The notes under the pieces are model-generated. The model was given only the letters and a program-made list of their open reading frames with translations. It made no database searches and was not told the DNA's origin. A stretch of 64,000 nt of DNA from Centroscyllium fabricii (lineage: Eukaryota): positions 66,650,001-66,714,000 of the forward strand of contig JBNRSN020000008.1 in assembly GCA_051313645.2 (NCBI GenBank), read 5' to 3'. Numbering within the stretch: the stretch's first letter is position 1; each line of letters begins with the position of its first letter. Below, in pieces: positions 1 through 64,000 of this stretch. Position numbers and translations under genes: made by a program.

Positions 1-1
1 A

Positions 2-1348
2 ACACAAGGTGGAATTAAATGCGTCTTGAAAAATGGGTCACTTTCTAATGAACAAGCTCTTCCGTGTATCAACAGAAATTCAAATAGTCTTAACAAATCA
101 CCAATTCTGCGCATTGCAAGATCACATTCTACGAATGATTTCTCAGCATTAAAGTATAGTGATATGTTTCAGGAAATAAATCCAACTGACAAAGGCCCAG
201 GAATCTATGAAATGTTTGGCACTCCAGTGTATTGCCTCATGCGAGAGTCCACAATATGTGAAACTAATCACAGAGTTATTAATTCTGCGCCACCTAGAAG
301 ACAACCGATATGTAAGAATTCAAAATCAAATCGAGCAATTGAAAAAAACAGTGCAAAGAATACAAAAAATAACCTGAATTCGAAACATAAGAAAAGTTAC
401 ACAAATGCAAAAAAAAAGAGCATAGATGTATTACAACATGGAGAGAAGAACACCTCTTTGATCAATAGTGATGAAGAACAAGAAAATATTGCGATAATTT
501 CTGGCCACGATTGGCACATAAAAACTTTCAGGAATGAGGTCTTATTCCATGACTTAGATAGCCAGGAAGATTCAGATAGTGGCCATCCCTCAGGTGGCTC
601 TAAGTCCCCTCATCCATTACCAGATTATGAGGCTCACCTAGACAACCAGTATTTGTCAACCATTATGGAAGTCTCACTTGTGAAAACTTCAGTCAAATCT
701 GTCACTTCAGATGGTCAGGAAAATATATGTAAGGAATCATCTAGTATTTGTGTTAATGGAGGCGATCTGGGAGATAATGTGACTGACCAGTGTACGCCCT
801 CAATGCTCCCAAAGACCAAGAACACAGATTGTTTTGCTGCTGATTTCTTTGAGTTACAACAGCATCTGAGTAAGAAAGATAAAGCTGATGAAGAAACAGA
901 TAAAATAAGTGAATTTGTAGAATGCCAAGGGACTACTGATGCACATGAGTCTACAACTGTTTTGTCTAATAGACTTAACTGGGATGTTGTAGACGATGAA
1001 GTAGAATCTACTGCCTTATGTACTGTTGAAGATCAAGATAACACTTCTTCTAGAGTAAAAGCTAATTCAGGTCCAGATTTGGATCAAACAAGTTTTCCAG
1101 CTCAACCACTGATTAACGTGTGGACAGCAGAAACAATGACCCCAGCATATCATTTTGAATGTGGTCAGGACAATCTTACAGATGAGCTGCTCAGTTGTCT
1201 GGCATCAGCATTGTTGTTGGAAGAAAATAATAATTGCGATTACACAATACAAATGGCCAAACATGTCCAACAAAAGGAAGATTACAATAATAAGGACAAT
1301 TTGTCTCAAAATGTAAATGGACAAATGATAAATGAAAAAAACCTTCAG
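2..1348 (+). CDS. MAP3K19: MAP3K19 (YSK4) large internal exon, 5'-truncated by window edge
   Basis: Frame open from position 2; contains the MAP3K19-like motif LKYSDMFQEINPTDKGPGIYEMFGTPVY; ends at CAG|GTAAAT donor (phase 0). The ORF-track extension to 1414 runs into the intron. Confidence 0.88.
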
Positions 1349-1486
1349 GTAAATGATTTTTTTAAGTTCTTTACAACAATGGCTCATGGCAGTAATAAAC
1401 TTACAACACACTAAATTGAGCTGAAGGAAAAAATAAAACACATTATTTAGAAAAGCTCATAAACATGGCTATTTTGTTCCCAACAG

Positions 1487-1639
1487 AGTGCTGAATACAC
1501 AGTTACAAAACTATTCAAGACTTCTAGCAGGCCTAGCAGTTCACTTGGTAACTCCATAAAGTCTGAGTGTAGCTCCAGTTGTGAGGATGCCATTATATGG
1601 ACCAAAGGCAATGTGCTTGGCAAAGGAGCCTATGGCACA
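1487..1639 (+). CDS. MAP3K19: MAP3K19 exon ending in kinase subdomain I
   Basis: ttttgttcccaacag| acceptor; 51 codons ending IIWTKGNVLGKGAYGT (glycine-rich loop); |GTGAGT donor. Confidence 0.92.
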
Positions 1640-2056
1640 GTGAGTAACTGCAAATGGCTGTTGACTTCAAAGATCAAATGGTAACAGTTAATAATGTAGT
1701 CAATTGTAGCATTTTCCTCATCTGCTTTGTTACAGAAATTGACTAAATTCTTGCTTTAAAATGCTCCCTTGTTTATAGGGATTCCAGTATGTTGTATGAA
1801 AAAAGAATCAGAAATGATTAGGGAAGAAAAATGTAGTAAAACCACCCAATCATTCTGATTGTAAAAATTGTTGAACTCATTTGAGATGCCTAGTTGTAAC
1901 GAAAAAGCAGTTTTGGTCCTTCAGGCTTACCTTTTAACTTTAAGAATTTACATAAGATAAAGTTGGTATTGTAGGCAAATGTATTTTCATTATGTACTTC
2001 CAAGAGTACATAATAAATGCAGTGTACTTAATCATTTTTATTTTCAATTTGTTTAG

Positions 2057-2754
2057 GTCTACTGTGGTCTAACCAGTCACGGACAATTAATTGCTGTTAA
2101 ACAGGTTGCTTTGGATGCAACAAATCAAATTGCAGCAGAAAAGGAATATCAGAAATTGGAAGAGGAAATAGAGCTACTAAAAAACCTAAAACATGTCAAC
2201 ATTGTGAGTTTTCTAGGTACAAACCTAGAAGCCAATGTTGTCAACATTTTCATGGAGTTTGTTCCTGGTGGCTCCATTGCTGGTGTCATCAGCCGATTTG
2301 GGCCATTACCAGAGCCTGTTTTTTGCACATATACTAAACAAGTTTTAAAAGGAGTGGACTATTTACATGATAACAGGGTGATTCACAGAGATATAAAAGG
2401 GAACAATGTTATGCTTATGCCTAATGGTGTGATAAAACTCATTGACTTTGGATGTGCCAAACGCATGACATGTGTGAATATGAGTGATACACACAGTGAA
2501 ATGTTTAAATCAATGCATGGAACTCCTTACTGGATGGCACCTGAAGTGATTAATGAGAGTGGACATGGCAAGAAATCTGACATTTGGAGTATAGGATGTA
2601 CTGTGTTTGAAATGGCATCTGGAAAACCACCTTTGGCTCATATGGACACAATGGCAGCCATGTTTTATATTGGAGCACATCGTGGTCTGATGCCTGCCCT
2701 GCATGAGCAGTTTTCTGAGAATGCAAGAGACTTTGTACAGACTTGTCTAACAAG
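2057..2754 (+). CDS. MAP3K19: MAP3K19 kinase-domain exon
   Basis: gtttag| acceptor; VYCGLTSHGQLIAVKQV, HRDIKGNN, DFG, GTPYWMAPE, DIWSIGCT; ends AG|GTAAGT (phase 2). Confidence 0.96.
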
Positions 2755-3684
2755 GTAAGTGTATTTTAAAAATACTAATCGATCTCCTGTGGTGTTGCAA
2801 AGTGGGACGTAATATTTAAATTCAGCGCCTGGATGGTAATGTGGCGGAGCAGGTTGCCCGCCCATAATAGAATTTGTCCAGTTTTTATTCCAATTAAGCC
2901 TGAGGTGGGGGTGGCATTGAATGCAGTTGTGATTCAATCTCCATTTCAAAAATCACTTTTTTAATATATTAGTTTACTTTTTACTTATAGTTAAATAGCA
3001 AAACCTATAGCAATTTGTTTTAAGCAGAGAAATGGAGCTGGTTGAAGCATGGGGGTGCCTCTACAATACAGAGCAAGGAGCTGCAATACAAACTAGTGCC
3101 GCCACTGGTGAGAGGGTGTAATTACAGCCTGACATGTTTACACAGGCAGTTTTCATTGGCCTGGCTTTTGCTGTAGGAATTAACGGTGAGGCTACCAACG
3201 CTCACCGTTATTAAGGAGCAAATCAGACAGCAACTTCTAGTATCCACACATGCAAAGTTAAAACACGGAAATCAGGAAGTTTCTGTCCGATTTGCCCATC
3301 TTCTTCACAAGCTTTGCTGCACCTGCATCTCAGAGAGATTGAGCGTTCAAACACATGAATGTTCTGGCGTGAAGCTGCGGTATTTACCCACTAAAAACAG
3401 AGAAAAGGTTAGGCATGTCCGTTCAAGTGCAAGTTCATTTTTAATGGTGTGGCAAGTCTGAATTATCAAACATGAGATGAGGAGAAATTTCTTCACTCAC
3501 AGGGTGGTGAACCTGTGGAATTCTCTACCACAGAAGGCTGTGGAGGCCAAGTCACTGAATATATTTAAGAAGGAAAGAGATTTCTAGACACAAAAGGCAT
3601 CAAGGGGTATGAGGAGAGAGCGGAAATGTGGTATTGAGATAGAGGATCAGCCATGATCATATTGAATCGTGGAGCTGGCACAAA

Positions 3685-4063
3685 GGGCGGCACAGTGGTT
3701 AGCACTGTTGCCTTACAGCCCTGGAGACCCGGGTTCAAATCCGGCCTCGGGTGACTATCTGTGTGGAGTTTGCACATTCTCCCCATGTCTGCGGAGGTTT
3801 CCTCCGGGTGCTCCGGTTTCCTCCCACAGTCCAAAGATATGCGGGTTAGGTTGATTGGCCATGATAAATTGACCCTTAGTGTTAGGGCATTGAATATGTG
3901 GGGTTACGGGGATAGGGTGGGATATGTGGCAGTGCAGGCTCGATACAGATCGAAGGATATGGGGACAAGGCAGGGACAGGGTGCTGGGTTTGGATGATCA
4001 GCCATGATCTCATTGAATGGCGGAGCAGGCTCGAAGGGCCGACTCCTGCTCCTATCTTTCTAT
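3685..4063 (+). mobile_element. HE1-type V-SINE inserted in a CR1 3' end (CR1 at about 3470-3684 and 4064-4100)
   Basis: tRNA-like head with B box GGTTCAAATCC; V-domain TGTGTGGAGTTTGCACATTCTCCCC...GGTTTCCTCCGGGTGCTCCGGTTTCCTCCC; CR1-derived tail. Confidence 0.85.
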
Positions 4064-4374
4064 GAGTGGCCTACTGCTACTCCTATTTTTCAATGTTTCT
4101 AAACAACCTCTCTGGCACTGAAAATTTACTTTCACAATTGTGGAGTCTCATTTTTTCAGATTTTAATTGTTGAAATTTTATAAAAATTAAAATGTATTAC
4201 TTTTTCTGTCTCTTTTAGCTCTCTCCTAATCGCATCTTTCTTTCCCTCACTTTATTTTGTTTTCTGTACCTGATTTTACATTGAATTTAATATTCTAACT
4301 TGCACTTCCTGGTTTATACTTTGCATGCCTTGGACGTGTTGCCTCCCAAATCAGTGCCCATCTTTCCTGGAACT

Positions 4375-5700
4375 CCATGTTTGAATCCCTCCAATCAGGG
4401 TTCCGCCCCTGCCACAGTACTGAAATGGCTATTATCACAAATTACATCCATTGTGACTGTGCCAAAGGTAAACTATCCTTTTTCGTCCTTCTCAACTTGT
4501 CTGCAGCCTTTGATACGGCATCGGTCTCTGATGCCTCTCCACCATCCTCCAGCGGGGTGGGACTGCACTCATCTGGTTCAATTCTTACCTAGCCAGAGAA
4601 TCGCCTGCAATGGCTTCTCTCGATCATTACCTCTGGTGTCTCCCAAGGATCTATCCTTGGGCCCCTCCTATTTCTCATCTACATGCTGCCCCTCGGCGCC
4701 ATCATCTGAAAACACAGCATCAGTTTCCACATGTACGGTGATTACCCAGCTCCACTTCACCACTTGTCTCGACCCCTCCACTGTCTCTACATTGTCAGAC
4801 TGCTTGTCCAGTACTGGATGAGCAGAAATCTCCTCCCATTAAATATTGGGAAGACCGAAGCTATTTTCTTCAGTCCCCACCAAACTCCATCCCTCTCCCT
4901 AGCACCGCTGAGGTTGAACCAAACTGTTTGCAATCTTAGTTATATTTGACCCTGAAATGAGCTTCCGACCACATAACCGCGGCATAACTAAGACCGCTTA
5001 TTTCTCCCTCTAACGTTGCCCGTCTCCACCCCTGCATCAGCTCACCTGCTGCTGAAACCCTCATCCATGCCTTTGTTACCTCTCATAGAAACATAGAAGA
5101 TAGGAGCAGGAGTCGGCCATTCGAGCCTGCTCCGCCATTCAATGAGATCATGGCTGATCATCCAAACCCAGTACCCTGCCTTGTCCCCATATCCCTCTCG
5201 ACTTGACTATTCCAACGCGCTCCTGGCTGGCCTCCCATATTCTGCCCTATGTAAACTCAGAAGTCATCCAAAACTTTGCTGCCTGTGCCCTAACTCACAC
5301 CAAGTCCCATTCACCCCTGTGCTTGCTGACCTACATTGGCTCCCAGTTAAGCAATGCCTGAATTTTAAAAAAAATCCTTATTTTCAAATTCCGCCCTGGC
5401 CTTGGCCCTTTCTATCTCTGAATCTCCTCCAGCCCCCAACCGAGATATCTGCACTCTTCTAATTCTGGCCTGTTGATAAAATTCTTGATTTGAATTGCTC
5501 AACCATTAGTGGCCGTGCCCTCAGCTCTGGAATGCCTTCCCAAAACCTCTTTCCTCCTTTAAGATGCTCCTTAAAACCTCTTTGACCGAGCTTTTGGTCA
5601 TCTGCTCTCATTTCTCCTTGTGACAAATTATATTTTATAACACGCCTGTGAAGTGCCTTGGGACTTTTTACGTTAAATGCGCTATATAAATAGTAATTGT
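4375..5700 (+). mobile_element. Decayed L2-like LINE (RT to 3' end) with an inverted CR1/SINE tail at about 5085-5195
   Basis: MFESLQSGFRPCHSTE, LSAAFDT, LNIGKTE, SRLDYSNALLAGLP, LHWLPV; tail GCGCTATATAAAT. Confidence 0.8.
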
Positions 5701-5835
5701 AAGGATTCTTCAAGCTAGTTGGTTGAAAAGACTTGCCCTGTTCACGCAGGTCCCAGATTCACTGTAGAGGGCGCTACATTGTTTCCGATAGGTTGCTGCT
5801 CAAAAGTCCACGAAAAGTCTGTGGGCAGCTGTAAG

Positions 5836-6520
5836 TACAGGTTGAGCACCGTTAATCCGTGTCCCGAATAGCCGGCAGCTTCAGTCTGCCGGCACAAACT
5901 GCCCCGACTGCGCATGCGCAAAATGGCAACCCCCCCCCCCCATCGTGGCTTCAGCGAATGATCTGCGCATGCGCCGATCATTCAAAACAGCTGCGGGTGT
6001 TTTGAATGATCTGCGCATGCGTCACCGGACGGTTAGCGCATGCGCAGATAATTCAATACGGCCGCCCGTTATTTTCTCGATCCGAAACAACAGAAATCTC
6101 TGGAGAAACTCAGCAGGCCAGGCAGCATCTGAAGAAAGGTCATCGACCTGAAACGTTAACTCTGCTTCTCTCTCCACCGATGCTGCCTGGCCTGCTGAGT
6201 TTCTCCAGCGTTTTCTGTTATTACTTCAAAATGATCATAGTCACACAGCTGTTGCTATAGTGACTGAGGCGGACAGTCACTAAGCAACAGCTGTCAGCCT
6301 GAGTCCCGCTCGGCGGCAGCAGCAACCCCAAAGCCGATGGAGAGGGACGGCGGACCCGGGCCCGATCTGCGCATGCCAGCCAATCGCAATGCTGCGCGCA
6401 TGCGCGCGGCCATTTTGCCTGGCGCGCATGCGCAGTGTCCAAACTCGTTCTTCCGGTTTTTTCCATTTCCCGGCACGGGCCTGGTCCCGCCCGTGCCCGA
6501 TTAACGGTGCTCAACCTGTA
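5836..6520 (+). mobile_element. Tigger/pogo-like MITE copy 1, with Penelope-derived hairpin cargo at about 6085-6225
   Basis: TA + CAGGTTGAGCACCGTTAATC ... GATTAACGGTGCTCAACCTG + TA. Confidence 0.8.
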
Positions 6521-8411
6521 TAACAGACGGCAAGTGCCATTTGTTCGCCACTGTCCGCAAAATCCAGGCCATTATAAATGTTTGGACACATGAAAATGCT
6601 ATAGGCAAGTTTAATCTACTTATATGAAGCACAATGTTCCTGCATTTATTAGGTATGAAAGCTTATATTGAACCCTGGACATTTCAGTTTTTTAGAAGGA
6701 AAATTGGCAGATAAAAAGGTTTGAAAGAAAATTTTTGAACACTTATTGGTTCCGTTCTGATTTTTAAATTGGTGGCTTTACCCATTTTTATAAAGCATTG
6801 TGTGCTGTACATTGGGCTTCTCAGCCTGAGTTTTGATTTTTCTGTTAATTATAAATATTTAATGGCAGCTGCAAGATATTTGCATAGTAACAGAAATTTG
6901 CCAAGTCTGATGGACAGGAAATGAACACAGATGTCATCACCTTGCTCCAGACATGAGCAGAATGCCAGAAAGGCAAGAGTAACTGCCCTCGATAACAAGG
7001 CAGAATTCTAATGTGTATGACACCAAAAGACCCGAGCAAAATTCAGGTCAATGACGATCAAAGGGAAATCTTTCCAGTGGCTATGTTGCACCAGAGGAAG
7101 ACTGTCATGGTTGTTGGAGGCCAACCAATGTAGCCCCAGCGTATCACTGCAGGAGTTCCTCAGCCCAACTGCTTCTTCAATGAGCTTCCTTTCACCAGAA
7201 GTAGGGTTGCTGACTATTATTTTAAAGCATTTATTATTTCACTACTAACGCTGCAGTCTGTGCCGGCCTACAGCAGGACCTGAACAATATTTATGCCTGG
7301 GTTGACAAGTGCAGGTAACATTTACTTGACGCAAGCGCTGAGCAATAACCCTTTCTAATGAGAAAAGGTTCACCTTTCTGATGAGAAAAGGTTCACCTAT
7401 CTTCCCCTGGCAGAAGTTAAAGCTTTTATAAAGGTGCAATTTTTCACGCTTTGAAATTGATTAAACTCACAAATTCCTCTTTAAAATCTGACTGAATAAT
7501 ATGAATGAGTCATTGTTTGATTCAGTGTAACTGTGATTTTAACAGCATGTTGACTGCTAAAAAGGTTATGGCCCTAAAAACACAATTTTAATCGTGTGCA
7601 GTCAAATTTATCGATTTCGATAATTAAAATTTTAAAGAAACAATTAAAAAAAAAACATTTGTTCATCTTTATTTCAGGTTTGTATTTTCCGCACGCGAGC
7701 GCCCCAATCTTTGCTTTGCTCTAACATTTAAAAAAAAGGGGTTGGCCATTTAGGACTGAGATGAGGAGAAATTTCTTCACTCAGCAGGTGGCGAATTTTT
7801 GGAATTCTCTACCCTGTGGCGGCTCATTGAGTACATTCAGAGATCGATCGATTTTTGAATATTAAGGGAATCAAGGGATATGGGGTTAGTGCAGGAAAGG
7901 GGAGAGGAGGTAGATGATCAGCCATGATCTTATTGAATAGCAGAGCAGGCGCAAAGGGCCGAATGGCCTACTCCTGCTCCTATTTCCTAAAAATGTTAGA
8001 ATTTTAGGAGCTTACCCACTTCCTGGTTCGTTGAGACTTGTTTTGATTGGCTGCTTAGACAGCTTGTTGACATCACAGCAGCTCGTCGCTGGGAATCCCC
8101 ATTAACTTCCATTGATTTGAATAATACATCAGAAAACCCAAAATTCGACAGAGATTGCAAGATCTTTGTGTGAAGTTTACTTCAGGGCCAGCGGCAAATG
8201 GCTTTACTTTGTTGCGGACTGCAAATTCTGGGCCATTAATATTTGATGCTGCATATTTTATTAAAAACTTGAAATACGATTTCACGCATGTGCTAAATAT
8301 TAAAACTAGGTGAAACAAATTTCTCCAGGTCACGGGTCATTCTTGCCTCCATTGGAACAATCTCAGTAAATTATTTCGTAGCCAAGTCACTCGTGGAATA
8401 GTCAATATGAA

Positions 8412-8879
8412 TACAGGTTGTGCACCGAAAATCCGTGTCCCGAATAGCCGGCAGCTTCAGTCTGCCGGCACAAATTGCCCCGACTGCACTGCGCATGCGC
8501 AAAATGGCAGCCGCCATCGTGGCTTCAGCGAATGAACTGCGCATGCGCCGATCATTCAAAACAGCTGCGGGTGTTTTGAATGATTGCGCATGCGCAGATA
8601 ATTCAATACGGCCGCCCGTTATTTTCTCGACAGCTGAGCCCCGTGACTGAGGCGGACAGTCACTAGGCAACAGCTGTCAGCCTGAGTCCCGCTCGGCGGC
8701 AGCAGCAACCCCAAAGGCGATGGAGAGGGACGGCGGACCCGGGCCCGATCTGCGCATGCGCGCGCCAGCCAATCGCAATGCTGCGCATGCGCAGTGTCCA
8801 AACTCGTTCTCCCGGTTTTTTCCATTTCCCGGCACGGGCCTGGTCCCGCCCGTGGCGGATTAATGGTGCACAACCTGTA
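8412..8879 (+). mobile_element. Tigger/pogo-like MITE copy 2 (no cargo)
   Basis: TA + CAGGTTGTGCACC ... GGTGCACAACCTG + TA; nearly identical to copy 1 outside the cargo. Confidence 0.82.
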
Positions 8880-8958
8880 CATGTATCTTGTTGTCTAATA
8901 TCATGTAACAACAGCATATCAAAAAAATTATTTAATAAAAAAATTCTCTTGAATCCAG

Positions 8959-9052
8959 TGACCAGCATGAACGCCCTTCAGCAAAACAGCTCCTGAGACA
9001 TCCATTCATCACAAAGAAACAAAAGAAACGGCCATTTTACTGGGCATCATGA
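8959..9052 (+). CDS. MAP3K19: MAP3K19 last coding exon
   Basis: gaatccag| acceptor, phase matches the previous exon; (S)DQHERPSAKQLLRHPFITKKQKKRPFYWAS-stop, matching kinase subdomain XI of MAP3K19; not in the ORF track. Confidence 0.93.
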
Positions 9053-9344
9053 AAATATTCAACAGTAACAAGAAAAAGTAACAACCGATATGAAATTCCA
9101 TATTTTCTCTGTAGAATCATATCTACACATTCTAAACTAACTACTTAATTGTTATTTTAGTATGTAAAAAGCTGTTTTATACATTTTTCAACCTAACTTT
9201 TGAATTGCGCGTTACATTTCATGTCAGATATTTTGTTCAAAAATGTATTTGAGTTAATTATTCAAATTGCAGAATTATTAGGAAATATGATCCCTTTGGC
9301 AATATTAGCATTGAAAAATATTATGTACCCATCATGTTTATAAA

Positions 9345-9350
9345 AATAAA
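9345..9350 (+). terminator. Candidate MAP3K19 polyadenylation signal
   Basis: AATAAA about 290 nt after the stop codon. Confidence 0.4.
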
Positions 9351-10080
9351 AATCCTATCTGCTCCCTCTCCCAACCAAAATTTACAAGTTACGGTCTGCA
9401 TCATGGTACTAAAGAACTTGATAAAAATGGTCTGGACTTTTTGAAATAGGAAATATTTGACAGCCACAAAAATGTTTTCCCCCCGTGTTTTTTTCCCCCG
9501 TGTTTTTTTTTCCAAGTGGCAGTCCATCACTGCAATTATCGTCATGGAATGATCACGTTACAGTGATGTGACCGAGAGGGGAGCAGACAGTTGTAGTTTT
9601 GGATGAAAAAAGAACATTAGGATTACGATACAAATTTACAGAATCCCCTCTTTTTCCAACAATTGTCTTTGCTCACCTCCATTCTTCAGAAAGCGTTAAA
9701 TCCTTGCTCAAGTATGGCTGCACAGGTTCCAGCCACCGTCTGGTGCTTGGCCAAGTGAGTTGACAAAGAACAGGCAGCCTATTTAGAACCCTGCTGATTT
9801 TTCTCTCGAGCCAAGAGTGCCGAGGCCACTCGCAGCATCCTCTGGCTGCCAATCGGATTAATAAATTCAGCACAGAACTGAGTCGGACATATTGCTAACC
9901 TGTACAGTTCAATCAGCCTTAACCAGCTGAGCAATCAGGAGTGCTCAAAACACATTCTTTAACTTTAATACAATGTTTATGACATCACTATCAAAAGGGT
10001 CAGTTTTTTGTTAAGCTCTGATGTTTGTTTTGAGCAGTGTTGTGGGAAGTATATCAAGAACTTTACAGAGTCATTAATAT

Positions 10081-10425
10081 GCTGTGTCAGCTGTGGTTCA
10101 GTGGTAGCACTCTCGCCAGAGTCAGAAGGTTGTGGGTTCAAGTTCCACTCCAGAGACTTGAGCTCAAAATCTAGAGTGACACAATTTTGAAGAGCAGGGG
10201 AGTTCTTCTGGTGTCCTGGCCAATATTTAACCCTCAAACATCTAAAAAAAATTTAATCTGGCCATTATCGCGTTGCTGTTTGAGGGACCGTGCGGTGTTC
10301 AATTGGCTGCCAAGTTTCCCTACAGTACAACGGTGAATACATTGCAAAAATACTTCATAGGCAGTAAAGCATTTTGGGATGTCATGAGGTTGCATAAAGC
10401 ACTATATAAATGCAAGTCTTTCTTT
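10081..10425 (+). mobile_element. SacSINE1/Deu-type SINE
   Basis: tRNA-like head (TGGTTCAGTGG, GGTTCAAGTTCC); Deu-like core GTCCTGGCCAATATT...TTGCTGTTTG...AATTGGCTGCC; L2-like tail TATATAAATGCAAGTCTTTCTTT. Related copies at about 35690-35885 (+) and 60110-60370 (-). Confidence 0.7.
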
Positions 10426-13093
10426 CCAAGAATTTATGGGCTATTAAGTGATTGGAATTGTTACAGGAAAATTGGTAAGATTTTAGAACAAATTTTAACA
10501 ATGTGGAATATAGCTACCACTCAGTTTCTTGGTGTAACTACAGTTTGTTGAAGATTACATGAGCTTGACTGTATTGATGCAGTTGTTGAGTTCCTAAATA
10601 ATGTGAGAATGATTATTGGCAGAAATTGATTTATTTAGAATGCATGGCTAGGACATTTTAATGAGAATAAGACCACTGAATAATCAAACATTAAAGGAAT
10701 TAGCAGCCCAGCAATTTCTACTTGTATGTCAAACCTTTGTTGAGATGCAGATGTGCGTAAAAAAACTGCAGGCTTATTCTAGTAGAGGCTGGCATGCACC
10801 CATGATCTAACTGACCGTGTAACTCTTTTTGCATGCTAGTTCTTACGAATACACTTGCATTTTTAACTTGAAACACTGCAATTATTTGAGAACACAAAGG
10901 CCCCTTTAAAAATGATAAACACATTCTCCCACCGCAGTTCGATTTAATAAATGTAATATTGGCACTGTAGGAGTAAGTTTATGAAGTTCTCCCAAACCCA
11001 TTAAGATATGCTACATCTTCAGGAAATAAATTCTGGTCAGGATGTAATTAGCAAACTAGAAGTGTTGGATATTTCGTGCACTCTTCAAATACTCTCCCTA
11101 ATTAGATATAAAAGCAGAAAATGCTGGAAATACTCAGGTCAGGCAGCATCTGTGGAGAGAGAAACAGAGTTAACATTTCAGGTCGATGACCTTTCATCAA
11201 TGCCAACTTGCTAAATAGACGGAAAGTTACCATTATGCTACTTGCATTGTGCATCTGATCTGAGCCCAAGTCATTTGAAGTCTTTTGACATTTCTACAAA
11301 TTTTAGATCTTTAAATCTACCAAGAATTCACCTCTAGCTTCCACCACCAACATTTCCTTCTCAATTTAGGTGAAAATCGAAGATTTTTTTAGATGGGCAG
11401 TGCATTGAATGGTTCAGAATTTTAAAAGTGCATTTTCAAAATGTGCAATTTGATTTTTTTGACAAGGAAGCAGATACTAGTGAAGCATTTTAAGTTACAA
11501 AGTGGCAATTGGGGTTGAAACAATTAACTGTGGTACATAAAGCTTTTAAATACAATGACAGACTTAAATAGAAGTCCTCAGAAGCGAGATCTGAGATTTA
11601 AAAAATGTATAATTCTACCAGTCAGCAAGTAACTGACTTTTACCAAACATTACCTCACCACACATGCTATCTCAAAGCACTAAAGATTAAACAAGCAGCC
11701 CAAGGAATATAAACTGGGTGAAAAACAGCACAATTCATGTTGACATTCATAGGGTTGACAAAAAAATCCTAATCTTCGAAGACTATGTTCTTTTAATACA
11801 ATTCACCTGTGAATTATGTAGAAGCACTGCTCCCCCCCAAAAATTCTGGATCATACTAATCTTTATATGGGATTTAATGCTAAATACAATACTTGAATCA
11901 ATTTAACACACTGAATTAGAAGGTTTCTCAATTCTTTGCCTTTGGATACATAATGAGCTATAGAACAGACAGCCAAGATCTAAAAAAATAACTGCAAACA
12001 TTAAGTCTGCCTTTGGTTTGTTGTGGAGACCCTAGAAAAGGGCAAAATATATGAGGCAAAAGGTCTGTGTTGAAGCCCATGGGACCAAAACATTCCTGTA
12101 AATGGGTGAGACATTGCAGGCAAGAAAATTGTTTATAATTGGGAGGGTCGTTATTTTTCCCCCGTACATGATGAATGATTATTAGACTTCCAAATGTAAA
12201 TATGAGTTTTATTTGGCAAATGTTGCACTTGCATTTGTGTCGTTAACAGTACTAAGTTATATTGGTCACTCATGTACACATGTTCAAAGACAGAGAGTGA
12301 TTAGCAGCTGGAAGATGGTGTATTTCCTTTCACTGAAGGCACTGATGTGCTCAGCCTTTTTAATTAGAAGCAAATTAGTTCTACAGGAAGCAGTTTCTCG
12401 TCAATGAAAAAAATCAGCTAACCCAAACAAAAACAATTAATAGACCTCTCACTATGGCTGCCAGAGTTGACATTAGGCCAGCATGAGAAAATAGCTCAAC
12501 AAAAAATGGATCAGTAAAATGATTATTAGGCAAAGAAAAGTTTACGTGTGGAATTGCACAAAACTATTTATTGGCCTCATCATGGAGTAAAACTGAACTG
12601 TTGTACTTATCTCAACTCTGATGCTTCGCAGTTATTTTAAACACATGCATATATGTAGACAGCATCCATCATATAATGGATCCCAGTTTCTACCTGGAGA
12701 GTCAGCATAAAGCAACACAGTACATCAGCAAGATCAATCGAGGCACATTATTTCTACAGGTTTTATGTTCGTAGTATGAGAATTGAGAATGCACCAGCAA
12801 CCTATTAAGTTATGGGCGTGCTATCCCAAAAGCTTAAAGGATTTTTGTCAAAACTAATTTATGAACTGATAGTGGTACAGGCAAGATACTTCAACTTACT
12901 AAATTCACTTCTTGCAGGCTACAAATAAAACCTATTGTTTCTGTGCAAGAACCCAACAACTTAAACGATTCATTCTAAAAATCAGATCTTGAAAGAAGTG
13001 AGCTAACCCTCTTTCATGGTTCAATTATAGTTAATTTTGGGACAAGATGGCATAGGGAAGAGAAATTGACACAGCGGAAACCACTAACAGATA

Positions 13094-13822
13094 GGCTCAA
13101 ACTTTGCAGTGGGTAATGACGGCAAACTGTCAGCGTTCGCCATCATTACCCCTGAAACTGACCGCAACTTCAGGATTTAGCACATGTACATCTAAACGTG
13201 GAAATTTTTAAGTTGTGGTCATTCTGAGTTTTGGTCAGTCATTCACTGCTCGGACACGGGCTGCGCTTTGGACCCCTCCTCCCCCATTGCAGACAATCCG
13301 TGAAATCAGTGGAACTGATTGAGCTTTTCTGCGCTAATATTGCTTTTAAATATCCCATTAAATGTTAAGCCGTGTTGGAATAGGTGTAATTGGGGCTTTA
13401 ACAGTGTATTGACTACTAAACCACTGCTCTGGCCCTGAAAAATTATTTTTTATATTTGTGGTGTGTCAGATTTCTCCATTATAATTAGAATCACAATCAT
13501 TTTAAACACATTTTTTTAAAGATTGTTCATATGTCAACTACCTTAACCGCAGTGTTTGTCCTCATTTTTATTTCGCTAACATTTTTTAAAAGTGCAGATA
13601 ATTCAGTGCTTTTCTTGGTTTGCTGTCTGAGAATTCTTCAACGTGATTGGCTGCTTAGACAGCTTGTTGATGTTACTGCAGCTCTTCGCTGCAGACTCCT
13701 TATACAGTGCTACAATCAATTGCACGTCGAGAAAGGTAAAGTTCTTGCCACAGAGATCGCGAGATCTGTGGGCAATGTTCATCGAGTGCCTTAGTTTCGC
13801 CACTGTCCACAAATTACAGGCC
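13094..13822. mobile_element. Non-autonomous Harbinger-like element
   Basis: Degenerate GGC(C/T)...TTTG termini; internal blocks (GATTGGCTGCTTAGACAGC) shared with about 7420-8234 and 40822-42080. Confidence 0.55.
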
Positions 13823-15070
13823 ATGAATTCGTCTCTAATGCTCATAAGAGCTTCCACACATTGCCATCCATGCAGCAATCAAATTAGTAAGAAAGCAATT
13901 CATCTTTAAGATTCACCCATTCTGGTCATGGTTTATTAATTTATTTTAAGAGAAGGATATCAGACTACATGCTGCATCAGGTTACCAACTACATTGAAAT
14001 TATATGAACTAATCAATTGTTGCACCATTATTAAAAACATCTGGCTAAAATCATCCCATGGTGAGGCCAGACACCTCATCTACCGAGCTGGTCATACATG
14101 TCAAGCAGCTGTGCTTGTTGAAAACAATTTTTCCAGACTTTGTAATCACAAAACTGAAAATTAATTTCAAATTCTTAGCACCTCAACTGTTGACATCAAA
14201 AGATACAATCATGAATAGAATCAGTAGTAAAAAGAACAAATCCTTCTGATTTAAAGGCTACATACAAAAATTACTCCCCCAAAAATGAATTGAAAATACT
14301 TCAGCATTGTGCAGATCCAGGGTGACCATGTAGTCACTTCCATTAGGCATAGGAGCATTTGATATTCTCTCTGTACCAACGACGGCACTGACAAAGCTCA
14401 CCTCCGGTTGCCTGCGTCAGAGAGATGCAGAAAGTTTCATCGGGGAACTGGTACTGAGGATACAGCTATGATGCACTCCAACTCCTTTTAGTAATTATAC
14501 TTTGCGAAGGCAGCTGTGTTTATTTATGAAAGTATCGTTTGCTCCTTCCAAAATTGTTTTGCTGATCAAACCCAAAGTTTTCTGATTGTGGTTTATTTTT
14601 GACCCAAAAGATGTTTTCTTGCAGTTGATTTCAATACATTATGATCTAAATTCAGGAAAGAAATAAAACCTAAAAATTAGGCAGCCTAAAATCCACACAC
14701 AAAACATTTAATCTGTAAATACAAAGCATACCAGCTCAGCAAATATTTGTAATACTTGTTATGGACAAGCCATACTTGTGCATTGCTGCAGGGCAGTCCC
14801 AGATGGAGTGTTTATGTGATGGATAATGTGAAAATGTACACAAATGGTCTGAAAATTAAGTATGCCTTCATTACTGGTATTTTAGCATTGGCACTTAGCT
14901 GTATTTTGTGCACCCAGAAAAAAGAATTGCAAAATACTAACACTGAAACAACGTGTGAACACATGCTGGTGGTGGCAAAATGCAACACCAAGTGTTTGCT
15001 GAATTGTAAGTAAATGAGATTGTTTGCTATTTGTTTGAAGGCAGTCACTATAGAAAGTGCTTTGGACTAC

Positions 15071-15309
15071 TACAGGCTGAGCACCGTTAATCCAGCACCC
15101 TCGGGACCAGGCCAGTGAAAATTACGAACGATTGAAGCTTCGGCGAGCGCTTGCGAAGACCGGCGGCCATTTTGAATGGTCTGTGCATGCGCTCGCCGAA
15201 GCATCAAGCACGGCCATTTTGCGCATGCGCAGACCAGTCGGCCGGATTCGTTCCAGACGACTGAAGTTAGCGGATTACCGGTGTCCAGATTAACGGTGCC
15301 GGACCTGTA
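15071..15309 (-). mobile_element. Tigger/pogo-like MITE copy 3 (short)
   Basis: TACAGGCTGAGCACCGTTAATC ... GATTAACGGTGCCGGACCTGTA. Confidence 0.75.
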
Positions 15310-18300
15310 GTAGAGTAAGAGCAAATCAAATTACAACTTCAGAGATACAGGTTACATTGATGCCAAGAGTCTCAGTAACCACTCATCCTCTGATGTCACA
15401 AGAGGTCATTATCAGAGGATACTTTTGAATAAACCCTTCGACCAGCACAAACCTGCATTGGCAGTTATGAACCCATAATTGCTCGCATTTGCTTTATTAT
15501 TGGCTTAAACAGTTTTTCGATTATGAATGATACACATAAACCAAGTGCAGCGTAACAGAAAATATAGAATATGATCAGTAATAAAAAAGCAAAACTCAGG
15601 ACTGTGTTGTATCGACAGCTTGCATCACAACTGGTGAGAAAGCCGACTTAAAAATATGGAGATTAAGACAATCTAAAATGGATACCATAAAAAAGAAAAT
15701 CTATAAAATTAAAACAGAAGCACTGAAAGTAGACAGCTATAAACCCAAAATGGGAACCATAATTAGTTGCACAGCTGTTTATGTAACTGACTCAAATAAA
15801 CTGACAAGACACCAAAAAAGTGACAAAAAATCTTTTGGTTACTACATTGAATGAATATTGGTACAAACTAAGTGAGGGGTTAATTTGTTAAATATTCCAT
15901 GGTGTGTGTTTTGGGGGGGGGGGGGGGGAATGTAGGTATGCATGGGTATTGTTGTATTAGGTGGAACATCACACTGCAATATTCAGAGCTAGCCTTTACA
16001 TTAATATTCAACTTCCTTTACCAAGAGATTTTGTTTCACAGGCAGATCTGAAATTGACAGGGACAAGTTTTAATATTGGGAAGCATCAGTTGCAGCCAAT
16101 ACGAGGAAGAAACCAAGTCTAAAATATCCCCAAGTGAATGTCTGAATGCAAGTGCAAGTTTATTTGACTAACAACAGGGCAGAGCCAGTAAGATTTAACA
16201 TGAAACAATTTAAAAAGTAAAGTTCAGATATTATTCTAGATTGAAGACAGCAACAGCTTTTGTGCATTATATTTGTCTGGGTTTTGGAAGTCAATGTGGC
16301 ATAACTATCTGAAAATATAATAACGCAAGACAGGCTAAAGCACACACACTAGAGCCTGTAGGGGAGAAGGAAAGGAAATAAAAAGTAATACAATAAACTC
16401 ATGTAACATGATTTGTGAAGTCAGTGCAAATTATAATGAAGATCCTTTGTACCACTGACTGCTAGAATATTCAGTTAACAGCGAATACTGCAGTATCAAA
16501 ATATATAGCAAAGCAATTCAACTTGAAGCAGGAAATGGGGTTGCAAAACCAAAAAAAGTTAAAATATCAGATTGATGGACATATTATGGGGGGAGGTTTA
16601 GGGGGGAGGTAAGGAGAAATTTCTTTACCCAGAGGGTGGTGGAAGTCTGGAACTCCCTGCCTGTGAGGGTGGTGGAGGCAGGAACCATCACAACATTTAA
16701 AAAATACTTGGACCAGCACATGAAGGACCATAACATACAGGGTTATGGGCCAGGTGCGGGCAACTGGGGTTAGTACAGTGAGGAGTTTTTCTGGGCCGGT
16801 GCGGACTGGATGGGCCGAATGGCCCTTATCCGCACTGTAAAATTTCTATGATTCTATGATTATAAAAGTTATTACAAAATAACGGTAAACAAAAACTGAA
16901 ATGTGATAAAAGTTGGAAGTTCTAAATTATAATTTTAGGAATATTTACTTCATCCAAGGATAATCCCACTGTGGCACAGGATGCCATATACTTGTACAAT
17001 GCAAAGCAGTGGGCCACAGATCCTTCTGAAAATCTTTACATGGTCAATTTGTGCTTCAAAAAGGAATGCACCAACCAAACTGCTCATGCAGCAACTGGCA
17101 AGTAGCTAAAGAGCAGTATTAGCAGATACCTCCCTGAACCCCATGGCTTAGAAATTATTCAAAAGGTGTGTGTGATAGAGGGACTATAAAATGTTTCCAT
17201 TTGTATAACATTTTACTAGAAAACTTGTAGCTAAGCAGTAGTTTAAAAAAAAGTGTTATTTCATTAACCACTGCACTATGCTTATTAAAATACTTTTCAA
17301 AGCTCCTATATATGTAGTTTTTCTATTTGAATGATGCAGCACAGCAGTGTGTTCATTGACAGAGCAAAGAAAGACTACAGGAAACACTGTGAATAACTCA
17401 CATTTATTGATGAATTCAACTAAGAAATTTTCAATGTTAAAAAGATAATATCTGACCACGGACAGCAATTTGTTTACATTACTATTATGGCTCAAAAAGT
17501 GCTTTAGTCTCAAATAGTTAAGACCCAAACCACTCTGTTCAGTCATTAGGAACACTAGATTATCTCACAGGTTATTCTTGTGTTGCGCCCCCCCACCCCC
17601 CCCCACACAAAATAATTAGTGTTTTTCTGTAACTACAATAATTAAGATGTATATTACAATTTTCAACAGTACTATTTTGGTGCAATATCAGCCATAAAGG
17701 TCAGATAATATCTTTTTAAGGTGTTCTTGCTTGTGTAGTTGACTGCAAACCTATATATGCCTGAAAAAAAATCACATCATTAACAGTAACTTGTTCCTTT
17801 TACTTTATAATCCAAGCATACAGAAGCTGGAAAGTTAAGATGCTGATTGACACTTTGATCCCTGTAGAGTATTAAGATGTATTTAAAGTAATATTTATAG
17901 AAGCTAACCTAAAAAAATACAGCTATTACACTCGTGACTTAACTTCTCTCCTACATGAGCCTTGACAATTTTTTTTTAATGTTACATTAATAACCCAATG
18001 TAATCAAGAAACAGCACGGTGCCTGGGTAAATTACTTCAACAAGCCATGAAAATTGTTAAATGCACTTTATAGCAAAGTCAGTCATATGTAAACCTCTCT
18101 TTTTTTAAACTTTTTATACTTACAAGCAGCTCCAAACCTGAGTATTCATAGTACATCTAAACATACAAAAATGTATGTACATTTTTCTCCACTTTCTGGT
18201 AAACTAATACAGTTGTCTCTAATGTCCATTTTACATCCCTTTTGTCCTAGAAACATGCAAAATCACCATACAATAAAAGGACAAATGAAATTTAAAAAAA

Positions 18301-18696
18301 AAAATTGCACTCCTTTAAAACATGTGGCAATACGAACATGGGCTTTGACATTGCAAAACCAACATAAACTGCCACATCGGTGTGCACAACATATTAGGCG
18401 TTAAACCTTCACAAGCAGCAATCTGCCATCTTTAATTTTCAATTGCTGAAATATCGGCAAAATTAAATATGCACATTTCATGCTAGAAGTTACAGTATTT
18501 GTAATTATAATACTATGTGTAGAGCACAACCCTTTCAACATTCACCTCTGATTATGCTTACGCTAATCTCCTTTTGAAAGTGGAGAATGGGGAAGCAGTG
18601 CTCAGATCTGATGGAAGCAGTGGCAGCAATGACTTTTGTCACAGCTGGATTTAGAGGGAGCGGAATTCCAACTTCAAACACAGGCTTGAATTACAG

Positions 18697-20127
18697 CTAC
18701 ATGTTCACTCCTTGGGCACTTAAGAGTGACTCCAGCATATCGTAAGTATCTTTGTAGTCCATGTGCTGGCTGTTTGCATTGTATTCTGGATTGGCGTTGT
18801 GACCGTTGGCCTCTGTGGGTTTCCTATCCAGTTTCATGAGGGTGCTGAGTTGTCCATAGCCCACCTGGTATGTGACAGTGGGAGGAGGGGAGGAGGGAAG
18901 GTTAAGAATTAAGTTGTACGGGTATATATACTGCTTCACAGAGGAGGAAGAAGAAGAGGAAGAAGAGCTAGATGAAGTACCTGCAGTCTTGGAGGTTTTG
19001 CTCATTTTGGGATGGTGGTTGTGAGAAGTGTCACTGGCGTGCGCCCTCTTGCGTGAAGAGCTGGAGCCAGTGGAGCTGCCGTCACTGCTCAGACCTACGG
19101 GACTCCGCAAAGTTCCTCCTTTCGATCCATCAGTAGCGTGTCTACTACTCCCGCTACTGCTGCTATGCGAATGCTTGTGGCTGCTACTATAGTGATGATG
19201 GTGAGAAGAATGGTCCTTGCGTTTCTCCTTATGTTCCTTGCCTGCATGTGGACTTGTGTGCTTGCTCTTGCCACTGCCCTCATCCGAGGAGCTGTGTCTT
19301 TCTGAGGCGGGAACTTTAATTTTCATTTTTAGCTCATCCTTAGAAGCCTTTTCCGTCGGTGGGATGGGGATCCGTAATTTAAGCAAACCCTTTTCCTTTT
19401 TATCTGCTGCATGCCTCTCTGATTTTTCTGATGAAATTGGGATTTTCATTTTAATTGGTGAAGTCACAGCATTACTATTATGCTGAATTTGCTGCTGCGC
19501 TGGCACACGCTTTTTTTGTTGTTCAACCAGGGCTTGAGCAGCAGAGGCATATTGTTCTTTCACATCAGACTCCAGTGTTTCTAGTTTGCGTTTCTGTACT
19601 GCAAGTTCTGCAGCAAATTTCTCTCTATATCTGTCCAAAGCCAATTTTTGAGGAGCTGGCACAGATGGAAGGGGGAATCCGTGATGTTTGCCATTACCAG
19701 ATTTAATATGTTCGTGTTTACTAGATGAATGCCCTGAACCTTTTTCAGATCGATGGTGGCTTTGCGCTGACTGTCCAGATGTTGACTGCTGAATGCAGAT
19801 CATGTCATTTTTGTTGACAGATAAGGACATATCTTGTTTGTGAGAATGAGCCTGCTCCATGTTCTGGTGTGGATGCTGAGGCCAGTCTTGTTGGGAGGTA
19901 GAACTGAATGATGTGGTAGCCATCATTTCAGGGACGTGCGCTGGAATTGAAATACTACCAGAGTTCAATGATGCAGGTAGAGCAGTTGTGGAATTTGATT
20001 TAGGAAAAGTTGCACTTGAAGCAGGATCACCAACAGAACACGTGGATTCATGGGGCCCAGATGAACCAGGAAGAACATTATCAGCTATCTGACCATCTAT
20101 TTTTGGTTTCTTTGCAGCTTGATTAGC
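18697..20127 (-). CDS. CCNT2: Cyclin T2 last coding exon (T2b-type long form)
   Basis: ttttatag|ANQAAKKPKIDGQ...; LKLRIPIPP, His-rich tract HSSHHHHYSSSHKHSH, C-terminus MDYKDTYDMLESLLSAQGVNM typical of CCNT2b; the nine exons sum to 2202 nt = 733 aa + stop. Confidence 0.96.
   Translation of the reverse strand, partial: ANQAAKKPKIDGQIADNVLPGSSGPHESTCSVGDPASSATFPKSNSTTALPASLNSGSISIPAHVPEMMATTSFSSTSQQDWPQHPHQNMEQAHSHKQDMSLSVNKNDMICIQQSTSGQSAQSHHRSEKGSGHSSSKHEHIKSGNGKHHGFPLPSVPAPQKLALDRYREKFAAELAVQKRKLETLESDVKEQYASAAQALVEQQKKRVPAQQQIQHNSNAVTSPIKMKIPISSEKSERHAADKKEKGLLKLRIPIPPTEKASKDELKMKIKVPASERHSSSDEGSGKSKHTSPHAGKEHKEKRKDHSSHHHHYSSSHKHSHSSSSGSSRHATDGSKGGTLRSPVGLSSDGSSTGSSSSRKRAHASDTSHNHHPKMSKTSKTAGTSSSSSSSSSSSSVKQYIYPYNLILNLPSSPPPTVTYQVGYGQLSTLMKLDRKPTEANGHNANPEYNANSQHMDYKDTYDMLESLLSAQGVNM
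18865..18980 (-). other. CCNT2: Alternative (retainable) 116-nt intron inside the last CCNT2 exon; T2a/T2b switch
   Basis: CAG|GTACTT donor, CTTAAC branch-like motif, pyrimidine tract, TACCAG| acceptor; removal shifts frame to GGLWTTQHPHETG-stop (TAG 18826-18824), resembling the mammalian T2a tail. Confidence 0.75.
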
Positions 20128-20218
20128 CTATAAAAGGAAGGAAACCAAAATGAAGCTAATATTTACAAAAGTAATTAAAAATAAGACTCAAACTAAAACA
20201 ATGCAAACTGAGTTTTAC

Positions 20219-20289
20219 CCGCCAGTTTCGTATCCTCTTCAATCTGCTTGGAGTTTTCTCTAGTATTTGCAGAAATTCATGCGTTAATT
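20219..20289 (-). CDS. CCNT2: Cyclin T2 exon 8
   Basis: (E)[23 protein letters not shown]; CAG/GTAAAA boundaries. Confidence 0.96.
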
Positions 20290-21352
20290 CTGCAAGTAAA
20301 ATGCAAAATAAAGGTTAGGCCATTAAAAAAAATCTTCCTGGCAGCGGCAATTTATAGATATATAAATATAAAATACAGAAAACTTACCACGATAACGTTT
20401 ACATTTTTCCATGGTAGGTACAGTTACTTTTGTAAAAGCTTTCTGACTAATGTTCACAACTTAAGTTATTTAGCTGGAAAATGATGAGCCAGGTTTTCCT
20501 CTGTGCAGGTTGGTGCGTGCGCTAGGACCCTGCGGACACCCATCGCACGCATCAACATCGCACAGAAGTTGCTCCCTGACTTTCCTCCCCGTTCCTGCGC
20601 TGCGTGGCAGTCCAGCCATGCTAGGTGCGCAGTGTATGCCCCACCCACAGATCCCAAATTTAAATAAAAAACACCCCCAGATCCCTAATTTAAATTTAAA
20701 AATGCGCACAGATCCCGAGTCGGGCCTTTGTGAGAGCAGGGAAGTGCGGAGCTGCACTCACAGACTCGGCGGGGAGCAGCGCGGGCAGAGCAGCTTCTCA
20801 GAGGAAGAAACGCAAGTTAAGTCTGCCATTTTTTCCTCTTAGATTTTTTAATAGCTAGATAGTAAAAAAATTCAGAAATGTAACTTTAAAAATTAGCGAT
20901 TTGAAACAGGTAAATTAACGTAAAATCGGATTTGTAAATTTTTTTTTTTAAACTTTAACTTAAAAATTTAACGCTACCGATCTGGCCACATTACTCCCAA
21001 AAACTGTAAAAAATTAAAATTAAAGTAAAAAATTTTACTTACCTGCTTTAGTAACTAAGTCTTGTCCCTCATGCACGAGTTTACTACTGGTTTTTCTGGG
21101 TGCAGCTTGTGAGCCAGTTGCACACAGAATCACTCTCCAAAAATCACCCTTTTGGATTGCAAATTCTGGGTGCAACTCACTCCTGCGTTTGATGCTGAGG
21201 GCCCTTCTCCCTCAGCAGAGGAAATTCCCGTTCGTGGGCATCCCCCGTGCGTTCATCGCACGGGGCATTTCGGACCCCCCTCCGTGCGTGTGCAGCTCCT
21301 CTGGAGCAGAGGAAATTCTGGCCCATTAAAGTGTCAGAAAACAGGAACCTAG

Positions 21353-21470
21353 ATTGCAAGAAGTCACACAACACCAGATTATAGTCCAACAGTTTCTGTT
21401 GGACTATAATCTGGTGTTGTGTGACTTCTTGCAATTGTCCACCCCAGTCCAACACCGGCACCTCCACATC
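21353..21470 (+). mobile_element. Penelope-like fold-back terminal fragment
   Basis: 40-bp perfect inverted repeat (21353-21392 / 21396-21435) plus unpaired tail; flanked by direct repeat ACAGGAACCTAGAT. Confidence 0.75.
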
Positions 21471-22123
21471 ACAGGAACCTAGATAGACATGCCATTGTAT
21501 CTTTTACTGAAATCAAATGTTTTAAATGGGGCTTTTAATATACCAGCAACTGAACCTAATTTTTTTTGGAAGACGACATTTGGAAAATAGCTTTAACTTG
21601 TCCCATTTTATAGGTTTGCCATTAATCATGGTGTGCTTGTGGAATATCTGGTAGGAGACATTTAGTTAAGATGGCACCATACTACTGTCAGTCAACCAGG
21701 AGATTAATGCAATTTTGGGAAGTTTTCCAATTTTTGAATTTCACGCCAAGTGCTGGAAAAGAAGTGATGTGTATAATCTAGGGAAATTAAATTTTTTAGG
21801 ATGGTTTTTTGTACAAAACACTCCCCATTCTCTAAAATAAAACAAAAGTTTTAAGGAGATAGTTTCTGCGCTCCGCTTGCCATTTTAGGTCGTCCTCCTG
21901 AGCCACTCTGGCAACAAGTCACAGGATATAGATTTCCACCCACCACTATTAAGAATGATTAGGGCAGGGAAAGGAGAAATATGCAGTGTGCATTATCAAG
22001 GGTTGTGGCAGCTCAGCACACTCTAAAACACAGCACATCATAACAAACTTACTGCCCTGCTCTACAAAATAAAGTCTGAAAATCTAGTTTTAGCTTCAAA
22101 TTCCCTACAAATTTGCAACTAAC

Positions 22124-22287
22124 CATCAAGTAATTCCAGAGTCACAGATGGATCCACATATTCCCACCAGTGTTTCCCATCTGTGGATACAGGTATCTCC
22201 CAGTTGGACCACTTGCAAGCCAGATGAATACACACGCATGCTATCACGGTAGGTTTGTACTGTAAGCAAAATGTGGTCAGGTGCAAA
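22124..22287 (-). CDS. CCNT2: Cyclin T2 exon 7
   Basis: [54 protein letters not shown]; CAG/GTTAGT boundaries. Confidence 0.96.
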
Positions 22288-22438
22288 CTGTAGTGGAGAA
22301 TATTGATGATCGGTGGATCATGGAAAAAAATACAAGAGACAAAAAAAACAGGAAGCTATTTAGTTGCCAAGTAAAAAGAGAGACATCAATATCTGCAGCA
22401 GGTGGGTCACACTTCCAGCACAATTACTTCAGATAGAG

Positions 22439-22930
22439 CAGCGGTCCCCAACCTTTTTTGTGCCGCGGACCATTTTGAGCTGGACAATTTTTTCACGGAC
22501 CGGGGGGGGCGGGGGGAGAATGCTGGCGGGGTTATTTTCACTGAGGGGGGAGGGGGGGTGCTGGCGGTTTTTTTCATTCACAGGGGTGGGGGTGGGGGGG
22601 GGGGGGTTTGACGGACGGACGGTGCTGGCGAGGGTTTTTTGACGGACCGGGGGATGGTGCTGGTGAGGGTTTTTTCCACTGACCGGGGGTGGGGGGGGGG
22701 TTCTGGTGAGGGTTTTTTGCCGGACCCCGGGGGGGGGGGGGGGGGGGGGGGGGGGAGGTGCTGCCGAGGTTTTTTTCATGGACCGGGGTGGTGGTGCTGG
22801 CGGAGGTTTTTTCGCGGACCGGGGGGGGGGGGGGTGTGGTGGTGTGTGTGTGTGTGCGCTGGCGGGAACATTCCTTCTGCGGCTGCGGCCCGGTTAAAAT
22901 GTTCCGCGGCCCGGCGGTTGGGGACCCATG
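22439..22930. mobile_element. Non-autonomous hAT (Charlie-like) element
   Basis: TIR CAGCGGTCCCCAACC / GGTTGGGGACCCATG; perfect 8-bp TSD AGATAGAG (22431-22438 and 22931-22938); interior of repeated TTTTT..GGACCGGGGG units. Confidence 0.88.
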
Positions 22931-24212
22931 AGATAGAGCATGGAAAAACAAGTTGCAAATACACATGTCCATCAATGGGGGCAGTATATACACCATTACA
23001 CATTGGCTTAATTAAAAATTCTGGTCAAGCTGCTATCCATCATGTTCCTTACTAGGCAGTTCTCAAACTTTAATAAGAAACCCCTTTCAGAATGTTTGCA
23101 AGACAAAAATGTTTGTCCATAAAGAAATCCAAACATTTAATAATGGTGATAAACTATATTAAGCTTAGCAACATTTTTTCATTGGAAGTATATAATTATC
23201 TTTAGAGGTTTGCCCAGCCAGAAATGTACCAATTCCTTTCATCATCTGCAAACACCCATTGAAGTTTAGAACAGCTATCTGGTAAGGAAAATGCTTAAGT
23301 TCAAATATGTTTGTAAGTTCAGACATTAATTCAACAGAGATGTGATTTTAATTAAACCAATGTGCATTGGTTGTTTATACTTTTCTTTGAATGTGGGTAG
23401 GCATAAAATCCAGTCCCTACAGACAGCAGCAAATTACAGGATCTGTTGCCATTTCTACATATTTTCAATCCAATAACTTCCACAACTTCAGTGTGTTTTG
23501 CAAGTTGTTAATACCAATAGATCTGCTACCCAGTGGTATAGCTGCACTTGGCACCAGCAATAGAATCTCAATTTAGGTAATAAAATTGAACAAAATGTTC
23601 CTTATTCCTTATAAATATGCCATACAGCTAATTAAAATAAAACTTCAACAACTTTTTGCAACGATCTAACTTCCAACATATTACCCCCAGTTAATTTTAA
23701 GGGGCCACTGAATAATTTCCATTGAAACTGGAAGTACAACCCAACAACTTGCAGTTCTTAAAATGAGCTGTAATGTTTTAATCTGAAAACATCAAAATGT
23801 TGTTAGCAATAATCAAGTAATTTTGGAAAAATGAAATTCTGCAATTCAACGAGAAGTGTAAAAATGTTAAATGCTTTCATACTTACCATGATGCTTGTGA
23901 ATTCTAGGTTAAGTTTATCTCTTTGTAATCTTTAGTTGCTATTCAGGCTACCAATTTTTAGAGTTATGCACTCAGAATCGAGTTAATGTAACCAGAGAGC
24001 ACCACTACACTTCTCATTGTGCATTTAACCCCTCAGTGCCCAAAACACCCTCGTACAGTACACCGCACTGCAAACAGAGAGGTACCATCACGGCAGATGA
24101 AGGAACATTTCTCTGCTGCAACAAGGGCTTGAGACACGTGTTAGGGGGCCCTGCAGTAAGGGAAGCAATAGTGTGCCTGAAACTGTGCAACAAAGAGGGT
24201 CAGGATAACAAC

Positions 24213-24258
24213 CTGTTGGTAGCCATGAAATAGGATGTCTGTGCCAAATCCTTGCTTG
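24213..24258 (-). CDS. CCNT2: Cyclin T2 exon 6
   Basis: (A)SKDLAQTSYFMATN(S); weak donor AG|GTTGTT. Confidence 0.94.
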
Positions 24259-24315
24259 CTGTAATAAAAATAAAACAGAATTAGCTAAAAGGAAAATCTA
24301 CGGATAAACGTCAAG

Positions 24316-24744
24316 TACAGGTCTGGCACCGGTAATCCGGACACCGGTAATCTGGAAACTTCAGTTGTCCGGAACGAATCCGGACGACCAGCGGCGCATG
24401 CCCGGGCCTCTCCCCGACTGGTCGGCGCATGCGCAAAATGGCCACTGCGCTTGGCTGTGCATGCCCGGGCCCCTCCCCGACTGGTCTGCGCAAAATGGCC
24501 ACCACGCTTGGCTGCACATAATGGCCGCTGCGCAAAATGGCCACCGCGCATGCCCGGGCCTCCCCGAACGATTCATGCTTCGGCGAGCGCATGCGCAGAC
24601 CATTCAAAATGGCCGCCGGCCTTCGTGGTGCCCATTTTGAATGGTCTGCACATGCGCTCGCCAAAGCTTCAATTGTTTGAATTTTTCACTAATTCTGCAC
24701 CGGCCTGGTCCCGCCCGTGCTGGATTATCGGTGTCGGACCTGTA
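24316..24744 (+). mobile_element. Tigger/pogo-like MITE copy 4, filling most of CCNT2 intron 5
   Basis: TACAGGTCTGGCACCGGTAATCC ... GGATTATCGGTGTCGGACCTGTA; internal repeats of GCGCAAAATGGCC. Confidence 0.78.
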
Positions 24745-24857
24745 TATTTAGGTATTGCACACTAAATTCAGTGGGTATAACCAATGTTCAGTATACTTTA
24801 TTGGACACAACTTAAGTTCTGTGTGTATACCTGTACTATATAAACAAAGACACTTAC

Positions 24858-24920
24858 CTCTCACTAACTGGGTACATTTCACCACATCAGTATGAGGGTG
24901 TTCTATAGTGATCTCAAAAC
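24858..24920 (-). CDS. CCNT2: Cyclin T2 exon 5
   Basis: (G)[20 protein letters not shown]; CAG/GTAAGT boundaries. Confidence 0.96.
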
Positions 24921-26094
24921 CTGTAAAGTTAAGTAACTTCAATTAACCCCAATTCATTTTCAAAGACAATACCAGACACTAGGATTTTTTTTTTAAGATA
25001 TGGGGGGCGGGGATCACAGGCCTGCAGAAACAGCAGCCAACTGAACTGTAAATAGACTGATTAAAATTAAACATTTACAATTTTTTTATTTTTTTTAAAT
25101 AAAGGACATTAAAATTAAAATAAGGCAAATCAGAAAAAAGCCTACATTATCGTATCCTTGCCACAGAGGGCGGTGGAGGCCAGTTCATTAAACATATTCA
25201 AGAGGGAATTGGATATATTTCTTCAAGCTAAAGTGATTAAAGGTTACGGAGAAAAGGCGGGGACGGGGTACTAGCTTGCTAAAGATCAGCCATGATCTCA
25301 TTGAATGGCGGAGCAGGCTCGAAGGGCTGAATGGCCTACTCCTGCTCCTATCTTCTATGATTCATTCTTTGAATGACATGCATCCTCTACACACTGTGGG
25401 AATACGATCTAGCTTGATGGGCTCTGGGTAAATATGCTGCACACATGAAAGCAGCATCATTTTGCAGACTGGCAATGTTGCACATGGTCCCACTCGTGCA
25501 CCGGATCAAGACACGGGACTTGCAACATTGCAGTAATTCATTCTCATTCAAAGCTACTAAATACAGACAGCTCCTCCAAACGATACCCAGGCTGGGCTTA
25601 TGGGCTGAGATCAAACTACCCACCTAACAGCATTGTGGGAGCATCTTCACTACTGTAGCAATTCAAGAAGGCCCACCACTACCTTGGAGGGCAATTAAGG
25701 ATGGGCAATAAATATCGGCCTTACAAGTGATGCCCACATCCCTTTTATGAAAAAAATGATAAGCGCAGAATGCACATCATCTGAAGGATGAAGACTCCAT
25801 CAGACAGGGAATCCTCCACTCTACAGGAACACTAGTTGCACTCAGTGAACACATATGATTTATCATTAAAACTATCACTGAAAGAGATATTATTCCAAAG
25901 GCTTGGAATTTGCGTTCATCAAGTTGCATGAATGTGAACTGTGTACAGAGAAAGATCTTCAGATCACGACATATTTGCTATGAGAAGGGAGAAACGATGT
26001 AGTCAAGCCTGTTAATACTGTGGCCAGATGTGGAATTCAGATGAACAAAAGTGGCAAGACCAATCCTTGCAACCAGGAGTGGATTATTCCCAAC

Positions 26095-26910
26095 ATGGCA
26101 AATGGAATATTATGTGGAGAAATGTGAAGTTATCCACTTTGGTAGGAAAAAATAGAAAAGCAGAGTATTTTTTAAATGGAGAGAGATTGGGAAATGTTGG
26201 TGTTCAGAGGGACCTGGGTGTCCTTGTACACGAATCACTGGAAGTTGACATGCAGGTAGAGCAAGCAATTAGGAAAGCAAATGGTATGTTGGCCTTTATT
26301 ACAAGAGGATTTGAGTACAAGAGTAAAGACATCTTACTGCAATTATAAAGGGCCCTGGTGAGACCACACCTGGAGTATTGTGTACAGTTTTGGTCTCCTT
26401 ACCCAAGGAAAGATATACTTGCCATAGAGGGAGCGCAATGAAGGTTCACCTACTGATTTCTGGGATGGGGGGATTATCCTATGAGGAGAGATTGATTAGA
26501 CTAGGCCTATATTCTCCAGAGTTTAGAAGAATGAGAGGTAATCTCATTGAAACATACAAAATTCTTACAGGGCTTGACAGGGTAGATACAGGGATGATGT
26601 TTCCCCTAGCTGGGGAGTCTAGAACCAGAGGTCAGTCTCAGAATAAGGGGTTGGCCATTTACGTCTGAGATGAGAACTTTCTTCACTCAGAGGGTGGCGA
26701 GACTTTGGAATTCTCTACCCCAGGGGGCTGTGGAGGCTCAGTCGTTGAGTATATTTAAGAAAGAGATCGATAGATTTTTGGATATTAAGGGAATCAAGGG
26801 ATTTGGGGATAGTGCAAGAAAGTGGAGTTGAGGTAGATGATCAGCCATGATCTCACTGAATGGCGGAGCAGGCTTGGGGGCCAAATGGCCTACTCCTGCT
26901 CCTATTTCTC
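26095..26910 (+). mobile_element. CR1 LINE 3' fragment
   Basis: QRDLGVLVH, KANGMLAFI, RPHLEY, RRMRGNLIETYKI and CR1 3' UTR. Confidence 0.9.
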
Positions 26911-29009
26911 ATGCTCGTATCCTCTTCAGACTGCTGTTGCTTCTTTTGCTGACCACCTTGCTGCCACAGAGGCCTACTCCCTCCAAGGATTCCATGATGA
27001 AGCCTCTTTGTAAGGCAAAAGTTGTGCAGCTTGCAGCCATAATCCTCAAGACTATATGCAGGACACCCCCAAACTTTTCCAGGCAATAATATTGTGTTCA
27101 ATTATTATTCTGGTGAGTGTATGGAGCTTACTATAGTGTGTTTTCAGATACACCATGATGAGGTCATCAGCAATGGCTGCAAAGGTTAGCCCTGATTTAC
27201 CAGAAGCTACCCCAAGACTTTGCCACTCTAGGCCAAACAGTGCTAGGAACGCAGACTGCGTTAAAGTGAAACCATTGTGGAAGCTCCTAGAGAAGTAGGT
27301 ATTCATCTGCATAATGTGGTGCAGTTATCTGCAAATCAGTTGCACAGTGAATGTGTGGGATCCTTTCCCGTCAACGTAGGCAGAGACACTGTGGTTGTCG
27401 GTCGAAGCAGTCACCTTCACATTTGTCCAAGTGACAACAGACGCATCTTTCAACTCCAAATGAACTAACATGCTTAAAATGTTTCAGATGGAATGCCTCA
27501 AGGCTGGTGCCTTCCTATTATACAATTGGCCTTTGGTTGGACAGGGGAAAGAAAACCAAGGTTCCTACTCCTGTCCACTCTCTAGCTACCCATACTGGAA
27601 ATGAACTTTGGATGAGAACAGGGCGAGACTTGACTTATGTCCCATGCAGTAGAATAGCCAGAAACTCACTGTGAATAATGGTGACTTGGGGAAATTACTG
27701 GTTGGTGACCAATGTCAGTGCAGACTACCCACAAAAAGGAGTCAGTGCCTTTGATAGAAGAGTGGAGAAAAATAAGAGAAAGGTAAGTCCCTCTGCTGAG
27801 TTCAGAACAAACGTTGTATTTCTGAAAATTGTGCAGTGAAGACAATGTAAGCATATGTCAATCGAAGGATCCTTTAAATATTTGAAGCCAGGTTCCCAAA
27901 ATCTATTCCAGCAGAACCATTCTGCTGAAAATAGGCCAATACTTGCAAGCTTCAAAACTGAAAGATGATCCAAAAAAAGACACTACAAACAGCAATTATG
28001 GTAGTGTAGAAAACAACCACTAAATGGTTTTCCTCTGTGTACAAGAGCTAATATTGTTCACGGAGATATAAAAACAAAGACATGCATTGATACACCGCTG
28101 TATCATTGATTAAGCATTTCACGTACAATGAATTACTTTCTCTGGAATGCACTGACATTACAGACATATGCAGTAGTAATTTTACACAAAGATCCCACAA
28201 ACAGCAATGGGTGTAATCACAGCCAACAAAAACTGGAAGAAGCACCTAAGCAAAAACAATGCTGAAGGTCACAAATTTAGTAAAAGGATCAGACTGCTCT
28301 CCCTCATACATTCCTCCCATAGATGAAAGCAAATCTGGGTTGTGTGTGGCAGCTGAATGAACGGAAAAGCAGAGCAGGGAAAATACTAAAGGGAAAAAAG
28401 TACAATTTTAGTTAGAGCAGAAAATTCTCTTGAAGGATCTCAACACACTTGGCTCGTCACGGATTCACCCCATCGATAAGTTGTCAGTTCCATACACATG
28501 GTGTGGGTGAATGAGTGCTGTGGTCTAAAACTGATAGGAGCCAGAAAAATAAAGACCAGTCAACATGCCAAAAGAAAAATAGGAAAGAGGATTTAAGCAG
28601 TAAAAATTAGTTTTATCATAAAAGCTCAACAACAAATTAGAAATAGAAAATATAACTTCATCCCCCAAAATGGATATATCGACCCAAGTACCCCGGCCAT
28701 GGGGATAATTAGGACAGCCAGCTTGACTTCTGGCTGCAAGAAGTTATAATTAGTTATAAGTTGCTACACCAATGACTGGGCGACTTGCCAAGCTTTGTTC
28801 AATAGGCTTCGATGCTTCTTCAATAGCACCAGTGGGATTTTTTTCAGAATTGCATTATGGATAAAATCCTTCCATTTAAATTCCAAATATTTTAGAATCT
28901 TTGGAGGGCTCAAATCAGAAGATTAGCAGTGGGTTAGGGCAACACAGGAGGGAGTTGGAACTAATTGAGAACCAATGTTCTCGATTACTTCTCAACTTCA
29001 TAATCTACA

Positions 29010-30537
29010 TCCTCGGGTACTTAAGTGGCCCTAGAAATAATGGATGCATTGCTCATCATCTTCCAGAACTCGATAGACTCTGGAACAGTACCCATGGATT
29101 GGAGGGTAGCTAATGTTACCCCACTATTCAAAAAAGGTGGTAGAGATAAAGCGGGGAATTATAGACCAGTAAGCCTGACATCAGTAGTGGGGAAAATGCT
29201 AGAGTCCATTATAAAAAATGTAATAGCAGAGCACTTAGAAAACAGTGACAGGATCGGACAAAGTCTACATGGATTTACAAAAGGTAAATCATGCTTGACT
29301 AATCTACCGGAAATTTTTGAGGATGTAACTGGTAGAATAGATAAGGGAGAACCAGTGGATGTGGTGTATTTGGATTTTCAGAAGGCTTTCAATAAGGTTC
29401 CGCATAAGAGATTAGCGTGTAAAGTTAAGGCACATGGGATTGGGGACAAGGTATTGACTTGGATAGAGAACTGGTTGGCAGAAAAGAAGCAAGAGTTGAA
29501 ATAAACGTGTCTTTCTCCGAGTGGCAGGCAGTGACTAGTGGGGTACCGCAGGGATCGGTCCTAGGACCCCAGCTACTCACAATATAATTTAACGAACTAA
29601 GACGAGGGAACTAGATATAATCTCCACGTTTGCAGACGACACAAAGCTGGGCAGGCGTGTGTGCTGTGAAGATGCCGAGAAACTCCAGTATGATTTGGAC
29701 AGGCTGGGTAATTGGGCAGAAGCATGGCAGATGCAATAGAATGTGGATAAATGTGAGGTTATGCACTTTGGTGTCAAAAACAGGATGATTATCTGAATGG
29801 CAATAGATTAGGAGAAGGGGAAGTGCAACGAGACCTGGGTGTCCTTGTGCACCAGTCGCTGAAGGCAAGCATGCAGGTGCAGCACGCGGTTAAGGCGGCA
29901 AATGGTATGATGGCCTTCGTAGCGAGAGGGTTCGAGTATGGGAACAAGGATGTCTTGCTGCAGTTATACAAGGCCTTGGTGAGACCACACCTTGAGTATT
30001 CTGTGCAGTTTTGGTTGCCTTATCGAAGGAAGGATGTTCCTGCCATGGAGGGAGTGCAGCGAAGATTCACCAGGCTGATACCTGGCATGGCAGGAATGAC
30101 GCATATGGGGAGACTGGATTGATTGGGCTTATACTCGCTGGAGTATAGAAGAGTGGGGATCTCATTGAAACGTATCAAATTCTAACAGGACTAGACAGAC
30201 TAGATGCAGAAGCATGTTCCCGATGGTCGGGGAGTCCAGAGCCAGGGGTCACAGTCTAAGAATAATGGGTAAACCACTTAGGACAGAGATGTGGAGGAGT
30301 TTCTTCACCCAGAGAGTGGTGGACCTGTGGAATTATCTACCATAGAAGGCAGTAGAGGCCAATTCATTAAATATATTCAAGAAGGAGTTAGATATATTTC
30401 TTAAGGCATCAAGGGATATGGAGAAAAGGCAGGGGCAGGGTACTGAATTTGGATGATCAGCCATGATCTCATTGAATGGTGGAGCAGGCTCGAGGGGCCG
30501 AATGGTCTACTCCTGCTCCTATCTTCTATGTTTCTAT
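29010..30537 (+). mobile_element. CR1 LINE RT to 3' end, decayed
   Basis: DWRVANVTPLFKKG, NYRPVSLTS, YLDFQKAF, GVPQGS, FADD, RPHLEY; CR1 tail. Confidence 0.92.
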
Positions 30538-32119
30538 GTAATGTTAGTGGGCTCAGGAGGTACTCTGATGTGGTAAGAGATGCAGGAATGAAAGGCACCA
30601 GAGTGAATAGGGTGATGGAAGCAGGTGAACACATATAATAGGAACTTCACAGTAAGAGTGGCAGTCAACATGCCTCTCACATCTCTTACCATCCACCCTC
30701 AGCAAGAATTGGGATGGGAGATAACAGTGGAGAGAGGCAGTGTCCAGAATACATGCATTTGTACTGCCTGTTCAAAGGGAACAAGCCTGTCAGCAATGGG
30801 GTGACAGGATCAGCAGCGAGTGGCAGGAATGTGAAACGAGTAGTACAGCATGCGACAGGAACAAGGGGCAGCATGGAAGGAAAGACAAGGTGAGGGATTG
30901 GAAGCAAGCAGCCAAGTCCTGTAGGCCATATTTGCCATGCACCTGATGCCTGGAGATGCAGTTTCCAACCCCAAGCAGCTTCTTCCCCACCATCGCTCTA
31001 ACAAATGCAAACAAGAAGTTAGGAAAGAGACAAGCAGAGAGAGATTGAGGCAGAGATGGAGACGACACTTTAAAGGTCATAAGTATTAAGGAAAAAAAGA
31101 CACTTTCCAATCCATGCTGGTATCTTCTGACTTGGAGCAAGAAATTTACAAGCATCTGAAAATTTCCAAGTTTCCTTTGCCAACAAATAATCTATAGTTG
31201 ACTTAAGGATCTGATACAACAATTAGTCTCTGTGGCCTTAAAGGGATAACCCTCATTAAATACAAGTGCACTTTACCAGAATAATATTGTGCACATGGTA
31301 GAACATTCCTATTGTAAAACAATACATTATTCCACTTACTGAGAAACACTACAGGAGACCCATTAACAATAAAACAAGCAATTTATCTCCATCTCTATGC
31401 CATAGACTATTGCTGTTCTTAGATAGCATACAAGAAGTAGTCACTTAAAGTATTCATTCCTTGGTTTCATCCTACTCTGGAAACTTAATCAAAGGCAATT
31501 AAACTGAAATACTGCGGAGAATAAAAGCAGCCATTTAATCCGAATGAGCACAGAACAAATCAACCAAAATTACTGTGGTCTGTGCACTATAATAACTCAC
31601 CAAACCTACTTTGACAGTACCACCAAGTCCCTTGACCTCTACCAACAAGGACAACAGCTGGGAATGTCATTTCTAAGTCTCACACTATCCTAACTTGATC
31701 ATACACTACCATTCTTTCATTCTCTCTGGACCAAATTCCTGGAATCCAGACACCATGATGGGGGCACCAGCGACACAGAAACTGCGATTGTTCAAGAGGA
31801 AGGTCCACCACCACCACCACCATTGCAGGGCAACTGGGAATGGGCAATAGATGCAGCGGAGTCATCCAGAAACCAAGAACAAAAAAATGCCTACATCAAT
31901 CAGTAAGTGTAGAGATCATTATTGAATGAAGCCTAACTTTCAATAACATGCAATTCAGAGAACAGGAAATAACATGCAAAACTAAGATTGAGAATATATG
32001 TTCTTAGAAGTGTAAAACATTTCAACAGACTAGTATATATTGCCCAAGCACCTATGAAGTTAAATGCCTTGTCCTTTAAAACATACTGTCACTGTAATCG
32101 AGCCCTTACTCCAACTTAC

Positions 32120-32180
32120 CCAAGGTTTGCAGTATGATACTTTCAAGTATGACCAGGTCTTGGGCCTGTTGAAGATATGC
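32120..32180 (-). CDS. CCNT2: Cyclin T2 exon 4
   Basis: AYLQQAQDLVILESIILQTL(G); CAG/GTAAGT boundaries. Confidence 0.96.
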
Positions 32181-32498
32181 CTGAAGTTTAAAGAACATGT
32201 ATTAGAAAGTAATTTGCATAGCAACTCAACAAATAAGCTCACACCTTTATGAACATTTCCCCTCAAGCAGCAGCCCCTTTGGTATAACAAAAAGATATGG
32301 TGAAGGAATAGTTGTTTTGCAAAGTTACAGTGTTAGATTTCTTTTTCTTTATTATGTAGCTAAATAAATTAAAAATTGGAGTTGCACTTTTATACTTAAA
32401 ATTTGCTCATCAAATATGGTTTGCTCATTAAAAACCCAATCTTTCAAATATTACATTCATATCCTAAATGTCACTTTGCCATATTATTTACAACTTAC

Positions 32499-32627
32499 AT
32501 CACTCTTAACATCTAGTGGCGGTTCTTGAGGGTTCAAGCAGGCATGTACCACCTTTATAACATGCTCAAGTTTACGCGGCTGTTCCTCTACTTTTGCAGC
32601 CAAGAACAAAGCAGCAGGTGAAATTAT
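32499..32627 (-). CDS. CCNT2: Cyclin T2 exon 3
   Basis: [43 protein letters not shown]; AG/GTAAGT boundaries. Confidence 0.96.
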
Positions 32628-32977
32628 CTGTCAAGAATTTTCAACAATGTTAAATGCTTGAATAAAAATACTAATTAGTATCTATCAAAAAACAATCAGC
32701 AAAATTTTGATTCAATCTTATTACGTTAGCTAACTACCTAAACAGTACGGTGCACTTCCATCAACTATGCTTAAAATTTGACTGCTCTCAAATCAAACAC
32801 GAATTTGAAAAGTATAGGTTAATAGATAGCATTGCTCCCAAATCCGAGATAGTATATATGGTAGAGAGTTTATATTTTCACCTAGTGTAGTTCTACAGCA
32901 TATTATCTTGTGATATGCAGCACCTAGTGGTATTTAGAAAAATAGCCATGTTGTCTTGGAGCATAAATTTTGAACAC

Positions 32978-33529
32978 CATTAAGTTAGAGGCTAGTAAGA
33001 GCATTAAGTTAGAGGCTAGTAAGAGCATTAAGTTAGAGGCTAGTAAGAGCATTAAGTTAGAGGCTAGTAAGAGCATTAAGTTAGAGGCTAGTAAGAACAT
33101 TAAGTTAGAGGCTAGTAAGAACATTAAGTTAGAGGCTAGTAAGAGCATTAAGTTAGAGGCTAGTAAGAGCATTAAGTTAGAGGCTAGTAAGAGCATTAAG
33201 TTAGAGGCTAGTAAGAGCATTAAGGTAGAGGCTAGTAAGAGCATTAAGGTAGAGGCTAGTAAGAGCATTAAGGTAGAGGCTAGTAAGAGCATTAAGTTAG
33301 AGGCTAGTAAGAGCATTAAGTTAGAGGCTAGTAAGAGCATTAAGTTAGAGGCTAGTAAGAGCATTAAGTTAGAGGCTAGTAAGAGCATTAAGTTAGAGGC
33401 TAGTAAGAGCATTAAGTTAGAGGCTAGTAAGAGCATTAAGTTAGAGGCTAGTAAGAGCATTAAGTTAGAGGCTAGTAAGAGCATTAAGTTAGAGGCTAGT
33501 AAGAGCATTAAGTTAGAGGCTAGTAAGAG
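32978..33529. repeat. 24-bp minisatellite, 23 copies
   Basis: Unit CATTAAGTTAGAGGCTAGTAAGAG; two adjacent G>A variant units and three adjacent T>G variant units. Confidence 0.95.
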
Positions 33530-35039
33530 TGCAAAGTTATTTCAATTCATGCACTGCTCCTTTAGACGATGACATCATAACTGAGTCTCAATACACAGAT
33601 TGAGCCAACATCTATATTGATGCCCATTTTAAACTTGCAAAGATCATCTTTTGCTATAAATAAAAATTCAATCTCGATGCAACACATCAGCCCAATGCAT
33701 TTAAACTTTGCTTTACCAGCCGTACCTTGAACATGTGCTGAATGTTTTGAAGAAAGTCTTGTAATTTGTGAGTAGGTAAACCAAACTGTTTTAAGATAAG
33801 TGAACAAATGCCACACTCCTACCAATACTGATCTTGCATTCCCAAGAGGTATGGAGGAGTATGAAGTTCAGACACTTACCAATGTACCCAAGTCAATTTT
33901 AAAATCATCTATCCAGTGGCAAAGTTACACATTTTTAAAGCCATGCCAGGTCAGAAAATGCAAGGAAGAAGCTGGGAGGAAGTTTTACATATGGAGGTGG
34001 GGCTTCTTCACAGGAGTATAACTACACCCATGTTACTCAACTTAATATTCTCATTTACTCCACCTCCACAAACCTAAAGTATACCAAAGTAGTGCAGAAA
34101 CTGGCTGCGGGGTTCTGAAGACCTAGATCTTCAACGTGGCTTTCAGCACAGCTGTAAAATTAAATGATGATTAATATGCACGTCAGGTATTTGCCTTCAT
34201 TGGAGACGTCAGAAGAAACCTCAATCCAGTTTAAGAAGTGGCTGTCTAGTTCTACCCTGGAAGCAGACAACGTAAAATGTACTCTACCATTTAATTTGCC
34301 AATGTTTCTTTACAGTGGATTTACTGGAATTCCTTTCCCCATAAAAGCCAATCCACCATCTAAAATCATATTTATATTAGTATCCATGAGGATCTGCAGT
34401 TCAGACTGAAGTAGTTACTGAGCTTGTGAATAACAGTAACAGTGTATTTACCCCTACCCAAAGAGCAGACACACTCTGGCTGCTTTATCCTTTATTCCAG
34501 TCAAAATTACTATGTCTGTACTGGTTAAAATGGATGCCTGGTCTCGGGGCTGGAAAAGTCCCTTCTCAAGCTTGCTGATAATTCAGGCACCAAGCATTAA
34601 ATACCCGAGTGGCACATTTCAGACAAAGCATTTGTACATTTAAGCAATGTCCTAAGTTCTACTTTTAATCCAATTTCTGAAGTTTTCTCATATGGCTTCA
34701 TAAATTATATCTATTTCCCCCTCCCAAATTACAAGCCATAATAAATTGAAAACAAGTCCCAGCGTTAACATAACTGGCATAGCAGATGGCCTCAAAAAAT
34801 ATATCATCCAAGGTACAAAAAACAGAAACCCCTAATCATATTTAGTGTTGTGCTTCCTTCTTGTACTTATATTCTGGATTCTTATGCACAATACATTATG
34901 GCTTTTTAGTCAATGAAGAGAAAAAAACATTTTTCATACAGTTACTGTTTCCATTCATAATGGTCTTATTTTCATCAGGTCTTTAGTAAATTCATTAGTT
35001 TCTATTCCATTTCTTCATCCACATTCTCCACTTCCCTTT

Positions 35040-35430
35040 GGGCGGCACGGTGGCCCAGTGGTTAGCACTGTTGCCTCACAGCACTGGAGACCCGGGTTCA
35101 AATCGAGCCTCGGGTACTATCTGTGTGGAGTTTGCACATTCTCCCCGTGTCTGCGTGGGTTTCCTCCGGGTGCTCCGGTTTCCTCCCCCAGTCCAAAGAT
35201 GTGCGGGTTAGGTTGATTGGCCAGGATAAATTGACCCTTAGTGTTAGGGGGACTGAATATGTGGGGTTGGTGGGATAGGGTGGGATATGTGTCGGTGCAG
35301 GCTCGATAGGGATATGGGGAAAAGGCAGGGACAGGGTACTGGGTTTGGATGATCAGCCATGATCTCATTGAATGGCAGAGCAGGCTCGAGGGGCCGAATG
35401 GCCTACTCCTGCTCCTAGTTTCTATGTTTC
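35040..35430 (+). mobile_element. Full-length HE1-type V-SINE (a truncated copy lies at about 59148-59400 on the - strand)
   Basis: A box TGGCCCAGTGG, B box GGTTCAAATCG, V-domain, CR1-type tail ending TTCTATGTTTC. Confidence 0.88.
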
Positions 35431-38400
35431 ACTTGAATGTAATCCAATCTCCACAAACCCTACAATCTATCGGACGGAACAAGGGCAAAAGTGGAACTTA
35501 GGACATTAAATGTACAAAAGCTTTTGCCAAGAAGCCCCAATAGAGTTTCTTGACTACGGCATGACAAACAAAGTACTGTTTTCAGATGAGATGTTACACC
35601 GAGGCCTCACATGCCTGTTCTGGTAGGTGGGGCTTCAGTTTAAAGTCACATACAAATGCTGGCCGGAGCACCAGACGATCCCGCTATTCAAAAAATAGAG
35701 TTCTCCTGGTGCCCTGGCCAACACTGCTCCCTCAACCAACACAACAAAGTATTGACCAGTTATTCATCTCATTTGCTGTTTGTGGGACTTTCTTGTGTGC
35801 ACTGGCTGTTGCATTTGCCAAATAACAACTGTGAAGCACTCGAGACATCCCAAGGACATAACGCACTATATAATGCAAGTTCTTTCCATCAGGATTTGGT
35901 GCTAAGCAGGGATCGCCTTACTAAGGAAGCCACCCCACATCCCAACCACTGTACACAAGAGCCACATTCTGAACCACCCTTCACTTACCAATTGCAGACA
36001 AGACCATTTATCAATTGTAGACCAAGTTGAAACAAACAAAATAAACTCCAAAGCGCAGATTAAACACAATTTGGGAGCAGAAAGGGAAGGGAAATTTTAT
36101 GTGGAGATTGAGTGTTTGTCATACGTGTCTGTTGATGCATGTATTCTAATAACCTGGGTGCTAGATCCTGAGTAAGCTTTAACTGCAGCTAGAATTCACA
36201 CCCCAATACATTTCCTTCACAATTCCAAAATACAAGCCATTTTCATTTGGCACTGTAGATTTTTGAAGCAGAAACTTTCAGCGGTTATAAAAGGTATCCA
36301 CCACTAAGGGAAAACATCTTGCACAATTACGCTGGCCTTCTCAAGAACTCTCAAGTATAGCATGCTAAAACCAATGCCAAATTTGGCTTTTTCCCTGTTA
36401 TAACAGATCCCATATGTATGCGATCTGAATGGGTCAACTGGCACTCAGCCACATCCAAGGATTTCTTGGCCAGTCTGGGGTTCTAAAACAACTGCCTTTT
36501 ACTCTTCTGCAAACATGAATGATCTTGGGTGCAATAGAAGAGGCAAATGAGGTTTGCCATCAAATTCTATACCTGAACTATCCACGCCTGCAACAAAATA
36601 GTCAGCTTCTCGTCTGAAATGTAGTCATAATATCCCTTGCTGGAAAACCCCACCTGTCAAAAGAGCTGAGCTGTCTCCTGATAGTGTGTCTGTTGGTGCA
36701 GCCGAATTGTCCCTCCTCAGAGCATCCACAGCGACATTCTGCACGCCTTCAAGCTGTTGAGCAGAAAGGACTGAAGTTGTGACACAATTGCCATATCTGC
36801 ATGGTAGCGAGACAAAAGTCAGGAATAAGTCACATCCTGCTTGTTTGCATATCTCATTAGGTGGTATCATCTATACAAACTCTCCCTAATATGCTGATCT
36901 CATCACAGGAGAATAGAGCTAACGAAGATCTGGAACTCAAAGTCTATTTGTGTGCAAAGAAGAATGTGGCTGAGCAAAGGTGTGTGCTCTTGCTCCTTGC
37001 ACACGGGCAGCCCGCGCCGTGAGGTCATCCTGGTGATAGACAGGGCGTGTACAGCCACAATCTGCTCAACATATTTGTCTCAAGACCATCCTCTTCAGGG
37101 ATCAACTACCTCCTGTCTGATTGGTGGTCTGGTCTCTGAATCAAAGGGAATCACGGCACCACTGTACAAAATAGTTCCAACGGCATTAAACGGTCTTTCA
37201 CCAATATCATGATAAAAGTTTGCTCATCAACCCCAGGACCGAAAGTTTCTTGACAGGAAACTGTCCTGAGAAAGTTATTGCTTCAAACCTTGAGGGAGGT
37301 TCTGAAGTGTAAGATACCAATCTCATTTAGAACGTTCCTCGAGCATATAAACTTTTATTGCAATTGTGCAGTTCTTTCAACTTCTCACTGGGAAAGTAAC
37401 GGGTTTGTCCTGAAAGGATGATTTATACTTAACCAGAAGATGGACTGCAGCACAGAAGGTCCAGGACAGTTGAACAATAAGATTTCTTCAGTAGGTAGTG
37501 GGCTTCTGGACAGTTTGTCAAGCCTGTGTAACACCCAAGTTCTCTCAAACCATTCTGGTAGATGTCCACATAAGTACTGGGACTGGAACACATGGAATGC
37601 AGCAAGATCCACAAAAGCCATGATAGAATCTGTACTTGTGGCAGACTTCTCTGGAAAGTGGACCAAATAAAGGTATTACAGGTAAACTGATTGAGGCACT
37701 AGTATATAAAATGAGGAACCTCATATTTCTTGTCCCATTAAAAAGGACATTGCTATAGGTATACAAGTCATTTGCATTGCTAACTTAAAGCCAATGCTAA
37801 TCAATCGCTATGCAAGCTATGGCAGCATCTGGATCAACTGATAATTGTGCTGTTCAAGCACATTGACTTCTCCAATACATTAATCTTTGGGTTTGTGCCA
37901 GACATAGAAACATAGAAGATAGGAGTAGGCCATTCGGCCCCTCGAGCCTGCTCCGCCATTCAATGAGATCATAGCTGATCATCCAAATTCAGTACCCTGT
38001 CCCTGCTTTCTCCCCATACCCCTTTAGCCTTAAGAAATATATCTAATTCCTTCTTAAATATATTTAATGAATTGGCTGCTACCGTCTTCTGTGGTAGAGA
38101 ATTCCTCATTTCTGTCCTAAATGGCTTATCCCTTATCCTTAGGCTGTGACCCCTGGTTCTGGACTTCCTGACCATCGGGAACATCCTTCAGCAACTGTAC
38201 AGCCTAGAAGTTGGGCAACTTGGTGACAGGAAATGTAGGAACATGGGTAGATCGTAATGCATTCCCACCAACTGAGTCAGTGAAGAATGAGACTCGAACA
38301 GGTAACATTGTGGTCTGTTCTTGAACATAAATTCTCTTTCTCGCTGACTGTATATTTCTTCAGTGAACTGGAATTCAATGTCACCTCTTCAAGAATCATC

Positions 38401-40233
38401 AAGGGAAGCCATTTTGACCCGAAGGATTTCCTTCCATCAAATCTGGTACTTATGCCAGATCCTGCTGCCAGGTTTACAATAGGCTGCACAACTCTGGAAA
38501 TTGTGTTACACTGATTGAAATGCATGTCATGACAATCCAAGGAAAGAGCCACAAAGATTGCAGATCTTGAATCCAGGTGTCAAAGACAACTTAACCAGGG
38601 TGAAAAATAACCCATCTTGATCAATCAACTTTGAACATGAAAACAAAGAAAGCTGCTTCAGGTGGAAAGAGTACTTAGTATATCGAAAATACGCAAACTT
38701 CAGAAACTTTTCTGCAGAATTAAAGTGAAATGCCATTGACAACAGGAGGAAAAATCAGTGCGCGCTGTGGTTCATAAAGGATTCCTTATATACAATGGTG
38801 ATGGGAACGGCCATCTGGCCAACATAGCCCCAATCTCCAAGGAGCCTCAAGTAATTTTTCCCATCTGATGGCAGAGTGATTTCATGTTCACATAAATGGG
38901 GTAAAGTCTGCCTATTTGGTTTCAGGTGCAGCTTGATATAAATATTGGATTCTGCCAACATAGTTCCACACTGGCACCAGGTAATTTCCCGTCTCCCTGA
39001 GCCATTATTGGGCTTTCAGCTCAAGCACTGAAGTAAATAGCAATTTTTATAAAATCCTTGCATTTATAGAACACCATATCACACTGAAATGTCTCATAGT
39101 GCTTCACAGAACAAATTACTTATGAATTAGTGACTCTTGTACACAAATGACAAAAAGATTATTGGCATTTACTTTTCTTGCATTTAACCAAAATAAGATA
39201 AAAACAAATTCTTATCCGGTTTCCTGACCCCGTTCTTGGTATTTTTAATGTTTCTGCCTATATTCTCTCTTTTTAAAAAAAATGATTTTTACCTTCCTTC
39301 TGGTTATCTGCCCATTTGAAAGACCGTTTTTTTCAGCTAGTCAGAAGGCTAGAATGTATTACAAATACGACATGATCAATCTTTAACGCATAAAACTGTG
39401 CCAAGCACAGGAGCAACTCTGCTGTGTGTATAATTGGCAGCAACCAGGATACGTAAACTTATTCACAACACGGATTAATCCACAGGACTAACAATGCATG
39501 TTGCATGACCATAAACTGACAGACCATACTGATCTGTTAATAAAAAAAAAACTAAAAATATACTCTAACATACACAAATGGGTGTTTGGTGGTGGCAACT
39601 TGGAAAAAGCTTGTATAAGCAGCTTTTGCTGTGTGGATGCACTGTGCAGTAGGCACATGTTGTCTTTTAAAAGCATGTGCCTACTTTTAAAAGCATTCAC
39701 ACATCCATGTACTGCTCTTAATTTTGTAAACTATGAGCCTGCAAAGGGCTCAAAGCTCAGGAATTTACTCCCAATTTTGTTGATTCACAATATTCTATAC
39801 TCATTACTTGCAAACAAAACTTTTAAAAAACATTGGTACTTAAGTAACACCAAAATTCACTCCTTGCATGCATATGGTGCCCAACTGTTACAAACTACGA
39901 TTTTGATTTGTGCAGTGTACACTATAAATCTGAAGCCATGACAAAACGATTTCATTGTTCAGAGTAAAATATACTCCACAGGGGCATACTAGAAGCATAT
40001 ACCTGTACTAGTAATTATTGCTAAATAACACAAGACTAATATTTGTAAAAGTGACAAACTATAAAGTCAAAGTATTAGTTGCGAAACTAAAGATGCAATT
40101 AACCAGAGATGTCGGACTCAAAAATTTCCAATGTTATCACTAGATCTTTCAATATCAGGCCTATAATTGATTAACCAATAGTGCTACCTCATTCTGCTCA
40201 GCAGTAAAAGAAAATTAAATAAATACCACTTAC

Positions 40234-40315
40234 ATTTCTATGAAACCTTGTGAAAGAATGTTGCATATAAAATCTGTGCATATAAACAATTGCAGTGTTG
40301 ATAGTCAATTGAGAG
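40234..40315 (-). CDS. CCNT2: Cyclin T2 exon 2
   Basis: SQLTINTAIVYMHRFYMQHSFTRFHRN; preceded by U12 branch site TTCCTTGAC and TAG acceptor; GTAAGT donor. Confidence 0.96.
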
Positions 40316-40821
40316 CTAAAATGTGTGTCAAGGAAAGTGTACCCTAGAGACATTAAAAAAGCATGTTAAAACTTTTTGCTTAAAATTTAATCAAAATGAG
40401 GCATTGATAAAAAAAAAAATTCAATGGAAAATAAAGAATTTTAGATCAGGAAAAACTTAACTGCATCACAGGTGCAATTCAACAGAAAGGAACCGTTTTG
40501 CTTTGCACGCCTGAACTTGAATTTTACACCATCTCTTTGAATTGCACTGTTTATAACCCTAAAGAAAGTTCCCCAGCGTGATTGTGGTAGTCTCAGATTT
40601 ATTCTGCCAATTTCTCTGGAATGTAAAAAGCTCACTCAACAAACTTGCTCTGGGTGGCCTGGGTCACTAATCCACACTACCATTATAAAGTTCCCTTCTC
40701 GATCATTTATGCAATGGATCCACGCAGGTCCACCGCCCCCATTATGATTCTAACATACATAATTGATTAGTTCAGTGGCAATGAAATAAGCTCCCGTGGA
40801 AACTGACCAGCACATGACATT

Positions 40822-42080
40822 AGCCCGGAATTGCAGTCAACAGCAAATGAACAGCATTTGCTGTTACTGGTTTAGCACCGTTAATCCGGCACCCGAAAAA
40901 CCGGCAGCTTCAGACGTCCGGCACAGATTTCCCAGAGTGGTCGGCGCATGCGCAGTGGTGCTCCGCACCGTTGCTAGTCATCCGCAATCCCCGACTGGCC
41001 TGCGCAGCGGCGCTCTTGAGACGCTTCTCGCGCTTTACAAAAAACCTGTACCCGACATGAAGGTGGTCTGTGATGCTCGGGCCCCGTGGAGTGTTGGACT
41101 GGGGCCTTTCCCGAATGCGCACTGGCCCCGACAGCCATTTCGAATGTTCTGAGCATGTGCGCGGCCATTTTGAATGGTCCGCATATACGCTTGGGACAGC
41201 TTCACTCATTCGGGTTTTTCAGTATTCTGGCACGGGCCTGGTCCCGGCCATGCCGGATTAACGGTGCTCAACCTGTATGACCCCATTGAAATATCCTAAC
41301 GCGGAAATCTTGAAGTTGCAGTCCGTCATTCACTGCTCCTCCACAGGCTGCGCTGTGCCCCCAAACCCGACAACCAGTGTAATCTGTCAAATCATGGAAC
41401 TGACAAAAACTCCGGCTCTTCCGCTGTACCTGCCACGGTAATACCGATATGGGGACAAGGCAGGGACAGGGTACTGAATTTGGATGATCAGCCATGATCT
41501 CATTAAATGGCAGAGCAGGCTCGAGGGGCCGAATGGCCTACTCCTACCTTCTATGTTTCTAAATACCCAATTAAAAGTTAGACCCTTTGGATCAGACATA
41601 ACTGGTGTTTTAACAGTGTATTATTGCTAAACAAAGGTTACAGCCTGGAAAATCTAATTTTAATTTTGTGCAGTCAAATTTATCCAATTAATAAAAAATA
41701 ATTTTTAAAGAAACTGAAGAGAAAGTTTAATTTTATTTTTTTAAGTTTGTTCATCTTTAGTTCAGGTTTGCCTTTTCTCCTTTGAGAGCACAATCTTTGT
41801 TTTGCTCTCTACCATTTTTAAAAAGTTAGAATCAAAAAGGAGCTTACCCCACTTCCAGATTTGTGGTCTTGAGAATTCTGCGTTTTGATTGGCTGCTTAA
41901 GACAGCTTTTTCACAGCACAGCAGCTGGTCGCTGGGAATCCCCATTAACTTGCGTTAATTTCAATTACACGTCGGAAAAACCGAACTTTTCGCCAGAGAC
42001 CACGAGATCTTCATGGGAAGCTTACTTCAGGGGCCAGTGGCGAATGCCTTCGCTTTGCCGCTGACCCCAAATTACGGGCC
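40822..42080. mobile_element. Non-autonomous Harbinger-like element with nested MITE and SINE tail
   Basis: Shares internal blocks and the right end (CAAATTACGGGCC) with the 13094-13822 and 7420-8234 copies. Confidence 0.55.
40865..41277 (+). mobile_element. Tigger/pogo-like MITE copy 5
   Basis: TACTGGTTTAGCACCGTTAATCCGG ... CCGGATTAACGGTGCTCAACCTGTA. Confidence 0.75.
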
Positions 42081-42735
42081 AATAATTAATTCTTAGCTAG
42101 GCAGTGGCTAGCAAGACACAGTTTAGACATTAAGAGCCTTCCTATGAAACAATCTAAGTCTTTGGATTGGACAGAAATCTCTAGTTAAAGGAACAGGAAG
42201 AGAAAGCCATCAGAAAGAGACTGTATAGTGCCACTTATTATCTTAGTCATTACAGCATTATGGTACACCCCATTTAAACAAAACTGCCTGCAGTTGTGCA
42301 GCAATGAGAATGCATTATGATAAAGGAGGCCCCCACAATCTGTACCCGAGTTGCTCTTGTAGCATTCTCGGGCAGAAATGGGGAATAAACTTAAGTATTC
42401 AAATCTTGAAATGGGCAAGTCAGCTCAGTTTGAAAATCAATTTATGGAAAGCATATTATGCAGATATACAAATTCTAGCACTGTATGAAAAAAAAAAGGA
42501 CATCAGAACACGCATCATAATCTTGTCGTCATCAAAATTTGGCAGGAACTATGTTGGGGATTTGTAATCCCTGCTGACCTGACCACATTGTTAATAATCA
42601 TGTTACTAAAATTGAATGTCACAATTAAATATTATTTAAATATATTCTTAAGTAATTTGTTTTTAAATATGCTGCTTTAGATGAAAACAGAGCCAGCCAG
42701 TCACCTTCACTTAGCTACAGATCACTTTTGGCCAA

Positions 42736-43806
42736 TACAGGTTGAGCACCGTTAATCCGGCACGGGCGGGACCAGGCCCGTGCCGGGAAATGGAAAAAAC
42801 CGGGAGAACGAGTTTGGACACTGCGCATGCGCACCAGTCACAATGGCAGCGCGCATGCGCGCAACATTGGTATTGGCTGGCGCGCGCATGCGCAGATCGT
42901 CCAATATTGGCCGCCGCGAAGTTTTTTGATGGGCTCAGGCTTTTGTGGTGTTCCGTTTAGGTTTTAGGGCTGTCGGGCAGCAGTGAAAGGCCGGTCTTGC
43001 GGGGGGAGGCAGGAGGGTGGCGTGGCGTGGCGCGCGGGGGGAGGAAGGCGCGGGTCCGGGGGGGGGGGGGGAAGGCGCGGGGGGGGGAGAGAGGAAGGCG
43101 GGGGGGGGGGGGGGGAGGAGGAAGGCGCGGGTCGGGGGGGGGGAGAGAGGAGGATGGCGCGGGTCCGGGGAGGGGGGAGGAAGGCGCGGGGGGGGGGGGG
43201 GGGGAGGGAGAGGAGGAAGGCGCGGGTCCGGGGAGGGGGGAGGAAGGCGCGGGGGGGGGGGGGGGGGGGGGGGAGAAGGAGGGTGGCGCGGGTCGTCGGG
43301 GGGGGCAATTTATCCAATCCCGTTTTGCTCTAAGAGGTCACACGGCGCCAGGCTGTGGTCCAACGGTTTTAGTTGGGGTCACGGGCTTTCGGAGCGCCGC
43401 TTCCCCGTCAGGTGATGGGGGAGCGGCGCTCCGAAGGTCCGTGATTTCGAGTGGGACTTTTGGACTACAGCCTGGTGCTGTGTGGCTTCTTACAATTGTC
43501 CATCCCAGTCCAACACCAGCACCTCCACATCATGGCTTCAATTACAGTTATCGATAAAATAACCGGCTCCCGTATTGAATTATCTGCGCATGCGCTAACC
43601 TTCAGGCGACGCATGCGCAGATCATTCAAAACACCCGCAGCTGTTTTGAATGATCTGCGCATGCGCTCGGCGCATGCGCAGATCGTTCGTTGAAGCCACG
43701 ATGGCGGCTGCCATTTTGCGCATGCGCAGTGCAGTCGGGGCAATTTGTGCCGGCAGACTGAAGCTGCCGGCTATTCGGTTACCGGATTAACGGTGCTCAA
43801 CCTGTA
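42736..43806 (-). mobile_element. Tigger/pogo-like MITE copy 6 with G-rich repeat and hypermutated Penelope hairpin cargo
   Basis: Perfect TIR TACAGGTTGAGCACCGTTAATCCGG / CCGGATTAACGGTGCTCAACCTGTA; end modules match copies 1 and 2 in reverse orientation. Confidence 0.85.
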
Positions 43807-44173
43807 TTATGAAACATTACACTCAGATTAACAGTCAGTAGGGACCTCATTTTTCATGGGCTGTATCATTAACAGCAGCAGGGTTGATTTTTTTAATTAA
43901 CCATGGGGAAAGAGCAGGGGAGTGGGATTAATTGAAATAAAACCAGAAAATGCTGGAAACACTCAGCAAGTCAGGCAGCATCTGTGGAGAGAGAAACAGA
44001 GTTAACGCTTCAGGTCGATGACCCGAGTGTTCCCAACATTTTCTGGTTTTATTTCATATTTCCAGCATCTGCAGTATCTTGCTTTTGTATTAGTGGGATT
44101 AATCGAATCGCTCTCCCAAAGAGCCGGCACTGGAATGATGGGCCAAATGGCCTCCTTCTGTGTTGTAGCGTTG

Positions 44174-44786
44174 TACAGGTTGAGCACCTGTAAGCCGGCA
44201 CCCGATGGCCCGGCACCTTCAGTGGTCCGGCACGAATCGAAACCGGCGGTCTTGTTTGCGGAGCAGCCGCTCAGCGGTGCCACCGTTTCATAGAATCCCT
44301 ACAGTGCAGATAGAGGCCATTTCAGCCCATCGAGCCTGCACCGACTCATATCCCACCCTATCCCCATAACCCCACGTATTCAATCCCCCTAACACTAAGA
44401 GTCAATTTATCCTGGCCAATCAACCTAACCCGCACATCTTTGGACTGTGGGAGGAAACCGGAGCACCCGGAGGAAACCCACGCAGACACGGGGAGAATGT
44501 GCAAACTCCGCACAGATAGTACCCGAGGCTGGATTTGAACCCGGGTCTCCAGTGCTGTGAGGCAACAGTGCTAACCACTATGCCACCGTGCCGCCCAAGG
44601 GTGGGCGAGCGCCGAAGGCGTTGGGGTTGCTGCTTTTTTAGGTCTTGTAAATATTCTATCCCCGGGCTCCCACCCGGGGAGTGTTCTACCCGCGTGCTCC
44701 CCCCGAACCTTCAGTGGTTCGGAATTTTCAATGGTCCGGCACCGGCCTGGTCCTGAGGGTGCTGGATTACCGGTGCTCAACCTGTA
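44174..44786 (+). mobile_element. Tigger/pogo-like MITE copy 7 containing an inverted V-SINE (44289-44596)
   Basis: TACAGGTTGAGCACC ... GGTGCTCAACCTGTA; SINE head and V-domain on the - strand. Confidence 0.8.
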
Positions 44787-45079
44787 CCATGATAAATCAT
44801 CTCATACCATATCTGTGGCATAGACAGTTATATTTTACATTTCTCTCTTATGGGACAGATGGGCAATAGTGATACAAGAGCTAAGGATAGGTGGCATCGC
44901 ATGACTAGTAGAACAGTATTTTTTTCCCCAATTCTGCTACATGCTCCTCATTCATTTAAAAACAAACTTCACAGTACAACTCTGCATCAATTCCCACGTT
45001 AAAGTCTGCAAACATGCAGGCACAACTGAAGTCGCGCGGATGCTTCCTCGGGAGCCCATGAGGTTAGATCAGTTTAAAG

Positions 45080-45310
45080 TGTAAGAAGTCACACAACACC
45101 AGGTTATAGTCCAACAGTTTTATTTGAAATCACAAGCTTTCAAGGTGAAAGAGGAACCTGAGGAAGGAGCAGACGCTCCTTCCTCAGGTTCCTCTTTCAC
45201 CTTGAAAGCTTGTGATTTCAAATAAAACTGTTGGACTATAACCTGGTGTTGTGTGACTTCTTACAATTGTCCACCCCAGTCCAACACTGGCACCTCCACA
45301 TCATGGCTAG
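45080..45310 (+). mobile_element. Penelope-like fold-back fragment, 91-bp perfect inverted repeat
   Basis: Arms 45080-45170 and 45175-45265, loop AGAC; flanked by direct repeat AGTTTAAAGT. Confidence 0.8.
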
Positions 45311-45329
45311 AGTTTAAAGTGTGGCGTGG

Positions 45330-46230
45330 TGAGCAGCTTCCTTGCCGGCCTGGCCCCGGCAGCCATGTTGTCTTTTGTGCCCTGTTGCACCACCTGTTCC
45401 AGTTCCAGCCTGCCGGGGCCCTCCGCGCAATTCACCCCCTCCTCCCCCCAAATGATCCGAGTTGAAGAGTGGAGAATAAGAAAAGGGACCATTTTACACT
45501 CGGGAGGCAATTCCTCTCCCTTTCCCGCCTAAAAAATAAATCTTAACCCCCCCCTCCCCGAAAACATATTCGTTTCCCCGGCGGGATGCCAGGTGCCGCC
45601 AAAAAACGCCGACCGCAAAAGCGCGTTGGGCCCTGAGCCTAGGCCTCTCAGCCTGGAGCTTTCGCCGCGTGTCGCTGTCGGAATTCTCCAGCAAACGGGC
45701 CCCCGGGGTAGGGAATAGAAATGCACCCGCTCCCGCTCGGCTACTTTTACTCACTGCCCCCGGCCCCTCCAGCCGGACCGGGCCGGGCCCTCCAGCCAGG
45801 CGCCGCCATGTCAGGCCTCGCGCTCCCTCCGCCGACATTGCTAGAATTTTTTTTTTAATCGCTTCGACTTGGTGGGGGTGGGGGAAAGGATACACGTTGA
45901 GCCGCTGCCCCATGTCCTGGACCAGGTTGGCGGCCTGCTGCCGGTACGAGAGCTCCTTGTCGGTGTCGATGCCGCAGCGCCGCGACGGCGTGCTCTCCAG
46001 CTGCTCCCGGGTGAAGTACCATTTCGGCGAGGGGGCTGAAGCTGCCATTTACCCGACACCCCGACCGCCGCACCGCGCACGCGTACTGCCGCCCGCACCG
46101 CCTGCGTCTGCGCGCACAATCACCGGAAGTCATGCCGCCGGTCCATTCTGGCGTCACAGGAAGCCCGCCTGGCGCTGCATGCCGGGACTTGTAGTCAGCC
46201 AGCTCAACAACAAAAAAAGGGGCAGCGGCG
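45330..46230 (-). promoter_or_regulatory. CCNT2: CCNT2 CpG-island promoter
   Basis: CpG-rich region spanning exon 1; ETS/GABPA site CCGGAAGT 46123-46130; half-CRE plus ETS 46151-46163; ZNF143-type motif ACTACAAGTCCCGGCATGC on the - strand at 46177-46195; no TATA box seen. Confidence 0.8.
45894..46048 (-). CDS. CCNT2: Cyclin T2 exon 1
   Basis: ATG in CpG island; [26 protein letters not shown]...QDMGQRLN(V); ends at U12-type donor GT|GTATCCTTT. Confidence 0.96.
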
Positions 46231-46592
46231 TCAAGGATTTCAACACAGAAAATGCTGGAAGGACTCAGCAGGTCACGGTAAGCATCTATAGGGGGAAAAA
46301 AACCAAAGTTCAGGTCGATGACCTTTCGCAAAGAACTGGAAAAAGTGGAGGATGTGTAACAGGTTTGAAGGAAGGGAGGGAGGAAGAGGAGGGCTGGGAA
46401 AGAAGGGGGAAGGAGAGGAAAGAACAAAAGGAAAGAAAGGTCTTCGCTCGGGTGGATGACAGGAGTGATTGAATGACAAAAGGTCTGATTGTGCAAAGCA
46501 AAAGGAGATGTTAATGGGACAATTAAAGAAACACAAGATGACTGTAGAGGAGGTGAAAATGGGAATGGTGGAATCATCAACAGAAAAAATAG

Positions 46593-47730
46593 AAATGCAA
46601 GAAGTCACACAACACCAGGTTATAGTCCAACAGTTTTATTTTAAATCACAAGCTTTCGGAGCGTCTACCCCTTCGTCAGGTGAAAGAGAAGTTGATTTAA
46701 AGAACGCACATATGGAACCGGTATAATTAATTTAAAGTGAAAATAAATTACTTAGAGTACATTATTGTAGTTGATAATTCAATCTTACACACATGTAACT
46801 CCATTATTATAGAAGGTACAACATCTAAAGGAATTGGTTTGTGGGCCTGATCATTGGAGTTGGGATGCAAGGTCATCAACCTGTAATGTTAATCAGCTTC
46901 CGATCTTCGGGTGAGCATTCTCCAGGGTGGCCTTCGAGATACACGACAACGCAAAATCGTCGAGCAGAGGCTGATTGCCAAGTTCCGCACCCATGAGCAC
47001 GGCCTCAACCGTGATATTGGGTTTATGTCACGCTACATGTGACCCCGCCTGGCGTGGAGTCGTCCAGGCTCGAACCATCTTCGGCTTGCTCTGCGATTTT
47101 GAGTTAGAAAAATAATGGTTTTTATATTAAAAAAGTCATTCTGTGGGATTTACAGCAGACTAGCGTTTGGCCCTGTGACTGCACCCTTTTGATGTGTTGG
47201 AGAATCTTGGACTGCTTTGATGTCCCACCTGACATAGAGTCATCCGGACTAGGGACATTTTTGTCTTGTAAGGAAATTTCCCCCCCCACCCCCTTTTTTA
47301 TTTTTTATTTTTTATTTTTATTTTTATTTTTATTTTTTTCAAGTCATTCTGTGTGTTTTGCAGCATGTGACCCCCCTTGCGACTGTGCCTCGTTGCTCGC
47401 AGACTGAGGTGTTAAAATATGCTGATGTGCCTTTGTGTGCGCTCTCTCTGTCTCTAGGCAGAGATCGGATTTCTCTGTCTCTAGGGTGTGATGTGTATAA
47501 GATCGGATTTCTCCCCTCCTCCGATATCCACAGAATGAGATGTGTAAGAGATCGGATTTCTCCCCTCCCCTGATGTGTGATGTTTAAGTTCAGTCTCTCT
47601 CTGTTCACCTTGACGAAGGAGCGACGCTCCGAAAGCTTGTGATTTGTAATAAAACCGTTGGACTATAAATCTGGTGTTGTGTGACTTCTTGCATTTGTCC
47701 ACCCCAGTCCAACACCGGCACCTCCACATT
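46593..47730 (+). mobile_element. 5'-truncated Penelope-like element (family A) with inverted terminal copy
   Basis: 46893-47042 encodes SASDLRVSILQGGLRDTRQRKIVEQRLIAKFRTHEHGLNRDIGFMSRYM-stop (GIY-YIG C-terminus); terminal repeat at about 47605-47730 is mirrored at about 46593-46685. Confidence 0.8.
46646..46683 (-). ncRNA. Minimal Penelope-type hammerhead ribozyme motif
   Basis: UCAC-CUGACGA-A-GGGGU(AGAC)GCUCC-GAAA-GC-UU-GUGA: intact core, helix I UCAC/GUGA, helix II with GU pairs, palindromic AAGCUU in place of helix III. Confidence 0.65.
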
Positions 47731-47859
47731 AATGTTAATACGATAGCAAAGTACTGTGGATGTTGGAATGTTAATGCTGTTTCTCTCTCCACAGATGCTG
47801 CCTGATCTACAATCGTAGAATAGTACAGCACAGAAGGAGGCCATTCGAGTCTGAGCCAG

Positions 47860-48375
47860 CTCATTCGAAGAGCAATGCAGTTAGTCCCACTTCCCTGCTC
47901 TTTTTCCATATTCCTGCAATTTTTTTCTCCTTCAAGTATTTATCCAATTCCCTTTTGAAGGCTACGATTGAATCTGTTTCCACCACCCCATCAGGCAGTG
48001 CATTCCAAATTCTAACCACTTGTTTTGTAAAAAAGTTTTTCCATATGTCGCCTCGGGCTCTTTTGCCAATCACCTTAAATCTGTGCTCTCTCGTTATCGA
48101 CCCTTCAGCCATTGGAAACAGTTTCTCTTTATTTACTCTGTGTAAATCTTTAATGATTTTAAACGCCTCTATCAAATCTCCTCTTAGCCTTCTCTGCTCC
48201 AAGGAGAATAACCCCAGCTTCTCTAGTCTATCCCCGTAACTGTAATCCCTCATCCCTGGAACCATTCTAGCAAATCTCTTCTGTGTCCTCTCCAAAGCCT
48301 TCACATCCTTCTTAAAGTGTGGTGCCCAGAATTGAACACAATACTCCAGCTGAGGTCGAACTAATGTTTTATATA
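47860..48375 (-). mobile_element. CR1 LINE 3' fragment (a second one lies at about 49200-49705)
   Basis: LERTQKRFARMVPG...LGLFSLEQRRLRGDLIEAFKI. Confidence 0.88.
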
Positions 48376-49716
48376 GTTTTAGCTGAGTATTCCCAGCATT
48401 TTCTGTGTTTCTTGCAATTACATTAGCATAGCCTTCACCTCAGAGGCAAACTGCAATGGACTAGTTCTCTGTCACATGCTGCCATCTATACTTGCTAACC
48501 CACTAAATGAACACATCTCACCTCCAATGATTAGGCCCACAAACAAATTCTTTAGATTTTTTGCCTCATATAATAATCAGCTGAATCTCCTTCAGATCTA
48601 CGTTTTGTTAAAGATGCTGTCCTTTTAAAATTGCAATTTCAGTAAATTTTCATTTTCTTATCTTTTTTCTTTATACTTTTCTTTGTTTCATTTTTCTGTG
48701 TTCTACTGTTTCAGTTATTATTCCTACATCTGTTTATCTGATTCCATCTTTATTTATTTCTCCTTTTTGTGGTAATTTATCTCTTTTGTTCTCTATCAGC
48801 ATTTCCTCTTAATTTTTTTCCCTAGCCTCATGAAAAGATGAAAAGAAGGAAAAAGACAATTGAGCCCATCCCGCCCCACCCCAACATGGCGCAGCACACA
48901 CACCGTTTACTCAGTCCCCCCAAGTCACACAATGTCCTGGGTCTGGCAAAAAAAACAAGGGGAAAAAAAGATCAATTAAGGAAAAACTTTGGGAAATAAT
49001 ATGGCAAAGCTCCAGGAGAATGTGGCAACTGAAAATCCTCCTATTTCCAGTTATGACACAGATTTACCCACTATAACTGGACATGTTCTCTCTAGGAAGT
49101 TTTCCAGATCCCTTTTGAAGAACGACAGGGAATCCACACTCCTTCACAGAAGGAGGTGATTCAGCCCATCATGACTGGGCTGGCTTTATGAAAGAGCTAT
49201 CCAATTAGTCCCACTCCCCTGTTCTTTCCCTTTGGAAAGTTAATGTTGAATCTGCTTCCACCACACTTTCAGGTAGTGCATTCCAAATCATAACAAATTG
49301 GTGCATTAAAAAATTCTCATCTCCCTCTCTGGTTCTTTTGCCAATTACCTTAAATCTGTGTCCTCTGGTTACCAATCCTCCTGCCAGAAGCAGCAGTTTC
49401 TCCTTATTTTCTCTATCAAAACTCCTCATAATTTTGAATATCTTACTAAATCGCTCCTTAACCGTCTCTCCTTTAAAGAGAACAATCCCAGTTTCTCCAG
49501 CATCTTGGCATTACTGAAGCTGCTTGTCCCTGGTATATTTCTAGTAAATCTCCTCTGCACCCTCTTTAATGCCTTGACATCCTTCTTAAATTGTGGTGTT
49601 CAGAATTGGACATAATACTCCAGCTGAGGAGTAACGAGTGATTTATAATGCTTTACTATAACTTCTTTGCTTTTGTATTCCATGCCTCTATTTATAATGC
49701 AAGGATGTATGCTTAA

Positions 49717-50435
49717 ATAAAAACAGAAAACGCTGGAAATACTCAGCAGGTGAGGCAGCGTCTGTGGAGAGAGAAACAGAGTCAACATTTCAGGTCGATG
49801 ACCTTTTGTCAGAACTGGAAATAGTTAAAGATGTAACAGATTTTAAGCAAGTGCAGGGGCAGGGAACAGGGGGAGGGGAGGAAAGAACGAAAGGTGCTGT
49901 TCCTTGAGCTTACGTTGAACTTTGTTGGAACAGTGTAAGCGGCCGAGGACAGTGAGGTCAGAGTGGTCTGTGATAGGGTGGAAGGCAGGAGTGATTAAAT
50001 GACAAAAGGTATGATTGTGCAAAGCAAAAGGAGATGGTAATGGGACAAGTAAAGAAACAAAAGATGGTCTAGAGGAGGCGTAAATTGGCATAGCAGAATC
50101 ATTAACAGCTGCCATGTGAAAAAATATGGACAATAGTTATGGTCTGAACTTGTTGAACTCGGTGTTGAGTCCAGAAAGCTGTAAAGTGCCTAATAGAAAG
50201 ATGAGGTGCTGTTCCTTGACCTTGCGTTGAGCTTCGTTGGAACAGTGTAACAGGACGAAATCAGCGTTGGAGTGAAGTGGAGAATTAAAGTAACAGGCGG
50301 CCGGAAGCTCGGGGTCACGCTTGCAATCTGAACAGAGGTGTTCCGTAAAGCAGTCACCCAATCTGCGTTTGGTCTCCCTAATGTAGAGGAGACTGCACCA
50401 TGAGCAGCGAATACAGTATACTAAATTGGAAGAAC
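49717..50435 (-). mobile_element. Penelope-like element (family B), GIY-YIG endonuclease remnant and 3' end
   Basis: NLVYCIRCSWCSLLYIRETKRRLGDCFTEH...EQHLIFLLGTLQLSGLNTEF; related pieces at about 46240-46590, 51560-52160, 11105-11200, 43935-44025. Confidence 0.8.
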
Positions 50436-50544
50436 AGCAACTCGCCAAGGCTTCTTGGGCAGCACCTCTCAAACCCGCGACCTCTTCCACCTAGAAGGGC
50501 AAGGGCAGCAGGTGCATGGGAACACCACCACCATCAAGTTCCCC

Positions 50545-50875
50545 TCCATGCGCAGACCATTCACAATGGCCGAGCCGCTGCGAGCCTCCCCGAGCCTGGC
50601 CGCTGCGAGCCTCCCCGAGCCTGGCCGCTGCGAGCCTCCCCGAGCCTGGCCGCTGCGAGCCTCCCCGAGCCTGGCCGCTGCGACCCCTCCCCGAGCCGGG
50701 TCTCCCCGAATGATAAGCGCATGCGCAGACCACTCACAATGGCCACCGGCCTTTCGCGGTGGCCATTTTGAATGGTCAGCGCATGCGCTCGCCGAAGCTT
50801 CAATCATTCGGGATTTTCACTTTCCCGGCACGGGCCTGGTCCCGCCCATGCCGGATTAACGGTGCTCAACCTGTA
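50545..50875 (+). mobile_element. Tigger/pogo-like MITE copy 8 (right half) with 25-nt tandem repeat, about 5 units at 50574-50697
   Basis: Right TIR CCGGATTAACGGTGCTCAACCTGTA; repeat unit GGCCGCTGCGAGCCTCCCCGAGCCT. Confidence 0.75.
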
Positions 50876-52430
50876 TTAGCGTAGAAAAGCCCAAGTTTTC
50901 ATCAGTTCCACTAATTTGAATGACTGAGCACAACTTCAGAATTTCCCGTTTAGATGCGCTAAATCTTGAAGTTGCGGTCAATTTCAGAGGGGTAATGACG
51001 GCGACCGCCGACAGTTCGCCGTCATCACCCATCGCAAAATCTGGGCCGGCCATTGAGTTTGGATCAATTTCTTTGGCAGTGGTGGGTGTCAACAAAGGCA
51101 CAAATTTCACTGTTGTTGATACGTGATGATATTGGGCCAAAAGATTACTAATTGTGACTTGATCTTTTAACACAGTTGTTCATGGAGAAATGAGACAGTG
51201 GAGCTAAAATTTGTGGGCCTATTATCCCAGCATAAGTACCAGGATTGGCCCATTGGGAACCTTCACCGCTATCCCCACCAGACATTCTCGGGTCAAGGGG
51301 AGATTCCCTCATTTAAATAATCCTGACAGATGCCTGCACTACTAGAGCCGCTTCATGGATGCTTGCCAGCTTGGGGAGGCCGCAAAATTCAATAGAGGTT
51401 TCTGCATTTGGGGAGGTGGGGGCATGATTCGGTGGTTCCGGGATCCCTCTCTGAAAATATGCCACAGTGTGGCCCTTTGGCCCTCGGAATTGAGAAAATT
51501 CACAAAATAAAAACATTTCTTCAGTGGTACAGGTTTATGTAAACCAGGCCTGAATCCTAGACGATAATAAAATACTGCAGATGCTGGAAATCCAAAATAA
51601 CAACAGAAAATGCTGGAAAAACTCAGCAGTTCAGGCAACATCTGTAAGAGAGAAATAGGAGTCAATATTTCGGGTCGGGACCCTTAATCAAGACTGAAAT
51701 GAAACAGACGAGAAGGATAGAAGAGGGCTGTGAGAGAACAAAGGGACGAGCAGAGACAATGAGCGTTATTCAAAACGAGACGAGGTGGTAATAGGACAGA
51801 AGACAGCTCAAGATTAGGTGTGAAATGCGCTGGCTGAATAGGAGACAGCTGTCATGTGGGAAAGAGAAAAAAGGGGGGGCGGGGGAGGGCCGAGGCAAAG
51901 GTGTGGATAATGTAAAATAAAGGTAAAAATGTAAAGGGTTATGATCTGAAATTGTTAAACTCTATATTGAGTCCGGAAGGCTGTAAAGTGCCCAATCGGA
52001 AGATGAGGTGCTGTTCCTGGAGCTTACGCTGAGCTTCCATGGAACAATGTAATAGGCCAAGGACCGAGACATCAGAGTGGGAGTGAAGTGGAGAATTAAA
52101 ATGACAGGCGACCGGAAGCTCAGGGTCACCCTTGCGGACTGAACGGAGGTGTTCTGCAAAGCCCGAATCCTAGGTGGGCCACATTTGTGCCGCTGGGCAT
52201 ACCAGCCATTGCTTTTCCTCCAGTCTCTGGTCTCCCAACATTCTTTCAGGACCTTAAAATAATGCAAGCACTGTGGACTAGTGTACAATAAAGGCATAAT
52301 ATGTCCTACCTGGATAACAGATATTATGCTTCTCTGCAACAGGATCCTTCCAGGCTATTGTAGGAGACATCTGCCAGATAAGCCATTTTATACTTCATGC
52401 CTGCATAAAACAAGTGACTAATAATGCCAG

Positions 52431-52930
52431 ATGAAACAGCTTTATCATTTCCCTGTGAAAGGGAGTTACCAACTGGAGTGGGCATTACATTTTTATCAAC
52501 TGGCAGGCTTACCAAGTGTCTACGGTTTTATAGATGGAACTGAAATAGCCAACAGACCTCCATATGTCAACTCCAATGCATACATCAACAGGACAGGATA
52601 CCACTCCATAAATATTCAAGTGGTTTATGTCCACAGATGTTAATGCCTTTTATCCAAAGATCACCCATGACCTTGGGATGTTTTCCTACCTTAAATGTGC
52701 TATATAAATGCTGTTGTTGTTGTCTGGAGAATGGATGGCTGCAGGGGGACCAGTGCTGCCCTTTGCAGCCATGCATCATGGCTCAAATTAGAAACCCCAA
52801 TACACCAGCAAAGCACAGACCCAATGAAGCCCATGACATCACGTGAGTTACTGTTGAGCACACCATAGGGGTTCTAAAGCAATGGTCAGCTTGTTTGGAC
52901 TGTTCAGGCAGGTTATTATTCTGCAATCCA
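52431..52930 (+). pseudogene. Decayed PIF/Harbinger (HARBI1-like DDE) transposase
   Basis: AGLPSVYGFIDGTEI...YINRTGYHSINIQVV, then GWLQGD..PL.P..M..IRNPNTPA...NEAH...VEHTIGVLKQW..CLD; interrupted by stops and an L2-like tail at about 52640-52725. Confidence 0.75.
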
Positions 52931-53931
52931 GCCAGCTGCTGTGTTGTGGTGCCGCTCGCCCTGACATCGCCTTAGGAAGAACCTATAGGAAAAGAAAAGG
53001 AAGAAGAATTGCAATGCATTTCTGAGACAAAGCATGGGCCCCATGCCTCTGAAGCCACAGGCAATGTTCTCCTCAGTTTCCACTGGGAATGTGGCACATC
53101 TTCAATGCTGCCCACTTTTCAGGTCCCCTCATGCTCTGTGAATCACCTGATGCCACATCCTCACTTACGCTGTCAATATTCCACAGGGTGAAACTATCTG
53201 AGCTAGTGTGCGAGTGCTAAAGCAAGTGGCATGGGGTGAAATTGAGGGGATTGTGGCAGAGGAACATGAGACAGGATCTTGCTCCTGGAATTCCTGTGCA
53301 GTCTTGTCCTCAATATCCTCTTCCTCATTGTCATCATCACTGCCCAGGTACAGTACCTTGGTGATCTTTGTTGAGACTGAAGTTTGGAGGCTTAGTCTGC
53401 AGTGGCTGTGGACTGAAACCTGTGGCCCTTGGATATGAGGTTGCAAAAAATACCATTCTACCAGAAGAATGGTGGGGGTTACTGAAAATAACATTTGAGC
53501 AAAATTTCTTTTTACTCAGATTCAATGACGTGCCTTAACTACACAACTAAAACATCAGTGTGAAATTTCCTACATGCAACACCAACTATCACTATGATCT
53601 GCCTAATCTGTCCCATTTTGTGCTGAATTGTGGATAGTTTTGTGTTGTGGACCTTTACCTGCCAAGAACAAAGGTGAGAGCCTTAATCATTTCATTTAGA
53701 CCCTTACAAGCAATAGAGAGAGACAACTCCATCCGAACTAGACTGGAACTCCAGCTGATCAGCTAAATCAGTACAGACCCAGGATTTAACCTTGGATTTT
53801 CCTGGGCTCTATGGGTCAATATTCAGATGTGTAAACTCACTGAGTCAGCAGGAAAACCCACAGACCAAGTCTTACTTTCATTTCTTTAAGGTTGTTGAGA
53901 TGGTTCCATTGAATGTGCCCTTTTCTGATTC

Positions 53932-55745
53932 ATAAGAACATAGTAAATAATAACATAGTAAATAATAGCAGGAGTAGGCCATACGGCCCCTCGAGCCTGC
54001 TCTGCCATTCAATAAGATCATGGTTGATCATCGAACGCAACTCCGCTTTCCCGCCTGATCTCCATATCCCTTGATTCCCCATGAGTCCAACAATCTATTG
54101 ATCCCAGCCTTGAATATACTCAAAGACTCCGCATTCACAGCCCTCTGGGGCAGAGAATTCCAAAGATTCACAACCCTCGGTGTGAAAAAATTCCTCCTCG
54201 GTCTTATCCTGAGACTATGATCCCTAGTTCTAGACACTCCAGCCAGGGGAAACAACCTCTCAGCATCTACCCTGTCACTCCCCTTCAGAATCTTGTATGT
54301 TTCAATGAGATCACCTCTCATTCTTCTAAACTCCAGAGCCTATAGGCCCATTCTACACAATCTCTCATCATAGGACAGCCCTCTCATCCCAGGAAACAGT
54401 CTAGTGACCTTAGTTGCACCACCTCCAAGGCAAGTATATCCTTCCTTAGATAAGGAGACCAGAACTGTGCACAGTACTCCAGGTGTGGTCTCACCAAGAC
54501 CCTGTACAATTGTAGCAAGACTTCCTTACTGTTATAATCCAACCCCTTTGCAATAAAGGCCAACATGCCATTTGCCTTCCTTATTGCTTGCTGTACCTGC
54601 ATGAAAGCTTTCAGTGTTTCTTGTACGAAGACACCCAAATCTCTCCACACCAACATTTGAAAGTTTCTCCCCAGTTTAAAAAATATTGTTTTTCTGTTCT
54701 TCCTACCAAAGTGAATAACCTCACATTTCCCTACATCATACTCCATCTGCCACCTTACGGCGGGGCGGGGCCTAAAATCACAGAACCGGGGGGGTCCCGC
54801 CCCGCCGGATCGCCGTCGGTTTGTAACGTTCGGGCGGCGTGTCCCGCCGTCCCAAAACTTTCCCGCCCGCCACTGGCGGGGATGCTAGTTAAAGTAGTTG
54901 AAGGCCCTTAATTGGTCTGCATAATGCCATTTTAAGGGCCCTCACCTATTTTCCACCCCTTACCACCCAAACCCCACCATCTTAAAACCCCGCTGGTGAA
55001 AACCCAGCAGGAGCACAGTGGTCTTGGTAACTTTCTCCTTCAAGGTGTTGAAGGACCTAGAGCAGAATGCTTTCCCGGCCTTCAACACCTTGAAGGTGTA
55101 AGTGACTCCCTTGGGTGAAGACCAGCTGTGGGGAAAAAAACTTAAAAATCTTACCTGACAGCCGGTCCCTAGCTGTCAAAGATTTGCAGCCCGCCCACCC
55201 ACCTGTCACTCAGAGCACTTGGCCTTTCCCATTGGTTGCACTCCACTGTGATGTCACAGTGGAGTGTTTCCATGGGAACTGTAAACCCACAGTCCCCGCA
55301 GCTGTCTGTCAACCTCCTAAAATCCCTGAGGCAATTACCAGGGGCTCCCCGCACGCGGCGATTTAATTGAGCAATTAAAGGAAAATAATGTCGGCTTTCC
55401 AGGCCCTTGGGCGGGCGGGCGGGACAGGAACCCGCCCCGACCAATCCCCGCCAGGTTCCCGCACCTCCGGAAAAATCCCCCCCACTTAGTCTATCTATAT
55501 CCCTTTGCAGACTCTTTGTGTTCTCCTCATAGCTTACTGTCTCACCTAGCTTTGTATCATCAGCAAACTTGGAAACATTACATTCGGTCCCTTTATTTCG
55601 GTCGTTAATATAGATTGTAAATAGCTGAGGCCCCAACACTGATCCTTGCGGCACCCCACTAATAAGAGACTGCCAACCTGAAAAAAGATCTGTTTATCCC
55701 TACTCTCTGTTTTCTGTCCGTTAACCAATCCGCTAGCCATGCTAT
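53932..55745 (-). mobile_element. CR1 LINE fragment split by a GC-rich non-autonomous insertion (about 54755-55483)
   Basis: PQGSVLGP/FADDTKL at 55485-55654 continue as KCEVIHFG/RPHLEY at 54384-54750. Confidence 0.85.
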
Positions 55746-58700
55746 TCATCCCCAAACAAATTGCCCCAATTTTAATTTTCAATAAGGTTTCTGCTTGATT
55801 GTGCTGTTTTTTTCGGCGTAATTCGCCCGATATTGGAGTAACTGGTGCAAATGAAATTGGAATTTTAAATGTAAATTGCGTTCAGTGCAAATCGAGTTTC
55901 TGAGATCTTTTGCGCCAGTTTTAAAAAATCCCGCTAGAAACAGGCCCCGCCCACAAAACTGACCACGGAAAATGAATCACCATTGGGAGTTTCCACTACT
56001 TGCCCTCGTTTGCAAGCCTTTGAGGCAGCTCCAAAAATTCAGCTGGATCTTTTGGGCGCAAGAACACCAACAGATAAGTTTTGAAAGATTTTGAATGATT
56101 TTTAAAAATGTATTAAGGAACTGACTACTGTAATCGTATCTAACTAGAAAATAGTTTTAGATGTTTTTTAAAAGTTAATTTCAGTCATTTAAAATCAGGC
56201 TACTCAGGTGGATTGACACTGTAATTTAAAATGCTTATTTTTTTGTGATAAATCCATTTCCAGCTGTATTAATCAAACTTTACCAAGTTACTATTCTTAA
56301 ATATATCAAGGAATTTTTTTTTAAGCAAATTTTTTTAAATTTATGTTTTAAAACGCTGCCCGATTGGGCTGGTTCATGGCAGATTTTGCATTCACCGATA
56401 TGCAAATGAGTTTGAGCAGAAACTCTGGGTGGGGGGAGAAACACTTTTCAAAACGGGCGCAATTTTGGGTATAATTTGCGCCGGAATCGCCAATTGTGCC
56501 CAAAGCGGAAACTCTACCATATACGATTGTGAGAGGGCTTGATCGGGTGGATGCGGTGAGGATGTTCCCAATGGTGGGTGAAACTAGGACTAGGGGGCAT
56601 GATCTTAAAATAAGGGGCTGCCATTTCAAAACTGAGATGAGGAGAAACTTCTTCACTCAGAGGGTGGTGGGGCTGTGGAATTTGCTGCCCCAGAGAGCTG
56701 TGGAAGCTACTACGTTGAATAAATTTAAAACTGAGATAGACAGTTTCCTGGAATTAAAGAGAATTAGGGGTTATGGTGAGCGGGCAGGTAAGTGGACGTG
56801 AGGCTAGGTTCAGATCGGCCATGTGATCTCCTGGACCAGTTTTCGATCGCCTAGATGGGTCGGAGAGGAATTTTCCTGATTTTTTTCTCCCAAATTGGCT
56901 ACTGGGTTTTTTATCTGGTTTTTCGCCTCTCCCGGGTGATCACATGGGTCTGGGCGGGGTGGAGAGTAAAAATATAATTGAGGTTAGGATCAGATCAGCC
57001 ATGATCTTGTTGAATGGCAGAGCAGGCTCGAGGGGTTGATTGGCCTACTCCTGCTCCTATTTCTTATGTTCTACCCCCCCTTTATTTGTTCTTGCAATGT
57101 CGGCAACTTTGCCAAGGCCACATTTATTGCCCATTCCTACTTGCCCTGAGTAGGTGGTGGTGGGCCTCCTTGAATCGCTAGCAGTCCTTGTGGTGATGGT
57201 GCTCCCTCAATGTGTTAGGCAGGGATGGTATTGGGGATGAATTAGATTACAGTTATGAATAGAAAAATAAAAACTAGTGCATAAAACCACATAGTTATTA
57301 ATGAAAATAGCTCTTATTGAGTTTGTTGTATTGGCACCTCCCTATTCACAATGAGATGGTGTTTTCAGAGTGCACAGACACAGCAATATAAATAGAATAC
57401 AAATATTTCAAAATGTTAATCTTTTATTCACATTTCTATTGAAATACCACAAGCCTGGACAGATTGCAGTTGATCTGTCCTATTTCAGTTGAAAGCATAA
57501 AACAATTAAACTGCACAATTTGCTACTGACTCATGGTTCACAAAACAAAATACACGAAGGAAAATATTGGCAAGTTCTCATTTGAGTTAATTAGTGAATA
57601 CTTTTTATCTGAAGCAATGAGAATTTGAAAGTTTAAATTAAATGTGAAATACATACTGAAAAGAAGTTCTGAAAACTAGGGGTGAAACTCAAATGGGGGA
57701 ATACATTACAGATTGCGATAACTTGGGGTGAAATTCCTCCTGTTGATAATTTTAATGAAAAAAGCTGGTAGGAGGATGATTCCACAGGTGGAATGTCAGA
57801 CCGTAAGACCAACATTGCTGCGTGGAATTGACATCTTATTGTATTATTGCTTTCATTCCTATACAGATACCCCGAAGGGACGGAGCTCCTCATACAACTT
57901 TCTTTTACTGTTTGACTGCAAAACAGAATATTAATGTACATGCAGAACTGACTAACAGTATTATTGCCGATTCCAATTGAAAATATATATATTTTCTTTT
58001 AAAATGGATTCTGTTTCCATTGGTACATTAACTCAGACAAACATCTGTGTAATAGTTAGAAAAAAACATAGAAGATAGGAGCAGGAGTTCTATTCACAAG
58101 TACCACGGTTGTGCTAATGTGGCACACAGCATATTTAAATATATGAATGCGGTTTTAGCATGGTTGGAGAATGGAAAAGGAATGTTGTGAACACACATGC
58201 AAGTCATGAATAATAGTGCACAACAATTATAAAATAAAGGTAGAATGTTTATACTTAATATATATTTATTCATTATAATATATTCTGGGCAAATATATTA
58301 AATAAATACTTTTTAATACTTCTCATGTTTTTTGTCAGTAGGTTTATTTTAAAACTTGTGACTTGATTAAATGTTACATAGTGTAATACAGAACCTCTCC
58401 GCTATTTGCCATGAGAATAATTAAAACCAAGTACCCTGTATTCAATTGTCAGCTTTGGAAACGACTTAAAGCTTTTGCTAAAGTGTTAAATCACAAGCTA
58501 ATCTAATCTTGAATGTTGACAACAGCTATTATAATGCAGATGATTTGTACTGACCAGTATCTATATAATATGTTGCACAGCTGGGAGACCCAAGTTACAC
58601 TGCCGGGGAACTCCCCATAGCATTCATTGAGCTCACTGACAAAGAATTTAGTGCAGTGTGCCTGGATGTATGTGCGGGATTCTGCTGCTGGCAGATGTTA

Positions 58701-60461
58701 TGAGAACAGGACTCGCACTCTAGGAAGGAAATTGAGGCTTTAGAGAGGGCACAATGCAGATTCACTAGGATGCTTGCTGATATGAGGAAATACAAATACA
58801 AAGAAAGACGATACGATAAAAGTGTTTAAAATTATGAAAGGATGGGACAGGGTAGATAGAAGCAGACAGTTCCCAGTAGTTGAAGAGTCAAGAATGAGGG
58901 GCCATAGGTACATGATTAAATGAAAGAGATTTAGAATCGGGGGCAGCAGTAACGCCTTTACACAGAGTTGGAGTCTATAGAATTCATTTCCAAGATTAGT
59001 GGTTGAGGCAGCAACTATGTCAACAGTCAAGATTAGATTGGATTGGTGGACAAAGGAGAAGGGGTTGGAGGAATATGGGAACAAGGTAGGTAAATGTGAT
59101 CAGAACTATTTGCTCGTATGGAGGGTAAACACCACAAACTGGTTGTGCCATAGAAGATAGGAGCAGGAGTAGGCCATTCGGCCCTTCGAGCCTGCTCCGC
59201 CATTCAATGAGATCATGGCTGATCATCCAAACGCCGCCCCTGCCCACTCCCCATATCCCTATCGAGCCTATACCGACACATATCCCACCCCATCCCCATA
59301 ACCCCACATATTCAATCCCCCTAACACTAAGGGTCAATTTATCCTGGCCAATCAACCTAACCCGCACATCTTTGGACTGTGGGAGGAAACCGGAGCACCG
59401 GAGTGCCGAATAATCTGTTTCTGTGTTGTAACTTCTATGTATTTTAATGTATTTCTAGCATAATATTAAAACAGTTTATATTGAGTTTAAAAGTTCCAGA
59501 TTGCCTAAAAGACTGCCTCGGCACTTTCATCACTCCAGACTGGAATTATGCTATGGCCAGTGCAAAGCCTAAGAGGTGTTACACTACCTTCAAGTTGGCA
59601 GGGAGACTCTCTCACTTCAAAGCTTCAGTGTGCTTGGGAGTCAGATTGGCACCTGACCCCTGAGTAACCCTGCTGGGCATGTGTCAATGTGCATCTGGAA
59701 TCACATCACTTTAAAATGATTGCTTACAAGTAACAGCCTAAAAATACTTCTGAAAGGCTAATGTTGTGCTGAGTGAAATTGCCTGTATTTTGGGTTTCCT
59801 GAAGTTGGTTTCTACAAATCCCTTCTACAATACATTGCAAAATATTGTATTACTATTCAATCATCACAACTTCATAATATTTAAGGAAATGACTCTTTGT
59901 GAAGAGACAGGTTAGGAGGTGATTAAAGTGTCAGATTATGCATACTAAGCTTTACTAAGTTTAAACATGTGTACTTTATATTGGAAAGCAGAGAAGTAGA
60001 ATTTGTTGGGCGTGTAAGAGTTTTTCTTCAGTACAGATTGAGGAGCTGGGGAATGCAAAACTGAAGTGCTACAGCACCACAATTGGCAGGAGGATGCAGT
60101 TAAAAAAAGAAAGAGCTTGCATTTATATAGCGCCTTTCAATACCTCCGAATATCCCAACGTGCTTTACAGCCAATGAAGTACATTTGAAGTGTAGTCACT
60201 TGTAATGAAGGAAATGCTGCAGCCAATTTGCACACAACGAGGTCCCACAAACAGCAATGTGATAATGACCAGATAATCTGTTTTATTGGTATTGAGGGAT
60301 AAATATTGGTTAGGACAGTGGGGAGAACTACCCTGCTCTTCTTCAAACTAGTGCCATGGTATCTTTTAAGTCATGATGTGGAGGTGCCGGTGTTGTACTG
60401 GGGTGGACAAATACAAGAAGTCACACAACACCAGGTTATAGTCCAGCAGTTTTATTTGAAA

Positions 60462-60536
60462 TCACAAGCTTTCGGAGCGCTGCTCCTTCCTCAGGTGGAA
60501 AAACCTGAGGAAGGAGCAGCGTTCCGAAAGCTTGTG
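60462..60536. ncRNA. Two back-to-back hammerhead motifs in a Penelope fold-back (element about 60375-60842, interrupted by an inverted V-SINE at 60573-60820)
   Basis: - strand: CAC-CUGAGGA-A-GGAGC(AGC)GCUCC-GAAA-GC-UU-GUG; + strand: AC-CUGAGGA-A-GGAGC(AGC)GUUCC-GAAA-GC-UU-GU. Confidence 0.6.
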
Positions 60537-61380
60537 ATTTCAAATAAAACTGTTGGACTATAACCTGGTGTTAGAAACATAGAAGATAGGAGCAGGAGTA
60601 GGCCATTCGGCCCTACGAGCCTGCCCCGCCATTCAACGAGATCATGGCTGATCATCCAAACCCAGTACCCTGTCCCTGCCTTGTCCCCATATCCCTTGAT
60701 CCCTATCGAGCCTGCACTGACATATCCCACCCTATCCCCGTAACCCCACATATTCAATCCCCCTAACACTAAGGGTCAATTTATCATGGCCAATCAACCT
60801 AACCCGCACATCTTTGGACTTGTTGAGTGACTTCTTGCATTTATCATTTAAGTCCACATCAGAGGTCAGATGGGACCATGGTTTAACGTCTCATCCAATA
60901 GATGAAACAAGTTTACACAGGCAGTTTTTATTATAAATGTGGACATAGGGAATTATAATGGACAAAAGTTAACAAAAAAGTGTGACAACAGAAAGCCAAC
61001 TGATGCAGACAAGAAGTGCATGCAGATGTACAATGTTTAATGTAATTCTTGTTCTTGCTGATGTTTTGCTGTCTTATTTCTTATTTGCAGTGAACTATTA
61101 TTAAATATTTCCAATTAATGTTGAAGATTTAAGGATTTAGGAGGACTGCTTCTGTTGGTCAGCTTAATACAAGCCAGAGCTGTGTTACTGTAAACTGTTA
61201 CAATAAACAGTGTAAGTTAATTTCAAAACAGTAGTCAATTTATCCCATGATAATAAGCTGAAGTACAGATGTTGCCTTTGGGAAGATGTTTATCAGTCAA
61301 GTTCCAGACCCAGCTGTGTCTCAAATAGTACAGGCATTTCTTAATTGAGGAACAATGAAGTATATTAAATAGCTATTGCA

Positions 61381-61443
61381 TCAATCAAACTGTTTCTTTT
61401 CAAGGCCAAGAAACTCCAGTGCATTTTTGGCGAGGAGCTTATC
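61381..61443 (-). CDS. ACMSD: ACMSD last coding exon
   Basis: cttgttttacag|DKLLAKNALEFLGLEKKQFD-stop, matching the ACMSD C-terminus (human ...NALAFLGLERKQFE) and the expected ACMSD-CCNT2 synteny; not in the ORF track. Confidence 0.9.
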   Translation of the reverse strand, partial: DKLLAKNALEFLGLEKKQFD

Positions 61444-61940
61444 CTGTAAAACAAGTGAAACCATTTTATGAAATATCTGAAAGAATTCCAGCATTGACAA
61501 TATGTAGACAGGATATTGTTCCTTGGCTTTAAAATAAGGTAACAATTTTATAATCATACTCGACAGTGGTAATCACGGAGAAAAATAAAAGCAATTCCTT
61601 CTATTTCCCTCTCTCTATTTGTCTTTTACATACTTTCTCTGTACAGTACCTCCCTGCTTGTCTACAGCTCTTTTCCTCACACTTTCTGTCATGCTTTTTC
61701 TGTAAGCTTGTCTTTTCCTTCGCCTCCTCTCACTTCTGTAAGTTTATTTCCTTTATTTATTTATTTAATTTGTACCTTATTTTAAAAAAAGTTAGGTGGC
61801 GAAATGAGAACCAAAATATACAGAAATGGAACAGATTGGTGCAGGGCCGAAGGGGCTGAAGCAGAAAGGAGGCAAAGGGAAGAATCTAGTTGGAGGTGAG
61901 GAAAGCCTGGGGTTGGTCAGGAAGAGGCTATTTGTGAGGC

Positions 61941-62184
61941 TGTGGCGGCACGCCCACTGGGACACCGAATCCGCCACGGGAACTCCGCGGAGCAGAGCCC
62001 CGCTCATCCGGGTGACGCGACGACGTCACCACGTCTGCCGACGCGATGACGTCGCCAACCGCGGGACTGTTTAAATATGCTTGTTGCGAGTGGTTCACTC
62101 TTTCTTGTTTAGCTCTAGTGTATTAAAGTTGTGTTTTCTCTAGCTCTGGCTCACGTGTGGTTCCTAGGCCTGGCAGGTGCTACA
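61941..62184 (+). mobile_element. 5' LTR of Ty3/Gypsy element
   Basis: Starts TGTGGC, ends GCTACA; contains TTTAAATA and ATTAAA (62122-62127); followed after 1 nt by a PBS. The left boundary is inferred from the TG start and the jump in CpG content. Confidence 0.7.
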
Positions 62185-62185
62185 G

Positions 62186-62195
62186 TGGTGACCCC
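62186..62195 (+). other. Primer-binding site, tRNA-Trp type
   Basis: TGGTGACCCC, complementary to the 3'-terminal 10 nt of tRNA-Trp. Confidence 0.75.
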
Positions 62196-62275
62196 AAATT
62201 GGAACGACTTCCAAAGAAGAAAAGCTGCCGCAGGATCTGGGACCACCAGCCAAAGAACATTTTAAAACAGAAAAC

Positions 62276-64000
62276 ATGGCAAGACCAAGGAACCAAGCTC
62301 CACGAACGCAAGGACTTGGCCAGAACTTCGGACGTGGACTAACTCTACCCGAGTTCTGGGAGCAACGGCCAGCGGCCTGGTTTATGTGCATCGAGACCAG
62401 CTGCCGCACACATGGCATCCAGGGGGACGACCGCTACGACCTGGTGTTCTCAGCCCTACCGCAATCGACGATCGATCGGATGTGGTCAAAAATACAGCGT
62501 GTGCCCACTACAGGCAGGTACGAATCCCTTAAGGCCGCGCTTATAATTTTTTTTACCCCCTCTCAATTTGAGCGCGACTGCCAGCTTCTTGACCTCCCCG
62601 AACTCGGGGATGCAGACCCATCGGACCTCTTAGGTCAGATGCAAGCGCTCACACCCAATCCGGCCTCCCTGTTCCACACCGTCTTCCTCCTTAAACTACC
62701 CCGCTCCATCAGACCGGCCTTGGCGGCCCTTGGCCAACGGAGCGATGACGAGCTCGCGGAGGAAGCCGACAGGCTCATGGAGGCGCAGCGCACCCGCTCA
62801 ACCACGTGCGACCCTAACTCCGCATCGGTAGAGCGCAGTCAATCACCCCCCAGGCCCACCTTCACGCCTGAACCTAGGGCCCCGCGCCCACCTAAGCAAC
62901 CGCGTCCCTCTAGCACCGGCTGGTGCTACTACCACACGTGGTTCGATAACAAAGCGCACCGCTGCGTCCAGCCATGCGCGTTCAAGCCACGGCCCAACTC
63001 AGCCCTCACCATGTCTGTAGGCCACACAGGAGCACTGCTCTTTGTTACAGACAGAGGCACAGGCCTTAGGTTCCTCTGCGACACAGGCGCGCAGCACAGC
63101 ATCGTGCCAGCCTCCCCTGCAGAAACCAAACAAGGCACCCGGGGCCCGCCACTAGTGGCGGCCAACGGCTCCAGTATCAAAACGTACGGCACCCGCAAGC
63201 TTACTATTACACTTGCAAGCCACACGTACACCTGGGATTTCGTCACAGCCCAGGTCACCTCACCCCTCCTCGGGGCAGATTTCCTCTGCGCCTACGGCCT
63301 ACTGGTCGATGTGACCCGGCGCCGCTTGGTCAACATAAATAATATGACGACCATCCCATGCTCCACGGGGCCCGCACTCCTGGCCCACGCGGCAGCCCAA
63401 TGCCGCTCACGGAACTCCGATGCCTACGGCACACTACTCGCAGAGTTCCCCGCCCTAACCAACCCCACGTTCACCGCCCGCCGGGCCAAACACGGGGTAG
63501 AACTTTATTACGACCACAGGCCCGCCCGTCCATGCCCACGCCCGCAGGCTCGACCCGGCCAAACAGGAGATCGCGCGCACCGAGTTCCGCACCATGGAGC
63601 AGCTCGGCATTATCCGCCGCTCCAACAGCCCCTGGGCCTTTCCGCTCCACATAGCCCCCAAACCAGACGGGGGTTGGCGCACCTGCGGCGACTACCGCCG
63701 CCTTAACAACGCCACTACCCCGGATAGGTACCCCGTACCCCACATCCAGGATTTTTCCGCCAGATTAGCGGGCTGCACGATCTTTTCTAAGATCGACCTG
63801 GTGCGTGGCTACCACCAGGTTCCGGTGCACCCGGCGGACATTCCTAAAACGGCCGTCATCACCCCCTTCGGGCTCTTCGAGTTCCTCAGGATGCCCTTCG
63901 GCCTTAAAAACGCGGCCCAGGCCTTCCAGCGCCTCATGGACTCGGTCCTGCGGGACCTGAAGTTCATTTTCGTCTATCTAGACGACATCCTTGTGGCCAG
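62276..64000 (+). mobile_element. Ty3/Gypsy (CsRn1-type) gag-pro-RT, frameshifted near 63503, truncated by window edge
   Basis: Gag LPEFWEQRPAAWF and C-x2-H-x9-C-x3-C knuckle (CYYHTWFDNKAHRCVQPC); protease FLCDTGA; in the +1 frame from 63504, RT motifs [42 protein letters not shown]. Confidence 0.93.

What the first reader, a model, noticed from the sequence alone, without database searches (positions are those of the whole stretch)
43331..43537. Hairpin cargo with about half of its A residues changed to G, confined to the paired stem: possible genomic fossil of ADAR hyper-editing inside a DNA-type MITE
Seen: aligned by hand to the unmutated Penelope terminal copies in this window (45080, 46593, 60417), the fold-back stem 43331-43492 has about 23 A>G changes among about 46 A residues, 8 T>C changes and only about 5 other changes. 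The adjacent unpaired tail (43493-43537) has 0 A>G among 11 A residues. All 8 T>C sites pair exactly with an A>G site across the stem (paired coordinates sum to 86823, e.g. 43353/43470, 43355/43468, 43345/43478, 43383/43440), so A-U became G-C. Nearly all remaining changes give G-U wobbles, so folding is kept on the + strand but broken on the - strand (the CCNT2 pre-mRNA strand). The hammerhead core is destroyed. Established: clustered, strand-specific A>G restricted to duplex regions is the signature of ADAR acting on dsRNA. Inference: an edited RNA was reverse-transcribed and fixed, with later hairpin-templated correction or a second round of editing on the opposite strand. That would mean this cargo, or the TIR element carrying it, went through an RNA stage. 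Alternatives are GC-biased repair of an extruded DNA hairpin or selection on a folded strand. A residues preceded by G are changed less often (3/10 vs 20/36), which is the ADAR direction but too few sites to be significant.
Basis: partly seen in the sequence, partly recalled or inferred. Interest (0 to 1): 0.82.

Follow-up and report, generated by a model that had tools for sequence, protein, structure and literature searches.

The report
RNA editing fossilised in a transposon
A DNA transposon in this fish genome carries, in thousands of copies, a hairpin in which half the A bases turned into G after the hairpin was already in place, likely because the enzyme ADAR edited its RNA and a reverse transcriptase wrote the edits back into inherited DNA, and other places in the same genome show this pattern in what are likely RNA-derived copies.

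Summary
In detail: 23 A>G, 8 T>C and 5 other changes in the stem, 0 of 11 A>G in the tail. The hairpin is fixed cargo of a Tigger/pogo transposon lineage with at least 2,746 copies.

History: empty site (53 matches), then a Penelope-type insertion left unedited (6 copies, same site), then 18 A>G on one strand confined to the stem (18 of 46 versus 1 of 241 elsewhere), then later T>C and further A>G. So the changes came after insertion.

Fifteen unrelated loci show the same one-strand A>G with ADAR's 5'-G avoidance. All have a same-strand LINE tail within 2.6 kb downstream (one ambiguous). One is a 1.3-kb duplicate of an unedited locus, ending at that tail. Another belongs to a 5'-truncated family in which 10 of 10 full-stem copies carry different edit patterns.

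Best reading: ADAR-hyper-edited read-through RNA, copied into germline DNA by a CR1-type LINE, then amplified by DNA transposition. The route is well supported for the standalone loci and inferred for the transposon, whose founder copy was not found. The cause of the T>C layer is unresolved. No RNA or raw-read check was obtained.

The parts
42738..43804 (.). Non-autonomous Tigger/pogo-type DNA transposon copy (MITE), young subfamily, flanked by TA at 42736-42737 and 43805-43806
   Evidence: sequence; TA ends and unique flanks across copies; longer relatives encode CENP-B_N and HTH_Tnp_Tc5
42738..42760 (+). Left terminal inverted repeat (23 bp)
   Evidence: sequence, self match
43782..43804 (-). 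Right terminal inverted repeat (23 bp)
   Evidence: sequence, self match
42990..43305 (+). G-rich variable tandem repeat of the youngest subfamily, in place of the internal transposon body
43331..43410 (+). 5' (inverted, tail-less) arm of the Penelope-type hairpin; first-burst A>G at 43344, 43345, 43347, 43355, 43376-43378, 43383, 43384; later A>G at 43336, 43357, 43365; later changes to C at 43353, 43398, 43404, 43405
43413..43492 (+). 3' (sense) arm; first-burst A>G at 43418, 43419, 43425, 43449, 43451, 43453, 43454, 43470, 43485; A>G at 43455 predates the burst; later A>G at 43436; later T>C at 43439, 43440, 43468, 43478
43493..43537 (+). Unpaired Penelope-type tail, 0 of 11 A changed to G
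43533..43544 (+). Right copy of the target-site duplication of the hairpin insertion; the left copy is eroded in this subfamily and intact in older ones
   Evidence: empty site found
45077..45308 (+). Unedited standalone hairpin of the same repeat family (comparison copy)
35351..35428 (+). One window copy of the LINE/SINE 3' tail at which the edited duplicates elsewhere in the genome end (used as probe)

Best explanation
The G-rich hairpin is a Penelope-type fold-back insertion inside a Tigger/pogo transposon that gained 18 A>G changes on one strand after it was inserted, likely because ADAR hyper-edited a transcript running through it and a reverse transcriptase, probably that of a CR1-type LINE priming at a downstream LINE/SINE tail, copied the edited RNA into germline DNA, after which DNA transposition spread the edited form to thousands of sites. 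Shown: order of events (empty site, unedited insertion, edited insertion, further layers), strand and stem confinement, amplification with TA ends and unique flanks, and unedited/edited twins ending at a LINE tail at two other locus families. Inferred: that the enzyme is ADAR; that the transposon's founder arose by the same LINE route (whole element, or a partial copy that recombined with a full element); that the 4 later A>G, and perhaps the T>C layer, record further RNA passes.
For: Same-site unedited copies: 4 matches plus 2 more; empty site 53 matches. Burst 18 of 46 stem A versus 1 of 241 in the rest; 5 of 735 in the full-length body. No partly edited copy among the 8 matches that have 43418 unedited. 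Fifteen unrelated loci with one-strand A>G from two narrow patterns (10 and 12 matches); triple G>A control 0 matches. G-T 223 versus A-C 8 in 7 hairpins; 5' neighbour A 51%, T 51%, C 29%, G 23%, matching the G depletion reported for hyper-edited RNA (PMC4365171, passages). Tails are edited where both arms carry one and it is paired (L095). Same-strand LINE tail within 1.5 kb downstream in 10 of 15 loci (11 with one ambiguous locus) versus 10 of 60 background (p=3e-4). L101/L223 duplicates unedited L224 over 1.3 kb and ends at the tail: stem 17 of 38, rest 7 of 275. The L100 family is 5'-truncated with a common 3' end: stem 187 of 536, upstream flank 18 of 2370, 0 of 45 pairs share a pattern, one member unedited.
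Against: The founder copy of the edited transposon was not found: sampled copies have unique flanks and no excess of downstream LINE tails (1 of 27 old, 5 of 70 young within 900 nt). A whole-element copy would need more than 5 kb of RNA. ADAR's 3'-G enrichment is weak or absent (43% versus 37%, p=0.20; 32% in the L100 family). No source was found for L103 or L092 among the 40 best candidates each. Locus L098 has mirrored changes on both arms, which one edited strand does not explain. Two later transversions restore pairing (43398, 43464), which ADAR cannot make. No RNA data and no raw reads were examined. The loci were found with patterns that force three A>G, so they are selected (forced sites were left out of the neighbour counts).
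Confidence: 0.8

Rival explanations
1. Same ADAR origin, but for the transposon the edits were written in place: cDNA of the edited transcript (made by the Penelope reverse transcriptase priming at its own tail, or by RNA-templated repair of a break at the palindrome or after excision) replaced only the hairpin in a resident copy. No whole-element retrocopy was needed.
For: Three successive stem-limited bursts in one lineage (18 A>G; 7 T>C; 4 A>G of 26 versus 3 of 223 outside) are easier with a local, repeatable route. A Penelope-like protein extends both DNA strands and starts inside the RNA at two sites flanking the tail (PMC11167929, parts 1-2 of 4). No founder retrocopy seen.
Against: Where a twin could be found the edited copy is a new insertion ending at a LINE tail, not a rewritten resident locus. 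No resident young copy with fresh + strand clusters: 2 matches, each a single change.
Confidence: 0.13
2. DNA-level process: GC-biased repair or template switching in an extruded hairpin, or direct deamination of DNA, made the changes with no RNA stage.
For: The later layer turns T to C only opposite G (8 of 19 versus 0 of 26 opposite A, p=4e-4); two transversions restore pairing; L164 shows a true template-switch tract. For the T>C layer alone I give this about 0.4.
Against: Repair of a perfect hairpin cannot create 18 mismatches. Resident copies show no ongoing T>C at G-T sites (2 of 642 old, 3 of 1310 young, no higher than at A-T pairs). It does not predict 5'-G avoidance, LINE tails or 5'-truncated families.
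Confidence: 0.04
3. Ordinary subfamily drift with selection on a folded strand or against a perfect palindrome upstream of the transposase gene.
For: The hairpin sits upstream of the transposase ORF on the opposite strand; edited lineages far outnumber unedited ones (2,746 and 224 matches versus 6 copies), so selection may have helped the edited form spread.
Against: No stepwise intermediates for the first burst; single-locus duplicates with private patterns have had no lineage on which selection could build 10-25 changes.
Confidence: 0.02
4. Sequencing or assembly artefact in hairpins.
For: Systematic mismatch clusters from sequencing error are documented (PMC2873906, passages); no raw reads were laid here.
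Against: Identical changes in thousands of dispersed copies on both strands; unedited hairpins of the same shape assemble cleanly; 0 of about 84 non-cargo copies flagged in unselected sequence.
Confidence: 0.01

Closest known systems
APOBEC DNA editing of LTR retrotransposons fixed in vertebrate genomes (PMC4866542, passages read)
   Same: Clustered, strand-biased hypermutation of mobile-element sequence inherited in the genome
   Different: G>A on cDNA by a cytidine deaminase in LTR elements; that study used DNA transposons as a negative control. Here A>G, limited to dsRNA-forming parts, in non-LTR copies and in a DNA transposon.
ADAR hyper-editing of inverted-repeat transcripts (PMC4365171, passages read)
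   Same: A>G clusters in paired regions, depletion of G 5' of the site
   Different: Described in RNA reads; here the pattern is in genomic DNA. The 3'-G enrichment is weak here. A 2016 review says a role of ADAR editing in Alu subfamily evolution was not yet determined (PMC4982230, passage).
SINE/LINE shared-tail retroposition with stringent 3'-end recognition; HE1/HER1 pair in sharks and rays (PMC3747384, passages and table)
   Same: RNAs ending in a LINE tail are copied by that LINE; copies are 5'-truncated with a common 3' end
   Different: Here 0.6 to over 1.6 kb of upstream sequence, including an edited hairpin, is carried along. The names HE1/HER1 for this tail are recalled, not tested.
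Penelope-like elements: inverted pLTR insertions with a tail (PMC11167929, parts 1-2 of 4 read)
   Same: One end with tail, one without, target-site duplication, adjacent GIY-YIG-like ORF end in the window (label recalled)
   Different: The edits were not acquired during Penelope transposition: the insertion was unedited first.
A-to-G hypermutated retroviral proviruses in culture and retroprocessing of edited RNA in plant organelles (both recalled, not read here)
   Same: Edited RNA is reverse-transcribed and fixed in DNA
   Different: Viral or organellar; not a vertebrate nuclear germline record amplified by a DNA transposon.

Membership tests
ADAR A-to-I hyper-editing product | Clustered A>G on one strand far above other changes | tested here: met
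   G-T 223 versus A-C 8; 188 A>G versus 35 other changes in the L100 family stem
ADAR A-to-I hyper-editing product | Confined to double-stranded regions | tested here: met
   stem 18 of 46 versus 1 of 241; tail 0 of 11; paired tails edited in L095
ADAR A-to-I hyper-editing product | G depleted 5' of edited A | tested here: met
   p=1.3e-4; per-column test p=0.0035 in the L100 family
ADAR A-to-I hyper-editing product | G enriched 3' of edited A | tested here: not met
   43% versus 37%, p=0.20; 32% in the L100 family
ADAR A-to-I hyper-editing product | Inosine or A>G in RNA of unedited loci, dependent on ADAR | not testable with these tools
   no RNA holder listed
LINE-mobilised retrocopy (standalone loci) | 3' end at a LINE tail on the same strand | tested here: met
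   tail follows a reverse-transcriptase ORF
LINE-mobilised retrocopy (standalone loci) | Variable 5' truncation and unrelated flanks | tested here: met
   L100 family; L223 versus L224
LINE-mobilised retrocopy (transposon founder) | Founder copy with duplicated outer flanks and LINE tail | tested here: inconclusive
   not among the sampled copies; only about 125 of some 3,000 copies were fetched
CR1 clade (for the LINE) | Reverse-transcriptase phylogeny | not tested
   RVT_1 hit only; CR1 label recalled from the ORF2 C-terminal motifs seen
Tigger/pogo (Tc1/mariner) transposon | TA target duplication and terminal inverted repeats | tested here: met
Tigger/pogo (Tc1/mariner) transposon | CENP-B-type DNA-binding domains in the transposase | tested here: met
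   PF04218 and PF03221 above cut-off in L174
Tigger/pogo (Tc1/mariner) transposon | DDE/DDD catalytic domain | not tested
   only the N-terminal 182 residues were scanned
Penelope-like element terminus | Inverted arm plus tail with target-site duplication | tested here: met
Penelope-like element terminus | Linked RT plus GIY-YIG ORF | tested here: inconclusive
   only a short C-terminal fragment next to a window copy; label recalled
Penelope-like element terminus | Hammerhead ribozyme motif | tested here: inconclusive
   no Rfam hammerhead match; a minimal core is visible by eye in single-arm copies (recalled consensus)

The most novel reading that the evidence does not exclude
In this genome ADAR hyper-editing is a recurring, heritable mutagen: LINE reverse transcriptase writes edited read-through RNAs into the germline, and one DNA transposon lineage passed through edited RNA up to three times (plus strand, minus strand at A-C mismatches, plus strand again), each time founding a more successful subfamily. 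The genome would then hold a datable fossil record of germline ADAR activity, and a cut-and-paste transposon would have evolved through RNA intermediates.
Probability: 0.4. Interest if true: 0.93.

Novelty: new variant of a known kind. Interest (0 to 1): 0.86.

Why it matters
RNA editing is normally treated as non-heritable. Whether ADAR edits feed into mobile-element evolution through reverse transcription was named as undetermined in a 2016 review (PMC4982230), and genome screens for fixed editing have centred on APOBEC G>A, with DNA transposons as a negative control (PMC4866542). This genome offers before-and-after pairs and a family of independent copies from one template, so the question becomes directly testable: rate, age, sequence preference and germline tissue can be read from DNA alone. 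It also shows a way for a DNA transposon to take up RNA-level changes. Nine literature searches of open-access text bearing on this listed no paper reporting it; I judged most from titles and abstract starts, and subscription journals were not searched.

Tried and rejected
1. Edits acquired during Penelope insertion (my first model): rejected, the same insertion exists unedited in the transposon and at L224.
2. Mirror-copying of one edited arm by fold-back synthesis: rejected, both arms carry independent A>G on one strand and T>C came later.
3. Ongoing G-T to G-C repair in resident copies: no excess.
4. CpG-directed glycosylase repair as the T>C cause: only 2 of 8 converted T lie before G (contexts), so not favoured.
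5. Founder search: no shared outer flanks between edited and unedited transposon copies.
6. Source search failed for L103 and L092 (its downstream flank is itself a high-copy repeat); only 40 candidates are scored per search.
7. Further + strand hyper-edited young copies: 2 matches, single changes only; the opposite-strand test was not done.
8. RNA: no RNA holder listed. No reads or contigs were laid, so raw-data confirmation is open.
9. The background count of mismatches in unedited hairpins caught only one hairpin and is not used.
10. The triple G>A control is longer than the test patterns and fixes more positions, so it is an imperfect control; no baseline count of unedited copies was obtained.
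11. Rfam matches are generic hairpin hits below gathering scores.
12. Unselected sequence (195 held sequences, 748 kb): 1 of 97 SINE/LINE-tail copies and 0 of about 84 non-cargo hairpin-family copies flagged, so edited copies are rare.
No supplements were read.

Full report
OBSERVATION. The stretch 43331-43537 is a fold-back copy of a repeat end that occurs several times unmutated in the window. Counted against natural unedited copies of the very same insertion it has 23 A>G, 8 T>C and 5 other changes in the stem and 0 of 11 A>G in the tail; all 8 T>C face a former A. The + strand folds as one rod, the - strand less well.

WHAT CARRIES IT. The hairpin lies in a TA-flanked element with 23-bp inverted ends (42738-43804). 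All 40 copies scored by a DNA search are 99-100% identical, all 30 fetched lie in the same element, and a junction pattern gives 2,746 exact matches. Longer relatives of about 5 kb encode CENP-B_N and HTH_Tnp_Tc5 domains, so this is a Tigger/pogo-type transposon and its deletion derivatives. Copies have TA ends and unique flanks, so they spread as DNA.

ORDER OF EVENTS. (1) Empty site: 53 matches (5 of the 20 fetched share flanks and are duplicates). (2) The hairpin inserted with a target-site duplication and unedited: 6 copies (one lacks the 3' arm, one the 5' end). They share two private changes with the edited form (43416, 43455). (3) An older edited group (34 of 119 distinct copies mapped) has 18 A>G and no T>C; on that branch 1 of 241 A changed in the rest of the element and 5 of 735 in the full-length body (19 of 46 as counted, 18 after removing changes private to the unedited branch; p=3e-15). 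None of the first 100 listed of 224 old-junction matches is unedited at both tested A, and the 8 matches with 43418 unedited are 5 unedited transposon copies, 1 unrelated hairpin and 2 young copies with one back-change, so no partial state was seen. (4) One intermediate copy, L126, adds 7 T>C shared with the young group, all opposite G. (5) The young group (82 of 119) adds 4 A>G (4 of 26 versus 3 of 223 outside), one more T>C, one C>T and a change to C at 43398 that is most simply A>C. So the first burst was written into a hairpin that already sat inside the transposon.

IT IS NOT A ONE-OFF. Two narrow patterns forcing three A>G gave 10 and 12 matches: 5 are transposon copies, 2 are repeats of the same locus, 15 are unrelated loci. 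A triple G>A pattern gave 0 (an imperfect control). In the 7 with both arms in view, G-T mismatches number 223 and A-C 8; one 720-bp hairpin has 75 against 2. With forced sites removed, editing by 5' neighbour is A 51%, T 51%, C 29%, G 23% (p=1.3e-4 for G); the 3'-G effect is not significant. G depletion upstream is the reported ADAR context (PMC4365171, passages). The edited strand is sometimes the tail strand and sometimes the opposite one, which a Penelope-only relay does not explain.

HOW THE EDITS REACH DNA. Searching with L101 found an unedited twin, L224, with the same target duplication and private variants. The shared segment starts about 45 nt upstream of the hairpin, runs 1.3 kb and stops at the 3' end of a LINE/SINE tail; stem A>G 17 of 38, rest 7 of 275 with balanced other transitions. 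This predicted a same-strand tail downstream of the other loci: found within 1.5 kb in 10 of 15 (11 with the ambiguous L098) against 10 of 60 for unedited hairpins (p=3e-4), and within 2.6 kb in all. The tail follows reverse-transcriptase ORFs; the CR1 label is recalled, and stringent tail recognition is described in PMC3747384 (passages). L100 proved to be one of a family with a common 3' end at such a tail and staggered 5' ends. Of 20 fetched members I dropped 2 near-identical duplicates. Pooled A>G: stem 187 of 536, upstream flank 18 of 2370, spacer 4 of 817, tail 5 of 168; one member is unedited (0 of 41). Ten full-stem copies have ten patterns (0 of 45 pairs identical, 2 nested). In some members the downstream SINE is also heavily changed (40 of 71 in L234). 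This is what repeated copying of differently edited RNA molecules from one template would give. Source searches for L103 and L092 found none.

BACK TO THE TRANSPOSON. By analogy a transcript running through an unedited element on the window's + strand (antisense to the transposase) was edited and copied by the LINE, whole or in part with later recombination; edited hairpins are found on full-length elements too. The founder was not found, so rewriting in place by cDNA remains a rival. For the T>C layer, 8 of 19 T opposite G changed against 0 of 26 opposite A and 0 of 19 G reverted. On the - strand these are A-C mismatches, which occur in efficiently edited ADAR substrates (PMC3141254, passages), and the unchanged ones cluster where that strand forms an internal loop. 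Against that, two transversions also restore pairing (43398, 43464) and L164 shows DNA template switching. Resident copies show no steady repair of G-T sites, so the layer was episodic. I put DNA repair at about 0.4 and a second RNA pass at about 0.6 for this layer.

FREQUENCY. In 748 kb not chosen for edits, 1 of 97 SINE/LINE-tail copies and 0 of about 84 non-cargo hairpin-family copies carry a cluster. The phenomenon is rare per copy; the counts above are lower bounds.

KNOWN SYSTEMS AND NOVELTY. It works like ADAR hyper-editing plus SINE-type retroposition, each known alone. Fixed editing in genomes is established for APOBEC G>A in LTR elements, where DNA transposons served as negative control (PMC4866542, passages). 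A review calls the ADAR counterpart undetermined (PMC4982230, passage); one paper speculates that A-to-G and U-to-C differences among transposon-derived miRNAs reflect ADAR, without this kind of test in the passages seen (PMC11031087). Searches listed no report of ADAR-type clusters fixed by LINE copying; coverage is open-access only and mostly judged from listings. A-to-G hypermutated proviruses and retroprocessed edited organelle genes are recalled precedents, not read here.

LIMITS. No RNA and no raw reads were examined; ADAR is inferred from the signature; the intermediate step rests on one copy; about 125 of some 3,000 transposon copies were studied.

VERDICT. New variant of a known kind; interest 0.86.

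Noticed in passing
L234:1858-2241 (also L238, L240, L250): The SINE ending in the LINE tail is itself A>G hyper-mutated in some family members (40, 21, 19 and 12 of 71 A); its pairing partner was not located.
   Followed up: partly
L200:9375-9452: A LINE-tail copy with 7 of 15 A>G found in sequence not selected for edits.
   Followed up: no
L164 (young transposon copy): A tract of the 3' arm is replaced by the exact reverse complement of the 5' arm, a clean template-switch event.
   Followed up: partly
L098/L099 (L233): Two inverted arms about 1 kb apart share nearly the same A>G changes in mirrored orientation, with a TIR-like element between them; not explained by one edited strand.
   Followed up: partly
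L231:980-2100 (L092 locus): The edited hairpin sits directly upstream of a high-copy repeat of about 1.5 kb that leads to a LINE tail, so it may have travelled inside a LINE.
   Followed up: partly
L192 and L196: Long transposase frames (497 and 513 residues) on an unedited and an edited full-length element; several full-length copies are interrupted by LTR-type insertions.
   Followed up: no
window 42990-43305: G-rich tandem repeat of very variable length replaces the transposon body in the youngest subfamily (element length 805-1310 bp among 67 copies).
   Followed up: no
window 45077-45308: Unedited near-perfect 94-bp hairpin with a nested inner palindrome, about 600 bp into the first intron of the cyclin T gene; a good target for an RNA editing test.
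   Followed up: no
window 5836-6520, 8412-8879, 24316-24745, 40865-41278, 44174-44787: Further TA-flanked elements with related inverted ends and no hairpin cargo.
   Followed up: no
window 32850-33650: Tandem array with a 24-bp period.
   Followed up: no
L216, L217, L218, L221, L222: Five empty-site transposon copies share their right flank at 93-99.9% identity, so they lie in a larger duplicated unit.
   Followed up: no
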